A DNA stretch of 64,000 nucleotides from Kiritimatiellia bacterium (GTDB taxonomy: Bacteria; Verrucomicrobiota; Kiritimatiellia; JAAZAB01): assembly GCA_040767085.1 (NCBI GenBank), contig JAXGPF010000012.1, forward strand, positions 96,001 to 160,000, written 5' to 3'. Positions within the stretch are counted from its first letter, which is position 1. Every line of letters begins with the position of its first letter. A program made the position numbers and the translations under genes. Positions 1-64,000 of this stretch are shown here, piece by piece. The notes below the pieces were generated by a model, which ran no database searches, was not told the DNA's origin, and was given only the letters and a program-made list of their open reading frames with translations.

Positions 1-2
1 AC

Positions 3-479
3 CTCAACCGCGAGGTTTACCGCCGGGACGTCATCCCGGAGGCCTGCTTTACTTTAAAACCTTCGGCGGAACTCAGCGCCGCACAGGACGTGGACCGGGG
101 CCTGGGCGATCCCCTGCATTACCCCTACCATGACTGCCTGTTCGCCAGTTGGGTGGAACGCTGGGACCGGGCCGGGCCGGAGGAAAATCTGGAATGGTAC
201 CTGGCCGGGGCGCTCGAGCGGCAACTGGGATATGCCGGTTCCGTGCGGGATATCTTTTCCGATGCCGCCGCGTTCGTGGCCGATTTGGAATACTGGTGGC
301 GGCAATTCCAGGGACTGGGCCTGGCCAAGCGCATCCAGGCGCCGCCGGTGATGGCGGTCACCCGGCGCGCCTTTGGTTTCGATTTCCGGGAGGCCCAGAA
401 CGGGCCCTGGTTCAGCGCCCGTTACGAGGAACTCAAGCGGCAGGCGCTGTCAGCCAATGCCGCCGCGCCGCGGCCGTAA
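3..479 (+). CDS. nadE: NAD+ synthetase (probably glutamine-dependent), 3' part; 5' end outside window
   Basis: Frame open from base 3: LNREVYRRDVIPEACFTLKPSAELSAAQD...; PSAEL motif and C-terminal KRIQAPP..VTRRAFGFDFRE motif of NadE. Confidence 0.85.
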   Translation, partial: LNREVYRRDVIPEACFTLKPSAELSAAQDVDRGLGDPLHYPYHDCLFASWVERWDRAGPEENLEWYLAGALERQLGYAGSVRDIFSDAAAFVADLEYWWRQFQGLGLAKRIQAPPVMAVTRRAFGFDFREAQNGPWFSARYEELKRQALSANAAAPRP

Positions 480-549
480 GCCGCACTTATTTTTCATGGA
501 CACCGGGGGCGCGGGCGAGTAGACTGTCTTGGTGTATAATCCGACAAAT

Positions 550-1638
550 ATGAAACTTCTGGATCGCTACGTTTTGCGGCAATTTGTCACGCCGGTGATT
601 TATTGCCTGCTGACTTTCTGCATGGTGTTCGTCATCTTTGACCTGTTCGAGCACCTGTCGGATTTCATCAAGGCCCGCACGCCGCTGCTGGCAATCGGGG
701 AGTATTATCTTTGCGTCCTGCCGGCTTTGGCGGTGTACATCGTGCCGATTTCGCTGCTGCTGGGACTGTTGTACGGCTTGTGGCAGATGACCCGCCATAA
801 CGAACTTACCGCCATGCGCGCCAGCGGGGTCGGACTGCTGCGCATTGCCATGCCAATGTTGCTGGTGGGGGTGGCGGCCAGCATGCTGGTCAGCGTTTTA
901 CTCGAACTGGTGGCGCCCGGGGCCAGTTACTGGGCGGAACAATTCATTGTCCGCCAGGAACGCGGGGAGGATTTATCCATGCGTTTCGCCTTCGATCTGC
1001 CGTATAAAAACGAACGCGACCACCGCATCTGGGCCATCCGCCGGTTCGATCTGATCAACCATGAAATGCAGGATGTCAAGCTGGTGCAGCAACGGGCTGA
1101 CGGCTCCGATGTGGAGACCATTCACGCCGCGGAAGCCCGGTTTTACGACAACCGCTGGTGGTTTTTCGATGCCATGCAGCAGAAATACGACCTGTCCAAC
1201 AACCCGCTGGGGCCGGCGGAAAAAGTGCCGCTGATGGAAATGCGGGAGTTGACCGAAACCCCCAGCGATTTCGCCAACGAGGTGAAAAACCCCGTTTTCC
1301 TGTCAGCGTGGGAATTGTGGAAATTTGTGCAGTCGCATCGCAATTTGTCCGGCAAAACCCAGGCGCGCTACATGGTTGACATGCACGCCCGCCTGGCGAT
1401 GCCCTGGACTTGCCTGGTGGTGGTTTTGTTCGGGCTCCCGTTCGGCATTCACACGGCGCGCCAGGGTGCGTTCGCGGGAATTATCATGGCCTTGGCGACT
1501 TTCTTCGGATTTTATATCCTTATGCTGATGAGCCAGTGGATGGGCAAGCAGGAAATGCTGCCGCCGCTGTTGTCAGCCTGGCTGCCGAATGCCGTTTTCC
1601 TGGGATTGGGACTGCTCCTGATGCGCAAGGTGCGCTGA
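550..1638 (+). CDS. LptF/LptG family LPS export permease
   Basis: MKLLDRY start, NELTAMRASG motif, 3 TM + periplasmic domain + 3 TM, SAWLPN near C-terminus. Confidence 0.9.
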   Translation: MKLLDRYVLRQFVTPVIYCLLTFCMVFVIFDLFEHLSDFIKARTPLLAIGEYYLCVLPALAVYIVPISLLLGLLYGLWQMTRHNELTAMRASGVGLLRIAMPMLLVGVAASMLVSVLLELVAPGASYWAEQFIVRQERGEDLSMRFAFDLPYKNERDHRIWAIRRFDLINHEMQDVKLVQQRADGSDVETIHAAEARFYDNRWWFFDAMQQKYDLSNNPLGPAEKVPLMEMRELTETPSDFANEVKNPVFLSAWELWKFVQSHRNLSGKTQARYMVDMHARLAMPWTCLVVVLFGLPFGIHTARQGAFAGIIMALATFFGFYILMLMSQWMGKQEMLPPLLSAWLPNAVFLGLGLLLMRKVR

Positions 1639-1641
1639 CAT

Positions 1642-2808
1642 ATGCATGTTTTAGTGGCGCCGAATAGTTTCAAAAACTGCCTCGATGCCGGGGCCGTGGC
1701 GCGGGCCATGGCGCGCGGCATCCAGGCTGCCTGTCCGGCGGCGACGGTGACATGCCTGTCGCTGGCGGACGGCGGCGACGGTTTGGTGTCGGCCCTGGCC
1801 GGGTTGCCCGGCGCCGCAGCGCGCCCGGCCGTTGTCCCGGACCCGCTGGACCGCCCGGTGACGGCCGCCTGGCTGCGCCGGGGCGACCTGGCGGTCATTG
1901 AGATGGCCCAGGCCTCCGGCTTGCGCCGGTTGCGGGTGGAGGAATATGCGCCCCTGCGGGCTGCGACCGGCGGGACCGGTCTGCTGGTCAAGGCGGCGCT
2001 GGATGCCGGATGCCGGCGCATTGCCATCGGGCTGGGCGGCAGCGCCACGGTGGACGGCGGCGCGGGCATGCTGTCGGCTCTGGGTTTTGGCTTGCTTGAC
2101 AAACGCGGCCGGCCGATCGCGCCCGGCGGCGCCGGCTTGCTTTCGCTGGCGGCCATCGCCACGGAAACGGCGGATGCCCGCCTGGCGGCGGCCCAATTCA
2201 TAGCGCTGGCGGATGTGGATAATCCGTTGCTGGGTCCGGCCGGCGCGGCCCGCGTGTTCGGTCCGCAAAAGGGCGCCAGCCCGGCGGAGGTCGAAGTGCT
2301 GGAACGCGGTTTGCAGAACTGGGCCGCGCTGCTGGAGCGGACCTTTCATGTCCATCTGGATGATCTGCCTGGCGCCGGGGCAGCCGGCGGCATGGGCGCA
2401 GCCTGCCTGGCGGCCTTGCGGGCGGAATTGACGCCCGGCGCGCAATGGGTGGCGGAGCAGTGCGGGCTCGCTGAAGCTTTGCGCCGGGCCGACTGGGTCT
2501 TGACAGGCGAGGGGCGCTTGGACAGTCAGACCGCGCGCGGCAAGGCGCCCGCTTACGTCGCCCGCCAGGCCGCCGCGGCCGGCAAGCCGGTCGCGGCCCT
2601 GGGCGGTTTGGTGGAGCCGGGATTGGACTTGAGCGCTGTCGGCATTCGCGTTTGCCGCGCGATTGCTCCGGCCGGCACGCCCGTCGAGGAATCCATCCGC
2701 CATGCCGCCGCGTACCTGGAACAGGCGGCGGCGAAGCTGGCCGCGGAATTCGATGGAATGTCGGAAAATTACCATACCCGGGAGGCAGGCCATGTCGGTT
2801 GTCCATGA
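1642..2808 (+). CDS. glxK: Glycerate kinase (GlxK/GarK family)
   Basis: VAPNSFK, ADGGDG, IEMAQASG, GLGGSATVDGG, FGPQKGA, TGEGRLDSQT motifs. Confidence 0.92.
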   Translation: MHVLVAPNSFKNCLDAGAVARAMARGIQAACPAATVTCLSLADGGDGLVSALAGLPGAAARPAVVPDPLDRPVTAAWLRRGDLAVIEMAQASGLRRLRVEEYAPLRAATGGTGLLVKAALDAGCRRIAIGLGGSATVDGGAGMLSALGFGLLDKRGRPIAPGGAGLLSLAAIATETADARLAAAQFIALADVDNPLLGPAGAARVFGPQKGASPAEVEVLERGLQNWAALLERTFHVHLDDLPGAGAAGGMGAACLAALRAELTPGAQWVAEQCGLAEALRRADWVLTGEGRLDSQTARGKAPAYVARQAAAAGKPVAALGGLVEPGLDLSAVGIRVCRAIAPAGTPVEESIRHAAAYLEQAAAKLAAEFDGMSENYHTREAGHVGCP

Positions 2809-3883
2809 TATTTTAGCCAAGGCGGTGGCGATGGGCGCTTCGGATGTGCATTTGAAACCGGACGAGACGCCTTTTTTCCGGGTGCATGGCGATCTGCAGG
2901 AGAGCGGATTCCCCCGGATGAGCGTGGATGATATGAAATGCGCGGTGCTGGACATCATGCCGGAACATCTGCGGGACAAAAGCGCAGCCGAACCGGAAAT
3001 GGATTTCGCCCATTACGAGGAAGGTGTCGGCCGTTTCCGGGTGAATGTCTTCCTGGCGCGGCATATTCCCACCGTGGCTTTCCGGCACGTGAAAACCGAG
3101 ATTCCTACCGTGGATCAACTGCACCTGCCGCCGATGCTGGAAAAACTGGCGCTCAGCAATTGCGGCGTCATCATGGTCTGCGGCGCCACCAGTTCCGGGA
3201 AGTCCACCACCCTGGCCGCCATGATTCATTGCATCAACACCAACCAGCGCTCCCGGATCATCACCATCGAAGACCCCGTCGAATACGTCTTTAAGGATAT
3301 CCAGTCGGTCATCACCCAGCGCGAAGTCGGCTTGGATACACCGTCTTTCCATTCGGCCCTGAAACACGTTTTGCGGCAGGATCCGGATGTGATCATGATC
3401 GGCGAAATGCGCGACCGGGTCAGCCTGGCGGTCGCCCTCAGCGCCGCGGAAACCGGCCACGTCGTTTTTTCCACCCTGCACGCCAACACCGCCGCCCAAT
3501 CTGTTCAGCGCATTTTGAATTTTTATCCCGCCGAAGAGCGCGACCAGGTGCGGTATTCCCTGGCCGCCAACCTTGGGGCCATCGTCTGCCAGCGGCTGGT
3601 GCCAGCCGTGGCCGGCGGTGTCCGCCCGGCCGTGGAGATCCTGATCAATACTCCCACGGTGCATAAATTATTGGTGGAAAACAATTTGGAAACGTTGCAA
3701 GCCGCCATCGAGACCGGCGGCGAAGATGGCATGCAGACTTTCAACCATGCTTTGTATGCCATGATGAAAAACGGCGTTATTTCTGAAAAAGACGGCATGG
3801 ACTACTCGCCTAATCCCGAAGCCTTGAAAATGAACTTACAGGGGATTTTCCTGGATCAGGACCGCCGGATTTTAGGCGGCTGA
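2792..3883 (+). CDS. PilT/PilU family type IV pilus retraction ATPase
   Basis: ASDVHL, Walker A GATSSGKSTT, TIEDPVE, LRQDPDVIMIGEMRD, AETGH..STLH, GMQTFN; start set at ATG 2792 after GGAGG. Confidence 0.92.
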   Translation: MSVVHDILAKAVAMGASDVHLKPDETPFFRVHGDLQESGFPRMSVDDMKCAVLDIMPEHLRDKSAAEPEMDFAHYEEGVGRFRVNVFLARHIPTVAFRHVKTEIPTVDQLHLPPMLEKLALSNCGVIMVCGATSSGKSTTLAAMIHCINTNQRSRIITIEDPVEYVFKDIQSVITQREVGLDTPSFHSALKHVLRQDPDVIMIGEMRDRVSLAVALSAAETGHVVFSTLHANTAAQSVQRILNFYPAEERDQVRYSLAANLGAIVCQRLVPAVAGGVRPAVEILINTPTVHKLLVENNLETLQAAIETGGEDGMQTFNHALYAMMKNGVISEKDGMDYSPNPEALKMNLQGIFLDQDRRILGG

Positions 3884-3920
3884 AACGCGCCGGCCCGCCG
3901 CGGGCGGTTGGATTTTGGCG

Positions 3921-3948
3921 TTTACACGCGGGCGTTTTTGTATAGAAT
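3921..3948 (+). promoter_or_regulatory. Putative sigma70 promoter (TTTACA-16-TAGAAT)
   Basis: Near-consensus hexamers in the gap upstream of the 4040 gene. Confidence 0.4.
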
Positions 3949-4039
3949 GGCATCGATTGCAAAAAAAGGACGAATTGCGGCCAGCCGGGAGGGCGGTGTT
4001 TTACGCGGCCCCGCTGCTGAACGAACGGATCGGAGCGCC

Positions 4040-5146
4040 ATGGCGGAGTTCAAATTCCATTGTCCGGAGTGTGGTCAGAAAATACAGACCACGGACGACA
4101 TGGTCGGACACAGCGTGGATTGTCCGATCTGCCGCAAGCAGTTTAAAGTCCCGCCCCCCCCGCCCGCGGATGCACCCCAGGAAATTCCCTGCGCCTTGTG
4201 CCGGGCGCTGATTCCCCGCGATTCCATGTTCTGCGATGTGTGCGGCGGACGTCAGCCGGCGCCGGGCGCCGGCGCCGCACCGGTTCTGCCCGGCAAACTC
4301 CGCGCACGGAGGCTGGTTTGGGGATTGTCTTTGGCCGCCCTGGCCGTCGCGGCGGCGCTGGTGTCGGTGGTGATTGCGATGACCGGCCGCCGTCCTCAGC
4401 ACCCGGACGATACGGGCGGCGCCGCAGTGATCGAACCGCCGTCCGCGGCTGTTGCCGTGACAGCCATGGGCGATGCCGCGGAATCTCCGGCAGACGACTA
4501 TCCCGTGACCGTGGTGGCGGCGCCGCCCGCGCCGGCGCCGGTTGAGCCCCCGCCGTACTTGCCGCCGGAACCGGCCGCCGCCCAGCCGCCGCCGCCTCCG
4601 TCTCCTCCGCCATCGCCCGCGCCGGCGCCATCACCCGCGCCGGAGGAGACGAATGCCGCGCCGGAAAGCGAAACCGACGCCGCGGATGAAGTCGTGGCGC
4701 TGTTCGAACGCACCCGCGAAAAATACAAGGAAGTGCTGGGGGAGATCGAGCAGGCTTACCGCGAACGCGTCATCCAGGTGCAGACCGGCTTCCTGGGCAG
4801 CCTGGAAAAGCAGGAAAACGCCATGCAGGAAAAGGGCGATCTGATGGGGGTCCTGGCGGTGCGCAAGGAAAGGGAAGCCTTCCAGGGCATCAGCGAGTTT
4901 CCCCCGGTAATCCGCTCCGCGGGCAGCACCTATGCCGAAGTGGCCGAGTTGAAAAAGAAATACAACCAGCAGTTGGAAACGCTCAAGCAGGACCGCGACC
5001 AGAACATCGTCCTGCGCACCGGCCAGTACGACAAACGCCTGGCGGAGTTCGAGCGCCGGCTGACCCAGGCCGGCAAAATTGACGAGGCCCTGAGCGTGCA
5101 TGCCGAACGCGAGCGCGTGCGTTCCCAGGGCGGCCGCTGGAATTGA
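4040..5146 (+). CDS. Membrane-anchored zinc-ribbon protein of unknown function
   Basis: CPECG..CPIC and CALC..CDVC Cys pairs, one TM helix, Pro-rich linker, helical/coiled-coil C-terminus; GGAG RBS before ATG 4040. Confidence 0.7.
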   Translation: MAEFKFHCPECGQKIQTTDDMVGHSVDCPICRKQFKVPPPPPADAPQEIPCALCRALIPRDSMFCDVCGGRQPAPGAGAAPVLPGKLRARRLVWGLSLAALAVAAALVSVVIAMTGRRPQHPDDTGGAAVIEPPSAAVAVTAMGDAAESPADDYPVTVVAAPPAPAPVEPPPYLPPEPAAAQPPPPPSPPPSPAPAPSPAPEETNAAPESETDAADEVVALFERTREKYKEVLGEIEQAYRERVIQVQTGFLGSLEKQENAMQEKGDLMGVLAVRKEREAFQGISEFPPVIRSAGSTYAEVAELKKKYNQQLETLKQDRDQNIVLRTGQYDKRLAEFERRLTQAGKIDEALSVHAERERVRSQGGRWN

Positions 5147-5191
5147 CGCCGCCCGCGCCGGCGCGCCTTCCCGAAAAAATCAAAAAAACAG

Positions 5192-5228
5192 TTGACTTCT
5201 CCGCGGGTTGTTTCTATATATAGAAACA
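5192..5228 (+). promoter_or_regulatory. trpE promoter (TTGACT-17-TATATA) overlapped by a perfect 20-bp palindrome (candidate operator)
   Basis: -35 at 5192-5197, -10 at 5215-5220, A-tracts upstream; TGTTTCTATATATAGAAACA at 5209-5228 is self-complementary. Confidence 0.7.
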
Positions 5229-5230
5229 CC

Positions 5231-6676
5231 ATGAGAACTACCAGCGCGGATTACCGCCGTTTGGCGGAAGCTTACAACCTGATCCCTGTCTGCCGGGAGT
5301 TGCTGGCGGATACGGAAACACCGGTCTCGGTGCTGGCCCGCTTCGCGGACCATGAAAACGCCTTTCTGCTCGAAAGCGTCGAGGGCGGCGAAACCTGGGG
5401 GCGCTACTCTTTCATCGGCGTTGATCCGCAGTTGTTGCTGTCGGCGGAGCATGCCGCCCCCGGCGCCGATGAACTGACGCAACCGCTGCGCGCCGTCTAT
5501 CGCGATGTGCGGCCGGCCGCCCCGCCGGGGCTGCCGCGCTTTTTCGGCGGCGCCGTTGGTTTCCTGGCTTACGAGGCGGTCCACGCCTTCGAACGCCTGC
5601 CGCCGCCCAAGCTGGCGCCCGCCGGCCGCCGGCTGGGCAGCCGTTTCCTGCGGGCCGACGACCTGATCGTCTTCGACAATCTGCGGCATACCATGACCCT
5701 GATCGCCTGCTCGCGGCCCGGCGCGGGCGCCGTGGAGGAGGACTACCAGGCGGCCGTCCGGCGGCTGGACCGCATGGAGGCGTTCCTGTGCCGGCCGGCG
5801 CCGCCCAGCCCGGCTCAAAAACATCCCGTGCCGGCATTCCAATCCAACCTTTCCGCGGCGGCCTACCAGGCCGCGGTGAGCCGGGCGCGGGAATACATCG
5901 CCGCCGGCGATGTGATCCAGGCGGTGCTCAGCCAGCGCTGGCAGGCCGAATCGTCCGTGCCGCCCCTGCAGTTGTACCGGGCGCTGCGGCTGCTGAATCC
6001 TTCGCCTTACATGTACTTCCTGAAAATCGGCAGCCAGACCCTGGTGGGATCTTCGCCGGAAATCATGGTGCGCCTGACCGGCAGCCGGATGGAACTCCGG
6101 CCCATCGCCGGCACCCGGCCGCGCGGCGGCAACGAACAGCAGGACCGGCAACTGGCGGACGACCTGCTGGGGGATGAGAAGGAAAAAGCCGAGCATGTGA
6201 TGCTCGTGGACCTGGGGCGCAATGACCTCGGCCGCGTCGCGGAAACCGGCAGCGTGCAGGTGCGCGATTACATGACGGTGGAACGCTACAGCCACGTGAT
6301 GCATATCGTGTCGCATGTCGAGGGCATCCTGCGCCGGGATTGCGACGCGCTGGATGTCCTGCGCGCGGTTTTCCCCGCCGGCACGCTCTCCGGCGCCCCG
6401 AAAGTCCGCGCCATGGAGATTATCCAGGAATTGGAGCCGGAACCGCGCGGCGCGTACGGCGGCGCGCTGGGCTACATCGGGTACGACGGCAGCATGGATT
6501 TCGCCATCACCATCCGCACCCTGGAGGCAGCGGGCGGCACCCTGGCGGTGCAGGCCGGGGCCGGCATCGTTTATAATTCCGACCCGGCCAGGGAATGGGA
6601 GGAAACCTGCCACAAGGCGGCGGCCCTGCGGAAGGCCGTCGAACTGGCGGCGGGCGGGTTGACGTTGGACAATTGA
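5231..6676 (+). CDS. trpE: Anthranilate synthase component I
   Basis: DTETPVS, FLLESVEGGETWGRYS, NPSPYM, GSSPE, PIAGTRPRG, KEKAEHVMLVDLGRND, PAGTLSGAPK. Confidence 0.95.
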   Translation: MRTTSADYRRLAEAYNLIPVCRELLADTETPVSVLARFADHENAFLLESVEGGETWGRYSFIGVDPQLLLSAEHAAPGADELTQPLRAVYRDVRPAAPPGLPRFFGGAVGFLAYEAVHAFERLPPPKLAPAGRRLGSRFLRADDLIVFDNLRHTMTLIACSRPGAGAVEEDYQAAVRRLDRMEAFLCRPAPPSPAQKHPVPAFQSNLSAAAYQAAVSRAREYIAAGDVIQAVLSQRWQAESSVPPLQLYRALRLLNPSPYMYFLKIGSQTLVGSSPEIMVRLTGSRMELRPIAGTRPRGGNEQQDRQLADDLLGDEKEKAEHVMLVDLGRNDLGRVAETGSVQVRDYMTVERYSHVMHIVSHVEGILRRDCDALDVLRAVFPAGTLSGAPKVRAMEIIQELEPEPRGAYGGALGYIGYDGSMDFAITIRTLEAAGGTLAVQAGAGIVYNSDPAREWEETCHKAAALRKAVELAAGGLTLDN

Positions 6677-6701
6677 AACCTAATCCGGCATTTATAAGTT
6701 T

Positions 6702-7170
6702 AACCGCGAAAGATCACAAGGAACGCAAAGAAAAGAGTTTTTGATAGAATCATTGACGGCATAACTATTTTAAAAGCAAGATGGTAAGATAGGTGGGAAG
6801 CGGATATTTTCACCACGGAGCCGGATGAGCGGATGGAGGGAGATGGATAAATATTTAGAGGAAGGATATATCTCACAAAGCCACCAAGGATAAGCGGATT
6901 TGTAAATGCTGAAGGAAAACATGCCGCTATGCGGCAGTTCCGTTAGACGGAACACAGTTTTTGGAAATAGCGCAAAGCACAAATCGTTTTGAGCTTTGAG
7001 CTGTTTCCAACAACTTTCATGTTTTCCGGTTTGTTCTTTCTTGTGTGAGATTTTCCGTTTTCCGAATCCGCTCTGCTCCGTGTGCTCCAGCGTGCCCGCC
7101 ATAGCATTACGAGCGACGGCGGGCGTGCCTGCCATAGCATTCTGTGCGACGGCGGGTATAGCGGGTGGTA
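6702..7170. repeat. AT-rich trpE-trpG spacer containing nested short inverted-repeat elements
   Basis: ACCACGGAGCCGGATGAGCGGATGGAGGGA (6812-6841; 27/30 match to 17692-17721); TCTCACAAAG...CTTGTGTGAGA; two ~31-nt hairpin copies at 7093-7123 and 7126-7156. Confidence 0.6.
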
Positions 7171-7286
7171 AAATAAATCTTGAATTGGATTGCGGGCAAA
7201 GCCCGCCTTATGTTGAAACCGTAAAACCAGCCGGCGGACCGGCACAGGCTGGCCGCTTGTGCCGCCGCCACAGCAACAGGCGCCAT

Positions 7287-7874
7287 ATGATATTGATGCT
7301 AGATAATTACGATTCCTTCACCTACAACCTTGTGCATGCCCTGGCCGCCATGGGCGCGGAAGTGCGCGTCTTCCGCAACGACGCCATCACCGTGGCCGAG
7401 GCCTGGGCACTGCAGCCGGCGGCGGTGGTGATTTCGCCGGGACCTTGCGCGCCGGAGCGCGCGGGCATTTCCGTGGAACTGATCCGCCGGTTCTCCGGCA
7501 CGCGGCCGCTGCTGGGCGTGTGCCTCGGGCACCAGGCCGTGGGGTTGGCCTTCGGCGCGCGGGTCGCGCGGGCGCGGAGCATCATGCACGGCAAGACTTC
7601 GCGGGTGCGCCATGATGGCCGGGGCCTGTATGCCGGCCTGAAAAATCCTTTTATCGCCGGCCGCTACCATTCCCTGGCGGTCCTGCGGGATGGCCTGCCG
7701 GAGGAACTGGTGGTGGAGGCCGCGGCGGAAGACGATGATGAAATCATGGGGCTGCGCCATCGCCGGCATCCGACGTTCGGCGTTCAGTTCCACCCGGAAT
7801 CAATCCTGACGCCCTCCGGCAAGCGTTTGTTGCGGAATTTTCTGGAACTGGCCGCGGGCGCCGCGGCGCCTTGA
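7287..7874 (+). CDS. trpG: Anthranilate synthase component II (glutamine amidotransferase)
   Basis: LDNYDSFTYNL, SPGP, GVCLGHQ, RYHSL, GVQFHPES; start ATG 7287. Confidence 0.95.
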   Translation: MILMLDNYDSFTYNLVHALAAMGAEVRVFRNDAITVAEAWALQPAAVVISPGPCAPERAGISVELIRRFSGTRPLLGVCLGHQAVGLAFGARVARARSIMHGKTSRVRHDGRGLYAGLKNPFIAGRYHSLAVLRDGLPEELVVEAAAEDDDEIMGLRHRRHPTFGVQFHPESILTPSGKRLLRNFLELAAGAAAP

Positions 7875-7889
7875 AACGAGGAGCAATCC

Positions 7890-8918
7890 ATGCGCGTAAT
7901 ACTGGAACGGATTTTGTCCGGCGACAGCCTGGGCGCGGATGAGGCTGGCGCGGTGTTCGACCGGCTGATGGCCGGCGAGTTGACTGCCGCTCAGACGGGG
8001 GCCTTGCTGTTCGGGCTGCGGATGAAGGGCGAGGCGACGGTGGAAATCGCCGCCGCCGCCGCGGCCATGCGCCGGCGGGCGGTGCTGATTGATGCCGGCG
8101 GTCTGCCCGTGATTGACACTTGCGGCACCGGCGGGGACCGCCTGGGCACATTCAATATCTCCACGGCGGCGGCCCTGGTGGCTGCCGGCGCGGGCGTCCC
8201 GATCGCCAAACACGGCAACCGGGCCATGACCAGCCGCTGCGGTTCGGCCGATGTGCTGGCGGCCCTGGGCGTCAACATCGAAGCCCCGCCGGAACTGGTG
8301 GAAGAATGCCTGCGCGAGGCCGGCATGGGATTTTTGTTCGCCCAGCGCCTGCACCCGGCGATGAAAAACGTGGCCGCGGTGCGGCGCGAACTGGAGGTGC
8401 GCACGATTTTCAACCTGCTGGGCCCGTTGACCAATCCCGCCGGCGCCCGGGCCCAATTGCTGGGGGTGTTTGCCGCCGAATTGACGGAGCCGCTGGCGCA
8501 GGTCCTGCGGGACCTGGGCAGCCGGCGGGCGATGGTGGTGCATGGCCGCGACGGCATGGACGAAATCACCACGACCACCACCACCCGCATCACGGAATTG
8601 CGCGATGGCCGGCTGCGCACGTATGAGTTTGATCCCTTGCCATTTATCGGCGAATACGCTAAACTTTCCGCATTAATGGGCGGCGCACCGGACGCAAATG
8701 CCCGGATTCTGGAAAGCATCCTGGCGGGCGCGCCCGGCGCGCCGCGCGACATCGTCGTTTTAAACGCCGCGGCGGCCATCATGATCGGCGGCCGCGCCGA
8801 TGACTGGGCCGCGGCGCTGCCGCTGGCGCAGGCAGCGCTGGCGGACGGGCGCGCGCGCGCGGTGTTGCGGAAAATGGCCGCGATTACCGCCCCGGCCGGC
8901 GCGGGCGGCGGGCATTAA
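7890..8918 (+). CDS. trpD: Anthranilate phosphoribosyltransferase
   Basis: DTCGTGGD, NISTAA, KHGNR, GSADVL, RTIFNLLGPLTNP. Confidence 0.95.
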   Translation: MRVILERILSGDSLGADEAGAVFDRLMAGELTAAQTGALLFGLRMKGEATVEIAAAAAAMRRRAVLIDAGGLPVIDTCGTGGDRLGTFNISTAAALVAAGAGVPIAKHGNRAMTSRCGSADVLAALGVNIEAPPELVEECLREAGMGFLFAQRLHPAMKNVAAVRRELEVRTIFNLLGPLTNPAGARAQLLGVFAAELTEPLAQVLRDLGSRRAMVVHGRDGMDEITTTTTTRITELRDGRLRTYEFDPLPFIGEYAKLSALMGGAPDANARILESILAGAPGAPRDIVVLNAAAAIMIGGRADDWAAALPLAQAALADGRARAVLRKMAAITAPAGAGGGH

Positions 8919-8956
8919 CAGATTGACAGGATCGGCGGGACGGCTTCCGCCGCGGA

Positions 8957-9775
8957 ATGGTTATGGAAGATTTTTTACGCATGGTGCTGGAAGAACGGCG
9001 GCGGGATGCCGCGGCGGCGGCCGCCCGCGAGCCCCTGGAAGCCTTGCAGGCGCGGGTGGCCAAGCCGGCCGGCCGCTGCAGTTTGTTCGAGCGTTTGCAG
9101 CGCGTGTCCGAATCCGAAGCCTGCATTGTGGCGGAAATCAAGCGCGCCAGCCCTTCCGCCGGTTTGTTGCGCGCGGCTTGCGATCCGGCCCGGATCGCCG
9201 GTGTTTATGAGCAGGCGGGCGCCGGCGGGGTGTCGGTGGTGACCGAGCCCCGGCATTTTCAGGGGCAGGCGGCCGACGTGGCCGCGGCGCGCGCCGCCAC
9301 GGCCCTGCCGATCCTGCGCAAGGATTTTTATTCCGTGCCTTACCAGATTTACGAGACGGCGGCTTTGGGCGCGGACGTGGTGCTGCTGATCGCCGCTTGC
9401 CTGGATTTCAGCCAGTTGCGCGATTTGTATATTGTGGCCCAGGCGATTGGCCTGGAAGTGGTGGTGGAAGTGCATACAGCGGATGAGTTGGAAATGGTGC
9501 TGCCGCTGGCCAACGCCGTGATCGGCGTCAACAGCCGCAACTTGCGGACCATGAAAACCGACCTGAACATCACCCGGGAGTTGAGCCGGATGATTCCGCC
9601 GGGCCGCCTGGCGATGGCGGAAAGCGGCATCCATACCCGCCGGGATGTCAAGGAATTGCGCGAACTCGGTTATCGCGGTTTTCTGATCGGCGAAGCGCTG
9701 ATGCGTTCCGCCAATCCCGGGTTGCTCTTGCGAATGCTGCTGGGACACACCCCGCAGCCGCGGCGGACGGCATGA
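8957..9775 (+). CDS. trpC: Indole-3-glycerol phosphate synthase
   Basis: AEIKRASPS, SVVTE, LRKDF, VEVH, GVNSRNL, AESGI; start may be 8963. Confidence 0.95.
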   Translation: MVMEDFLRMVLEERRRDAAAAAAREPLEALQARVAKPAGRCSLFERLQRVSESEACIVAEIKRASPSAGLLRAACDPARIAGVYEQAGAGGVSVVTEPRHFQGQAADVAAARAATALPILRKDFYSVPYQIYETAALGADVVLLIAACLDFSQLRDLYIVAQAIGLEVVVEVHTADELEMVLPLANAVIGVNSRNLRTMKTDLNITRELSRMIPPGRLAMAESGIHTRRDVKELRELGYRGFLIGEALMRSANPGLLLRMLLGHTPQPRRTA

Positions 9776-10419
9776 CGCCGTTCGCCATAAAAATCTGCGG
9801 CTTGACGAACTTGGACGATGCGCGCGCGGCGCGGGATGCCGGCGCGGATTTCCTGGGGTTTGTGCTGTTTCCCGGCTCCCCCCGCGCCGTGACGCCCGCG
9901 GCCCTGGCGCGGATTGCCGGACGCCTGGACCAGCCGCCCCCCTTGGTGGGGGTGTTTGTCAACCAGCCGGCGGACGAGGTGGCGCGGATTGCCGCCGCAT
10001 GCAACTTGGGCGCCGTGCAATTGCACGGCGATGAAACCTGGGCGGAGTATGCGTCGCTGGCGCCGCCGGTCTGGCGGGCTTTCCGGATGGTGCGGGGCAG
10101 GCCGCGGCCGGATCCCGCGGATTGGCCGGCGGCGAGGCTGGTCATGGATGCGGCGGCGGGCGGCAGTTATGGCGGTACGGGCCGCCGCGCGGATTGGCCG
10201 GCGGCCGCGCAACTGGCCCGCCGCTGGCCCTTGATGCTGGCCGGCGGCCTGACGCCGGAGAATGTGGCGGCGGCCATCCGGCGGGTGCGGCCGCTGGGCG
10301 TGGATGTGTCCGGCGGGGTGGAAGGCGCTCCGCGCCGCAAGGACCGCCGGCGGCTGCGGGAATTTGTGCGCGCCGCGCGGACCGCGGCCGCTGAAATGGA
10401 AAAAGGCAATGAGTGTTAA
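9772..10419 (+). CDS. trpF: Phosphoribosylanthranilate isomerase
   Basis: KICGLT, VQLHGDE, GGTG, LAGGL, DVSGGVE. Confidence 0.95.
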
Positions 10420-11638
10420 AAAAAATCGCGCAGTCCCGCGTTATCCGGATCGAGCCGGTCATTTCGGCGACTACGGCGGGCGGTATGTGGCTGAAACCCT
10501 GATGCCGGCCTTGCTGGAAATCGAGCGCGAGTACCGGCGGGCGGCCAGGGACGCGCGCTTCCGGCGCGAGTTCCAGCGGTTGCTGCGGGATTACGTCGGC
10601 CGGCCTTCGCCCCTGTATCATGCGGAACGCCTGTCGCAAGCCTGGGGCGGCGCCCGGGTGTTTTTGAAGCGCGAGGATTTGAACCATACCGGCGCCCATA
10701 AAATCAATAACACCATCGGCCAGGCCCTCCTGGCGCGGCGCATGGGCAAAAAACGCCTGATGGCCGAGACTGGCGCCGGCCAGCATGGCGTGGCTACGGC
10801 GACCGCGGCGGCCTTGTTCGGCATGGCCTGCGATGTTTACATGGGCGTCGAGGATATCCGGCGCCAGGCGCCGAATGTGCGCCGCATGGAATTTCTCGGC
10901 GCGCGCGTGCATCCGGTGGCCAGCGGCACGGCCACCCTCAAGGATGCCATGAGCGAAGCCCTGCGCGCCTGGGTGGCCTGCGTGGATGATACCTTTTACG
11001 TCATCGGCACCGTCGCGGGCCCGCATCCGTATCCCATGCTGGTGCAGGATTTCCAGAGCGTCATCGGGAGGGAAACCCGCGCCCAGGTGTTGCAGCAGGC
11101 CGGGCGTCTGCCGGATTTGGTGGCGGCCTGCGTCGGCGGCGGCAGCAATGCGGCGGGAATTTTTGATGCGTTCCTGGAAGATCGGCGGGTGGGCTTGCTG
11201 GGCGCGGAAGCCGCCGGTCTCGGCCTGGCCACCGGCCGCCATGCCGCCAGCATCAGCGCCGGAAGGATCGGCATCCTCCACGGCAACAAGAGTTACCTGC
11301 TGCAGGACGGCGACGGCCAGGTCCGCAACGCGCATTCCGTCAGCGCCGGACTGGATTATCCCGGTGTCGGCCCGGCCCATGCCGCGTGGGCGGATTGCGG
11401 CCGGGTGCAGTATGTCGGGATCACCGACCGCCAGGCTTTGCGGGCCTTTTATGAATTGACGCGCCTGGAGGGCATTTTGCCGGCCCTGGAATCCAGCCAT
11501 GCGCTGGCCGCGGCGCGCCCGCGCGCCCGCCGCCTTGGGCGCCGCGGCGTGCTGGTGGTGTGCTTGTCCGGCCGGGGCGACAAGGATTTGGACCACGTGG
11601 CGGCGGCCGGCCGGCCGCCGTTTAAAACAGGAACCTGA
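10409..11638 (+). CDS. trpB: Tryptophan synthase beta subunit
   Basis: [64 protein letters not shown]. Confidence 0.97.
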
Positions 11639-11645
11639 TCGGCTT

Positions 11646-12434
11646 ATGTCTCGTTTATCCGATTGTTTTACGCAGTTGCGCCGGAGCCGGCGCAAGGCCC
11701 TGGTGGGATACCTTACGGCGGGCGACCCGGACCTGGCGCAGTCCGAGCGCGATATGCGGATTGCCTTGCGCAATGGCGTGGATGTCCTGGAAATCGGCGT
11801 GCCTTTTTCCGATCCCACGGCGGATGGCCCGGTGATTCAGGCCGCCGGCCGCCGGGCGCTGGATGCCGGAGCCAACCTGCGGCGTATCCTGGCCATGGTC
11901 CGGCGGCTGCGCCGCGACTTCCCGGCCGCGCCCATGATCCTCTTCAGCTACGCCAATCCCCTGCTGGCCTACGGCTATGAACAACTTTGCCGGGATGCCG
12001 CGGCTGCCGGGGTGGACGGCTTGCTGGCGGTGGATCTGCCCTTCGAGGAATCGGAGGAATTGCGCCGCTGGATGCGGCCGCTGGGATTGCAATTCGTCCA
12101 GTTGATCGCGCCGACAACGCCCGCGGCGCGCATGCGGCGGATTCTGGCGGGCGCCGACGGTTTCGTCTATTACATCCTGGTGAAAGGCGTGACGGGCGGC
12201 AGTTCCCGGCTGACGCCGGCGGCGATCGGGCACTTACGGCAACTTGCCGGGTGCACGGATTTGCCGGTGGCGGTGGGATTCGGCGTGCGCACGGCCGGGC
12301 AGGCGCGCCGGATTGCGCGTTATGCCGATGCCGTCGTGGTAGGCAGCGCGCTGGTGGAGGCCGCCCGCCGGCGCCGCCTGGCCGCCTTCGTGCGCGAGCT
12401 GGCCGCGGCCCTGGGGCGCCGGAAAGAAAAATGA
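11646..12434 (+). CDS. trpA: Tryptophan synthase alpha subunit
   Basis: YLTAGDP, EIGVPFSDPTADGPVIQ, GVTG, VGFG, VVGSA. Confidence 0.96.
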   Translation: MSRLSDCFTQLRRSRRKALVGYLTAGDPDLAQSERDMRIALRNGVDVLEIGVPFSDPTADGPVIQAAGRRALDAGANLRRILAMVRRLRRDFPAAPMILFSYANPLLAYGYEQLCRDAAAAGVDGLLAVDLPFEESEELRRWMRPLGLQFVQLIAPTTPAARMRRILAGADGFVYYILVKGVTGGSSRLTPAAIGHLRQLAGCTDLPVAVGFGVRTAGQARRIARYADAVVVGSALVEAARRRRLAAFVRELAAALGRRKEK

Positions 12435-12438
12435 TTTT

Positions 12439-13161
12439 GTGCAGCATCCGTCCGACATAATCTACGGCGTCAACCCGGCGTTTGAAGTGGTGCGCGCCGG
12501 CCGGCGCGCGGTGCGGCGCGCCTGGCTGGCCGCCGGCGCCGCCGACAGTCCGCGGTTGCGCAAGCTGGCGGAAATGCTGGCCCGCGCCGGCGTGCCGGTG
12601 GAAAAAGCCGGCAAGGATGTTGTCGCCCGGCATTGCCGCAGCCCGGAACACCAGGGCGTGGCGCTGGAAACGGCGCCGTATCCCTATGCGCCGCTGGCGG
12701 AATTGCTGGCGGCGCGGCGCCTGCTGCTGCTGGATAACGTGGAAGACCCGCAGAATGTGGGCGCAATTTTGCGCAGCGCCGAAGTGTTCGGCTGGTCGAA
12801 TGTGCTGTTGCCCAACCGCGGCGTGCCGGAAATTTACGCCTCGGTGGTCAAGGCCTCCGCGGGCGCCACGGAGCATTTGAACATTTGCAGGGAATGCACG
12901 GCCAATGGTTACGTCCGCCAGGCGCTGGCCGCGGGGTACCGCCTGGTGGCGCTGGACAGCAAAGGCCGCGACGATTTGACCCGGATCGCCGGCGCGCGGC
13001 TGGAGAAGATTTTGCTGGTGATCGGCGGCGAACATCATGGGGTAGGGCAGTATATTTTGAACCAGGCGCACCATGTGGCCGGCATTCCGCAACGGGGCAG
13101 GACAACGTCGTTGAATGCTTCCGTGGCCGCCGGGATTGCGCTGTTTTTGCTGGGAGGGTAA
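12439..13161 (+). CDS. TrmH/SpoU family RNA methyltransferase (RlmB-like)
   Basis: IYGVN, HQGV, LDNVEDPQNVGAILRSA, KASAGA, IGGE..G, SLNASVA. Confidence 0.9.
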   Translation: MQHPSDIIYGVNPAFEVVRAGRRAVRRAWLAAGAADSPRLRKLAEMLARAGVPVEKAGKDVVARHCRSPEHQGVALETAPYPYAPLAELLAARRLLLLDNVEDPQNVGAILRSAEVFGWSNVLLPNRGVPEIYASVVKASAGATEHLNICRECTANGYVRQALAAGYRLVALDSKGRDDLTRIAGARLEKILLVIGGEHHGVGQYILNQAHHVAGIPQRGRTTSLNASVAAGIALFLLGG

Positions 13162-13162
13162 T

Positions 13163-13735
13163 GTGCCGACCGCATTAATTATTCATGGCACGTGTTCGCA
13201 AGAGGAGTATCTGGACGAACGCTATCCTTCTTCCATCAACAGCCATTGGCTGCCCTGGCTGCTGAAACAATTGCTGATGGCCGGCTATGCCGCGCAGACT
13301 CCCACCATGCCGCTGGCGTATCAGCCGGTTTACGCCGATTGGGCGCGGGAATTTCAGCGGCACGAACTCGGCCCGGAATCCCTGCTGGTCGGACACAGTT
13401 GCGGCAGCGGCTTCCTCCTGCGCTGGCTGGCGGAAAATCCCGTGCCCGTCCGCCGCCTGGTGCTGGTGGCGCCCTGGCTGGATCCGTTCGGCCGGAAGTG
13501 TCCGGATTTTTTCAGGTTCGACCTGGACCCCGCCTTGTCCGCCCGGGCGGAAATGCACCTGGTATTTTCCGACAATGACGGCGCGGACATCAACGAATCG
13601 GTCCGGCGCATTCTGGCGGCGTATCCGAGCGTCAAACAGCATCTCTTCCCCGGGTACGGTCATTTCTGTTATGCCAACCTGCGCACGGCGGAATTTCCGG
13701 AACTGCGCGGGATCGTGCTGCGCGGGCTGAATTGA
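13163..13735 (+). CDS. Alpha/beta hydrolase (RBBP9/YdeN-like serine hydrolase)
   Basis: IIHG, HWLPWL, VGHSCG nucleophile elbow, LVAP, SDND, GHF; GTG start after GGAGG. Confidence 0.85.
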   Translation: MPTALIIHGTCSQEEYLDERYPSSINSHWLPWLLKQLLMAGYAAQTPTMPLAYQPVYADWAREFQRHELGPESLLVGHSCGSGFLLRWLAENPVPVRRLVLVAPWLDPFGRKCPDFFRFDLDPALSARAEMHLVFSDNDGADINESVRRILAAYPSVKQHLFPGYGHFCYANLRTAEFPELRGIVLRGLN

Positions 13736-13892
13736 CTTTGCCGTTTCCGGCCTGTGGCGCAATCCCAGTGCGGAGCGCCGAACGCAGTTCGGCCACTACA
13801 ACCGGAACGTGACTCCCGCCCGATAATGATTGCAAAATTTCCGCGGAACATGCACAATAACCAGCAATTAACCTATTTCGGAGGAAATCATC

Positions 13893-15098
13893 ATGGCAGC
13901 GAAAACGACGAAAACGGCGAAGGCGGTCAATGTGGCGTTGATTGGGCAGGCATTCATGGGCCGGGCGCATTCCAACGCCTGGAGCCAGGTCAACCGGTTC
14001 TGCAACCCGCCGCGCCGGGCGGCGCTGCACACCATCTGCGCCGCGCATGCCGAAACGCTCTCCGCCTTTGCGGAGCAATGGGGCTGGCAGCATCACTCCA
14101 CCGATTGGAAGGCGGTCTGCCGGGACCCGGAGGTGGACCTGGTGGACATCGGCACGCCGAATTACCTACACCTGCCGATGGCGCGCGCGGCCTTGCAAGC
14201 CGGCAAGCACGTGGCCTGCGAGAAGCCCCTGGCCGGGACCTTGAAAGATGCCCGGGAAATGCTGGCGCTGGCGCGGCGCGCGCCGGGCCGCACGTTTGTC
14301 TGGTACAATTACCGCCGCTGTCCGGCGGTGGCCTTCGCGCATCAACTGGTGCGCCAGGGCAAGCTCGGGCGCATCCGCCATGTGCGCGCCTGCTATCTGC
14401 AATCGTGGGGCGATGAATCCGTGCCGCTGGCCTGGCGCTTCGACAAAAAACTGGCAGGGTCCGGCGCGCACGGCGATTTGAACGCGCATATCGTGGATAT
14501 GACGCGCTTTGTCTCAGGCGAGGAAATCACGGAAATCTGCGGCGCCATTGCCGAGACGTTTGTCAAGGAACGCAGCTTGATGGCCGGCGCGGCGGCCGGC
14601 GGCATCGCCGCCGGTTTGAATGCCCGGCGCGGCAAAGGGCGGGTGACGGTGGACGATTGCGTCCTGTTCCTGGCGCGGTTCAGCGGCGGCGCGGTGGCCA
14701 GCTTTGAAGCGGCGCGCCAGGCCACGGGTAATTTCAACCGGCATGGTTTTGAAATGGACGGCACCAAGGGCGCCTTGCGCTTCAATTTCGAGGATATGAA
14801 TTCCCTGGAATATTTCGATGCCACCGCGCCGCGGCCGTTGCAGGGCTGGACCCGCATTTTCTGCACCAACGCCGGCAGCCATCCCTATGCCGGGTTCTGG
14901 TGGCCGGACGTCCACATCATCGGCTACGAACACGGGTTTACCAACATGGCCTACGATATCCTGTCCGTGCTGGCGGGACGCAAGCCCGTGGTGCCGCTGC
15001 CGGACTTCGCCGACGCCTACCAGACCCAGCGGGTGCTGGAAGCGGCGCTGATTGCTGCGCGGACGAAACAGTGGGTGAGTTTGAGCAGTGTGAACTGA
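13893..15098 (+). CDS. Gfo/Idh/MocA family oxidoreductase
   Basis: IGQAFMG, DIGTPN..H, HVACEKP, NYR, GAHGDLNAH..D. Confidence 0.92.
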   Translation: MAAKTTKTAKAVNVALIGQAFMGRAHSNAWSQVNRFCNPPRRAALHTICAAHAETLSAFAEQWGWQHHSTDWKAVCRDPEVDLVDIGTPNYLHLPMARAALQAGKHVACEKPLAGTLKDAREMLALARRAPGRTFVWYNYRRCPAVAFAHQLVRQGKLGRIRHVRACYLQSWGDESVPLAWRFDKKLAGSGAHGDLNAHIVDMTRFVSGEEITEICGAIAETFVKERSLMAGAAAGGIAAGLNARRGKGRVTVDDCVLFLARFSGGAVASFEAARQATGNFNRHGFEMDGTKGALRFNFEDMNSLEYFDATAPRPLQGWTRIFCTNAGSHPYAGFWWPDVHIIGYEHGFTNMAYDILSVLAGRKPVVPLPDFADAYQTQRVLEAALIAARTKQWVSLSSVN

Positions 15099-15119
15099 AT
15101 CCGTGACGCGCGGCGGGTT

Positions 15120-15560
15120 TTATGCGGGCGTTCCCGGCGCCGGCGCGAGCAGTTGGCGCAATTCCGCGGGCGGGCGTATCACACGCCCATCGCGGCCGAG
15201 GCAGACATGCACCGTGTAGCCGGCGGCGATGATGTCCGGCGCGCCGGCGCCGCGCGTAATTTCGTAACGGATAGTCAGCCGCACGCCCTTGATCTCGCAG
15301 CGTGACGCGACCGTCAGCAGGTCGTCGAAATGCGCCGGCGTTTTGTATTCGCAGTGGGCTTCAATCACCGGCAGGAACACCCCCCGGGCTTCCAGTTCGC
15401 CGTAGGGCAGGCCGATTTCGCGCAGCATTTCCGAACGCGCCATCTCGAAATACACCAGGTAGTTGGCGTAGTAAACGTAGCGCATCTGGTCGGTATGCGC
15501 GTAAGGCACGCGGATCGCGTGCCGGAATATCTTGCCGGCGTTGTCCGGTGAAGTTGACAT
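15120..15560 (-). CDS. Acyl-CoA thioesterase (YbgC/4HBT hot-dog fold)
   Basis: RVPYAHTDQM..VYYANYLVYFEMAR, YKTPAHFDD. Confidence 0.88.
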   Translation of the reverse strand: MSTSPDNAGKIFRHAIRVPYAHTDQMRYVYYANYLVYFEMARSEMLREIGLPYGELEARGVFLPVIEAHCEYKTPAHFDDLLTVASRCEIKGVRLTIRYEITRGAGAPDIIAAGYTVHVCLGRDGRVIRPPAELRQLLAPAPGTPA

Positions 15561-15816
15561 GCGCCTGAAATCTGCCAGTTCCGGCGGGGAAAGTCAAGCC
15601 GTCATCGCCTCTGTATCTGGCCTTTGGATTAGCATCAGATTGTCTTTTGCGCTTGCACATGACGCCGCCTTTATGCATCTTATGCGGTAATTTTTGCGGC
15701 AATGAGTCCCCCCATGCCGGCCGATTTAATGCCTCAAGCCTGCACGGACTACGCCATGCAGGACAAAAAGTGCGTTTTGTGGTCAACCGTCAATGCGCGG
15801 CATAAAGGAGAGCGCC

Positions 15817-16611
15817 ATGCGTAATCTGCACAAATATGAAGAGTTGTTTCCGGATGAATTCGCCGCGGAAGTCAAGCGCAAGCCGATCGTTTATTGTTCA
15901 TTTGGGCCGGTGGAATATCACGGCCCGCATGGCGCGCTCGGCATGGATTACCTGAAAGGTTACGAAATCTGCCTGCGCGCGGTGGAAATATCCGGCGGCA
16001 TCGTTTATCCGTTGCTGCCGATCGCGCCCGGCGGCAATCCATTGATGAGCCGGGATGAATTACGCGCGATCGCGAAAATAGCGTACCCCGGCGTGTTTAC
16101 CAGCGCCGAGTTGTGCGAAAAACTATACGCGGAGCTTTTTGAAACTTTTGCCGAGGATATCGGATTCAAGGTCTGTGTCGTCATGGGATCGCATGGGCCG
16201 GCCGGAATTCTGGCGAAAAAAATCGCCGCGGAAAATCCGTCGTTGAAGGGCATGAAAATCATCGCGGCGGGCAGTTTGTCGCACAACCTGGATTTGGTCA
16301 AGGCCGAATATGCGCGCCTGGGCATCCAGCGCATCAGCCATGGCGGCATGTGGGAATCCGCCATGCTGATGGTCAGCAATCCGGAACTGGTTGATCCGGA
16401 AAAATTAAAGACGGTGCCGCCCGGCCCGGCCGAGGAATATTCGGATAAAAAATACGGACCGCACACGCGGCCGGATTACGAGGAAATATCCAAGGTGTCG
16501 CGGGAATTTGGCGAGCGTCTGATCCAGACCGCGGCGGAAAGAATCGCCGCCGCGGCCCTGGCGGCGCTGGAACAGACCTGGCGGGCCACGGGTCAGGCGC
16601 CCCGCTTGTAG
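15817..16611 (+). CDS. Creatininase family amidohydrolase
   Basis: G.VEYHGPH...G.D, GSHG, HGGMWES metal-binding motifs; AAGGAG RBS. Confidence 0.85.
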   Translation: MRNLHKYEELFPDEFAAEVKRKPIVYCSFGPVEYHGPHGALGMDYLKGYEICLRAVEISGGIVYPLLPIAPGGNPLMSRDELRAIAKIAYPGVFTSAELCEKLYAELFETFAEDIGFKVCVVMGSHGPAGILAKKIAAENPSLKGMKIIAAGSLSHNLDLVKAEYARLGIQRISHGGMWESAMLMVSNPELVDPEKLKTVPPGPAEEYSDKKYGPHTRPDYEEISKVSREFGERLIQTAAERIAAAALAALEQTWRATGQAPRL

Positions 16612-17489
16612 GCCAGCAGGAGCCCGGCGCCGACCACCAGGAGGCCTCCGGCGACCTTGGCGCCCGTGAGCGTTTCCCCCAGCAGGAGGCACGAGAAAAC
16701 GAGGGTGACGACCGGTTCGGCCATGGAAAGCATGGAAGCCTGCACCGGGCCGATGCGCTTCAATCCGGCAAAAAACGTGACCGTGGCCAGCACGGTGGAT
16801 ATCACGGCAATGCAGACCACGGCGGCCCAGCCGGCCGCCGTCCCCGGCAATTGCAGGCCGCGGTGCAGCACGGCGGCGGCGTAAGTCACGGCCGCCGCCG
16901 CGCTGATCAGGGCCGCCGCGGTGGTGGAGTCCGTGTGCCGGAGCGCCGCCGTACCGACGATAATATACGTCGAATAAATCAGCGCCGCCATCAGGGCCCA
17001 GAATATCCCCCAGCCCTGTCCCCCGGGCTGGAAGCCGACCACCAGGACGATGCCGGCGAAGGCCAGTCCCAGCGCCAGCATTTCACGGACCCGGATCGGG
17101 TGGCGCAATACGGCCACGGACAGGATGGTCACCAGCGCGGGATAGGTGTAAAGCAGCAAGGCCACCGTGCCGGCCGGCGCCAGGGTCAAGGCGGTGAAAT
17201 AACTGAAAGACTGCCCGGCATATCCGAGCGCGCCCATGCCGGCAAGCAGCAGGAGTGTTTTGCCGCGCGGCAGCCTGGCGCCGCGCAGGAACAGCCAGGC
17301 CGACATTAACAGCGCCGCCATGCCGAACCGCAGAAAGAGTATGGAGACCGGGTCCGCGCCGGAACGATACGCGGCATAGGCAAAGACCGGCATGGCGCCG
17401 AAAGCGGTGGCGGAGGCCAGAATCAAGAGCATGCCGGCCGAACGGCGGCCGGAAGGTTTGGATGTCGCCTGCATGACTTGCCTGATCAC
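16593..17489 (-). CDS. DMT/EamA family transporter
   Basis: About 10 hydrophobic helices in two EamA repeats (LRF, YTYP, EPVVT); start may be 17474. Confidence 0.88.
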   Translation of the reverse strand: MIRQVMQATSKPSGRRSAGMLLILASATAFGAMPVFAYAAYRSGADPVSILFLRFGMAALLMSAWLFLRGARLPRGKTLLLLAGMGALGYAGQSFSYFTALTLAPAGTVALLLYTYPALVTILSVAVLRHPIRVREMLALGLAFAGIVLVVGFQPGGQGWGIFWALMAALIYSTYIIVGTAALRHTDSTTAAALISAAAAVTYAAAVLHRGLQLPGTAAGWAAVVCIAVISTVLATVTFFAGLKRIGPVQASMLSMAEPVVTLVFSCLLLGETLTGAKVAGGLLVVGAGLLLAYKRGA

Positions 17490-17589
17490 GAGTTGCGCGC
17501 GGAAGGTGAATGAGCGGCACGGTAGATGTTTCAGCCGCGCCAGTCAAAACAAATTTTCAGGCGGTAGCATCCCCAGGGAAACCGCTTTA

Positions 17590-17812
17590 TGCTCTCACAA
17601 AGCCGTAAAAAAGATGCGGATAATTACCACGGAACCTTTTTTATCCACAGATTACACAGATTTTCGGCCGCAAAGAAGATGGGAATTGTTTACCACAGAG
17701 ACGGATGAGCCGATGGAGGGATTAGCCACCCGCCTTCGCTCGGATGCTATGGCGGACACAGCCTGCCTTCGCAAAAGCTACGGCGGGCAAGCATAGGCAC
17801 AGAAAAGAGCAT
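17590..17812 (+). repeat. Cluster of stacked repeat arms and two ~30-nt hairpin repeats
   Basis: CTCACAAAG, ACCACGGA, CCACAGATTACACAGAT, ACCACAGAGACGGATGAG; CCCGCCTTCGCTCGGATGCTATGGCGGACA and CCTGCCTTCGCAAAAGCTACGGCGGGCAAG. Confidence 0.6.
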
Positions 17813-18341
17813 AGTTGTAATGGAATTGACTGGGATGCCGCGCTGTCCGCCAGGCGGACAGGGATCGGTTGACACGCTGATACGCGAATCAATTCGGTTA
17901 TCAGCGCGGCAGCCGATCCGTCAGACCGGCAGATGCCGGTCCGGCGCGGCAATTGGCAATAAATCTAATGATTTTGCGTATTTTGTGGCTAAACTTACTC
18001 TGCTTTGTGTTCCCGGCAAAGACGATGCTATTGCCAGAAAACCGGAACTTGAAATTAATGCAATCTCCAATTTTCTTAACGAATATTGATGTTTTCGGGT
18101 GATAAATTATATCTGGGTGACGACAGTGAAAAAATTATTAAAAAATGGTCAGAACGTCCATTGCCAATCCGGCGGAACAAGTATATCATTCGCTTTTTAA
18201 AAATTTGCCAGCGGTGTGATCCACAAGCGACATGGAATTTGCGCATATGCAAAAATTCATCCTGCGTTATGATGCCGGGCGGGTGCGGGTAACCAACCGC
18301 CGAATGGAAATGGTGGCGCAGGGGAAAAATCCCGACCGCGT

Positions 18342-18464
18342 GCCGATATTTTACAACACTCCGCGCCAGGGGGCGGGTTCATTTACGGCACTTCGCATAG
18401 CGTGATGCCGGGCGCCCGACATGAGAATTATCTGGCCATACTGGAGGTTTTGTCTCCACTGTAA
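18342..18464 (+). pseudogene. C-terminal remnant of a uroporphyrinogen decarboxylase (URO-D/MtaA-CmuA) family gene
   Basis: Translates ADILQHSAPGGGFIYGTSHSVMPGARHENYLAILEVLSPL*; upstream frame is closed by TGA at 18270 with no start. Confidence 0.65.
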
Positions 18465-18470
18465 GGTGAT

Positions 18471-20696
18471 ATGTTCAATTCGCGAATTATTTCGGAACGT
18501 CTGCGTGAAGCCAACGGCGATCCCCGGCGGCGGGAACGCCTTGATCCGCATCGCGGGATCGTGTTTGATGAGACGGCGCGGGCCGGCCCGGGAGAAATGG
18601 CGCTGGCCGGCGCATGGCGCGTGGCGTGCCGCAATCTGGATGCGGCCGTGGCGGAGGCGCTGGTTGGGGATTTTACGGATTTTTTGCGCCGTTTGAGGGT
18701 GAGGGCAGCGCCGGATGCCGGGCCGGCGGTGATGTTTCAAATTGACCCCAGTCTGCGCCCGCGCGATTGTTGGTACGAGTGCCGGCCCGATGGCATTGCC
18801 ATCGCCGGCGGCGGCGTGGCGGGAGTATGGGCCGGCCTGGCCTGGGTGGAGTGGGAAATGCGCGTCCGGCACGGGGCCATCCTGCCGTTAGGCCGGTTTG
18901 AACGGCGGGCGTTGTGGGACGAGCAGATCAGCCAGGGACCGTGGGGCGCCAATTTCTCGGTGCCGGATTTTTCCCCGGATTTCCTGGCCGACGACGGCTT
19001 CCGCCTGTTTGCCCATCATGGCGTCAATACCATGATGATTTACGGCGATTTGCTGTTTTACACACAAAGCAGGTTTCTGCCGGAATTGAATTGCCCGGAT
19101 TATGAACACAATCTGGCCATGCTCCAGGATGCGGCGCGGCGCGCCGGCCGTTACGGGGTGGGATTTGCTTACCTGGCGGTGGCCCCCAAACTGCGCGGGG
19201 ATCACCCGGTCTTTCAAAGTCATCCGGATGTCCGGGGCACGAGCTTGCATCACAAGGATGTCTATTGCCTGTGTTCTTCCCATCCGCTGGTGCTGGATTT
19301 TTACGCGGAAACATTGGCCAACCTGGCGCGCGAAGTGTCCGGCTTGCGCGGATTAGTCTTGATTGTGGGCGGAGAGAGCTTTTACCACTGCCGCATGTGG
19401 GTCAATGTCAAACACCCCTGTCCGGTTTGTTATACCCGGACGCCGGAGGAGATGCTGGGCGGCATGATCGGGTCCATTCAAACGGCGGTGGCCCAGGCGC
19501 GGCCTGATGCCTATGTCGCCGTCTGGCAATATAACCCGACCCCCTGCATGCAGGACCAAGGGCTGCAATTGATTCCGCAATTGCCGGCCGGCGCCGTGGT
19601 TATGCACCAGATTGACAAGGGTGCGGTCATGCAGAAGGCCGGCTACCGTAAACGCATCTGGGATTACAGCATTGATTTCAACGGCATCGCGGAATTGACG
19701 CGCAAGTATGCCGATGCGGCACGCCAGTCCCGCCACCCGTTCTTTGTGAAAACCGAAACCGGCATCGGCCTGGAAACCATGCAATTCCCTTACGTGCCCG
19801 CCATGCAGCGCCTGGCGGACAAGTGGCGGAATGTGCGCGCGCTGGCGCCGGCCGGGGTGCATCAGGCCTGGCTGTTTTTCGGCATGTGCGGCACGCGCGC
19901 GGAAATGCTGGGATTCTGGGCTGCCTACCGGCCGGAACAGGCGCCCAAAGCGTTTTTGGCGGACCTGGCGCGGCGGGATTTCGGCGCGCCGGCGGTTGAG
20001 CTGGTCATGCGGGCCTGGGCGGCAATGAGCCGTGCCATGGGGCATCTGCCGGGCATCCCGGCCTATTATATGGGGCCCGGGTTCCTGGGCCCGGCGCATC
20101 CGCTGGTCCCGCAAGCGGGGGCAAAAATTCCAGACGCGTTTTGTGCCAACCTGTATTATTTGATGGAAGGCGACGAATCGCTGTCCGCCCATCAACTGAG
20201 TGCCCGGTCGCGCGTCTGCCTGGTCATGGACCGGCTGGATCGTCGTTTCTACCCCGGGCTGGTCCCGGACGATCCGGCGGCGGATTTCTGGGCAATCATT
20301 GAGAACGAGTATGCGGCGGCCGTGGATGAAAGCCGTCAGGCTTGGGACTGTTTACAAGCGGCGGCCGCCCGGACGCCGCCCTCCATGGCGCGGCGGAATC
20401 TTTTGGCGGAAACGCGATTGGTGGAGTTGGTTTACCGCACCATGCGCGCCTGTCGCAATACAATTGCTTTTTTAAGGCGCCGCGCAGTTTGGGAGCAGGC
20501 CGGCGATCAGGATGAGCGGCAGGCTATGCAACGCATCGCGGCGGATGAGCGGGAAAACGCCCTGGCCGCCATTCCGATTTACCGGGCCGAACCATGGCTG
20601 GACCTGGCGCTGCGCCTGGATGGGGTGTTTTCCCCTTGCGAGACCATGATTCTGGAAAAAGTGCGCTGGTTGGACGAATGGCTGGAAAAATTTTAG
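18471..20696 (+). CDS. Hypothetical protein, probable glycoside hydrolase-like TIM-barrel
   Basis: 741-aa ORF; GH20/GH67-like N-domain pattern (GIAIAGG..G..AGL), CSSHP.V..F motif; no family recognised. Confidence 0.6.
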   Translation: MFNSRIISERLREANGDPRRRERLDPHRGIVFDETARAGPGEMALAGAWRVACRNLDAAVAEALVGDFTDFLRRLRVRAAPDAGPAVMFQIDPSLRPRDCWYECRPDGIAIAGGGVAGVWAGLAWVEWEMRVRHGAILPLGRFERRALWDEQISQGPWGANFSVPDFSPDFLADDGFRLFAHHGVNTMMIYGDLLFYTQSRFLPELNCPDYEHNLAMLQDAARRAGRYGVGFAYLAVAPKLRGDHPVFQSHPDVRGTSLHHKDVYCLCSSHPLVLDFYAETLANLAREVSGLRGLVLIVGGESFYHCRMWVNVKHPCPVCYTRTPEEMLGGMIGSIQTAVAQARPDAYVAVWQYNPTPCMQDQGLQLIPQLPAGAVVMHQIDKGAVMQKAGYRKRIWDYSIDFNGIAELTRKYADAARQSRHPFFVKTETGIGLETMQFPYVPAMQRLADKWRNVRALAPAGVHQAWLFFGMCGTRAEMLGFWAAYRPEQAPKAFLADLARRDFGAPAVELVMRAWAAMSRAMGHLPGIPAYYMGPGFLGPAHPLVPQAGAKIPDAFCANLYYLMEGDESLSAHQLSARSRVCLVMDRLDRRFYPGLVPDDPAADFWAIIENEYAAAVDESRQAWDCLQAAAARTPPSMARRNLLAETRLVELVYRTMRACRNTIAFLRRRAVWEQAGDQDERQAMQRIAADERENALAAIPIYRAEPWLDLALRLDGVFSPCETMILEKVRWLDEWLEKF

Positions 20697-20788
20697 CCTT
20701 CAGCGCCGCGGCGTGCAGAGGGCATAACGCTTTACAATCAAACCGACATGAAATATATTTCACCGGCAAATCGAAGGGATTGGCCAAC

Positions 20789-21286
20789 ATGATTTACGGG
20801 CTGGGATTTTTCTTGCTGGCGGCGCTGTTTTGGTGGGGGGCGCGCGTGATACGCGGGCTGAAACGCCTCCGGAAGCAGGCCTTGGGCGCCTGGGAACAAT
20901 TGGCGGCGCAATTGCTGGCGCGGCATGAGGCGACCGCTGCCTGGCTGGCGCAACTGCGCGACAATGATCCTTCCGACCGCTACGCGGTGCAATTGGCGGA
21001 AGTGCGCCAGGCTTTGCACGGCGGCCCGCTGGAGAATGATATTCGTTTGCTGAGCCAGTCGGAAGGGGACTTGAACGCGGCGCTGCAGGCGGCGGCCGCC
21101 CAGTCCGGCTTGTTGCCGCCGGAGGCGCGCGCGCGTCTTGCCGCGTGCAATAACCGCATCCGGCTGGCCGCGGAGTTTTATAACACCCAGGCCTTGATTT
21201 ACAATACCCGCCTGGCAACCATGTCCCTCAAACTGCCTGCCCGTTTCGGGGGGTTCCGCCCGCTGGAAGCTTTCTCATTCGGCTGA
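20789..21286 (+). CDS. LemA-like protein
   Basis: N-terminal TM, AW.QL...L..RH, NRI..A..FYN.....YN, PA..GGF pattern. Confidence 0.7.
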   Translation: MIYGLGFFLLAALFWWGARVIRGLKRLRKQALGAWEQLAAQLLARHEATAAWLAQLRDNDPSDRYAVQLAEVRQALHGGPLENDIRLLSQSEGDLNAALQAAAAQSGLLPPEARARLAACNNRIRLAAEFYNTQALIYNTRLATMSLKLPARFGGFRPLEAFSFG

Positions 21287-23347
21287 AGGCGCATCCTGCA
21301 CGTCAGCCACGCTCACTTCCAGATGCGTGATCGTCCAACTCTGGTCGGGCCGCGGCCGGCTGATTTCCAGGCGCAAAGCGTCGGTCCGGATGGCGGTGAC
21401 GGCGATAGCGTGATATGGCGTGTCGCTGTAGATGGGTTGGCCGTTCCGGATGGCAAACTTGTCCAGCGTCGCGGGCAGGTCGGCGGCGACGATCTGCCAG
21501 CCGGAGTCGGTTCGCGCCAGCAAGTTGAACGCGTTTGGCCGATCCCGGTGGAACCGTCCGTAGTGGAGCGTCAAACGGTTGACGGGATAAACGCCGGGCA
21601 ACTCTACCTGGACCCACATGCCGGTTTGCTGGATGGCGCGGGTGGTCCAGCGCGATTGGTGATTGCCGTCGGTGAGTTTGGGCAAATCCGTCTGATTATG
21701 GCTGGCGTCTGTTTTCAGCATCCGGTCCGGCAATAATCGCGCTGGTTTGGACATAGCCGGGGCGGAAAAATCGTAATACACCTTGAAATCGCCCAGGTCG
21801 GTGCGCCGGCTGGCGACGCCCATGATTTGCATATGTTCCTCGAATTTGCTGGGATTGAGAAAACGGGTGCGGTCGGTCAGCACGTAGGCAATGTTGCCGG
21901 ACCGGGCGACCTCGGATTTGTAGGGCAGGGGCCAGCGCGGGAAGCGTTCGTTGTATGGCTGGCTGCAAAGGATTGTTTCGTCGGTAATGAAATTGATACG
22001 GTAGGCTGTCCAGTGCGGGGCGAAACAATGCCGGATGCCCTGGTCCTGGAGGAAGGCGATAGCGGGGCGCAGGTCGGGTGCGGAGACATGCCGCACGGCG
22101 AAATCCGGCGCCTGCCAGGCGCGCATCAGGCGCAGACTGGCGTAGAGGTTGTACCCGACCAGCGCCGCCAGCGCCAGGGCCAGGGCGCCCCGCGCCAGGC
22201 GCGCCGGCCAGGCGCGGCCGGCGGCTAACGCGGCGGCCAGCCCGGCGCCGATCAGCGGAAAACACCAGACGGCCGGCAGGAGATAGCGCGTGCTGCGGGA
22301 ATCGAACCGGGCGCTGCTGACCGCCGCCGCCACGGCTATCAGCGCGATAGCCAGGAAGAGGTCCCAGGGCGCCAGCTCCAGCCGGCGCCGGCGCAGCAGT
22401 CCGGCCAGCAGCCGGCCGGCGCGCAAGAGCAGCAGCCCGGCGCAGATGGCCAGCCACAGGTAAAACGCCGCCGGGTCCAGTTGCGGGATGAAATGCAGCG
22501 GCGTTTCGTCCGGGAAAACATTCGGCTCGATGCCCAGGGCCGAGAGCATGGCCTGGCGGAATGCGCCGCCGGTCAGGCGCTGGCGGATGTCGTCCCAGCC
22601 GGCATGGTCCGCGACGGCCTGGTGCGCCCCCGGGATCAGCCATTTGGCCAGCAGGAATGGCAGCAGCCCTAGCCCCAGCCCCGCCAGCCATGCCGCCAGC
22701 CGGCCCGGCAGCCGCCGCCCGGCGCCCGCCAGCACGGCATAAACGCCGGCGGCCAGGGTCGCCGGCAGGGCCAGCATGCTGGAACTGAAGGCCAGGCCGC
22801 CGGCCAGTCCGCAGGCGCAGGCCCAGCGCCGGCGCCGGCCATGCAAAGCCGCCAGGATGGCCAGCAGGCTGCAGGCCGTCAGGGCGGTGTAGCCGGTGAT
22901 GCGGTAGGCGCTTTGCTGCATCAGCAGGTAGGCGGATGGGAACAGAATCCACAGGGCAAAGCACCAGCCCGCCCGGCGTTCCCGGCGGTCGCCGCCGGCG
23001 TCCGTTGTCCGCAATGCCTGCCGCAGGATCAGCAGCAGCAATACGACATCCAGCAGCCCGAAGAGGAAGGGAATCAGCCGCGCGCCAAATTCCGTCCGGG
23101 GCAGCCAGCGCACAAAAGGGGCAGTCACATAGGATTCCAGCGGGAACCGGTAAGGCTGGGACATGACCAGCAGGTGCGGCCGGCCCGCGGCGATGTGTTT
23201 GGCCATGAGAAATTCGATGGCCTCGTCGGAAATGACGGGCGCATGCTCCACGCTGATCAGGAAGAATGCCAGGCGCAGCGCCAGGGCGCCAAGGGCGAGC
23301 AGTAGGCAAGCGCCGACAAGTGTTTTACGTTTGGAAGGATATCGCAT
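21275..23347 (-). CDS. GT-C-type (ArnT/PMT-like) membrane glycosyltransferase with C-terminal discoidin (F5/8 type C)-like domain
   Basis: SDEA motif after TM1, many TMs, RYLLP; C-terminal TDGN..SRWTT..QQTGMWVQVEL. Confidence 0.7.
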   Translation of the reverse strand: MRYPSKRKTLVGACLLLALGALALRLAFFLISVEHAPVISDEAIEFLMAKHIAAGRPHLLVMSQPYRFPLESYVTAPFVRWLPRTEFGARLIPFLFGLLDVVLLLLILRQALRTTDAGGDRRERRAGWCFALWILFPSAYLLMQQSAYRITGYTALTACSLLAILAALHGRRRRWACACGLAGGLAFSSSMLALPATLAAGVYAVLAGAGRRLPGRLAAWLAGLGLGLLPFLLAKWLIPGAHQAVADHAGWDDIRQRLTGGAFRQAMLSALGIEPNVFPDETPLHFIPQLDPAAFYLWLAICAGLLLLRAGRLLAGLLRRRRLELAPWDLFLAIALIAVAAAVSSARFDSRSTRYLLPAVWCFPLIGAGLAAALAAGRAWPARLARGALALALAALVGYNLYASLRLMRAWQAPDFAVRHVSAPDLRPAIAFLQDQGIRHCFAPHWTAYRINFITDETILCSQPYNERFPRWPLPYKSEVARSGNIAYVLTDRTRFLNPSKFEEHMQIMGVASRRTDLGDFKVYYDFSAPAMSKPARLLPDRMLKTDASHNQTDLPKLTDGNHQSRWTTRAIQQTGMWVQVELPGVYPVNRLTLHYGRFHRDRPNAFNLLARTDSGWQIVAADLPATLDKFAIRNGQPIYSDTPYHAIAVTAIRTDALRLEISRPRPDQSWTITHLEVSVADVQDAPSAE

Positions 23348-23405
23348 GACACGGGGTTCAGGATTCGGGATTCACAGGGTCGTAATCGAGCGCCATCTTG
23401 CATCG

Positions 23406-23512
23406 GTAGGGCGCCCAGTCCCTTGGGCGCCAAGGCGGGCAAGGGCCCCAGGCTTTGCCAAGGCTATGCCCGGCGAAGTCCGGCTTTGCCGGACTCAGCC
23501 GGGCAAGCCCTA
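23406..23512. repeat. GTAG-type REP-like hairpin interrupted by two ~30-nt hairpin repeats
   Basis: GTAGGGCGCCCAGTCCCTTGGGCGCC...GCCCTA with GGCTTTGCCAAGGCTATGCCCGGCGAAG and CCGGCTTTGCCGGACTCAGCCGGGCAAG inside the right arm. Confidence 0.55.
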
Positions 23513-23527
23513 ATAAGATTGTCGAGT

Positions 23528-24442
23528 CTATTTTGTGGTATGTAGGGCGCTACTGACATTATTTTGCTCCCCCAGATATTCCGCCAGGGCTTCCTGCCAT
23601 GACCGGATGGGGTAATCCAATACCGCCTGGATACGGCTCAGTTCAAACCGCGAATTCAATGGCCGCGCCGCCCGCGCGGGGAATTCGCCGGTGCGGCAGG
23701 GCGTCAATGGGTTGGGTAGCTTGCAATGATCCAGGACGAAGCGCGCGACATCAAAGCGCGAGGAGTACCCTGTGTTGGCGAAATGATACAGTCCCGTGCA
23801 TTGCCGTGCCAGCAGTCTGGCAATCGCCCGGCTCATGTCGCGCGTCCAGGTTGGCGCGCCGAACTGGTCGGCGACGATTTTCAAAGGCGCGCCCGCGCGC
23901 GCCCGTTCCAGGATTTTGGCGATGAAATTCGTTCCCTGCCGCCCATAACTCCATTGGACGCGCATGATCAAGTGCGGACAGCCGCTGTGCTGCAGGGCCT
24001 GTTCGCCGGCAAGCTTGGTCCGGCCGTAAACATTGAGAGGCTGGGGGGGATCGTCTTCGCGCCAGGGGCGCGTCCCCTGGCCGTTGAAAACAAAGTCGGT
24101 GGAAATATGCACAACAAAAATGTGCCGTTGACGGGCCGCGGCCGCCAGGCGGCCCACGGCGTTAGCGTTCACCGCTTCGGCGCGCTCCGGCTGGTCCTCG
24201 GCGCCGTCCACGTTCGTGAAGGCGGCGCAATTAACGGCGATATCGGCGCCGTCCAGGGCTTTTTCAAGGTCGGCCGGCCGGGTGATGTCGCATTCCGGCA
24301 AATCCCAGGCATGGACCGTGTAGCCGGCGCCGGCCAGCACGGCCGACAGGTCGGAGCCGAGCATGCCGCGGCCGCCGAGGATGGCGATGGATTGGCCGGG
24401 TTTGCCGTGGGGATGGATTGTTTTGATTTTGGTTGTCGTCAT
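23528..24442 (-). CDS. rmlD: dTDP-4-dehydrorhamnose reductase
   Basis: GGRGMLG, NCAAFTNVD.AE, HISTDFVF.G, YGRTK, DQFGAPT, RPLNS. Confidence 0.95.
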   Translation of the reverse strand: MTTTKIKTIHPHGKPGQSIAILGGRGMLGSDLSAVLAGAGYTVHAWDLPECDITRPADLEKALDGADIAVNCAAFTNVDGAEDQPERAEAVNANAVGRLAAAARQRHIFVVHISTDFVFNGQGTRPWREDDPPQPLNVYGRTKLAGEQALQHSGCPHLIMRVQWSYGRQGTNFIAKILERARAGAPLKIVADQFGAPTWTRDMSRAIARLLARQCTGLYHFANTGYSSRFDVARFVLDHCKLPNPLTPCRTGEFPARAARPLNSRFELSRIQAVLDYPIRSWQEALAEYLGEQNNVSSALHTTK

Positions 24443-26484
24443 AATTCTGACTCCAAGACGCCGATTTCCAGTTGGGTGATCGTCCAGTTGCGGTCAGGAC
24501 GCGGATCGCTGATCTCCAGGCGCAAGGCGTCGGCCTCGACCGCGGGGCCAATGATGGTTTGGCGCGGCTCGATACCGTACACGGGGTGGCCGTTTTGCAT
24601 GGCGAATTTATCGTAAGCGGCGGGCAGATTGGTGGCGGCGACTTGCCAGCCCGCGGGCGTGCGCGCCAGCAGTTTCAAGCCGCCGGCATGGTCCTGGTGG
24701 TAACGTCCGTAATGCAGGGTCAGACGGTTAACCAGGTGAAATCCCGGCAACTCCACCTGGACCCACATGCCGGTTTGCTGGCCCGCGCGGGTGGTCCAGC
24801 GCGATTGGTAATTGCCGTCGGTGAGCTTGTGGAGGTCGGCCTGGCCGTGGCTGGCGGTGGCCTGGATCAGTTCCGCCGGCAGCCGGCGCGCTTTCCCGTA
24901 AGCGGCGCCATCCTGGAAGGCATGGTAAATCACGCAATCGCCTGCTTCGCTCCGCCGGCAGGCGACATCCATGATCTGGAGATGTTCTTCGAATTTCTGC
25001 GGGGTGAGGAACCGCGTGTGTCCGGTCAGGATATAGGCGACATTAGTGGAGGCATCCACGGTGTCCTTATAAGGCACGGGCCAGTCCGGGAAGCGTTCAT
25101 TGACGGATTGGCTGCAGAGGATTTGTCTGGCGGTGAGAAAATTGATCCGGTATGCCACCCAGTATGCCGCGATGCCATGCCGGATGCCCTGGTCCTGGAG
25201 GAAGGCGATAGCGGGGCGCAGGTCGGGCGTGGAGACATGCCGCACGGCGAAATCCGGCGCCTGCCAGGCGCGCATCAGGCGCAGACTGGCGTAGAGGTTG
25301 TACCCGACCAGCGCCGCCAGCGCCAGGGCCAGGGCGCCCCGCGCCAGGCGCGCCGGCCAGGCGCGGCCGGCGGCTAACGCGGCGGCCAGCCCGGCGCCGA
25401 TCAGCGGAAAACACCAGACGGCCGGCAGGAGATAGCGCGTGCTGCGGGAATCGAACCGGGCGCTGCTGACCGCCGCCGCCACGGCTATCAGCGCGATAGC
25501 CAGGAAGAGGTCCCAGGGCGCCAGCTCCAGCCGGCGCCGGCGCAGCAGTCCGGCCAGCAGCCGGCCGGCGCGCAAGAGCAGCAGCCCGGCGCAGATGGCC
25601 AGCCACAGGTAAAACGCCGCCGGGTCCAGTTGCGGGATGAAATGCAGCGGCGTTTCGTCCGGGAAAACATTCGGCTCGATGCCCAGGGCCGAGAGCATGG
25701 CCTGGCGGAATGCGCCGCCGGTCAGGCGCTGGCGGATTTCGGCCCAGCCGGCATGGTCCGCGACGGCCTGGTGCGCCCCCGGGATCAGCCATTTGGCCAG
25801 CAGGAATGGCAGCAGCCCCAGCCCCAGCCCCGCCAGCCATGCCGCCAGCCGGCCCGGCAGCCGCCGCCCGGCGCCCGCCAGCACGGCATAAACGCCGGCG
25901 GCCAGGGTCACCGGTAGGGCCAGCATGCTGGAACTGAAGGCCAGGCCGCCGGCCAGTCCGCAGGCGCAGGCCCAGCGCCGGCGCCGGCCATGCAAAGCCG
26001 CCAGGATGGCCAGCAGGCTGCAGGCCGTCAGGGCGGTGTAGCCGGTGATGCGGTAGGCGCTTTGCTGCATCAGCAAGTAGGCGGATGGGAACAGAATCCA
26101 CAGGGCAAAGCACCAGCCCGCCCGGCGTTCCCGGCGGTCGCCGCCGGCGTCTGTTGTCCGCAATGCCTGCCGCAGGATCAGCAGCAGCAACACGACATCC
26201 AGCAGCCCGAAGAGGAAGGGAATCAGCCGCGCGCCAAATTCCGTCCGGGGCAGCCAGCGCACAAAAGGGGCGGTAAGATACGAGATGACCGGGAATTGAT
26301 AAGGTTGCGCCAGGAAGAGCAAATGGGGGCGGCCGCCGGCAATATCTTCGGCCATCAGGAACTCGGCTGATTCATCCGAAGTAACGGGAACATGCTGGAT
26401 ACTGATGGAAAAAAAAACCAGCCGCAACGCCAGGGCGGCAACGGCTGGCAGGAGGAAGCCGGCGGCGATGAGCTTTTTATTCAT
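24439..26484 (-). CDS. Second GT-C-type membrane glycosyltransferase with discoidin-like domain (paralog of 21275-23347)
   Basis: SDES motif, same architecture; ATG at 26484 overlaps the rmlA stop. Confidence 0.7.
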   Translation of the reverse strand: MNKKLIAAGFLLPAVAALALRLVFFSISIQHVPVTSDESAEFLMAEDIAGGRPHLLFLAQPYQFPVISYLTAPFVRWLPRTEFGARLIPFLFGLLDVVLLLLILRQALRTTDAGGDRRERRAGWCFALWILFPSAYLLMQQSAYRITGYTALTACSLLAILAALHGRRRRWACACGLAGGLAFSSSMLALPVTLAAGVYAVLAGAGRRLPGRLAAWLAGLGLGLLPFLLAKWLIPGAHQAVADHAGWAEIRQRLTGGAFRQAMLSALGIEPNVFPDETPLHFIPQLDPAAFYLWLAICAGLLLLRAGRLLAGLLRRRRLELAPWDLFLAIALIAVAAAVSSARFDSRSTRYLLPAVWCFPLIGAGLAAALAAGRAWPARLARGALALALAALVGYNLYASLRLMRAWQAPDFAVRHVSTPDLRPAIAFLQDQGIRHGIAAYWVAYRINFLTARQILCSQSVNERFPDWPVPYKDTVDASTNVAYILTGHTRFLTPQKFEEHLQIMDVACRRSEAGDCVIYHAFQDGAAYGKARRLPAELIQATASHGQADLHKLTDGNYQSRWTTRAGQQTGMWVQVELPGFHLVNRLTLHYGRYHQDHAGGLKLLARTPAGWQVAATNLPAAYDKFAMQNGHPVYGIEPRQTIIGPAVEADALRLEISDPRPDRNWTITQLEIGVLESEL

Positions 26485-27212
26485 GCCTGTTTCGGCGGGT
26501 GCCGGGCCACCAGGTCGTTGACATGCGCCAGCGAAGCAAAGGTGCCGGCATCGCTCCACCATCCCGGCAGCATGTCCAGTTGCATCGAGCCCTGCTGGAC
26601 GTAAGCGTTATTGACATCGGTGATCTCCAACTCGCCGCGCCGGCTGGGCCGGCAGGTGCGGATGATGTCGAAAACCGCCGCATCGTAAAAATATATGCCG
26701 GTGACGGCGATGTTGGATTTGGGGCGGGATGGTTTCTCCTCGATGCCCGCCACGCGTCCGTCCGCCACTTCCGCCACGCCGAACCGTTCGGGGTCGGCGA
26801 CGGTTTTGCCCAGGATGCGCGCGCCGCGCCCCTGTTGGCGGAAAGCCGCGGCGAAAGGCGCGAGCGCATCCTCGAAAATATTATCGCCCAAAATGACCGC
26901 CATCGGATCGCCATGGCAGAAATTTTCGGCCAGGCTTAATGCCTGCGCGATGCCGCCAGCCTCGTCCTGGACCTTGTAGGTGAAATGGCAGCCGAATTCG
27001 CGGCCGGAGCCGAGCAGGCTGACCATATCGCCCATGTGTTCCGTGCCCGTCACCACCAGGACCTCCCCGATCCCCGCGCCGGTGAGTTTTTCGATCGGGT
27101 AGTAGATCATCGGCTTGCGGCCGACGGGCAGCAGGTGTTTGTTGGTCACCTTGGTCAGGGGCATTAAACGCGAGCCGGTGCCGCCGGCCAGAACGATGCC
27201 TTTGAGATTCAT
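26481..27212 (-). CDS. rmlA: Glucose-1-phosphate thymidylyltransferase (short form)
   Basis: GIVLAGGTGSRL.PLT, KHLLPV, LGDN, EEKP, RGELEITD, W.DAGT. Confidence 0.9.
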   Translation of the reverse strand: MNLKGIVLAGGTGSRLMPLTKVTNKHLLPVGRKPMIYYPIEKLTGAGIGEVLVVTGTEHMGDMVSLLGSGREFGCHFTYKVQDEAGGIAQALSLAENFCHGDPMAVILGDNIFEDALAPFAAAFRQQGRGARILGKTVADPERFGVAEVADGRVAGIEEKPSRPKSNIAVTGIYFYDAAVFDIIRTCRPSRRGELEITDVNNAYVQQGSMQLDMLPGWWSDAGTFASLAHVNDLVARHPPKQA

Positions 27213-27769
27213 GGCGCCGCCTTGGTGTAGGTGAAATCCGCGGGCAAATCGCGGAAGGATGGATTTTGCTGATCTTTCGGCGAAAGCAGCGGCGTCCGGG
27301 TGGGCCAGGCGATGCGCAAGTCCGGATCGTTCCAGATCAGGCCGCGTTCGCCCTGGGGGTAGTAATAATCGCCGCAGGCGTAAATGACATCCGCCCGCGG
27401 GCTGGTGACGCAGAAGCCGTGCGCGAAGCCCACGGGCACGAACAATTGCTTGCGGTTTTCCGCGGAAAGTTCCACGCCGACCCATTGGCCGAACGTGGGC
27501 GAGCCCTGGCGGATATCCACTGCGACGTCGAAGACCGCGCCCTGCAATACGCGCACCAGCTTGGCCTGGGGCTGGCCGACCTGGTAATGCAGCCCGCGCA
27601 GGGTGTTTTGGATGGAATGCGAATGATTGTGCTGGACAAACTCCAGGTCAATGCCATGCCTGGCAAACAGTTTCCGGCTGTAGGTTTCCATGAAAAAGCC
27701 GCGGCTGTCGCTGAACACCGTTGGCTCGATCAAAATCACATCCGGCAAGGCAGTCGGTATGAAACGCAT
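27209..27769 (-). CDS. rmlC: dTDP-4-dehydrorhamnose 3,5-epimerase
   Basis: DSRGFF.E, LRGLHYQ, QAKLV, DVAVDIR, GFAHGF, WNDP, LS.KD. Confidence 0.96.
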   Translation of the reverse strand: MRFIPTALPDVILIEPTVFSDSRGFFMETYSRKLFARHGIDLEFVQHNHSHSIQNTLRGLHYQVGQPQAKLVRVLQGAVFDVAVDIRQGSPTFGQWVGVELSAENRKQLFVPVGFAHGFCVTSPRADVIYACGDYYYPQGERGLIWNDPDLRIAWPTRTPLLSPKDQQNPSFRDLPADFTYTKAAP

Positions 27770-27789
27770 AGCTACTCCAATTAGAAATT

Positions 27790-28045
27790 ATGTATTATCG
27801 GATTTCGGGCGATAAAACACAACATTTTTTTGCGCCTGGCGGTAGGCGATTTTGGCCAGCCAGAGCTTGATTGGCTCCGCCTTCGGACTGGTACCGACTG
27901 GACAATCCGCAGAAGTGTTTCGGGATCAGCCACATCCGTTAAACGCATCTTTCCGTCTCCGGCGAGCAACTTCAACTGGCGGCAATTTGTCATAGACTGA
28001 ATTCCGCCTCCAGTCTACGTCAAATCCGGATTCTCCGTCAGCACG
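27790..28045 (-). pseudogene. Frameshifted fragment of a Bro-N (antirepressor-like) gene
   Basis: MTNCRQLKLLAGDGKMRLTDVADPETLLRIVQSVP, then after a 1-nt shift near 27890 SPKAEPIKLWLAKIAY. Confidence 0.75.
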
Positions 28046-29109
28046 CTCTTGCTGGACTTCTTCGAAGGTGGTGTAGAAGAAGGTGGCGCAGACATTCCTG
28101 TCTGCGCTTCCCGGGCAGGCAGGAATGCCTGCCCCACCTTGTCTTCCGGCAGTCGCATCCAGTATTCGCTGTCCCGTAGCGAAGCCTTGACCGGGTTCTC
28201 CTGAACGTACCGAAGGAAGTGTCGATACTGCGATTCGCTCCGAACGATGTGGTCATAGGATTCGTCCATCCAGAAGGCATTGCCGGTTGTTCCCAGAATC
28301 GTGTTGGCCAACCGCGCGCTGGCGCCCTTCATGCCGTGTAGCAACCTGGAAAGATCGTGGCAGGGCAAGGTGGCGCAAGGGAGGGTGGCGCAGACATTCC
28401 TGTCTGCGCTTCCTGGGCAGGCAGGAATGCCTGCCCCACCTTGTGCGCCTGCCCCGCCTTGGTCCTTCTTTGCCGGCAACGGCTCAATCAGCGCATGCAC
28501 GTGGGTGGGCATAATTACCGCCGCATGGATCAACAGACGGTCGCCATCGAAGCGCAGCAGGCAACCGGCCACCGCTTCCCTGACATCTGCACGCGCCAGC
28601 GCCCGCGAACCCATGCCGGCGTCCAACCAGGCTTCCATCCGATCGCCGAAACGCTGGTCGTATTCCTTCCGCTGCCGCTCATCCCAAGGTTCGGGATTGA
28701 ACTTAATCCAGGCGGCGCGTTCATCTTTCCAGGCTTCCAGTTTGTCCTGCGGAATGGAATCTGCCAGTCGGAAGCAGACCCAGTAGATGGCTCCATTCAT
28801 GTGCCAGTGCGGCAACCGCCGCTCGGTGACCGCGATGGGCGTGGCAGAGGACGGCGAAACGAAGGAAGGTGGCGCAGACATTCCTGTCGGCGCTTTCCGG
28901 GCAGGCAGGAATGCCTGCCCCACCTTGATGTGGGGCTGATTGTTCATGCCAAATCCGGATTCTCCGTCAGCACGCTCTTGCTGGACTTCTTCGAAGGTGG
29001 TGCAGAAGAGGGTGGCGCAGACATTCCTGTCGGCGCTTCCCGGGCAGGCAGGAATGCCTGCCCCACCTTGTGCGCCTGCCCCACCTTTAAAATGCCGTTT
29101 TTGAACCAT
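28015..29109 (-). mobile_element. REP-associated tyrosine (Y1/HUH, IS200-like) transposase (RAYT/TnpA-REP)
   Basis: RRLPHW, Y.V.FRLADS, HUH motif MPTHVH, FW.DESYDHIVR, catalytic Y in YVQENPVKA; true start may be 28947. Confidence 0.88.
28082..29067. repeat. Four 57-nt REP doublets (28082-28138, 28384-28440, 28868-28924, 29011-29067)
   Basis: GGTGGCGCAGACATTCCTGTC.GCGCT..C.GGGCAGGCAGGAATGCCTGCCCCACC; each end is GTGG + a hairpin with TTCC loop. Confidence 0.92.
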
Positions 29110-29260
29110 GTCAAAATACGAGCGGAAATGTCAAGTTCGGATTGAAAATATCCGACATGTTTTCAATCAAACCGGCTATGGCTTTTTTTACGTCCATGCG
29201 CTAGATTATGCGGTATTGATGGTTTGCCGGCAAGCTTAAGCTGCGCGAAGGAGTTGTCAT

Positions 29261-31720
29261 ATGCCAAAAAACAAAACATTCACACAGGGCGGTTTCAAAT
29301 TCGATGCGCGCCAGGGAGCCTGGTCGCTGGCAGCGGGCGGCCCGCGCGCCGCTGCCCTGCAAAATGCCGGCTGCCGGCTGCAGGTGAACGGCCAGACTTA
29401 TGCGCTGTCGGACGCGGATGCGCTGGAAACTGCCGTGCGGGGCTCGATCCGGGACCGCCAGGGCCAATCTTGGCGGCTGGAGGTAGCCGCCGTGTTCCGC
29501 AAGCCGGGCTTCACCTGGCGGCTGCGTTTTGACGTTCCGGCGCAAGGGATGAATGTCCGCGTCAGTTCGGAGGTCCAAAACGATTCCGCATCGGCGCTGA
29601 TCCTTGGGGATTGCGACCTGTTGCGGATTGAGCGCGCCGCCGGCGGGGTGTTGCGGCTGGGGCCGCATCCCGAACAGCAAAGGATTTTTGCCTTCACCGG
29701 CGGCTTGGGCACCCAGCGCGTAAAAAACATCACGGCCGAAGCGGGCAGGCATCAGACATCTTTCCTGCTGCACCTGCATAACCCGGCCGCGCAAAACACC
29801 TTGCTGGCCGGCTTCGTGACGTTTGACCGGATGAAAACGCTGTTCACGTGCCGGTATGACGCGCGCCAGGCGGCCGTCGCCTGCACGGGCAGCTGCCGGT
29901 TTCAGGATTACGTGTTAAAGCCCGGCGCGGTTGTCCCGTCCGAGACTTTGCGGGTGGAACTGGCGGACGATCCCTATGCCGTCCTGACGCGCTGGGCCGA
30001 CGCCGTGGCCCGGCAGTACCGGCCGCGCATCTGGCGGAAGCCGCCGCCCGTGGGGTGGGTGGGCTGGGCCTGGGTGGACAAGCGGGCGGAAATCCCGGAA
30101 GTCCAGGTTGCCAAAAACCTGCGCGCCCTCAAGACCCGCCTGGCCGGCTTCGGCGTGGATTACCTGTGGATGAGCATCGTCAACCTGAAGGATGGTTTGC
30201 CCGGCAACTGGCTGGAATTCAACGAGCGGAATTTTCCGCACGGGTTCCGCAAGACGGTGGATAAAATCATCCGGGCCGGCATCAAGCCGGGGTTGTGGAC
30301 CGGGTTTTTCTATGTCAACGAGGCCGCCGATACGTTTGCCGAAAACCGCGCCAACCTTTACCGCGACCATGCCACCGGCCAACCCATTCCGCGCGGGCGC
30401 TGGCCTTGGGCTTACAAGGCCAAGGATGGCCGCGAGCCGCCCAATTACCAGCTCGATTGCAGCCATCCGCGGAGTCTGCAGTTTTTGCAGAAAGTATACG
30501 CGGCTTACCGGCAATGGGGCATCTGCTATTACATGCTCGACTTCCTCGATTCCGGTCCGGTCAAGGACAAACTCATGCACATGGATTACCATGATCAAAG
30601 CCTGATCCGCGGGCCGGGCATCCCGCGGCGGGGCATGCTGACCGTGCGCCGGACGGCCGGCGCCGGCACGCATCTGCTGACCGCCGCCGGCTCCACCATC
30701 GTGAATGTCGGCGCGATCGACACCATGCGCATCGGGATGGATTACGGCGAAGGCCGCCAGTTGCAGCCGCGGTTCCAGTCCTTCCCGGCCACTTACGTGA
30801 TCAATGGGTCCTACGGTTCCAGCGGATCGCCCCAGGACAATTGCCTGCAGAATACGGCGGCGTATTTCTTTACCCACCGGAAACTCTTCCTGAACGGGCA
30901 GAACATGCTGACCGTGGACCATCCCATTCCCCGCAACGAGGCGGAATTTTCCACAACGCTTTTCGGCATGACCGGCAGTCCGATCATGCTGGGCGATGCG
31001 CTGGACCGGATGGCGGACGACCGCCTGGCGCTGATCAAAAAAGTGCTGCCGCGCCCGCCGGACTGGCCGTTTCCGGCGGACCTTTTTAAGCGCGTTTATC
31101 CGGATGACTATGCCCGCGTGCTGGCCGTCCCGGTGCAAACGGAGTGGGGGAAATGGACGGTGGCGGCGGTCTTCAACCTGGACGAGCGCACGGCGGCGAC
31201 GGAGATAACTCTGGAAGAATTGCGCCTGCCTGGCGGCAAAAATTTCCGGGTGTGGGACTTCTGGCAGGATAAATACTGCGGATGCGTCAGCGGCACATTC
31301 CGCGTGGAAGTTCCGGCCAAATCCTGCCGGCTGCTCCGGTTGTCGGCCCTGGCGCCGCGGCCGGCGGTGTTGGGCACCGATATGCATGTGCGGCAGGGAC
31401 AGTTGGAGTTGCGGGACGTGGTCTGGGACCGGCGGGCAAAAGTGCTTTCCGGCACGGCGTTGCGGCCCAAGGGGGAAAAAGGCAATCTGTATATCGCGGC
31501 GCCGACAGGCTGGAAATTGGCGGATTACCGGGGGGTCTTTGTCGCCAAAGACGCTCGCGACAGCACGCTGGTCATCCGCCGGCCGCTGGATTTCCGGCGC
31601 GGCCGGGTGGCGTGGTCGGTGCCCTTTGAAACGCTGAATGCCGAGGAAAAATACTGGCAGCGGGAGCATGCGAAAAAGCGCTGCGAGAGTCAGATGAAGG
31701 AATGCCGGACGACGATCTGA
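29261..31720 (+). CDS. GH36/GH27-clan alpha-galactosidase-like glycoside hydrolase
   Basis: PVGW..W, NFPHG, GIKPGLW, LDCSHP, YYMLDF, MRIG.D; beta-sandwich C-terminus (AVFN, VWDFW). Confidence 0.75.
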   Translation: MPKNKTFTQGGFKFDARQGAWSLAAGGPRAAALQNAGCRLQVNGQTYALSDADALETAVRGSIRDRQGQSWRLEVAAVFRKPGFTWRLRFDVPAQGMNVRVSSEVQNDSASALILGDCDLLRIERAAGGVLRLGPHPEQQRIFAFTGGLGTQRVKNITAEAGRHQTSFLLHLHNPAAQNTLLAGFVTFDRMKTLFTCRYDARQAAVACTGSCRFQDYVLKPGAVVPSETLRVELADDPYAVLTRWADAVARQYRPRIWRKPPPVGWVGWAWVDKRAEIPEVQVAKNLRALKTRLAGFGVDYLWMSIVNLKDGLPGNWLEFNERNFPHGFRKTVDKIIRAGIKPGLWTGFFYVNEAADTFAENRANLYRDHATGQPIPRGRWPWAYKAKDGREPPNYQLDCSHPRSLQFLQKVYAAYRQWGICYYMLDFLDSGPVKDKLMHMDYHDQSLIRGPGIPRRGMLTVRRTAGAGTHLLTAAGSTIVNVGAIDTMRIGMDYGEGRQLQPRFQSFPATYVINGSYGSSGSPQDNCLQNTAAYFFTHRKLFLNGQNMLTVDHPIPRNEAEFSTTLFGMTGSPIMLGDALDRMADDRLALIKKVLPRPPDWPFPADLFKRVYPDDYARVLAVPVQTEWGKWTVAAVFNLDERTAATEITLEELRLPGGKNFRVWDFWQDKYCGCVSGTFRVEVPAKSCRLLRLSALAPRPAVLGTDMHVRQGQLELRDVVWDRRAKVLSGTALRPKGEKGNLYIAAPTGWKLADYRGVFVAKDARDSTLVIRRPLDFRRGRVAWSVPFETLNAEEKYWQREHAKKRCESQMKECRTTI

Positions 31721-31768
31721 CTGCCCGGGTGAAAATCAGCGGGCGCCGCTCTTCCATCATCAATCAGC

Positions 31769-32323
31769 ATGCATCCCGATCAGACAGCAAAATTCCCGGC
31801 CATGCCGGCTGCTTTAAAGAATGGGCGCTCTGTCAACCTGCGCCTGCTGCAGTCGGATGATGGCGCGCGGCTGGCAGCGCTGTATGCCGCCGTGCCGGCG
31901 GCGGACCGGCGTTTCTATTGCCCGCATCCGCTGGATTGCGCGCATGCCCTGGAAAATGCCGCGTTGGCCGGCGATCCCTGCCGGATCGTGCTGGCGGCGG
32001 TGACGCCGGCGGGCGAATTCGCCGGCTATGCCTGGGTGCGCTGGAAAGATGTCAACACCGCCACCGGCAATTTCGGCATCTGCGTCCGGCCGGATTACCA
32101 GGGTAGCGGCGCCGGCCGCGCCCTGATGGAGCGGCTGTTCGACATGGTGCGGGAAGCCGGTCCGCCGCGCGTCCGGCTGACGGTTCAAAAGGCCAACGCC
32201 CGGGCCGTGGCGCTCTATCAGAAGCTGGGATTCCGGCTTGTGGAGGAACGCCAGCGCCATGCCATACCAGCGCTGGGGCTGCCGGCTGAGCCGGAGTACG
32301 TCATGGAGCGCGCCAGCCGGTGA
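31769..32323 (+). CDS. GNAT family N-acetyltransferase
   Basis: GICVRPDYQGSGAG, LTV...N.RA..LY.KLGF. Confidence 0.88.
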   Translation: MHPDQTAKFPAMPAALKNGRSVNLRLLQSDDGARLAALYAAVPAADRRFYCPHPLDCAHALENAALAGDPCRIVLAAVTPAGEFAGYAWVRWKDVNTATGNFGICVRPDYQGSGAGRALMERLFDMVREAGPPRVRLTVQKANARAVALYQKLGFRLVEERQRHAIPALGLPAEPEYVMERASR

Positions 32324-32411
32324 TGGCTTTTGCCTTGCCCGCGGCGTTCTTCCGGTGTTACATTGTCCGTCAGCCGGGCGAGGGTGCCGGCCAAAACCTG
32401 GCGGAGGCGGG

Positions 32412-34022
32412 ATGCGCAACCAAATTGAAGAAAATGCCTTGTTTTTAGGCCTGGATGCCAGCACCCAGAGTTTGAAACTGCTGTTGATCAACCGGCGGTT
32501 GGAACCCGTGGCGGACGCCGCGGTTAACTTCGACGAGTCCCTGCCGGAATTCCAAACCGAGCATGGCGCGCACCAGCACGCGGATGGGCTCACCGTCACG
32601 GCCCCGCCGCTGATGTGGGCGGCGGCGCTGGAACTGGCCCTGGATAAATTGCGGCGGGCGGGAGCGCCATTGGACCGCGTGGCCGCCCTGTCGGGTTCCG
32701 GCCAGCAGCATGGCAGCGTCTGGCTGCGCCGGGGCGCCGGCGCGGTTTTGAATAATCTTGATCCTGCGCGGCCTTTGCGCGGACAAGTGGCGGAGATTTT
32801 CGCCCTGACGGAGTCGCCCATCTGGATGGACGCCAGCACCGCCGCCCAATGCGCCGCGCTGGAGCGCGCACTGGGCGGACCCCAGGCGCTGGCGGACTTG
32901 ACGGGATCGCGCGCTTATGCGCGTTTCACCGGCAACCAGATTGCCAAAATTCATGCCTTCAACCGCGCGGCGTACGAGGCTGCGGAACGGATTGCGCTGG
33001 TAAGTTCGTTCATGGCTTCCCTGCTGATTGGCGGATATGCGCCGATCGATTTCAGCGATGGCTCGGGAATGAACCTGCTGGATATCCGCGCCCGGCGCTG
33101 GGCGCCCGCGGCGCTGGCGGCCTGCGGCGATGCGCGCCTGGCGGAGATGCTGGGCGTGCCGGCGCCCGCGCATGCGCCGGCCGGCGTTTTGCATCCTTAT
33201 TTCGCGCAACGCTTCGGTTTCCGGCCGGATTGCCTTGTGATTAATTTTTCCGGCGACAATCCCTGCAGCCTCGCCGGCTTGCGCGTGCAGCAGCCCGGCG
33301 CCGTCGCCCTCAGCCTGGGCACCAGCGATACCTTGTTCGGTTCCACCGTCCGGCCGGCGCCCTCCGGCGCGGAAGGGCATGTGTTCGTCAGCCCGGTGGA
33401 TCCCGGCGCCTGGATGGTCATGCTGGTGCGCAAAAACGGTTCGCTCATGCGCGAGCATGTCCGGGACTTTTGCGCCGGCCGCTCCTGGGAGAAATTTAAC
33501 GCCTGCCTGCAAACCACCCCGCCCGGCAACCTGGGCCGGCTGGGATTTTATCACCTGTCCCCGGAAATTACCCCGCCTGCCGATCGTACGGGTGTTTTCC
33601 GGTTCGATGCGCAGGATCATCCTGTGCCGGCGTTGCCGCCCGCGGCGGATTGCCGGGGTGTGGTGGAAAGCCAGTTTTTGTGCTTGCGGGCGCACGCCGC
33701 CGCCATCGGATTGACGCCCGCCAGCCTGCTGGTCACCGGGGGGGCATCTGTCAATCGCCCGCTCGTGCAGGTCGCCGCCGATGTGTTCGGGACGCCCGTG
33801 CTGGCCGGCGCCCAGCCGGAGTCCGCGGCGCTGGGCGCCGCTTACCGCGCATTGCACGGCTGGCTGTGCCGGCAGCGCGGCGCATTTTTATCGTTTGACG
33901 AGGCCGTGCGCGGCGCGCCGGAATTTCAGGTCGTGGCGCGCCCGGATCCGGCGGCCGGCGCGGTTTACCGGGATTTGTTGCCGCGGTATATCAAGTTGGA
34001 AAAAAGTTTGTTCTCAACCTGA
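32412..34022 (+). CDS. Xylulokinase, eukaryote-like (XYLB/Xks1) branch of FGGY kinases
   Basis: LGLDASTQSLK, SGSGQQHGSV, SPIWMDAST, TGSRAYARFTGNQI, ERIALVSSFMASL, SDGSGMNL, GDNP.SL, SLGTSDT, TGGAS.N. Confidence 0.85.
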   Translation: MRNQIEENALFLGLDASTQSLKLLLINRRLEPVADAAVNFDESLPEFQTEHGAHQHADGLTVTAPPLMWAAALELALDKLRRAGAPLDRVAALSGSGQQHGSVWLRRGAGAVLNNLDPARPLRGQVAEIFALTESPIWMDASTAAQCAALERALGGPQALADLTGSRAYARFTGNQIAKIHAFNRAAYEAAERIALVSSFMASLLIGGYAPIDFSDGSGMNLLDIRARRWAPAALAACGDARLAEMLGVPAPAHAPAGVLHPYFAQRFGFRPDCLVINFSGDNPCSLAGLRVQQPGAVALSLGTSDTLFGSTVRPAPSGAEGHVFVSPVDPGAWMVMLVRKNGSLMREHVRDFCAGRSWEKFNACLQTTPPGNLGRLGFYHLSPEITPPADRTGVFRFDAQDHPVPALPPAADCRGVVESQFLCLRAHAAAIGLTPASLLVTGGASVNRPLVQVAADVFGTPVLAGAQPESAALGAAYRALHGWLCRQRGAFLSFDEAVRGAPEFQVVARPDPAAGAVYRDLLPRYIKLEKSLFST

Positions 34023-34031
34023 CAAGGATTG

Positions 34032-34354
34032 TTTACCACGGATGTCACGGGTAGCACGGATATGAGAGCTTCATATCGTCCATGTTATTAGTGTCATCAG
34101 TGGTTAAATCATCTGAATGGCAGAAAAAATTTACCACGGATGTCACGGGTAGCATGGATATGAAAGATTTATATCATCCGTGTTATTGGTGTTATCAGTG
34201 GTTAAATCATCTGAATGGCAGAAAAAATTTACCACGGATGTCACGGGTAGCACGGATATGAAAGATTTATATCATCCGTGTTATTGGTGTTATCCGTGGT
34301 TAAATCATCTGAATGGCAGAAAAATTTATTACGGATGTCACGGGTAGCACGGAT
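34032..34354 (+). repeat. Tandem array of three 98-bp hairpin units plus a fourth left arm
   Basis: Left arms start at 34035, 34133, 34231, 34328; right arms at 34078, 34176, 34274. Confidence 0.95.
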
Positions 34355-34726
34355 ATGAAAGATTTATTACACGAAACGTTGAGTGAGCACATTATCGGCG
34401 CAGCTATGACTGTATTGAATGAATTAAAGCCAGGGCTGGATGAAAAGCTCTATGAAAAAACTCTGGTCATAGAATTGTTGGAACTTGGACATTCGGTCAA
34501 TCAACAGAAGGTTTTCACGGTGGAGTATAAGGGGCGTGAAATTGGCAGGCTGATTCCCGACTTGATTGTTGACGACCTTGTCATCGCCGATACGAAAGTC
34601 GTGTCAGCGTTCAACGAAACACACTGGGCGCAAATGATAGGTTACTTGGCGTTGACGGGAATGCGGCTAGCCTTGCTGCTGAACTTTAAATACGCTAAAC
34701 TGCAGTGGAAGAGGGTGGTGAGATAA
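34355..34726 (+). CDS. GxxExxY protein (PD-(D/E)XK-like family, function unknown)
   Basis: IIGAAM.V..EL.PGLDEKLYE, YKG..IG...PDLIV, K.V, AQM.GYL, LLLNF; alternative in-frame ATG at 34313. Confidence 0.93.
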   Translation: MKDLLHETLSEHIIGAAMTVLNELKPGLDEKLYEKTLVIELLELGHSVNQQKVFTVEYKGREIGRLIPDLIVDDLVIADTKVVSAFNETHWAQMIGYLALTGMRLALLLNFKYAKLQWKRVVR

Positions 34727-34764
34727 TACAGCTATAGCGAGAATATGTTCAGGCTTTTTATGTC

Positions 34765-34867
34765 ATCCGTGTTATCGGCGTCATCCGTGGTTAAAATATC
34801 TGAATAGCACCTTATAAAGAATATTTATATCATCCGTGTTATTAGTGTCATCCGTGGTTAAATCATC
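34765..34867 (+). repeat. Two right-arm copies of the 98-bp element downstream of the GxxExxY gene
   Basis: ATCCGTGTTATCGGCGTCATCCGTGGT (34765-34791) and ATCCGTGTTATTAGTGTCATCCGTGGT (34832-34858), each followed by the TAAA..ATC tail. Confidence 0.92.
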
Positions 34868-34917
34868 CGCCGGTTTTGCGTGGCGGAAGGAAATGGCGGA
34901 AAACAGACAGGGAAAAC

Positions 34918-35841
34918 ATGCAAATCGAAAAAATCAGCTTCAATGGCTGGCGTAATTGTATCCGGCTGCGCAATGCGGACATGGAACTGGTGATTACCAC
35001 CGATGTCGGGCCGCGCGTCATCCGCTGCGGCTTCATCGGCCAGCCTAACCTCTTCGCGGAAATTGCCGGCCAGCAGGGCGGCGCCGGCGAGCCGGAATGG
35101 AAAATCCGCGGCGGCCATCGCCTGTGGATCGCGCCGGAAGACAAGACTATTTCTTACGAACTGGACAATGTCCCGGTGTCCTGGCGGACGGTGGATGGCG
35201 CCGTGCTGCTCGACCAGCCCCCGGGGCCGGCCAGTAAAATCAGCAAGCATCTGGCGATCCGGTTGGACGATCGGCGGAACCAGGCGCGCGTCCGGCATAT
35301 CCTGCGCAACCGCGGGGACGCCCCGTGCCGGGCGGCGCCCTGGGCTTTGACCGTCATGCCGCCGGGCGCCCGGTTGATTGTTCCGTTGCCCCCTAAGGAA
35401 ACGCATGGCCGGGACAACCGCTTCGAGCCCAACCAGATCTGGAGCATCTGGCCCTGCACCGACCTGGCGGATGGCCGCTGGCAATTCGGTTCGCGCTACC
35501 TGTTCTTCCAGCAGCGGACGGACCGTGATGCCGGCAAGCTCGGCATGTCGCTGCGCGAAGGCTGGGTGGCCGGCCAGTTGCCGGGCGGCGTCTTTGTCAA
35601 GCGTTTCGACTGGCTGCCCGGCGCGGTTTATCCGGATGGCAATGTCAATTTTGAAACCTTCGCCAACCGCGAGATTCTGGAAATTGAAACCCTGGGGCCG
35701 CTGGTGGAATTGGCGCCGGGCGCCGAAGTCGTCCATGAGGAGACCTGGGAACTGCTGACGCCGCTGCCGCCATTGCAGACGGAGAAGGACGTGACCCGGC
35801 ATTTGCGGCCGTTGGTGGCGCAGTCCGCCACGAACGCTTAA
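34918..35841 (+). CDS. Conserved hypothetical protein (DUF4380/galactose mutarotase-like beta-sandwich)
   Basis: GPRVI, GGHRLW.APE, YPD, E.ETLGPL motifs. Confidence 0.6.
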   Translation: MQIEKISFNGWRNCIRLRNADMELVITTDVGPRVIRCGFIGQPNLFAEIAGQQGGAGEPEWKIRGGHRLWIAPEDKTISYELDNVPVSWRTVDGAVLLDQPPGPASKISKHLAIRLDDRRNQARVRHILRNRGDAPCRAAPWALTVMPPGARLIVPLPPKETHGRDNRFEPNQIWSIWPCTDLADGRWQFGSRYLFFQQRTDRDAGKLGMSLREGWVAGQLPGGVFVKRFDWLPGAVYPDGNVNFETFANREILEIETLGPLVELAPGAEVVHEETWELLTPLPPLQTEKDVTRHLRPLVAQSATNA

Positions 35842-35862
35842 CTTGCCGTTGAAAGGAACTGC

Positions 35863-36642
35863 ATGCCTGCCCGGATTTTAATTTGCAATGATGACGGAAT
35901 TTACGCTCCCGGCATCCAGGCGCTGTACGAGGCGGTCCGCGACCTGGGCGAGGTGACCGTGGTGGCCCCGGAAACCGAGCAAAGCGCCGTCGGCCACGCC
36001 ATTACCATCGCCAATCCGATCAAACTCCGGCCCGTTACCCGCAATGGCGGATTGCAGGGGTATGCCGTTGGCGGCACCCCGGCCGACTGCGTCAAGCTGG
36101 CGGTCAGCGAGTTGATGCCGGCCCGGCCGGACCTGGTGCTCAGCGGCATCAACCTGGGTCCGAATGTCGGCATCAGCGTTATCTATTCCGGGACAGTGTC
36201 GGGGGCGACGGAAGGCGCCATTCTCGGCATTCCCAGCATCGCGATTTCACTGGCCTCTTTTCAAAATCCCATTTGGGAGACCGCGGCCCGGGTGGCCCGG
36301 CAGATGGCGCGGCGCGTGCTGGAGCATGGGCTGCCGCCGGATACGCTGCTGAATGTTAATGTCCCCAACCAGCCGCTGGAGCAGATTCGGGGCTTCCGTG
36401 TAGCGCGCATGGGGCGTTCGCGCTTTGCGGAGGTGTTTCACCGCCGCGCCAATCCGCGGGGTGACATTTATTATTGGCTGGACGGCGAATTGGAAATGCT
36501 GGGTGATTTCCAGGGTACCGATGTGCAGGCCGTCGCGGAAAATTACGTGGCCTTGACGCCCATCTGGTTTGATTTGACCCGGACGGAGGCCCTGGACGGC
36601 CTGCGCCAATGGCATCTGCCCTGGCCCCCGCCCGCGGTCTGA
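35863..36642 (+). CDS. surE: 5'/3'-nucleotidase SurE
   Basis: NDDGI.APG, VVAP..EQSA, GTPADCV, SGIN.G.N, YSGTV. Confidence 0.96.
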   Translation: MPARILICNDDGIYAPGIQALYEAVRDLGEVTVVAPETEQSAVGHAITIANPIKLRPVTRNGGLQGYAVGGTPADCVKLAVSELMPARPDLVLSGINLGPNVGISVIYSGTVSGATEGAILGIPSIAISLASFQNPIWETAARVARQMARRVLEHGLPPDTLLNVNVPNQPLEQIRGFRVARMGRSRFAEVFHRRANPRGDIYYWLDGELEMLGDFQGTDVQAVAENYVALTPIWFDLTRTEALDGLRQWHLPWPPPAV

Positions 36643-36648
36643 GGCGAT

Positions 36649-36683
36649 TGCATGCGCGCCGGCCGCCGGCCGGCGCGCATGCA
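36649..36683. terminator. 16-bp GC stem-loop between convergent genes
   Basis: TGCATGCGCGCCGGCC-GCC-GGCCGGCGCGCATGCA; no U-tract. Confidence 0.5.
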
Positions 36684-36710
36684 CCTGTGAATTTGCCGAA
36701 TTGCGGACGA

Positions 36711-37445
36711 TTAAAGTGCAACACTCAGGCCGGAAATCAGGGCCAGATCGTTCCTGTCCTTCCCGGCCGCCGGCGTGTTGTTGTATTTGTCCTGGAATAC
36801 CACGCGGAGCTTCAGGCGCGAGTTGAGGGCTGCTTCCGCGCCAACCTCGGCGTTGAAGAGATATTGGTCGAAATCGTCAGCCTTGGGCAGGTATTCCGCC
36901 GCCTGCCATAAATTGGCGGTGGGGCTCAGGGCAAAATCCATCCGCTCGCCCAGGCGCAAGGCCAGGTAATCTTCGCTGGCGCCGTCAAGTTTCTCGGCAA
37001 TGTACGCCGGGCCGGCTTCGATGGAAAAGGTCAGCCGGTCGTTCTTGACCACGTACGCGCCCGCGCCGGGGCTGACGATCACGCGGTAATCTACTTTCGC
37101 GATGTCGTCATACAGCGCGGAGGCGTCCAGCGACGCGAATGTCCGCGGACTCAGCGTTTTCTTGACGTTGCCGTACCCGCGCACGTTTTCGATGGTGGTC
37201 TCGTTTTTGTCTTCCACCTTGCTCTCGCCGTAATTGCCTTCCACGCCCGCCCGGTAGGACCCCAGCCCTTCCTTATCGCCGAAACTGACGATGCTGCCGT
37301 TCAGCAGCATGGTATCGCTGTTACCGTCAGTCAACGTAAAACCAATATTTAGGGTATTGGTGATAAGCGAGGGGGCGGCCTCCTGCGCCAGGGCGGCGCC
37401 CGCGGCGCCGCCGATCAAAACCATTGCAAGCATCAACTGTTTCAT
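36711..37445 (-). CDS. DUF481/YdiY-like outer-membrane beta-barrel protein
   Basis: Signal peptide, G...TDGNSDT, alternating beta-strand pattern, YNNTP. Confidence 0.78.
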   Translation of the reverse strand: MKQLMLAMVLIGGAAGAALAQEAAPSLITNTLNIGFTLTDGNSDTMLLNGSIVSFGDKEGLGSYRAGVEGNYGESKVEDKNETTIENVRGYGNVKKTLSPRTFASLDASALYDDIAKVDYRVIVSPGAGAYVVKNDRLTFSIEAGPAYIAEKLDGASEDYLALRLGERMDFALSPTANLWQAAEYLPKADDFDQYLFNAEVGAEAALNSRLKLRVVFQDKYNNTPAAGKDRNDLALISGLSVAL

Positions 37446-37480
37446 GATGTTTTTTATCCTTTTTTCGTTTTAATCCAACC

Positions 37481-37822
37481 TCAGGCTTTCTTTTCCGCCG
37501 CTTCCTGTTTCCGCCGCATCGTGTTTAAAGCCTTGACGAGCAGAAACACCGCCCAGGCAATGATCAAAAAGTCCACGATCGTCTGGACGCATTTGCCGTA
37601 ATTCAAGGTGACGGCCGCGGCATCGCCGGCGGCGGCTTTCAAGGTGACGGCCAGGTCGGAAAAATTCACGCCGCCCAGCAGCAGGCCGATAGGAGGCATG
37701 ATCACATCGTTCACCACGGACGTGACGATTTTGCCGAAGGCGCCGCCGATGATAATGCCGACGGCCATGTCCACAACATTTCCTTTGACCGCGAATTCGC
37801 GGAATTCACTCATCATGCTCAT
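37481..37822 (-). CDS. mscL: Large-conductance mechanosensitive channel
   Basis: [36 protein letters not shown]. Confidence 0.97.
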
Positions 37823-38046
37823 ATGGATGTCTTTCTTTTACTTGTTTATACGGCCCCAGGCGGGCATCTGGCCGCAACCAAGGGCGGTCAGCCACTGACC
37901 ACCGGATCTGTAATCAATCGAATATTGTCGGCCCTCCTTTTCATCGCGGCGCTCTGATTTCCGGCGCCTGGCCGCCGCGCCCTGAATTTCCGGGCTGCGG
38001 CGGCGTGGGATTGATCATTTTTTGTTAAAAATATTCAGACGGCGGT

Positions 38047-39582
38047 TCAGGCTCCGGTTGCCGGACTTCCCGCGTGCAATTCCTGGAGGAGTTTCAGGGT
38101 TTCCTCCACGAGTTCCTGGCCGCCCTGTGGCGATACCAGGTTGCAGAACATGCTGGCGCTGTAGCCCTTGCCCCAGGCGCCGCGTTCGGTGCAGAGGTAG
38201 GTGCCGCCATCTTCGCCGGGCTGGCCGGCCAATTGAATGATGAAAGTCTGCGCGAACGGACTGCGCGCCTGGATGCGGTGCTGGAAGTCCATGTACAACT
38301 CGAACCGGTTGGAGGCGAACGCAATTTCGCCCAGCCGGATCACGTGCAGTTCCATGGGTAATTTGGGGTTTTGCCGCTGTTCGCGGTATCGGTTAATGAC
38401 GCGGATGAAGCGGTTGCGGCTGGCTACCAGGATGGAATTATGGCGCAGGCATTCCTTGGGCGAACCATCCGTCTTGAATGGTTGTTGCATCAACTCCGCC
38501 AGGCCGTTGCAGGCGTATTGGTATTCGTCATCGGCGATCAGTCGCCGGCTTAAGTTCACCGTGGCCACCGCGTGGGCCAGCGGGAGGTCGGTCCGGATGT
38601 CCTTCCGCGCCCAGGCCAGCACTTCGTCGAAGGCGGCGGCCGCGCGTTCGGCGATGTCCCGGCGGGCGGCCAGTTCGGTCTTCAAATCGCCGTATTTGAG
38701 CTTGAAACGGCGAGCCTGGGCCTGGTTGTAATGCAGGATGCGCGGAGCCAGATCCCCGCCGGCGGCGCACTGGGGCAGGATGAAAATATCGCCGTGCCGC
38801 TGCCGGATGGCCGCGCGCACATCGTGCCAGTAATCGGCCGAGAGCTTGTATTCGGACTCCGAATTCTGCGAAGGGCAGGGGATATTGATGATTGCGCCCG
38901 TGAGTTTGCCTTGCAGGTCGAAGGTGTAAAGCAGGTTGACGAAATGGTCGGCGCCCGCCTCGTAATGGCTGAAATTGGGATCGTTGGTTTTGCCGTACAT
39001 CATGGCATGGCCGTTGACGCTGCTGCGGGAATTGGACACGGCGCCGGGCCGCCGGGAAGTGTCGTCGAAATACACCACGCGCCGGCTGTGGGCGACCACC
39101 GCGTAGCCGTAGCCGTAGGCCACGCCGGCCGGGGCGCGCCGGGCATAGGCTTCACAGACGGCGCCGGCCGCCTGGTCGGCCAGGAAATGCCGGTAATCGT
39201 CGCTGGAGGCAATCTCGATTCCCGCCTGCGGCACCTCGCTGGCCATGGGAGTGGAAATATTGTTGTTAAGATCGCTGGCGCGGTCGGCATAATGGCTTGG
39301 GCCGGTGTGGGTGTGGGTGGCGTTCATTAAAATCTTCGCGGTGGGGATGGCGGGATTGCCCTGCCACGCGGGCGCGCACTTCATCCAGCAGCCTGGAACG
39401 GATCACCACCAGGTCGGCGGAAAGGAAAAACGGCCAGGTCGTTGCCATTGTCAATGACGAGGGCGGTCACCGTCACCGGATCGAGGACGCCTTCGGAAAT
39501 CCGCATGTGGAACTGGCCGGGGATATTAATCGGTTTATCCGTGGTGACATCGCGCGAAGCCCAGCCGATTTTGAGGGTTCAT
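38047..39582 (-). pseudogene. Neutral/alkaline ceramidase-like hydrolase with three 5' frameshifts (real or sequencing error)
   Basis: Segments TLKIGWASRDVT..DPVTVTALV / FLSADLV / NATHTHTG lie in different frames; SADY, GDLAP, FELY, GGTY follow in the long ORF. Confidence 0.7.
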
Positions 39583-39618
39583 GAATTTGATCCTTGGTGG
39601 TGTAAAAGTGTCCGGCCT

Positions 39619-40179
39619 TTACCATGAAACACCGGTGATGTCACGCTGAACTCGCCGGCGGCGGGCCTGGATGTAACGGCCGGCCAGCAGGCAAACGCAG
39701 AGGCTCGCTAACACCAGCGCCGGCCAGCGCGCCAGCCAGGGCGTCCGCCACCAGTTCACGCCGTTGAAGCGGTAATCCGAGAGCGGGAAGAAAACCGGCG
39801 GCAAACCGTCCATGCGTCAGCATATCCGTGACAATATGCAGCGGCCAGGCCAGCATGGCCAGCGCCAGCGGGCGATGCCAGCGCTGCAGCCAGAACGCAC
39901 AAGCCGGCGATCAAAACGCCAGTGGGTCAGGTTATACAGCGTGAAAATATACGGCGGGACGGCATGCCAGCCCATGTGTCCATGCCGGATGACATGGTGG
40001 GCCAGGTGCAGGCCGATGAAGCCAGGTCCGGGAAAATGCCGAAAAACAAGGCTGCGCCGAAAGTCCAGTCAATCATTCGCGGCCGGCCGTCCCGGCCGGG
40101 ATTGGCCGCGCCGGCCGCCGGCGAGCCTTGTGCGGCTGCACAGGGTTGCCCCCATCAAAGCATGTGTGAGTATGTCCAT
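39619..40179 (-). pseudogene. Membrane metal-dependent hydrolase-like gene (YdjM type) with about five frameshifts
   Basis: MDILTHAL, FGIFPDL, YNLTH, LHIVTDMLTH, FFPLS motifs spread over all three frames. Confidence 0.65.
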
Positions 40180-40205
40180 GATTTATCCTGCCGCTCGGGC
40201 CCGCT

Positions 40206-41722
40206 TCATTCGCTCCGCCGGCCGCCATAGACGCGCAGGGCGTTGCCGCGCAGGATCTGGACCAGAGCGGCATCCGGCTGCGCGAACCGAGCGCAACGCC
40301 CAGTTCGCAGCGCGGGTCGAACCAGTCGACATCGGTGCCGAAAATGATTCTCTCCGCGCCGATGGCGCCGGCAAAGGCGTCCACCATGCCGTTGTGAAAA
40401 TAGTCGCCGGCCAGGTCCACGTGCACGTTGGGGAAGTCGCGGCACACCTGGACCGTCGCGGCGAAGGCCGACGGCCGGCCGCCGGCATGCCCCAGCACGA
40501 AGGGCGCGCCTTGCAGCCGGGGCAGGTGTTTACGGAAACGGTCCGGGTGCCCCTTGAATTGTTCCGGATTGTAGTCGGAGATTTCCCAGCTATGGGTCAT
40601 GATGGTTTTGCCGGACGCGGCGGACAGGTCGAAAATCCGGGCGTAGGCATCGTCATCCGCCGGCGCCTTGTGGGTTACCGGGTGAATCTTGATGCCGGCG
40701 CATGCCGGGTCGGCCAGGGATGCGCGCACGCGTTCGAAATGCGCCGCATCGCCGCGGGGATGGAATATTTCCAGGTAGCGAAACCGGTGCGGCGCATGCC
40801 GGCGCAGGCGGGCGGTGTAATCCCGGCAGGTGATATGGGGATCAAACAAGGCCTCGCCGGGGATGAGATACAATTGCTCGAAAGCGATGGCATCCATGCG
40901 CTCAATCCAATCCGCGGGCGTGAAATTCACGTCCGGCGTCGGCATGTTATATACATCCGGCGCACCGGGCTGGAGGTTGTGCGCATGGGCGTCAATGATG
41001 AAGGGCGGCGGCGCCTGGAATTCAATCGCGGACGGATGCGTTTCCGGCAGCCCAAGCAGCCGGCGCAGGTTGTTGCCCGCAATGGCGCATTTGGTCTGCC
41101 AGTCGAATTCGCCCATGATGACCGGCGCCATGGCGGCGTCAGCGGAAAACAGGGGCAGATGCGAACCGTACAGCAATTTGCCGCCTAGCCCCATGGCGAT
41201 CAATTCTTCGTGGCCGCGCCAATTGCAGAAATTATAGGTGCATAGATAAACATTAGGACAGGCGCGCAGAATTTGTTTTACGGCCGTGTAATGGTAAATC
41301 AGTTTGCGGGGGCCGGACTCTATGATGATCTTGAGGGACGGGCGCGCCTGGGCCAGGCTTTGGATTGCGGCGAAATCCAGGTCGGTATGCAGGATCGCCA
41401 GGGGCATGCCGGCCTGCGCCATGCGGTCAAAAAGCGCGCCGCAGGTCTCCGGCCGGAAGGCGCGCGGTGCCAGGCGCAGCAGCCGGACGCCATCCGCGTC
41501 CCGCAGGCGGGGGAGGCTGGCGGCAAGTTGCGGGTCAGCCGGGGCTGCCTTGGCAAAATCGGTCTGAATGGGTGCGGCCTGTGTCGGAAAAGCGGCGGGC
41601 TCCGCCGGCCAGACCGACGCATCCAGCCAGGGCAGGGCATTTTTGACTTTTTGATAGGACTGGCGGAGCGCGGCGAGGCGGGCCGGAATATCCGCGCCGG
41701 CGGTTTCGGTATTGGATTGCAT
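40206..41722 (-). CDS. Amidohydrolase_2 family protein (partial + full domain tandem); frameshift near 40280
   Basis: LLYGSHLP..GNNLRRL, then IDAHAH, GIKIHP, LGHAGG, IFGTD; the expected end ILRGNALRVY is in another frame ending at 40206. Confidence 0.78.
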
Positions 41723-41789
41723 GCGGGAAGGCCCTTTCGTTGAAAGAGGGTTCACACGGAGTGGAGAGAATCCAGAATAAAGAAATTTA

Positions 41790-41936
41790 TCACACAAAGG
41801 CGCGAAGCCACGAAGTAAGAATAAACGAGAAAACATGACTGTGTTATTCCGTGATATTTAAACCGTTGCTCCTTTGTGGCTTTGCCCCTTTTTGTGTTTC
41901 ACATAACCTTTCGCTCCTGCCACGCAAGGTGGCAGG
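41790..41936. repeat. Inverted-repeat element with periodic arms, plus CCTGCCAC-GTGGCAGG hairpin
   Basis: CACACAAAGGCGCGAAGCCACGAAG ... CTTTGTGGCTTTGCCCCTTTTTGTG; hairpin at 41916-41936. Confidence 0.55.
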
Positions 41937-41951
41937 GGGCGGCTTTCAAAA

Positions 41952-43382
41952 TTAACTCATAAGAAAACATGCCAAGCCCTGCAAATGCGCCAGTTTTTGC
42001 ACCCGCGCGCTATGGCGCCCGGGGAGCGCGATCAGGTGGTGCGGTCCGCCCGCCAGGCTGTAGCGGTTGAGGAAGGCCCCGGCCGGCTCATCGAGCTGCA
42101 CCATCCAGTGGGGAATATCCAATCCCGGCAAGGGCTCAATATCGGCGACTTGCGTTTCATAGGTCACGTACTGCAGGACGTTCCCCGGGCCGGCAGTCAG
42201 GGCGGTCAGCGTCACCGGGCCGGGTTCCAGCGTGAACCACATGCCGGCGTAAGGCTGGATGCCGGGCGCCCAGAAATCTTTTTTCACCAGCCGGATTTTG
42301 CGGTCGCGGCGCGCCAGGGCGGGATTGCATTCCTGCATATGGGTCATCAGCAGGCGGTTGCGCCGGTAATCAATGGTGTAGATTTCGGTGAAATTCGCCG
42401 CGCCGGCCAGCGTCCGCAGCAGCGCCATCTGCGCGGCGCGCAGCACATCGCCTTCGCCGGCGTAGCCCAGCCCTTCGGCGATCAGTTTATTGATGCCGGT
42501 GAACGGCAGCGTTCCGATGCCGGGCTGGTCAAGCAAATCCAGGAAATTCATCGTGAAGGCGTCCAGGCGATGATCGGCGACCACCCGGCGCAAGGCGGCT
42601 TCCAGCCGGGCGGAAAGGCGGTGGATCGGCGGGATGACTTCGGGGGCAATTTCAAAGCGATCATGGTCGCGGGCGATCATCCGGTCAATCTCCGGTTCGG
42701 GAACGGCATTTTTCACGGCGATAAAGTCCGGGATGGACAGCGGCACAACCTGGAAGCCCAGAATTTTTTCCAACGCCGCGGCATCATACTGAAAATCATC
42801 CATCCCGGCAAACGGGCGACCCAGCAGCCCGACGCGCCTGATGCGCCCGTGTTGGCAGGCGCGGGCAGCCTGCAGCCATTCCGCCAGCCGCGCCAGCGCC
42901 GCCTGGTCGCGATAATGGCCGGACTCCATCCCGAAGATTTTGCCGTCGCGCAGGAGCACGCTGGTCAGGTCCTGGGTGCCCTGGGTGACGTGGTTCATCA
43001 GGAGATCGTCAAAATCGTAGGATGCGGCGATGGTTTCCGCTTCCTGGGTATTCCAGATGATCAGCGGCAGGCTGGTACGCCGCAGAATGGGCGCGATCAC
43101 GCCGCTGCAGGCGTATGATAGCGGAATCAGCAGGATGGCATCGGCCTGGTTTTTCTCCGCGGCGGCGACTTGCGCCTCCGCCTGGTCTGCTGTGAAGCAC
43201 AAATCGGCGGATACGCAGGCGATGCCGGCGTGTTCCTGGATGGCGGAGCAGAACCGGCCGAGTTGCGCGCGCAGCCGATCCATGTAGCCCGGAAATTTCC
43301 GGCTGTAAAGTTCCAGCGTGAATCCGATAACCGCCGCTTTGGGCGGGAGCGCGGGGTTGAGAGTTGACGGTGTGGTGTTCAT
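41952..43382 (-). CDS. L-arabinose isomerase-like sugar isomerase (AraA/FucI family)
   Basis: GYAGEGD, FTE.Y, HMQE, GGPHH metal-site motifs. Confidence 0.8.
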   Translation of the reverse strand: MNTTPSTLNPALPPKAAVIGFTLELYSRKFPGYMDRLRAQLGRFCSAIQEHAGIACVSADLCFTADQAEAQVAAAEKNQADAILLIPLSYACSGVIAPILRRTSLPLIIWNTQEAETIAASYDFDDLLMNHVTQGTQDLTSVLLRDGKIFGMESGHYRDQAALARLAEWLQAARACQHGRIRRVGLLGRPFAGMDDFQYDAAALEKILGFQVVPLSIPDFIAVKNAVPEPEIDRMIARDHDRFEIAPEVIPPIHRLSARLEAALRRVVADHRLDAFTMNFLDLLDQPGIGTLPFTGINKLIAEGLGYAGEGDVLRAAQMALLRTLAGAANFTEIYTIDYRRNRLLMTHMQECNPALARRDRKIRLVKKDFWAPGIQPYAGMWFTLEPGPVTLTALTAGPGNVLQYVTYETQVADIEPLPGLDIPHWMVQLDEPAGAFLNRYSLAGGPHHLIALPGRHSARVQKLAHLQGLACFLMS

Positions 43383-43439
43383 TTAACCTTTATACCAGAC
43401 CTGAAATTAAAAATCCATGCGAAAGCCTGGCGTAGGCAC

Positions 43440-43620
43440 GGCTGCTTCATTCTCGGCGGCTCGCTCCCGCGCCAGCCGGGACAAGCCGGAGGTTTACCCC
43501 GCTTTGAGCGGGGTCTCGCCCCACCCGGGGAATCTGCTGAAGGTAGGGCGAGGTCTCCCTGCGGGCTGCGCTATGCAGGGCAAGCCGTACCGAGCCGTCT
43601 GTTCTGAGAATGACGCAGCC
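43440..43620. repeat. ~180-bp compound palindrome (REPIN-like) with nested hairpin inserts
   Basis: Outer arms GGCTGCTTCATTCTCGG/CTGAGAATGACGCAGCC; inner CGGCTCG..TCTCGCCCCAC and GTAGGGCGAGGTCTCC..CGAGCCG. Confidence 0.7.
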
Positions 43621-43671
43621 CTGCTGGTGCAGGCGGACGTGCCGCAATCCGGATGCGCGCCATCAGCGGAT

Positions 43672-44571
43672 TTATCGTAGACGTGTCGCGCCGGAGCCTG
43701 GCGCAGGCGGACGGTGGCCGGCGCGGAGATCAGCTTGGGGTTGGCGGACCAGAAACTCGGTGGGCGCGCAGCCAAAATGCCGGTGGAAGACCTTGGAAAA
43801 ATAGTGCGGGTCGTCGAATCCCACGGCGTAGGCTGCCTCGGCCACGGTCTGGCGCCCGTCGGTCAGCCGCATTTTCGCTTTTTGCATGCGCACTTCCGTC
43901 AGGAAGGCAAAGAGGGTGAATTTGGTCTCCTGCCGGAACACGCGGGAGAGGTAATACGGGCTGACTTTCAACGCGGCCGCAATGGCGTCCAGGGAAAGAT
44001 GCTCGGCATAGTGCCGGCCGATATAATTCTTGGCCTGTTCCAGCAGCAGATGCTGGCGGGTGGGCTGGCTGCCGGTGCGGGCGGAATCCGGGATGGGGTT
44101 ATGATTTTGCTGGCGATAAATCAGCATGAGCAGGGTCATGAGACGCGCGCCCGCGATGGCGCGGTCAACCAGCAGGTTGTCCGAGGCGTCCGTGCGCAAG
44201 TCTTCGAGCAGGCGCCGGAGGCTGTGTTCGCGCAGGGGGATGAGGATGGGGCGCAGCGGGCGGCGGAACGCCTTGAAAAAAGCGCGTTCGTGTTCCCATT
44301 CCATGCTGCAGAAGAATACCTCGATATCGTCGCGCGCGTTGATGGCGTCGCGGTGCTTGACACTGGAAGGGATCAGCACCAGGTCGCCGTCCTGGGCGGC
44401 CAGTTCCGCGCGCGCGGAACAGACGGTGATGCGGCCGCGCAGGACATGCAGGATTTCAAACCCGTTGGGATTGTGGACGCGCTGGCTCCAGACCGGATCG
44501 AACATCATCCGCCCGATGATTTTCACCCGCGGGAGACTGGTCCAGGCCCTGGAAGTATCCTGAGTTTGCAT
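43672..44571 (-). CDS. AraC family transcriptional regulator
   Basis: Cupin N-domain (H...E..H), SPYYLSRVF, VGFDDPHYFSKVF...FG..P. Confidence 0.93.
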   Translation of the reverse strand: MQTQDTSRAWTSLPRVKIIGRMMFDPVWSQRVHNPNGFEILHVLRGRITVCSARAELAAQDGDLVLIPSSVKHRDAINARDDIEVFFCSMEWEHERAFFKAFRRPLRPILIPLREHSLRRLLEDLRTDASDNLLVDRAIAGARLMTLLMLIYRQQNHNPIPDSARTGSQPTRQHLLLEQAKNYIGRHYAEHLSLDAIAAALKVSPYYLSRVFRQETKFTLFAFLTEVRMQKAKMRLTDGRQTVAEAAYAVGFDDPHYFSKVFHRHFGCAPTEFLVRQPQADLRAGHRPPAPGSGATRLR

Positions 44572-44647
44572 AGTGTAGCATGGTGCAATAAATTACACCA
44601 AAACGCAATATTTTTCAGTTGGCAAGCGCGCGGCGAAGGAGCATATT
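44515..44647 (+). promoter_or_regulatory. Cassette promoter segment, copy 1 (TTGGCA-17-CATATT)
   Basis: ~120 bp similar to 52942-53063; -35 at 44619-44624, -10 at 44642-44647. Confidence 0.6.
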
Positions 44648-44696
44648 AAGCTTGAAAGAATGTTTTGCGCATTGCGCCTGAACAGGGAGCGCGGGT

Positions 44697-46976
44697 ATGA
44701 TTCTGAAAAAACCGGCTGGTATATTTGCGGGTATGATGACGGCCATGTCCGTTATGGCGGAGGCGGCGTGCATGGACAACCTTATGGCGGATGAACGGGC
44801 GCTGCCGTTTTACACCGGTGAAATCCAACCCGTTCCACAGCAAGCCGTGTACCAGGATGTCTTCATGCCCTTGACGCGCTGTTGCCTGCTGCTGGGCGAC
44901 GGGCTGGAAGCATCTGACCAGCGCGTAAACTTGCTGGCCGAGCGCATCCGCCGTTATGGCGGCCGCGTTGAGATCGTCGCGACGCCGGAGGCGCCCGGCG
45001 ATGTGCTCTTCCTGATCGGCTCCACCGGGCGGCATGCGGAACTGTTGGCAGGGCGGGTCGTTCCCGCCCGCCCGGAAGGCTACTTGATTCACGCCGCCAA
45101 ATCCGCGCAGCGGCATGTTATCTTTCTGCAGGGTCATGATTTTCACGGGTTGCTGTGGGCCATCACGGCTTTTAACCAACTGGTGACAGTCCGCGAGAAT
45201 CAGCCCGTGGCGCGCGGGGCAACCATCCTGGATTACCCCGATGCCCCCGGTCGGCGCGCTTATACGCCTTTCCAGGACGACGACGATGCGACTATGGCCT
45301 GGTTTGGCGTGAATGTTGTGCGGGCGAATTTCATCCAGTACCGGCAGGTGCGGATGCTCTACCGGCAGATGCCGCAACCGTGGGCCAAGGTTGACTGGCG
45401 GATGCCGTTGAGAGACGAAAAGGTGTTCCAGGGATGGGAGTCGCGCATCCGTAAAATTGGCGCTTATCTGAATCCTTTGCGGATTGCCTGGTGCGATGCT
45501 ATGCAGCCGCTGAGTTCCGTGCGGACGGAAGACCTGGTGCGTTCCAAATCCGAGGAAGATATCCATTTGGCCGCCAAGGTCGGCTTGTCGCTGGCGGCTG
45601 CCGGCGGACATCTGATGATCATGTACGATGACTTCCGCTTTCCCATTCATCCCGATGACGTGCGCGATTTCAAGTTTGCGCGCGCCGCGGACGTTTATTT
45701 TTTAAACCGGGTTTATGAGGCGGTTGCCGTCAAATACCCGGAATTCAAAATTTATTTTTGTCCGCCGTTCTATTGGGGCGGCGGAGAAAAAGACGACACC
45801 GCCACCTACGGCGAGTCCCGCGACGAATATCTCAAGGCCATCGGCGCGGGGCTGCCGCCGGCGATTGAAATATTCTGGACCGGTTCGCGCGTCAAATCCA
45901 ATGTGGTGACCCGGGAGCAGGTAGCTTGGATTACGGGTTTGATCAAACGCAAGCCGGTGTTCTGGCAGAATGCCTGCGGCACTTTTCGCGGTGGCAGCCC
46001 GTACTATGCCTATCCCGGCCTGGATCCCATGCGGGCCTGGAAGGATTGGTATTATGACGGTTTTTACAATGACTTGCAGTATTATGCCTACAATGGCGAA
46101 TATGCTTATATCACCATGACTTTGCACGATGCCATGTGGAATACGCAGGCTTATGATCCGGCGGCATCGGGTGTGATGGCGGCCAAAAAACTGACGGGGC
46201 CGGACAATTATCAGAAGCTATTGGAGTTGTACGGCCAATTGGAAAAACTTGATCAGTACGGCTGGTTGACTCCCACGGCCCTGGCCGCCAGAAATATCGG
46301 GGAAGTCCGCGCGCACACCGCCCGCCTGGTTGAATTGTACGAAGCCGCCCCGCCGGTTTTGAAGAGCCGCTGGATGCAATTGCCGGAGTTTGTCCAATGG
46401 AAGCAAAGTTACCTGGTAAAATTGATGAAAAACCCGCAGTTGGAAAAACTGGCGGAAGTTGACAGGCTGGTGCGGGAATTGGCGATTAAGGAAACCGGCC
46501 TGCAGCCGGATGCGCCGGGTTTGATCTTGACGCCTAACGACTTTCAAGCCGGCCGACAGCCGCAATACTACGCCTGGCGGGATGCCGGCCGCAGGCATGT
46601 CATCTGGATCAACGGCGCGCGCTCGGCGGCGCCGGACATGGCAGCAGTTTTTCAGTTGCCCTATGCGCTTGCCGGAGGCTCATCGCTGGCGATCGCGGGG
46701 TTGGACCATAATGCCGCGCCGCCATGCCGCATAAGAATTCTGATGAATGGCAACCAGGTGTTTGCAGGCGCGAATCCTTTCAGGTCCGATCGATGGACGG
46801 TGCAAACTTTTGAAGTCAAGGGAGCCTATCTGCGGGATGGCGCGCCCAACACCCTCAAAATCGAAAACCTGGAAGACGCCGACAGTATGACCAGCGCGCC
46901 CTGGTTTATGCTGAACTACGCGGTATTGCGTCCGGCAGGTTCCGCGGTGGGCATCGCCGCGGAGGAAGGGCGTTGA
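44697..46976 (+). CDS. Secreted GH84-like (beta-N-acetylglucosaminidase) protein with GH20-type domain 2
   Basis: Signal peptide, PEGY.I, DYP, MYDDF, FCPPFY, LPPAIEIFWTG, RKPVFWQN. Confidence 0.72.
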   Translation: MILKKPAGIFAGMMTAMSVMAEAACMDNLMADERALPFYTGEIQPVPQQAVYQDVFMPLTRCCLLLGDGLEASDQRVNLLAERIRRYGGRVEIVATPEAPGDVLFLIGSTGRHAELLAGRVVPARPEGYLIHAAKSAQRHVIFLQGHDFHGLLWAITAFNQLVTVRENQPVARGATILDYPDAPGRRAYTPFQDDDDATMAWFGVNVVRANFIQYRQVRMLYRQMPQPWAKVDWRMPLRDEKVFQGWESRIRKIGAYLNPLRIAWCDAMQPLSSVRTEDLVRSKSEEDIHLAAKVGLSLAAAGGHLMIMYDDFRFPIHPDDVRDFKFARAADVYFLNRVYEAVAVKYPEFKIYFCPPFYWGGGEKDDTATYGESRDEYLKAIGAGLPPAIEIFWTGSRVKSNVVTREQVAWITGLIKRKPVFWQNACGTFRGGSPYYAYPGLDPMRAWKDWYYDGFYNDLQYYAYNGEYAYITMTLHDAMWNTQAYDPAASGVMAAKKLTGPDNYQKLLELYGQLEKLDQYGWLTPTALAARNIGEVRAHTARLVELYEAAPPVLKSRWMQLPEFVQWKQSYLVKLMKNPQLEKLAEVDRLVRELAIKETGLQPDAPGLILTPNDFQAGRQPQYYAWRDAGRRHVIWINGARSAAPDMAAVFQLPYALAGGSSLAIAGLDHNAAPPCRIRILMNGNQVFAGANPFRSDRWTVQTFEVKGAYLRDGAPNTLKIENLEDADSMTSAPWFMLNYAVLRPAGSAVGIAAEEGR

Positions 46977-47021
46977 TGTGTCCGGCTCGCTGCCGGAGTT
47001 GATCCTGTCGTCAAAGTCCGG

Positions 47022-48218
47022 GTGAAAATCATTTTCAAATATTTGCATGGATTAATTGCAGCTGTCCTGGCCGCGCCGCTGCTTGACGCGGGCGCGCAGC
47101 CGTCCGGGGCAATGCGCCTGATGCCCGATTTCCCGGAAATGCTCTGGCTGGCCGCCGGCGATTTGAATGGCGATGGCCGCATGGACCTGGCGGCGGTGGA
47201 ACGCCGGACCCGGCGCGCGCGGGAAATGGATAAAACAGTTTACCACATTGATCATATATTAAACTTGTATGACAATCCCGGCGGCGAGTTTATCCATCAG
47301 CCGGCAATATCCCTGGATTTGCCGGTTGCGCCTTCCGGTTTACTGATTGGCGATTATGATCGCGACGGCAAAAGCGATGTGGCGGTCGGATTGCGGCCGC
47401 GCCGCGAGCTTTTGATTTATCCCGGTGCGGCGGGGTTGACCAATGCGCAGGTTTTGCATTATGGCAATGATTCAGGCGGAGCGTCGCTGGCCGCCGGCCG
47501 TATTTCGCCCGGAGGCGCGGATTTTATGACCGGCGCCGCCTGGCGCAAGTGGCATGACGGCGCGCGGCTCGATGCCGGCTATTTCAGCGGTCCGGAAGAA
47601 AATGACAACCTTATCTCAACGCTGGCCGATTTGAATTGGGATGGATGGGACGATGTGATTTTTACCACCCGCAATCACTGCGTCCGCATATACTACGGGC
47701 CGATTATGCGCATGGGCATCCTGGGGGTAAATGACGCGTTTGGAGTAGTAACCCTGAAGCCGCCGCTGCATACGAATGCGCCCCAGCCGGTTTTACGGCA
47801 GGTTATAACCGCCGATGTCAATGGCGACGGCCAGCTTGATTTGCTGGCGGGCGCGCCCGGGCGCACGCTGGTTTGGCTGCAAAACAATCCGATTGGATTT
47901 ACGGAAAATGCCGAGCCCGCCCTGGTGATGGAAGGTTTGGTGGCTTTACTGGCGGTGGATTTGTCCAGGCAGGGGCATTTGGATGTGGTTTTCCGGTCGG
48001 AGGATGCCCGGGAACTGACGGTATGGCGGCAGGATCAAGACGCACCGTTAACGTCCGGCGGCGCGGCGTCCGGCGCAAAGTATGCGATGCCGCGGGCCAT
48101 CAACGCGGTAGCGGCAGGTGATTTCAATGGCGATGGCGCGCCGGAACTGCTGGCGGGGCTGGCCGGCGGCGGCCTGGCTGTTATGGATTTGCGGCGGAAA
48201 GCCGCGCCTGGAGAATAA
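47022..48218 (+). CDS. Secreted FG-GAP/VCBS repeat beta-propeller protein
   Basis: Signal peptide; repeated GD.NGDG..D motifs. Confidence 0.85.
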   Translation: MKIIFKYLHGLIAAVLAAPLLDAGAQPSGAMRLMPDFPEMLWLAAGDLNGDGRMDLAAVERRTRRAREMDKTVYHIDHILNLYDNPGGEFIHQPAISLDLPVAPSGLLIGDYDRDGKSDVAVGLRPRRELLIYPGAAGLTNAQVLHYGNDSGGASLAAGRISPGGADFMTGAAWRKWHDGARLDAGYFSGPEENDNLISTLADLNWDGWDDVIFTTRNHCVRIYYGPIMRMGILGVNDAFGVVTLKPPLHTNAPQPVLRQVITADVNGDGQLDLLAGAPGRTLVWLQNNPIGFTENAEPALVMEGLVALLAVDLSRQGHLDVVFRSEDARELTVWRQDQDAPLTSGGAASGAKYAMPRAINAVAAGDFNGDGAPELLAGLAGGGLAVMDLRRKAAPGE

Positions 48219-48222
48219 AAAC

Positions 48223-49650
48223 ATGCCGAAAGAAGATATTGCGGGACTGGTGCGCCATTGGCGGTATACGCCGGATGACAGATATCTTGCCAACCCGCAT
48301 CGCGGTTGTTGCACTTTTCAACGTTTTAACGGCGATCCGCTGTATGACGGCGCTGGCTGGACGGAAGCCGGACCGGTAAACGGCGCCTTGTCGCCGGCGG
48401 CCGGGGCCACGGGGGTGCCCGGGTATTTTGCTCCGGCGGTAACTCCGGGTTTTTTGCCGACAACCGTGGCGTATTGCCGCTGGTTTTGGGAAAAATTGGA
48501 ACCAAGCGAAGGTGTGTATGACTTTTCCATGATTGACAAAGCCCTGGATGCCTGCCGGCAGCGTGGTCAGACGTTGGCGTTGCGCCTGATGCCGTTCGGG
48601 GCGGCCTACGTCGGCCAGGCCGGACTCCCGGACTGGTATATAAAAAAATATCCAACGCAAAAATGGCACGCTACGGACATGTTGGCGCCCGTTTACGATG
48701 CCCCCGGATATTTTGAGCGGTTCGGCGGATTGATCGCCGAATTTGCGCGGCGCTATGACGCGCATCCGCTGCTGGAGACGGTGGACGTGGCGTTTCTCGG
48801 TCCGTGGGGGGAAGGCGACGGCGTTTGTTCGCAGGCGCGCGTAGACCAGTTCGCCGAACTTTACCGGCGCGCATTCCAACATACTCCGCGCCTGGCATTA
48901 ATCGGAGGAGGAGGCGGCGCCGCCGGCCAGGGCGACCAGTTGCGCGCCGGCATTGCGCATGGCAGCGGCTGGCGCGCGGATTGCTTCGGCGACCTGCGGC
49001 AGAAGCATAACCATCCCGCCCCGCTGCATATGATTTGGAATCACATGTACAATTTATACCCCAAAAGGATTTGCGAGGTCGGCGCGCAGGACGCCTGGAA
49101 GACGGCGCCGGTCCATTTCGAGGTCTGCGAAGTGCCCATGGATTGGTATCGGCAGGAGTTTGACATTGATTTCATCATCGAGCAGGGATGGAAATATCAT
49201 ACCACTTATTTCATGCCGAAATCATCGCCGCTGCCGGAAGCATGGATGGACAAGCTGGCTGCTTTTTGCAACAAGCTGGGATATCGCTTTGTCTTCCGCC
49301 AGGCCACTTTGAGCCGGCGCACGGCGCGCGGCGGGAAATTTGTGTTCCGCGCGTGGATTGAAAATACCGGCGCGGCGCCGCTGTATCGGCGATACGATTT
49401 CGCCTTGCGTTTGCAGCAAGGCGATGCGCAGGAAGTGATCGTCTTGGAAGATGTGAATCCCTGCCAATGGTTGCCGGGCGACATCTGGCTGGATCGTGAA
49501 ATTGACTTGCCACGGTCTTTTCAATCCGGGTATATTGAACTGTCGGCCGGTCTGCTGGACAGGCGCACGCATCAGCCTGGTGTTAATTTCGCCGTCAGGG
49601 AAAGATTTGCGGACCGTTGGATGCTGCTGGGCGGAGTAGAGGTTGTCTGA
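48223..49650 (+). CDS. DUF4832-type / beta-galactosidase-like glycoside hydrolase
   Basis: NPHRG, R..W..LEP.EG.YDFS, G.WGE, LGYRF, N.G.AP. Confidence 0.7.
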   Translation: MPKEDIAGLVRHWRYTPDDRYLANPHRGCCTFQRFNGDPLYDGAGWTEAGPVNGALSPAAGATGVPGYFAPAVTPGFLPTTVAYCRWFWEKLEPSEGVYDFSMIDKALDACRQRGQTLALRLMPFGAAYVGQAGLPDWYIKKYPTQKWHATDMLAPVYDAPGYFERFGGLIAEFARRYDAHPLLETVDVAFLGPWGEGDGVCSQARVDQFAELYRRAFQHTPRLALIGGGGGAAGQGDQLRAGIAHGSGWRADCFGDLRQKHNHPAPLHMIWNHMYNLYPKRICEVGAQDAWKTAPVHFEVCEVPMDWYRQEFDIDFIIEQGWKYHTTYFMPKSSPLPEAWMDKLAAFCNKLGYRFVFRQATLSRRTARGGKFVFRAWIENTGAAPLYRRYDFALRLQQGDAQEVIVLEDVNPCQWLPGDIWLDREIDLPRSFQSGYIELSAGLLDRRTHQPGVNFAVRERFADRWMLLGGVEVV

Positions 49651-49673
49651 TCTAATTTCAAGAGGGGGGGTAT

Positions 49674-51029
49674 ATGAAGTATCTTGGGCTTTTGTGCTTG
49701 GCGCTTGGATTGAGCCTGCCGGCCGCCGGCGCCGGCACCTGGTATGTGGATGATGACCGTCCGGATGATTCCGGCGACGGCGCAAGTTGGGCGTCCGCCA
49801 AGCGCACCATTCAGGCGGCGGCGGACCTGGCGGTTGCCGGCGGCGGATTGGTTCTGGTGACCAACGGCGTCTATCGCGAAGGGGGCAAGGCCGATACGGA
49901 CGGAATCACCAACCGCGTCTACAGCGCCAACGGCGTCACCATTCAGGCGATGAGTACGAATCCGTGGGATACCGTGATTGAAGGCGCCCCGGACCCGGAT
50001 ACGGGCGGGCTCGGGCCGAAGGCGGTCAGGGGATTCAAGGGGCCGCTTTACGGCGGTACGGCCTATTTGATCGGTTTCACGATTTCCAATGGATACACCT
50101 GGGCCAGCGGCGGTATGGATTTCAAGGATCGCCGCGGCGGCGGCGCCAACGGCGGTATTTTGAGCAATTGTGTCGTGACCGGCAATGCCGCGATTGACGG
50201 CGGCGGCGCTGGATATCTGGTTGCCTATAATTGCATCATACAAAATAATACGGCGGTGACCAATGGCGGCGGGTTGTATTACTCGCAGGCGTATGCTTGC
50301 CTGATCAGCAACAACACCGCCGGCGCTGCCGGCGGTGGGCTGAATCAATGCAATGCCGTCGGCAGTGAAATCGTCAATAACGCCGCTATAGCAGGCGGCG
50401 CTATGGCATTAAATTGCAGCGCCACGAATTGTATCATCCGTGGCAACACGGCGTCTTCCTATGGTGCGGTGGCGGGTTATTCACAGGCGACCTGGCATCG
50501 TTTCCATAATTGCCTGATTGTTGAAAACACCGGGCCATATGGCGCCATTTACCAGCGTCTTGGGACGGCTGGCAATGTCGGTACGCTGATCAATTGCACC
50601 ATGGTCAGCAATCGCGCGACCACCGCCGGCCGTTGCGCCGGCTTGGTCGGGTTGAACGGCTTGAACCCGGGGCCGTATTTGATTACCAACAGCATCATCC
50701 GCTACAATTGGAATATCGCCGATGACGTGGAATCCAACTACTGGTTGGCTGCAACCAACAGTTGGGTATCGCATTCATGCCTGGCGCCGGATGTCACGGG
50801 GCAGCTATTTGACATGGGCGGGAATAATGCCGCCGACCCTTTGATAGCAGCCGGGGCGGGATATTGCCTGCAAAATATTTCACCTTGCATCAATGCCGGA
50901 ACCAATCAGCCGTGGATGGACGATGCGGTTGATCTTTTGTTCAACCGGCGGATTGATCGGATCGTCAGGCGGGTGGACATGGGCTGTTATGAATACATGT
51001 TCCCCGGATCGTTTTTCCGTGTGCGATGA
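49674..51029 (+). CDS. Secreted beta-helix protein with choice-of-anchor Q domain
   Basis: Signal peptide, WYV...G.SW..A..TIQAA, repeated NC....N.A..GGG, SPCINAG...DL...R...VDMGCYE. Confidence 0.8.
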   Translation: MKYLGLLCLALGLSLPAAGAGTWYVDDDRPDDSGDGASWASAKRTIQAAADLAVAGGGLVLVTNGVYREGGKADTDGITNRVYSANGVTIQAMSTNPWDTVIEGAPDPDTGGLGPKAVRGFKGPLYGGTAYLIGFTISNGYTWASGGMDFKDRRGGGANGGILSNCVVTGNAAIDGGGAGYLVAYNCIIQNNTAVTNGGGLYYSQAYACLISNNTAGAAGGGLNQCNAVGSEIVNNAAIAGGAMALNCSATNCIIRGNTASSYGAVAGYSQATWHRFHNCLIVENTGPYGAIYQRLGTAGNVGTLINCTMVSNRATTAGRCAGLVGLNGLNPGPYLITNSIIRYNWNIADDVESNYWLAATNSWVSHSCLAPDVTGQLFDMGGNNAADPLIAAGAGYCLQNISPCINAGTNQPWMDDAVDLLFNRRIDRIVRRVDMGCYEYMFPGSFFRVR

Positions 51030-51230
51030 AACCCCGGCCATCCGGGGGATGGTGGTTATGGCATTTCGAAGACTATAACGGCCATATATCATGGTGCGGG
51101 TATCCGACGCGGTGCAGCCGATGCGCCGCAATCGATCGGGTTCCTGCCGTTGGAAGCAAAACCAGCCAGGACAACGGTTTGGACGAATCCAAGGCCGGCG
51201 GCTGCGGGTATGATAGGGTTTGTCGCCGAT

Positions 51231-52943
51231 ATGAATATGAATCAGCAGGGTTCTAAAGCTGTTTACGGTTACAGAATATTAAGAGATGTCGGCATTACGA
51301 TGCGGGATGGAGTCCGCCTTTCTGCAAATATCTTTCTCCCCGGGGCGGAGGGGAAATTTCCGGTGATCTTTCAACGCATGCCGTACGGGCACAGCGGAAA
51401 CGGCATAGGAGAATTTTATGCGCAGCGGGGTTACGCTTACTTGATCCAGGACTGCCGCGGGCGTTATGATTCCGCGGGCGAATTTTATCCTTTCCGGGAT
51501 GACGGGCGCGACGGTTATGACAGCCTTGACTGGATCTGTGCGCAGCCCTGGAGTAATGGCCGGGTTGGCATGTTCGGGCCATCCTACCTGGGCGCCGTGC
51601 AATGGCTTTTGGCAATCGAAAAGCATCCGGCGCTTCAGGCGATCGTTCCCAATGTCATACCCGGCGATTTCTGGAGGAACGGCTACTGGAAAAGCGGCAC
51701 GTTCAGCCTGGCGCTTAATTCCCTCTGGCTGTGTCTGGAGATTTCCGGCCGCACCAGCGATTTAAACATGATCCCGGCGTATGATTTGAATGCTTTTTTC
51801 CGGCATCTGCCCCTGATGACCCTGGATGAAAAAGCCGGCAGACCATGTCAGTTCTGGAAGGATTTTCTCAAAAACAACCGTTACGGAAAATATTGGGAAA
51901 GCCTCGGGATTCACCACAGATATGAACAAATCCAGGTCCCGACATTTATAATGGGCGGATGGTTCGATTATTATCCCGGAGAAGCCTTTCGTTCTTTCAA
52001 CGGCCTTCGAAAAAACTCACGGGATGAAAAACTTAAAAAACGGCGTAAAATCATCATTGGCCCATGGCAACACCTGATAAGCAATTCGACCAAACTGGGC
52101 GAAATTGACTTCGGCGCAGAATCCCTGCTGGATATAAATAATTTAGCCTTGCGCTGGTTTGACTGTTTGCTCAAGGATATCAATACCGGGATACTTGATG
52201 AGCCGCCGGTCGCTATCTTTGTGATGGGTATAAATAAATGGCGCCAGGAAAATGAATGGCCATTGGCCAGAACCAGATATGTCGATTATTATCTGCATAG
52301 CGGCGGTGCGGCGGGAACCGACGGGCATGACGGCGTTCTGAGTATTGAACCGCCCGGCGAGGAAATCCCGGATGAATATATTTATGATCCGGAAAACCCC
52401 GTCCCCACCATAGGCGGCAATCATTCCATTTGCTGGCCGGCCGCATATCATGTAATTGCTCCCGGACCGTTTGACCAGAGAAAAGTTGAAATTCGAAACG
52501 ATGTTCTTGTTTATACTTCCGATCCGCTTGCGGAAGACCTGGAAGTGACCGGCCTGATTCAGCTTGCGCTCTATGCTGCAAGCGATGCCCAGGACACCGA
52601 TTGGACGGCAAAACTGGTTGACGTGTATCCGGACGGCCGGGCGATGAACTTGTCCGAGGGTGTTATCCGGGCAAAATTCCGGGAAAGCATATATGCGGAA
52701 CCGAAGCTTCTGGAACCCGGGCGAATTTACGAGTATGAAATCGAAATGCAGCCGACCAGCAATGTATTCCTCAAAGGGCACAGAATCAGGCTGGACATCA
52801 GCAGCAGCAACTTCCCGTTGTGGGACAGAAATCTGAATACCGGACATGAGACGGGCATGGATGCGGAAATGCGCATCGCCCGCCAGACCATTTACCATTC
52901 GCGGAAATACCCTTCGCGTCTCAGATTACCCGTCATCCCTTGA
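51231..52943 (+). CDS. CocE/NonD family serine hydrolase
   Basis: MRDGVRL, QDCRGRY.S.G, W.NGRVGM.GPSY, GGWFD, GPW.H, SSSNFP..DRN.NTG. Confidence 0.93.
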   Translation: MNMNQQGSKAVYGYRILRDVGITMRDGVRLSANIFLPGAEGKFPVIFQRMPYGHSGNGIGEFYAQRGYAYLIQDCRGRYDSAGEFYPFRDDGRDGYDSLDWICAQPWSNGRVGMFGPSYLGAVQWLLAIEKHPALQAIVPNVIPGDFWRNGYWKSGTFSLALNSLWLCLEISGRTSDLNMIPAYDLNAFFRHLPLMTLDEKAGRPCQFWKDFLKNNRYGKYWESLGIHHRYEQIQVPTFIMGGWFDYYPGEAFRSFNGLRKNSRDEKLKKRRKIIIGPWQHLISNSTKLGEIDFGAESLLDINNLALRWFDCLLKDINTGILDEPPVAIFVMGINKWRQENEWPLARTRYVDYYLHSGGAAGTDGHDGVLSIEPPGEEIPDEYIYDPENPVPTIGGNHSICWPAAYHVIAPGPFDQRKVEIRNDVLVYTSDPLAEDLEVTGLIQLALYAASDAQDTDWTAKLVDVYPDGRAMNLSEGVIRAKFRESIYAEPKLLEPGRIYEYEIEMQPTSNVFLKGHRIRLDISSSNFPLWDRNLNTGHETGMDAEMRIARQTIYHSRKYPSRLRLPVIP

Positions 52944-53074
52944 CGAATTTTACCCGCGGCAGACTGGTCCAGGCCCTGGATGCAGCCGGAGTTTGTATGG
53001 TACGGCATGGAGCAATAAATTCCACCAAAACGCAATATATTTCAGTTGGCACGCGCGCGGCGAGTGGTTAGATT
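52942..53074 (+). promoter_or_regulatory. Cassette promoter segment, copy 2 (TTGGCA-17-TAGATT), including a dead 5' stub of an araC paralog on the minus strand
   Basis: Minus strand reads IQTPAASRAWTSLPRVKF versus AraC MQTQDTSRAWTSLPRVKI. Confidence 0.7.
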
Positions 53075-53134
53075 GTAATGGTTAAGAATGAGTTATGTGT
53101 GCGGAATTGTCTGATTTCAACAACAGGAGCGAGT

Positions 53135-54598
53135 ATGCGTAAAATATGCTTGTTGGTGACGGCGGGGTATGCGTCGTTCCTTGCGGCCGACACCCATTAC
53201 GTGGTGCTCAACAACCCGGGCGCGGAATCGAATTACACCAGTTGGGCGACGGCGGCGGCGAACATCCAGGATGCGGTGGATGCGGCGGCGGCCAGCGATG
53301 TGGTTTTGGTGTCGAACGGCACTTATAACGCTGGCGGCCGGACGGAAGGCGCCTACACGCTGACCAACCGGGTGCTGGTTACCAAGGTCCTCGAATTGCG
53401 CGCCGTCAGCACCAATCCCGCCGATACGATCATTGAAGGCGCGGCGGACCCGGACGGGATCAACGGCAACGGCCCGGCTGCCGTGCGGGCCTTGCGCTTG
53501 ACGGTTACTGGCGCGAAAATCGTCAATTTTACCATCCGTAACGGGCACACTCAAACCAACGGCGATATAGCCGCTGAGCAATCCGGCGGCGGCATTCTGG
53601 GGCATTGGCCATCTGTGTCAAACTGCGTGATTGAAAATTGCGGCGCCCGCGCCAATGGCGGCGGGTTTACCTATGGCTATTTGTATGATTGCGTGGTCAG
53701 CAATAACCAGGCGGACGGCGTTGGTGCGGGAAATGTTTTTGGCGGCGGCGGGGCTTATAACTCCGGCGCTTATGATTCGACGATTGTCAATAACCGGTCG
53801 TTGAAAAATGGCGGGGGGTTGGCTGCCGGCAACATTATTTCCAATTGCCTGGTTGCCGGGAATGCCGCCGTCAATAGCGGCGGAGGCATTCACTATTATA
53901 ATCATGCCGGGCTGAGCGTGGATTCGGTTTACAGCAATAACGAATGCGGCAGCAACGGCGGCGGACTATACAACACTAAGATATTGCGGTGCCGGGTGGT
54001 GGATAACCGTGCCGGTATTGTTAGCGGCATTGGCGGCGGGGCGAGTTCCTGTTATGCCACCAACAGCATATTCTATGGCAATACCGCTGCTTATGCCGGC
54101 GGCATTGGCGGGTCGTCGACGAACAACAGTTACCCGGTATATAACTGCCTGATTTACAGCAACATCGCCGGGACTGCCGGCGCCATGCGGTATGCCTTCC
54201 CTGTGAATTGCACGATTGTCGGCAACATCGCGTCCAACGGCGCGGCCGGGCTGGATACTGGCGTTGTGGCCACTAATTGCATCGTTTACGATAATGTCAC
54301 CGAGGGGACCGTCAGCAATTATTCCGGCACGGTGCAGTTTAAAAACTGCAATGTCTGGCCGCTGCCGACTGGCGGCGGCGATCTGGGCGATAATAGTTCC
54401 AATGCGCCGTCCTTCATGAATTTGCCGGCCGCGGATTTCCGGCTGGCGCCCCGCGATTCGTGCATCAACGCAGGCTTGACGGAAAGCTGGATGGCGGACA
54501 CGGTTGATCTGGACGGGCGGGCGCGCGTGCGTTACGGGGCGGTGGATATGGGCTGTTACGAGCAAATTTACCAGGGCACGCTCTATTCCATCCATTAG
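53135..54598 (+). CDS. Secreted beta-helix protein with choice-of-anchor Q domain (paralog of 49674-51029)
   Basis: SWATAAANIQDAVD, VSNGTY, LTNRV, N.A..GGG repeats, SCINAG...DLDG..R...VDMGCYE; AGGAG RBS. Confidence 0.8.
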   Translation: MRKICLLVTAGYASFLAADTHYVVLNNPGAESNYTSWATAAANIQDAVDAAAASDVVLVSNGTYNAGGRTEGAYTLTNRVLVTKVLELRAVSTNPADTIIEGAADPDGINGNGPAAVRALRLTVTGAKIVNFTIRNGHTQTNGDIAAEQSGGGILGHWPSVSNCVIENCGARANGGGFTYGYLYDCVVSNNQADGVGAGNVFGGGGAYNSGAYDSTIVNNRSLKNGGGLAAGNIISNCLVAGNAAVNSGGGIHYYNHAGLSVDSVYSNNECGSNGGGLYNTKILRCRVVDNRAGIVSGIGGGASSCYATNSIFYGNTAAYAGGIGGSSTNNSYPVYNCLIYSNIAGTAGAMRYAFPVNCTIVGNIASNGAAGLDTGVVATNCIVYDNVTEGTVSNYSGTVQFKNCNVWPLPTGGGDLGDNSSNAPSFMNLPAADFRLAPRDSCINAGLTESWMADTVDLDGRARVRYGAVDMGCYEQIYQGTLYSIH

Positions 54599-54608
54599 CG
54601 CAACAATC

Positions 54609-55799
54609 ATGAAAAAAATCATTCCGTCCCGCCGCCGGCGCCTGGTTATCCTGGCCTGGTTGTTGTCCATCCCTCTGTATGCCGGCATGCCGCGGTTCGA
54701 TGCCGACCCGCTGTGCCGGACGGAAAAGATTCCCGGGCTGGTCGCCCTGGCCTTCGGCGATTTAAATGGCGACGGCCTGCCGGACATGCTGGCCAATGCC
54801 TTCGGCGCCAACCAAGCCGGCGCGGAGGCGGAAATCCTCGTGTTTTACAACCGGGCGGGCAAGCTGCCGGAGGCGCCGGACCGGAAAATTCCATCCCCGC
54901 ATTGTTTCCGCATGACCGTGTACGACTTCGATCAGGATGGGAAGAATGACATTGGTTTGGTGGCGGGATCCCGTCTGCACTTCCTTTTGCACAAGGATGG
55001 GTTTGATCCTGAAAAGAAGCGGGAGTTTTTTAACACCAATCAACGGGTCACGGACATACAGGTGTGTAAATTAAACAATGCCGGAATATTTGATGTATTG
55101 GTCGGGCCGGTCTGGCGCAAGTTCACCGCGGCCCAAAGCGGTTTTACGGTTCAAAACGGTTATATCCTGGGGCCGAAGATCAATGACACCTGGCGCACGC
55201 TGGCGGTGGATGTCAATGCCGACGGGTTCATGGACATCGTCGGATCGGGCCGGAACGACAATACCCTGCGGATTTATTACGGCCCGATTTTGTCGCTGAA
55301 CGTCTATCCGGACGACTTGAGCGATTTCCTGCAACTCCCGGTGTCGCCCGGCGGCATTTACGGCGGATTCGCCGTGGCCGACTTGAATGGCGACCACATG
55401 GCCGACCTGGTGGTGGCCGACGGCCGGAACCGCCAGACCTACATCTATTACCAGAACGAGCCGGCGGGCTTCGACGGAGATGCCCAGCCCTCGCTGACCA
55501 TCAAAGGCGGCGGCATAGTTTACACGCCCGACCTGGCCGGCAACGGGACTGCCAGTCTTGTGATTCTGGATGATGCCAGCAAAGCCGGCGTTTTCCAGCC
55601 GCGGGCCGGCCGGGCGATCCCGGATGACCTGGCGAATTTCGACCAGGTCTTGCGGCTGCCCCGGACGATCCGATTGTATTTCGCGGATATGGACAGCAAT
55701 GGCTGCCAGGACATGATCCGGCAAGGGCATGACGGCAGCGTAGCGATCCATGCGTGCCGGCCCGGCCCGGACCAGCCTGCCGGCGTTTCCGGTGATTGA
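54609..55799 (+). CDS. Secreted FG-GAP/VCBS repeat protein (paralog of 47022-48218)
   Basis: D.NGDG..D repeats; shared WRK...GY..GP..ND and RIYYGPI blocks. Confidence 0.85.
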   Translation: MKKIIPSRRRRLVILAWLLSIPLYAGMPRFDADPLCRTEKIPGLVALAFGDLNGDGLPDMLANAFGANQAGAEAEILVFYNRAGKLPEAPDRKIPSPHCFRMTVYDFDQDGKNDIGLVAGSRLHFLLHKDGFDPEKKREFFNTNQRVTDIQVCKLNNAGIFDVLVGPVWRKFTAAQSGFTVQNGYILGPKINDTWRTLAVDVNADGFMDIVGSGRNDNTLRIYYGPILSLNVYPDDLSDFLQLPVSPGGIYGGFAVADLNGDHMADLVVADGRNRQTYIYYQNEPAGFDGDAQPSLTIKGGGIVYTPDLAGNGTASLVILDDASKAGVFQPRAGRAIPDDLANFDQVLRLPRTIRLYFADMDSNGCQDMIRQGHDGSVAIHACRPGPDQPAGVSGD

Positions 55800-55818
55800 C
55801 CAGTTGTATGAGAGCATT

Positions 55819-58062
55819 ATGAAAACCTGGCGTATTTGGCTGATGGGATTGGCGGTCATGGCGGCGGCCGCCGCGGCGGCGGCGGAAGGCGCGGCGGAAG
55901 GCGCGGTAGAATCCGTGGCGGATCGCTTGCGGAACGATCCGTACATGATCCCGTTTTACACCGGCAAAATATTGCCATGCCCCCGCGAGACCGCGGATCA
56001 CGCGGAGTTTTATCCGCTGGCCAATACCGGCATCCTGCTGGGCGGCGGCCTGGCCGCCGATGATCCGCGGTTGCGTTTGCTCCTGAACCGGATCACGCAA
56101 TACGGCGGCGCGTATAAATTCGTGGATGCGCTGGATGCCGATTGCGCGACGATTTTCGTTGCGGGCGGCACGCCGGCCGGCCTGGCCATGCCGGCGCCGC
56201 CGGACCGGCCGCAGGGTTACGCGATCCGGTGCGCGCGGCGGAATGGGCGCAATCTCGTGGTCTTCAGCGGACGCGATGACCTGGGCCTGACCTGGGCGGT
56301 GAATTCCCTGGTCCAACTGATCGCCTGGCAGGACGGCGCCTGCGTCCTGCACGCCATGGATGTCAGCGATTACCCGTTCATGGAGCGTCGCGGAACCACC
56401 GGCCCGGGCGTGAAGGACTACGTGGATGCCTCCCGGATCTATCCCTTGATGACCAAGCTGGACCTGCTGCAATTCAGCAAATCGCTGCTGGTGCCCCGCC
56501 GCGCCGCGCCGATCGAGTGGATTGACTGGCGGGCGCCGCGGCCGAAGGAGTTGACGGACAAGGTGGCGGCCATCGGCGCCAACCTGCGCGGCCTGGGCAT
56601 CGTCTGGCAAGCCGGCATCATGCCCTATACCATCGGCAACGGCATCGAGGGCAAGTACGGGCTGATCCAGGTGGACAGCCAAAGCGACGAACATTTCGAG
56701 ATCATCTGGAAAATGTGCGAGCCGATCCTCCGGGCGGGCGGGGGCCTCATATATACGCCGGATGACTACCGCTTCCCGCTCAGCCCCGGCGATGAAAAAA
56801 ATTTCGGGACGGCGCGGGATGCCGACGTCTTCTTCATGAACCGCCTCTATGCCAGGATCAAGGCGGAATACCCCGGCGCGGAGTTGTCCATGGTCCAGCC
56901 GTTTTACTGGGGGCCGACGGACACCAATCCCTGGTCGGCGGAATCGCCGCTGGAGTATTTGAAGGCGCTGGGCGCGGGATTGCCGCCGGAGATCAACCTG
57001 GCCTGGACCGGCCCGAGCGTCAAAACCGCCGCGTTTACCAGCGCGGATACCGCCAGGTTCGCGGCCTTGATCCGGCGCAAGCCTTATTTCTTCCAGAATT
57101 CCTCGGATTTTTTCCATGCCTACCGCTGGATTTATCCCACGGATGAACTGCGCTGGTGGCTGGGCGCCGGCCGCGATAAGGGCGTTTACCTCGAAGTCAA
57201 CGCCGCGGTTTTGAATTCGCTGGGCTTGTATTCGGACATGCTCTGGAGCGCCATGCTCTGGAATCCAGATGGCTACGATCCGAAAGCCTGCGCCCGGGAC
57301 GCTGCGGAGAAAATGGTGGGCCCGGAAAACTACGGGCTGGTCCGCCAAATCGTGGAGGGGTTGGCATGGTTCGACCAGTTCGATTTCAAGCAGACGCCGG
57401 CGGCCGCCCGCGAATTAGCAGCCATTGAAGCCCGGCTGGCGGAACTGGAAAAACTGTGCGCGGAATTCGAAAACGATTCCACCCATCCGGCCGCGGCGCG
57501 GCAATGGGCGTCGTTCGCCTGGCAGTTGCGGGCCGTCCGGATTTTCCGCGACAGCCTCAAGAAAAATCCCAGCCTGGCCTTGTTTGCCGTCCAGGGCGCC
57601 ATGATCGAAAAACTGGCGCAGGAGGAGGCGGCATTCCAGGCGCGGACGGACCGGATGTTTACCGCGTATGACTTTGCCGGCGGCCCCAAGCCTCAGCAGA
57701 TTTTCCAGCGGCTGGCAACCTGGATTTACGGCGCGCAGTCGCGCGCGCCGCAAATAGCGGTCTCGTTCGAAATCGAGCCGTACCCGCCGGAAACCGGCTA
57801 TGTCTTGCTGATCTGCGGCCGCGATGGCGGCAACGGCGACCATTGCCCGATCGAGATCACCCTGAACGATCAAAGCATATTCAAGGGGCCGAATCCGTTC
57901 GCGCGCGATCAATGGACGGTGCGGGAGTTCCCGACGCCGTTGCCGGCATGGCAGCGCAACAATGTGTTGAAGATCGCCAATCTCGCGGAAAGCGCCCGGT
58001 CGGGCCGGCCGTATTTCGCGCTGAATTATTTGATATTAAGACAAGATACAGGAGCCAAATGA
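55819..58062 (+). CDS. Secreted GH84-like protein (paralog of 44697-46976)
   Basis: Signal peptide, PFYTG.I.P.P, PDDYRFP, PFYWG, LPPEI...WTG, RKPYFFQN, F.LNY..LR. Confidence 0.72.
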   Translation: MKTWRIWLMGLAVMAAAAAAAAEGAAEGAVESVADRLRNDPYMIPFYTGKILPCPRETADHAEFYPLANTGILLGGGLAADDPRLRLLLNRITQYGGAYKFVDALDADCATIFVAGGTPAGLAMPAPPDRPQGYAIRCARRNGRNLVVFSGRDDLGLTWAVNSLVQLIAWQDGACVLHAMDVSDYPFMERRGTTGPGVKDYVDASRIYPLMTKLDLLQFSKSLLVPRRAAPIEWIDWRAPRPKELTDKVAAIGANLRGLGIVWQAGIMPYTIGNGIEGKYGLIQVDSQSDEHFEIIWKMCEPILRAGGGLIYTPDDYRFPLSPGDEKNFGTARDADVFFMNRLYARIKAEYPGAELSMVQPFYWGPTDTNPWSAESPLEYLKALGAGLPPEINLAWTGPSVKTAAFTSADTARFAALIRRKPYFFQNSSDFFHAYRWIYPTDELRWWLGAGRDKGVYLEVNAAVLNSLGLYSDMLWSAMLWNPDGYDPKACARDAAEKMVGPENYGLVRQIVEGLAWFDQFDFKQTPAAARELAAIEARLAELEKLCAEFENDSTHPAAARQWASFAWQLRAVRIFRDSLKKNPSLALFAVQGAMIEKLAQEEAAFQARTDRMFTAYDFAGGPKPQQIFQRLATWIYGAQSRAPQIAVSFEIEPYPPETGYVLLICGRDGGNGDHCPIEITLNDQSIFKGPNPFARDQWTVREFPTPLPAWQRNNVLKIANLAESARSGRPYFALNYLILRQDTGAK

Positions 58063-59489
58063 CGCATGAACAAACGCTTGCCGCCGGCGCGGCCGGCGCG
58101 GACATTACCCCTGAAATGGGGGTGCAGATCGCCGGCGATATCGGGCGTTACCGGCCGGTTGAGGAAATCCGCGACCGGCTGCATGCGAAGGTGTTGATTC
58201 TCAACGACGGCGCAAATACCGCCTGCATCGTTGCCGCGGACTTGACCGCGGTGCAGCGCGATCGGACCGCTCCATTGCGCGCCCGGATTGCCGAATATTT
58301 GAAAATCCCCCGGGAAGCGGTAATCATCCACGCCACGCAGACCCATTCCGCGCCGGCCTTGGGCAATGAAATCCTGTCCCAAAATTATCTCCAAAAGTTT
58401 CCGCCCAGCCTGGCCTGGATCGGCGGCGGCGATGCGCGGTACGAAGCGTTTTTAACGGACCGCGTCATGTCGGCGGTGCAGGCGGCGCGGTCGGCGCTGG
58501 AACCAGTCCGGCTGCGGGCGGCGCGCGGGTATGACTCCCGGGTGGCCACCAACCGCCGTTACATTTCCCGCGATGACACCGGCATCTACCAGGCACGCCC
58601 GGATAATCCCAACATCTTATGCTGGGAAGGCCCGATCGATCCCGAGGTTGGCGTGGCGGTCTTGGAAAATCCAGCCGGACGGGTGATTTGCGCCATGCTG
58701 CACCATACCTGCCATCCCTGCCATGGATATCCCAAGCGCTGGATTTCGGCCGACTGGCCGGGATACTGGGCGCGCAAAATCGAAGAACATTTCGGCGGCG
58801 GCTGCGTGGCCATGGTTTTGAACGGCGCCTGCGGCAATATCCTGCACGGCAATCCCTTCGATCCGGATCATAAAGGCCCGATTGAAACAAGGGGCGGCCA
58901 CCTGGTTGAAACCACGGCCAAGATTCTGCCCCGGCTGGAGGAATTGCCCGGCGTCCCGGTGCGCTGCACCAGCAAGGTGCTCTCCATGCCGTTACGCCTA
59001 GCGTCCGCGGAGGCGCTGGCGGCGGCGCGGGAATTGACGGCCGCGCATCCCGATCCGGTCTGGCTGGACCCTGAAAAAACCAGGATTGACTGGAAATGGA
59101 TGCATGCGCACTGGCTGCTGGATCAGGCCGCACTGAAAAAAACGCACCCGCATTACGATTACGAAGTGCAGACCGTGCGCATCGGCGGCCTGGCGATCAT
59201 CGGCTGGCCGGGCGAGCCGTTCGTCGAGGCGCAACTTGAAGTCAAAACCAAGGCGCCCGCGCGATACGTTTTCGTGGCGCATATGTGCAACGATTCGCCG
59301 GGGTACCAGCCGACCCGGAAAGCGTTCAAATACGGCGGGTACGAGGTCGAGTGGACCGACTTCGACGAAAACACCCTCGATACGGTGACGGCGGCCACCC
59401 GGCGCTTGATGCAGGATGTCTATGACGATGCCGGCGCTGATAAACCGGAACTTGATGATGCTAAATCACACGGAGACCAAGATGCTTAA
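58059..59489 (+). CDS. Neutral/alkaline ceramidase-like hydrolase
   Basis: ADITP, DRLHAK, HATQTHSAP, GPIDP, CHP, ISADWPG, NGACGN, PGEPF, GY.PT, GGYE. Confidence 0.78.
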   Translation: MTHEQTLAAGAAGADITPEMGVQIAGDIGRYRPVEEIRDRLHAKVLILNDGANTACIVAADLTAVQRDRTAPLRARIAEYLKIPREAVIIHATQTHSAPALGNEILSQNYLQKFPPSLAWIGGGDARYEAFLTDRVMSAVQAARSALEPVRLRAARGYDSRVATNRRYISRDDTGIYQARPDNPNILCWEGPIDPEVGVAVLENPAGRVICAMLHHTCHPCHGYPKRWISADWPGYWARKIEEHFGGGCVAMVLNGACGNILHGNPFDPDHKGPIETRGGHLVETTAKILPRLEELPGVPVRCTSKVLSMPLRLASAEALAAARELTAAHPDPVWLDPEKTRIDWKWMHAHWLLDQAALKKTHPHYDYEVQTVRIGGLAIIGWPGEPFVEAQLEVKTKAPARYVFVAHMCNDSPGYQPTRKAFKYGGYEVEWTDFDENTLDTVTAATRRLMQDVYDDAGADKPELDDAKSHGDQDA

Positions 59490-62400
59490 ATCAGGAATAT
59501 TGCCGGCACTCGTCTTGACGCTGACTGCGTCGCTGGCCCTGGCGGAGACGGGTACCCTGAAGCGGGTGGGGGTGTTCAAGGATGCCCGGTCGCATATCAC
59601 CGGCAGCATGCTCAAAACCCTGGCGGAGGCGCAATACGAAGTCGAAATCATCGAGCGTCGGGATTTGCAGGCTGGTGAAAAATTGCAGCGCCTAGATGTG
59701 CTGTTCCTGCCCGGCGGGTGGAATGCGCTGAACTTTGCCGGTTTCCACGGCCGGCGCAACATGATTGATTTCGTGGCGCAAGGCAAGGGCATCCTGGCCG
59801 GCGCGTTTCGTTCCGGCTACGTGCGGACCGCCAACCGCCCCCTTTTCCCGCAGATTGGCGCGGTCTATAACCGCGTGAACGGCTCGGGCCTTTTTCCCCG
59901 CGGCGGCAGCCCGTTGACCGCCGGGATCGCGGTCCCGTTTTATCTGACGGCCTGGGATCACCTGATCGTCGAGGTTGGGCCGCTGGGGCGGACGTTCCTG
60001 GAGGACAGCAGCGGGTGTCCCGTGGGCGTGTATGGCGAGATTCATGGCGGGCGTTACATCGCCCTGGGGTGTTTCATCGGGTCCGATGCCGCGTCCGCAT
60101 CCATGCAAGGCCCGGAGCGGGTGCTGCTGCTGAACTGCCTGGCCTGGCTGGCCTCCGCGCCGGCGCTGACGGCGGAGGAGATGGCCGAAACCCGGCGCGC
60201 GGCGGAGCTGGAATTTCTGCGGCGCGAAAAGATTTATGACTATACGCTGAACGACCGCGGACCGGACCACGGCCCGGGCATCATGCCGGCGGTTAAAAAC
60301 CGCCTCGAGGCCGCCTTGCAGTCCCGCCTGGCCCGCTTGGATGATGCCGGGCCGCATTGCCCGGACGCGGCGCGCGCCCGCGCCGCCGGCGTGCGGCAGG
60401 AACTGGAACTGGCCCGGGCAACCCTCGCGCGCAATTACGAGGAAGCGCGGGCGGAAAAAATCAATGCCATCAACGCCATGTCCCGCGCGGAACTCGCGGC
60501 CGATAATCCCTTCCTGCAGAAGGAAGACGTGCTGCGGATGATTGCCGCCGTGCCGGGCAAAACCGCCGATGAGCAAAAGGCTGTCGAACAGGCCATCGCC
60601 GCCATGAACGGCAATGTCTGGATGGACACCGCGCCGCGCGCAGCGGCGGCGTTCTTGTACGGCGATGCGATTCAGGCCCGGTTGTTCGGCCAGACACAGT
60701 TCCAGGCGCTGCTTGACCGGGCGGATGCCCTGCTGGCGGAGGTGGAACCATTGGCGGCGGCCGCCCGGGCCGCGCAGTACGCGGCGGAACATGCGGCCGA
60801 CCTGGAACTTGTCCCTGGATTGCTGCAGGATTGCGCCTCGGCGGATGCCGCCCGGCGGCGGCAAGCGGCGCAGGAACTGGGGCGGATCGGCGATCGGCGC
60901 GCGGAAAAGGCGCTGGTCGGGATGATTGACGACCCGGACAGCCAGGTCCGTACGCATGCCATCCTGGCGCTCGGTTGGCTGCAGGCTCAAGCGGCGGTCC
61001 CGGCCCTGAGCCGCGCGGCGCAAAGTCCCGATCAATGGGCGCGGCGGCGGGCGGCGCAGGCCCTGGGCCAGATCGGCGACCCGGCGGCGGCGGATGTCCT
61101 GCTGCAGCTCATGGACGACGAAGATTATTTTGTCCGTGAAAACGCCATCCTGGCCCTGGGCTGTCTGAAGGCCGCAGAAGCTGTGCCGGCATTGCTGAAA
61201 CTCATCGCCGATTCCGACCGGCAGCATCCGCTCCAGCGCGGCCTGATGACGGCTGCCATCGCCGCCCTGGGCCATATCGGCGATGCGCAGGCGCTGCCGC
61301 AACTGGAACACTGGGCGCAAACGGCGGATGATTTCCCCGCGCCGCGCCGCGGCGGCGGCCGCATCAAGAATATTTACTCCACGGCCCAGTACCTGGGACT
61401 GCAGGGGCATGCGGAACTGGCGATTGCGGAAATCAAGGCCGGCGGCCGCGCCGCGGCCGGCGTGCGCCAGGCGGATTTTCTTGGCCGCCGCGATATATTT
61501 TACGGGTTGACGCGCCATTTCAATTTCTTTGCCGGCCGCCCATTCCCCGTGCTGAAAGCCAATTTCCCCGGCGACCCGGCCGCGGCTTTCCCATGGCTGC
61601 GCGCGGCCGGAGTCACCGGCATCCACAATTCCTGGGGCGCACAGGATGACGATCCGGAGCAATACCGGGAAACGATCCGGCGGGCCGGCGAATACGGTCT
61701 GCGCTGGATTGACGTCATGCCGCAGGTCGGCAACATCTTCGGCAGCCGGGAACATTATGCCGTCAATTCCCAGGACCGTACGCTGAATAAACCCGGCGCG
61801 GAACTGGTCCTCTTCAAATTCGCCGATTTGCCGGCTTTCCAGGGATTCTGGACCGAGGAGGATTACCCCAACGTGGAGATGGAGAATGCCGATCTGGAAA
61901 ACTATCTCCAGGGCAAGCACGGCTCCGACTATCGCCGCGTTCTGGGCGTAACCAACGCCGCCGCGCAACTGCTGCCGCCGCGCGGAGAGCGCCTCCCGGA
62001 AAACTTCTATAATCTCCGGGTTTATGCCGAATTTCTCGAACTGGCCGGCGCCCGTCTGCTCGAGCATTGGCGCGAAGCCCAGGAATGGCTGCATGGCGTG
62101 CGCAAGGGGTGCGCTTTTACCTTCAATAATACCACCGGTGTGCGCTGCACGTATCCCGGCGTGGCCGGGGGTGCGGGGGGCATCATTGACGCGCACGGCC
62201 CGGAATCTTACCAGTCCTTCGGAACGGATAATGCCTTCATGATGGAATTGAACAAGGATGGCGAGGCGCGGCCGGTGCTCTGCGAGTTCTACAACATGTA
62301 CTCGCCTTCGCCGGAGCATGCCGCGCGCGGCTTCGCCCAGCACCTGATGCATGGCGAATGTTATTACAATTTTTCGTTCGAACAAATCTTCGCGCAGGCC

Positions 62401-63633
62401 GGCGAATCAGCCCTCTGGAACTGGGATGCCCGGCGCTGGGACAAAGCGGTTGAGATTTTCCGGAAGGCCCAAAAACTCGGGGAATACCTGGCCGTGCCGG
62501 CCTCCGCCGCCAATGTCGCCCTGGTCGCCAGCGAACGCACCAAGCTCCTGCTGTATTCCAAGGGATACGGCGAACGCGTTTCGCAGTCCCGCCGGTATTA
62601 CCAGCACCAGGCAGGATTATGGTCGGCCCTGCAGCAGTCGCAGATTCCCTGCGACGCCATCTGGACGGAAACCATGACCCCGGAAAAGCTGCGGCGGTAC
62701 CGGGTGCTGCTGTTGCTGGACGCTAAAATCCTGACACCGCCGGAAGCGGAACTGATCCGGCAGTGGGTGGCGGCCGGCGGTATTCTGATTGCCGGCGGCT
62801 CCGCCTCGCTCTTCAATCAATGGGGGGAAATTCATGAAAATTATGCTTTAAGCGACGTTTTCGGCCTGGATTACGCCGGGCAGGCCGCCCGGGTTGATCC
62901 GGCGGCGAACGATACCTGGTGCTGGGATGCCGGCCGGCCGCCTTTCCCGGCGGCGGACGCGGAATTGCTACCGGATAATTTCAGGTGGCACGTGTTGCGC
63001 GACATCAAGCCGGTCAAATCCATCGGGGTGTACCGCGTGGAAGATGATGCGTTTCTGGCGGGGGCCGGCGCCGGCCTGGCCTGTGAATACGACCTGCCGC
63101 TGGGGTATGACCGCGTGCGGACCAACACCGCGCAGACGGCGGCGCGGTTTGCCGGCGGCGACCCGGCGTTGACAGTCAACCGGTTCGGGCAGGGTCTTTG
63201 TTACTTCTGGACGCCGATCTATCCCGGGCTGTGTCATGTGGCCTCCGGCTGGGAAATGCAGGCCAACTACAAGGATTTCTGGCCGGGCGTGCGCGAGCTG
63301 CTGGCGGCGATGGTGCAGGGCGGCCTGCGGCACGGCGGCGCGCGGTTGCCGGTCATGGCGTCGGCCTGCCCGAAGGACGTGGAAGTCACCGTGCGCCGGC
63401 AGCCGGAACAGCGCCGGTGGCTGATCCACCTGCTCAACCTCGATCCCAGCCTGGCGCGGGTACGGGGCGTCAACCTGGCCATCAGCGCCGGCATGCTGCC
63501 GGCCGGCGGCGCGGTTAAAATCAGTTATCCGGATGATCAGCAGGTTGTTAATTACCGCGAGGCGGGCGAGGCCCTGGTGTTTACCGCGCGCGATTTTGAG
63601 GTGCATGACATGATTCTGCTGGAGTGCCAATAA
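59482..63633 (+). CDS. Large secreted multidomain protein: GATase1-like domain, HEAT/PBS-lyase repeats, GH-like barrel, beta-galactosidase trimerisation-like domain
   Basis: Signal peptide; DVLFLPGG..FV.QG; R..AA.ALG.IGD repeats; L.RY.VLLL...IR.WV.AGG.LIA; IHLLN. Confidence 0.7.
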   Translation: MLKSGILPALVLTLTASLALAETGTLKRVGVFKDARSHITGSMLKTLAEAQYEVEIIERRDLQAGEKLQRLDVLFLPGGWNALNFAGFHGRRNMIDFVAQGKGILAGAFRSGYVRTANRPLFPQIGAVYNRVNGSGLFPRGGSPLTAGIAVPFYLTAWDHLIVEVGPLGRTFLEDSSGCPVGVYGEIHGGRYIALGCFIGSDAASASMQGPERVLLLNCLAWLASAPALTAEEMAETRRAAELEFLRREKIYDYTLNDRGPDHGPGIMPAVKNRLEAALQSRLARLDDAGPHCPDAARARAAGVRQELELARATLARNYEEARAEKINAINAMSRAELAADNPFLQKEDVLRMIAAVPGKTADEQKAVEQAIAAMNGNVWMDTAPRAAAAFLYGDAIQARLFGQTQFQALLDRADALLAEVEPLAAAARAAQYAAEHAADLELVPGLLQDCASADAARRRQAAQELGRIGDRRAEKALVGMIDDPDSQVRTHAILALGWLQAQAAVPALSRAAQSPDQWARRRAAQALGQIGDPAAADVLLQLMDDEDYFVRENAILALGCLKAAEAVPALLKLIADSDRQHPLQRGLMTAAIAALGHIGDAQALPQLEHWAQTADDFPAPRRGGGRIKNIYSTAQYLGLQGHAELAIAEIKAGGRAAAGVRQADFLGRRDIFYGLTRHFNFFAGRPFPVLKANFPGDPAAAFPWLRAAGVTGIHNSWGAQDDDPEQYRETIRRAGEYGLRWIDVMPQVGNIFGSREHYAVNSQDRTLNKPGAELVLFKFADLPAFQGFWTEEDYPNVEMENADLENYLQGKHGSDYRRVLGVTNAAAQLLPPRGERLPENFYNLRVYAEFLELAGARLLEHWREAQEWLHGVRKGCAFTFNNTTGVRCTYPGVAGGAGGIIDAHGPESYQSFGTDNAFMMELNKDGEARPVLCEFYNMYSPSPEHAARGFAQHLMHGECYYNFSFEQIFAQAGESALWNWDARRWDKAVEIFRKAQKLGEYLAVPASAANVALVASERTKLLLYSKGYGERVSQSRRYYQHQAGLWSALQQSQIPCDAIWTETMTPEKLRRYRVLLLLDAKILTPPEAELIRQWVAAGGILIAGGSASLFNQWGEIHENYALSDVFGLDYAGQAARVDPAANDTWCWDAGRPPFPAADAELLPDNFRWHVLRDIKPVKSIGVYRVEDDAFLAGAGAGLACEYDLPLGYDRVRTNTAQTAARFAGGDPALTVNRFGQGLCYFWTPIYPGLCHVASGWEMQANYKDFWPGVRELLAAMVQGGLRHGGARLPVMASACPKDVEVTVRRQPEQRRWLIHLLNLDPSLARVRGVNLAISAGMLPAGGAVKISYPDDQQVVNYREAGEALVFTARDFEVHDMILLECQ

Positions 63634-64000
63634 TGAAAATACAAACGAATTCGTATCATGGTATCCGGCCGTGCGATCCCGGGGGCAGGAACGGCTTGCC
63701 CAATCCCGAGCGCGGGTGGCGCCTGGAAACCCTCATCGCCGAGCCCCCGGGCTCGCTGCGCGATACGGGTGTGCATGGCCATGCGCACCATCTGGAAGGG
63801 CGGATTTTTCCCGGCTTCAACGACCACTGGTGGGAACTGGATGCCCAGCGCTACCCGGCTTTCGGATTGAAGGTGATCCAGACCTATTGCTACCTGGATG
63901 AATTCATCGGACGGAAAATATCCGCGGCCAAACTGGCCCTCCTGCAGCAGAGTTTGGACCGGCTACGCGCGCGGGGGTTCAAGACTTTGCTGCGCTTTGC
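63633..64000 (+). CDS. DUF4874/DUF4832-type protein, 5' part (runs off window)
   Basis: ATG overlaps the previous stop; MKIQTNSYHGIRP.DP.G..GLPNPERGWRLE...YCYL.EF...RGFKTLLRF. Confidence 0.7.
   Translation, partial: MKIQTNSYHGIRPCDPGGRNGLPNPERGWRLETLIAEPPGSLRDTGVHGHAHHLEGRIFPGFNDHWWELDAQRYPAFGLKVIQTYCYLDEFIGRKISAAKLALLQQSLDRLRARGFKTLLRF

Follow-up and report, generated by a model that had tools for sequence, protein, structure and literature searches.

Why does a gene for a small nuclease lie between inverted arrays of a short repeated word, in an island between two ordinary host genes and directly behind three repeat units that have the same frame and no gene? The nuclease belongs to the GxxExxY (PDDEXK_3) family, whose function was given as unknown in a 2012 survey of the superfamily (PMC3424549). 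A search of the literature on GxxExxY, on PDDEXK_3/PF13366/TIGR04256 and on the four-helix-bundle or IVS proteins returned no link of these genes to flanking repeat arrays. An earlier note on this DNA had compared the island to the RAYT/REPIN systems and regarded its gene-less units as derivatives of the gene-bearing one. We describe the island within its window, which is the entire 64,000-nt stretch of a Kiritimatiellia genome that was analysed, and compare it with related loci in other genomes.

Structure of the island and its gene

The island (34023-34917) has a G+C content of 42%, against 62% for the window and 65-67% for the flanks, and is AT-rich as the earlier note had stated. Tandem Repeats Finder reports one array, at 34032-34367, with a period of 98, 3.4 copies, 94% matches and a score of 588. 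In each 98-bp unit a 27-nt left arm, composed of three 9-mers, leads into a loop of 16 nt, and a right arm and tail follow; this layout had been proposed before, and both the program and a reading of the sequence reproduce it. The word of the array is a 9-mer formed by the 7-nt core CACGGAT and a 2-nt spacer. Among the gene-less units, unit 1 has decayed most and unit 3 least. Left and right arms are 70-80% complementary. Folded as DNA, the unit-3 hairpin reaches -17.3 kcal/mol on the plus strand (z -5.4, with none of 200 shuffles as good) and -16.5 kcal/mol on the minus strand (z -6.1), and the folds of unit 1 (z -3.6) and unit 2 (z -2.6) are weaker.

Table 1. Features of the island and of the adjoining host genes
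Feature	Position	Strand	Remarks
FGGY-family sugar kinase (xylulokinase-like), upstream host gene	32412..34022	+	PF00370, PF02782; start coordinate is the analyst's choice
Gene-less unit 1	34032..34129	+	left arm 34035-34061, loop 34062-34077, right arm 34078-34104, tail 34105-34129
Gene-less unit 2	34130..34227	+	left arm 34133-34159, loop ATGAAAGATTTATATC 34160-34175, right arm 34176-34202, tail
Gene-less unit 3	34228..34324	+	left arm 34231-34257, loop 34258-34273, right arm 34274-34300, tail
Left arm of gene-bearing unit	34328..34354	+	ATTACGGAT GTCACGGGT AGCACGGAT; repeat family D3, inverted pairs I1, I2
GxxExxY / PDDEXK_3 gene, 123 aa	34355..34726	+	TIGR04256 E 7.7e-35, PF13366 E 7.8e-32
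Right arm 1	34765..34791	+	ATCCGTGTT ATCGGCGTC ATCCGTGGT; D1, I2, I3
TTTATATC followed by right arm 2 (34832-34858)	34824..34858	+	D1, I1, I4
DUF4380 / TTE1925-type mutarotase relative, downstream host gene	34918..35841	+	PF14315; co-directional

In the fourth unit the last base of the left arm stands immediately before the ATG at 34355. The earlier note had recognized this junction and the right arm at 34765, and both hold, but it had overlooked a second right arm; the right-arm repeat family (D1) has five copies. Right arm 1 is followed at 34792-34809 by a tail that resembles the tails of the 98-bp units. The empty loop ATGAAAGATTTATATC equals nucleotides 1-13 of the ORF followed by ATC. Its 3' half, TTTATATC, is identical to 34824-34831, ahead of right arm 2, and differs from TTTATGTC (34757-34764), the flank of right arm 1. 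The empty loop had been explained as the gene start joined to the 3' flank through a TTTAT microhomology; the microhomology stands, but the flank involved is 34824-34831 and not the TTTATGTC that had been quoted.

The units could be mistaken for an assembly artefact or a meaningless local duplication, since the short-read contigs of other runs are interrupted at the array, with not one of them reaching across it. We consider this hardly credible. The gene-less units are mutually 91-98% identical and differ by point changes, a contig from an independent digester run is identical over 34304-34927, and a landfill run yields two variant unit contigs at raised depth. As the units differ and independent runs reproduce both 34304-34927 and the unit variants, an artefact, which had been named among the findings that would overturn the reading, is unlikely; this check was made on contigs rather than reads and bears on the existence of the array, not on its unit copy number. 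Multi-arm arrays also occur at 7 of 80 other loci, at 3 of the 4 loci of the same genome and in genome G039.

Membership of the gene in the GxxExxY/PDDEXK_3 family, as first assigned, is confirmed by full-length matches above the curated cut-offs (TIGR04256, 119.8 bits against a cut-off of 35, model positions 2-116 of 116; PF13366, 110.5 bits against 22). The signature motif reads G27-L-D-E30-K-L-Y33. Judged by residue pattern, the 123-aa ORF has an intact catalytic set (E30, D69, D79-T-K81, Q93 and Y97), and E30, D69, K81, Q93 and Y97 are invariant in an alignment of 84 sequences. The AF2 model (pLDDT 95.8) has the alpha-beta-beta-beta-alpha-beta core fold of these nucleases. Its closest structural neighbour is Cas4 SSO0001 (Z 9.8, rmsd 3.2, 98 aligned), Hjc 1gef scores Z 7.6, and the top neighbours are all PD-(D/E)XK nucleases, ranging from Z 9.8 (Cas4) to about 6 (Hjc, EcoRV, lambda-exonuclease-like). 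The protein shares with Cas4/RecB-type and Hjc-type nucleases a minimal core with E, D, (D/E)xK and QxxxY; it differs in having neither an Fe-S cluster domain nor partner genes. No relative turned up among PDB sequences, whether the query was the single protein or the 84-row profile, PHROGs gave no match, and PADLOC returned a marginal Cas4-like nuclease match only (E 0.0014). A homodimer prediction with two copies (scores 0.00 and 0.00) speaks neither for nor against a dimer. The GxxExxY protein is under strong purifying selection with dN/dS of about 0.05 (pN 0.08-0.16; pS 0.65-0.87, which is saturated; dN/dS 0.04-0.07 where computable).

The stop codon of the kinase lies 12 nt ahead of the first left arm, and the kinase is co-directional with the nuclease gene. 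Neither host gene reaches the cut-off of the more specific model (TIGR01312 XylB on the kinase, 149 bits against 380; NF052227 on the downstream gene, 252 bits against 550). No sigma-70-like promoter site was found on the plus strand of 33900-35000. The hairpins are not read as intrinsic terminators: two weak minus-strand look-alikes within left arms were the only candidates, and on the plus strand no hairpin is followed by one. Rfam reports no family at threshold in 33800-35000, and with E up to 1 it lists nothing but hairpin look-alikes of miRNA and snoRNA type, far below threshold. Contigs of two metatranscriptome runs fall on the kinase gene and unit 1 alone; the contig over unit 1 (34032-34153) is no proof of transcription, and the uncovered parts are uninformative.

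Arms and genes across genomes

The earlier note had called for an examination of GxxExxY flanks across genomes for periodic inverted arms, and such arms are enriched there. The flank inverted-repeat score exceeds the 95th percentile of the controls at 53 of 79 GxxExxY loci from many phyla (median 32, versus 16 for 294 displaced controls), and the arms are tandem 8-11-mers. For example, all four GxxExxY loci of the Kiritimatiellia genome have such arms, with an own word at each (4 types). A strict arm, defined as three copies of C[AG]CN[AG]A[GT] (CRCNRAK) at most 170 nt away, is present at 57 of 80 GxxExxY loci; displaced controls have it in 6 of 147 cases and four-helix-bundle loci in 1 of 30. 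The CRCNRAK arm frame is specific to the GxxExxY family. The polarity of the arms is as expected, with 46 left versus 18 right arms upstream and 54 right versus 13 left arms downstream. The upstream neighbour is co-directional with the gene at 60 of 64 callable loci and the downstream neighbour at 55 of 70, and (+,+) neighbour pairs number 45 against one (-,-) pair.

Four-helix-bundle loci have inverted arrays of their own, built from other motifs, which exceed the control 95th percentile in 25 of 30 cases. Because these unrelated non-nucleases share the same frame, nuclease chemistry is not required for such a lifestyle, and we counted the IVS-type four-helix-bundle genes against our main reading.

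Gene and arms are inherited together, in different contexts across genera. In four other genera of the class sample, copies of the gene with its arms are 74-80% identical to those of the island and lie in four different contexts, and matches to the flanking genes in those genera are about 65-69% identical. When arm classes are placed on the protein tree they change 12 times, whereas 300 shuffles average 31 changes and never go below 24, and outside the close clade 10 times compared with 17; as kin share labels, this agreement indicates linkage, not co-evolution. The heptamer cores are kept across saturated divergence and the spacers vary. Like the protein, the cores are under strong selection. 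Left and right spacers of one element are 73% alike, which means that complementarity is kept.

A sample of 121 genomes of the class was used to count arms genome-wide against gene presence, a check that the earlier note had proposed and that turned out positive. GxxExxY/PDDEXK_3 is a large family whose genes occur in 90 of these genomes, with up to 12 matches per genome, and the arm pattern has 1459 matches in the 121 genomes versus 18 for a reversed control. Of the 90 genomes that have the gene, 61 contain at least five arms, as do 7 of the 31 that lack it; the p-values of this comparison are inflated by relatedness. Two arm-rich genomes, G017 (29 arms) and G104 (39 arms), have no detectable gene. 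The Kiritimatiellia genome has seven arms of the CACGGAT type, of which six are at the island, and 39 arms of the CACGAAG type shared with the C2 cassette, which are spread over many intergenic regions and are mostly solitary or in mosaics. Its gene-less arms are intergenic, between ordinary genes. Amplification of the CACGGAT arms is local and in tandem; these arms are not dispersed in the genome.

Probable derivatives and variable sites

The view that the empty units are probably internal-deletion derivatives is supported by what they retain, namely ORF nucleotides 1-13 and the 3' flank, and by independent parallels elsewhere. G008 has a deletion inside the gene, G039 has tandem units of the gene-less kind next to its gene, G001 has a 5' stub of the gene, and a landfill contig has a gene-less allele. 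Gene-less hairpins and solitary arms are further derivatives found at other places.

Cassette sites are gained and lost among congeners. Across four congeners, all three intact cassette sites of the Kiritimatiellia genome (G000) vary between occupied, remnant and empty, and a search of relatives for empty sites at the island likewise revealed a polymorphic site. For example, a partial copy of right arm 2 is the sole remnant of the cassette in congener G003, in which the kinase ends inside the arm remnant. Intergenic repeat clusters differ wholesale between congeners. No target-site duplication was seen at three cassette loci in four congeners and at four intergenic clusters in two to four congeners; the congeners are just 70-90% identical, so recent insertion events could be missed. 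The "empty" sites have no clean ends and retain 7-30 nt of the outer end of the right arm, and these arm remnants are as compatible with recombination or deletion as with transposition.

In G042 a different outer inverted repeat, 18 bp long, marks the boundaries of the only dispersed copies with 99% identity. These cassette-remnant copies, at two to three loci each, end at the outer repeat 60-110 nt beyond the arms, in TA. Since the outer repeat is a different one, the copies may have moved as passengers. No such outer inverted repeat surrounds the island of the window.

A proposed selfish cassette and competing explanations

Our preferred reading, to which we give somewhat less than an even chance, is that the island is a promoter-less, selfish cassette with a nuclease that recognizes the heptamer arrays of its own frame, and that the 98-bp units are internally deleted, tandemly amplified derivatives of it. 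In its favour are the generality of the arms around such genes and their specificity for the family, the joint inheritance of gene and arms, their changing contexts across genera, the variable sites among congeners, the selection on protein and cores, the arm counts that follow the gene, and the derivatives found elsewhere; against it are the missing target duplications and clean ends, the arm-rich genomes that lack the gene, the outer repeat of G042, the four-helix-bundle frames and the undispersed state of the CACGGAT arms. The island would be one copy of a widespread cassette in which a minimal PD-(D/E)XK nuclease gene of about 370 bp lies between inverted 9-mer arrays. The cassette would be transcribed by read-through from the co-directional upstream host gene, in keeping with the orientation bias of the neighbours and the lack of a sigma-70-like site on the plus strand. 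The 98-bp units would have lost the ORF by deletion between ORF nucleotides 9-13 and the TTTAT ahead of a right arm, and either slippage or unequal recombination between arms would then have produced the tandem copies. We infer that the nuclease recognizes the heptamer arrays of its own frame and that breaks or recombination at the arrays would allow the cassette to be copied (e.g., into gene-less arrays), deleted or amplified, with solitary arms left behind. A broader form of this reading is possible though doubtful: GxxExxY cassettes may be a new class of mobile DNA in which array cutting drives homing-like, break-induced copying into gene-less arrays, with hairpin and single-arm relics shed across more than 10 phyla, and may form one superfamily with the four-helix-bundle (IVS/Avd-like) cassettes, of which the rRNA IVS would be the special case.

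An alternative that we rate as unlikely places the function of the arms in RNA. The arms would pair in a read-through transcript to form a stem of about 27 bp that is cut by RNase III, so that the cassette mRNA is released or silenced and the host operon spared, and the job of the protein (repair, defence or other) would be unrelated. The strongly co-directional upstream neighbours, the lack of a promoter-like site on the plus strand and the preserved complementarity of the spacers agree with such a frame, as does a start codon that adjoins the arm, where a stem would bury the ribosome site. It also has a precedent in the Coxiella IVS, a 428-nt element of lower G+C than its genome, which has a 28-bp terminal stem around an S23p ORF and is cut by RNase III (PMC4990558), and the S23p or four-helix-bundle family occurs in the same repeat-array frame outside rRNA. 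A stem, however, needs no tandem words, no conserved heptamer cores and no family-private motif class, and many arms are solitary. Additionally, a wobble bias, sought as the signature of a sense-strand RNA or single-strand hairpin, was not found, with arm mismatches of 52 elements comprising 64 sense-compatible and 59 antisense-compatible changes and 189 transversions.

It is less probable still that the frame and gene are passengers with no mobility of their own, spread by horizontal transfer, general or illegitimate recombination at repeats and transposon rides, with a nuclease that serves the cell or itself in some other way. The remnant copies of G042, which end at an outer repeat and in TA, point in this direction together with the missing target duplication and the location of the C22 cassettes among defence-like genes; the specificity of the motif class for the gene family, arm abundance that follows gene presence and the lack of such an outer repeat at the island of the window argue against it. 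We regard as very improbable that the arrays are sites of a chromosomal regulator or nucleoid protein (IHF/HU-like) with the gene between them incidental. Paired tandem repeats of Geobacter metallireducens have been interpreted as global-regulator sites (PMC2700814), and the intergenic position of the gene-less arms between ordinary genes would suit such a role. Yet the words differ between cassettes of one genome and travel with the gene across genera, the sites appear and vanish among congeners, and the island is AT-rich, foreign-looking DNA.

Among known systems, REP/REPIN elements with their RAYT transposase were reportedly described by Bertels and Rainey in 2011. The cassette resembles REPIN/RAYT in having a gene between inverted short repeats, in the occurrence of the repeat without the gene as intergenic hairpin doublets and singlets, and in repeat abundance that follows gene presence. 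Unlike RAYT, an HUH Y1 (IS200/IS605-like) enzyme, the cassette encodes a PD-(D/E)XK enzyme and its gene matches PD-(D/E)XK families only. It further differs in the number of gene variants, of which a genome has several, every one with a word of its own, in arms that are tandem-word arrays, and at the island in an arm type that is amplified locally rather than dispersed. The RAYT/REPIN analogy of the earlier note holds for arm counts that follow the gene, but is weakened by the lack of target-site duplications and clean ends, by arm-rich genomes that have no gene, by the outer repeat of G042 and by the four-helix-bundle frames. The defined ends and target-site duplication of a cut-and-paste transposon or MITE were not found at three cassette loci.

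The ORF-carrying 23S rRNA IVS, for example that of Coxiella burnetii (PMC4990558), shares with the cassette one small ORF between terminal inverted repeats of about 27-28 nt, a G+C content below that of the host, and a sporadic, horizontally acquired distribution; it is regarded as selfish. The long stem of an IVS is paralleled at the island, where 27-nt arms adjoin the start codon and follow the stop and the gene-less hairpin is far more stable than its shuffles. Like GxxExxY genes, the IVS protein family TIGR02436 is found in inverted repeat-array frames outside rRNA in the same class. In contrast to an IVS, the cassette lies between sugar-kinase and DUF4380 genes and not in a 23S rRNA helix, its ORF encodes a PD-(D/E)XK nuclease and not an S23p four-helix bundle, and the heptamer words that form its arms in tandem belong to a family-specific class.

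In the Geobacter metallireducens study (Aklujkar et al. 2009, PMC2700814), a triple tandem repeat (TCTCCGTS[Y]) is described at 21 paired sites, which lie on opposite strands at variable distance, along with other classes. Its class 1-3 sites resemble our arms in comprising three to five tandem 7-9-mers on opposite strands with many intergenic copies, and are probably the same kind of repeat; they differ in having been interpreted as IHF/HU sites, with no GxxExxY link in the passages considered here.

The design looks like a barely described kind of selfish DNA found in many bacterial phyla, and the flanking heptamer arrays offer a specific, testable candidate DNA partner for a nuclease family of unknown function. 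If the preferred reading is true, it would explain a large share of the short intergenic repeats in Verrucomicrobiota, Planctomycetota, Bacteroidota, Acidobacteriota and others, the Geobacter "global regulator sites" would be re-read, and the rRNA intervening sequences would be placed in a wider family. The arrays also have practical effects: N-termini are annotated with false extensions, contigs break, and the stop codons of host genes are altered. At C22:119-135 kb an integron-like cassette array is a candidate reading.

Structure of the island and of its protein

The island is organized around one tandem array (period 98, 3.4 copies, 94% matches by Tandem Repeats Finder) that leads into the GxxExxY gene. 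As the earlier note had described, it is AT-rich (42% G+C within a window of 62%), lies between two host genes and contains tandem units built from a loop and arms of three 9-mers. Each unit consists, in order, of TTT, a left arm of 27 nt (ACCACGGAT GTCACGGGT AGCACGGAT), a loop of 16 nt, a right arm of 27 nt (ATCCGTGTT ATTGGTGTT ATCCGTGGT) and a tail of 25 nt. The note had also placed a single right arm after the ORF; that copy is present, but a second one follows it. Its derivation of the empty loop (ATGAAAGATTTATATC) from the gene start joined to the 3' flank likewise holds in part. The loop does begin with ORF nucleotides 1-13, but the remainder corresponds to the bases preceding the second right arm, where TTTATATC matches the 3' part of the loop exactly, and not to those preceding the first, where TTTATGTC gives no exact match. 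When folded as single-stranded DNA the best-kept unit reaches -17.3 kcal/mol (z -5.4), with the opposite strand almost as good (z -6.1). The folds of units 1 and 2 are weaker (z -3.6 and -2.6, respectively), and these two units are decaying.

Features of the island and further repeats of the window (window coordinates)
Feature	Position	Strand	Remark
Upstream host gene, FGGY sugar kinase		+	below equivalog cut-off
Tandem array	34032-34367
Fourth left arm	34328-34354	+	directly abuts ATG of ORF
GxxExxY ORF	34355-34726	+	123 aa
Right arm 1	34765-34791		3' of ORF
TTTATATC	34824-34831		precedes right arm 2
Right arm 2	34832-34858		3' of ORF
Downstream host gene, DUF4380/TTE1925-type protein		+	below equivalog cut-off
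Gene-less hairpin, different arm family	41783-41895		intergenic, 5' of gene starting at 41969
Composite repeat copy	17580-17880		non-coding, ~350 nt, without long ORF

The separate gene-less hairpin in the table reads CACAAAG GCGCGAAG CCACGAAG, a loop of 55 nt and CCTTTGTGGCTTTGCCCCTTTTTGTG. Further copies of the composite repeat lie between CACAAAG arms in the window's own genome, G000 (C8:24127, C26:10119 and C2:9616).

The encoded protein matches TIGR04256 (GxxExxY, E 7.7e-35) and PF13366 (PDDEXK_3, E 7.8e-32) over its full length, with scores well beyond either cut-off. Among 84 aligned family members E30 (of GxxExxY), D69, K81, Q93 and Y97 are invariant, and in the 7 members displayed residue 79 is D or E. 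A confident AlphaFold2 model (pLDDT 95.8) has as its closest solved structure the Cas4 protein SSO0001 (Z 9.8, rmsd 3.2, 98 aligned residues), followed by 3ijm (Z 7.7), Hjc (Z 7.6) and the lambda-exonuclease-like LHK-Exo (Z 7.4). The nearest solved structures to the predicted model are thus PD-(D/E)XK nucleases throughout, and no sequence relative was found among solved structures. Together, the family matches, the invariant catalytic residues and the nuclease-like model uphold the PD-(D/E)XK assignment made beforehand. Six orthologues from different genera show nonsynonymous differences of 8-16% with synonymous sites saturated (pS 0.65-0.87), and dN/dS, where computable, is 0.04-0.07; therefore the protein does something that is visible to selection.

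Inverted word arrays at GxxExxY genes and at a second family

Inverted arrays of tandem 9-mers frame all four GxxExxY loci of G000 (4.08 Mb, 28 contigs; Kiritimatiellia-like judging by the closest named matches), with several tandem arms at three of them. The word differs per locus, being CACGGAT in the window, CACGAAG on C2, CACGAAG/CACAAAG on C11 and CGCAGAT on C22. We extended the analysis to 80 GxxExxY loci from one-genome-per-species contigs of Verrucomicrobiota, Planctomycetota, Bacteroidota, Chloroflexota, Acidobacteriota, Proteobacteria and others, aligning the 110 nt 5' of the start to the reverse complement of the 160 nt 3' of the stop. The 9-mer-periodic inverted arms suspected at GxxExxY genes elsewhere were indeed recovered, with scores above the 95th percentile of controls displaced by 700-1000 nt (n=294) in 53 of 79 scorable loci (medians 32 vs 16). 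Additionally, a strict three-word arm with the core given below occurs within 170 nt at 57/80 loci vs 6/147 displaced controls. The words, which are 8-11 nt and mostly 9 nt in length, stand in tandem, share the core C[AG]CN[AG]A[GT] with an outer end of ACC[AG]C / G[CT]GGT, and have a clear polarity (upstream, left 46 vs right 18; downstream, right 54 vs left 13).

The same architecture is present at loci of TIGR02436, the four-helix-bundle / 23S rRNA intervening sequence (IVS) protein family (Avd-like), where 25 of 30 loci in the class sample (L105-L134) exceed the control 95th percentile. However, their words differ from the GxxExxY class (TCAGAAG, GAGACTG and GGTTTTAAGG among them), and only one of the 30 has a strict three-word GxxExxY-class arm within 170 nt. 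So two unrelated small-protein families lie between inverted arrays, each with its own word class. TIGR02436-type words are mixed with CACGAAG arms in intergenic repeat clusters of G000, and one TIGR02436 copy of this genome (L120, C23:84290-84601) has four tandem units upstream and a long 8-mer array downstream.

Arm class and GxxExxY protein are linked. When arms ending in GAT, GAG or AAG are mapped on the protein tree there are 12 changes, compared with a mean of 31 and a minimum of 24 in 300 label shuffles (10 vs 17 outside the window's close clade); because relatives share labels, this test indicates linkage and not co-evolution. Identity between the two cores of an element, left and right, is 95%, which is in part built into the search pattern, while that of the free spacers of 1-3 nt is 73% (29 of 87 elements, those with strict arms on both sides). 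The spacers vary between elements of one clade. Thus arm complementarity has been kept, or arms homogenized, while synonymous sites were randomized.

Gene-less arms and turnover of sites

G000 contains 106 generic-class arms (period 8-10) vs 6 with a reversed-pattern control, including CACGAAG (39), CACAAAG (23), CGCAGAT (16) and CACGGAT (7). Gene-less arms are intergenic, between ordinary genes such as those for MatE, an ArnA-like protein, U32 peptidase and lipoate ligase. A restriction/defence-like island (L101, C22:119000-135000) encodes an Eco57I-type methylase, a Bro-N protein and a T5orf172+ResIII helicase; CGCAGAT hairpins occupy gaps between these genes, and two methylase-like ORFs enclose a GxxExxY cassette that is frameshifted. 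The period-9 pattern gives 1459 matches in 121 genomes of the class, vs 18 for the reversed control. The expected relation of arm number to gene presence was observed: five or more arms are present in 61 of 90 genomes with GxxExxY vs 7 of 31 without (medians 8.5 vs 1; kinship inflates p-values), the arm-rich exceptions without a match being G017 (29 arms) and G104 (39 arms).

Relatives also contain solitary arms and CACGGAT-type hairpins with loops of 30-150 nt, and in G008:C14 a cassette carries a deletion within its gene. An independent counterpart of the window's array exists in G039 (L147, C5:87050-87900), where three or more tandem units lie on the 3' side of the GxxExxY gene, each comprising the last ~30 nt of the gene plus a gene-less hairpin. 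A single contig from a landfill run (short side 30 nt, depth 6) joins 34066 to 34765 and represents a gene-less hairpin allele of the window locus. These parallels favour the proposal that the gene-less units are internally deleted tandem derivatives, and the window is an unusually clear case of such derivatives adjoining an intact gene. In G022:C21 two GxxExxY matches with equal scores (15618-15965 and 16159-16506) lie 541 nt apart and are perhaps a tandem duplication of the whole gene-bearing unit.

A 3-kb island query found gene and arms 74-80% identical in four other genera (G008, G023, G020 and G029), each with different neighbour genes, while flanking host-gene matches are ~65-69% identical. 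Among congeners, the window site in G003 (L007, C108 junction) has the kinase running straight into a partial right arm that supplies its last five codons and stop (SVICG* vs SLFST*); G001 has an 8-nt spacer, and in G002 the cassette 3' end falls at a contig start. At the C2 site the outermost GTGGTGAAT alone remains in G002 and G003, and G001 retains a left arm, ~25 first ORF nucleotides and what is left of a right arm, together with foreign repeats. The C11 site has the cassette in G002 (92% identity), the remnant of one arm in G004 and a 10-nt spacer in G001. Empty sites, as anticipated in relatives, exist, but no target-site duplication or sharp ends were seen at these three sites. Four intergenic repeat clusters aligned across 2-4 congeners are almost wholesale different between conserved genes; in the clusters of L098 (G000:C2:8000-25000), compared with G001-G003, the conserved genes are housekeeping genes and the four congeners share almost none of the modules. 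In G042 truncated-cassette copies, 99% identical at two or three loci each (L158, L161, L167, L170, L173, L179), are delimited by an outer inverted repeat of 18 bp (TAACCTGGATTATTCACC...; ends in TA) located 60-110 nt outside the arms, and these remnants may have been carried along by another, MITE-like miniature element.

Possible roles of the arrays

Our tentative reading, at somewhat short of an even chance, is of a selfish cassette with a nuclease that recognizes the heptamer arrays of its own frame. Solitary arms, deletions, copies and tandem expansions would then all arise from recombination or breaks at these arrays. This reading is based on the family-specific motif class, conserved cores, linkage, turnover and association with gene presence. 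The RAYT/REPIN-like scheme of the earlier note is retained insofar as arms track gene presence and sites turn over. Several findings, however, argue against a simple transposase-like role: target duplications are missing, some genomes without the gene are rich in arms, the G042 copies look like passengers, and the sister family is not one of nucleases. Arrays of what is probably the same kind of repeat were treated as regulator sites by Aklujkar et al. (PMC2700814), which is a poor fit with the turnover and horizontal movement of cassettes.

The main rival, which we consider rather unlikely, is an IVS-like RNA in which the stem formed by the arms is processed by RNase III. The Coxiella IVS, which is cut by RNase III and has an S23p ORF and a stem of 28 bp, provides a precedent (PMC4990558). 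Orientation relative to the upstream host gene also speaks for it: with ORFs called by a simple, symmetric procedure, 60/64 callable loci have an upstream neighbour co-directional with the GxxExxY gene and 55/70 a co-directional downstream one, with (+,+) pairs at 45 loci vs (-,-) at 1. At the island the + strand carries the GxxExxY gene and both its neighbours, and no sigma-70-like site was found on this strand in 33900-35000. Under either reading, the co-directional upstream gene, this lack of a site and a start codon abutting the arm point to an insert that has no promoter of its own and would be read from the upstream host gene. Metatranscriptome contigs covered the kinase gene and unit 1 only. 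On the other side, arm mismatches in 52 elements (64 sense wobble-compatible, 59 antisense, 189 transversions) reveal no sense-strand wobble preference, a test of modest power that favours a strand-symmetric constraint at the DNA level or concerted evolution over a selected sense-strand RNA stem. The selfish-cassette and RNA readings are compatible and do not exclude each other.

In the openly searchable articles GxxExxY/PDDEXK_3 receives only passing mentions with its function listed as unknown, and no link of these genes to flanking repeat arrays was found. TIGR02436 is also the family of the ORFs carried by 23S rRNA intervening sequences, and IVS and REPIN/RAYT are selfish hairpin-framed elements of the kind to which we assign the GxxExxY cassette.
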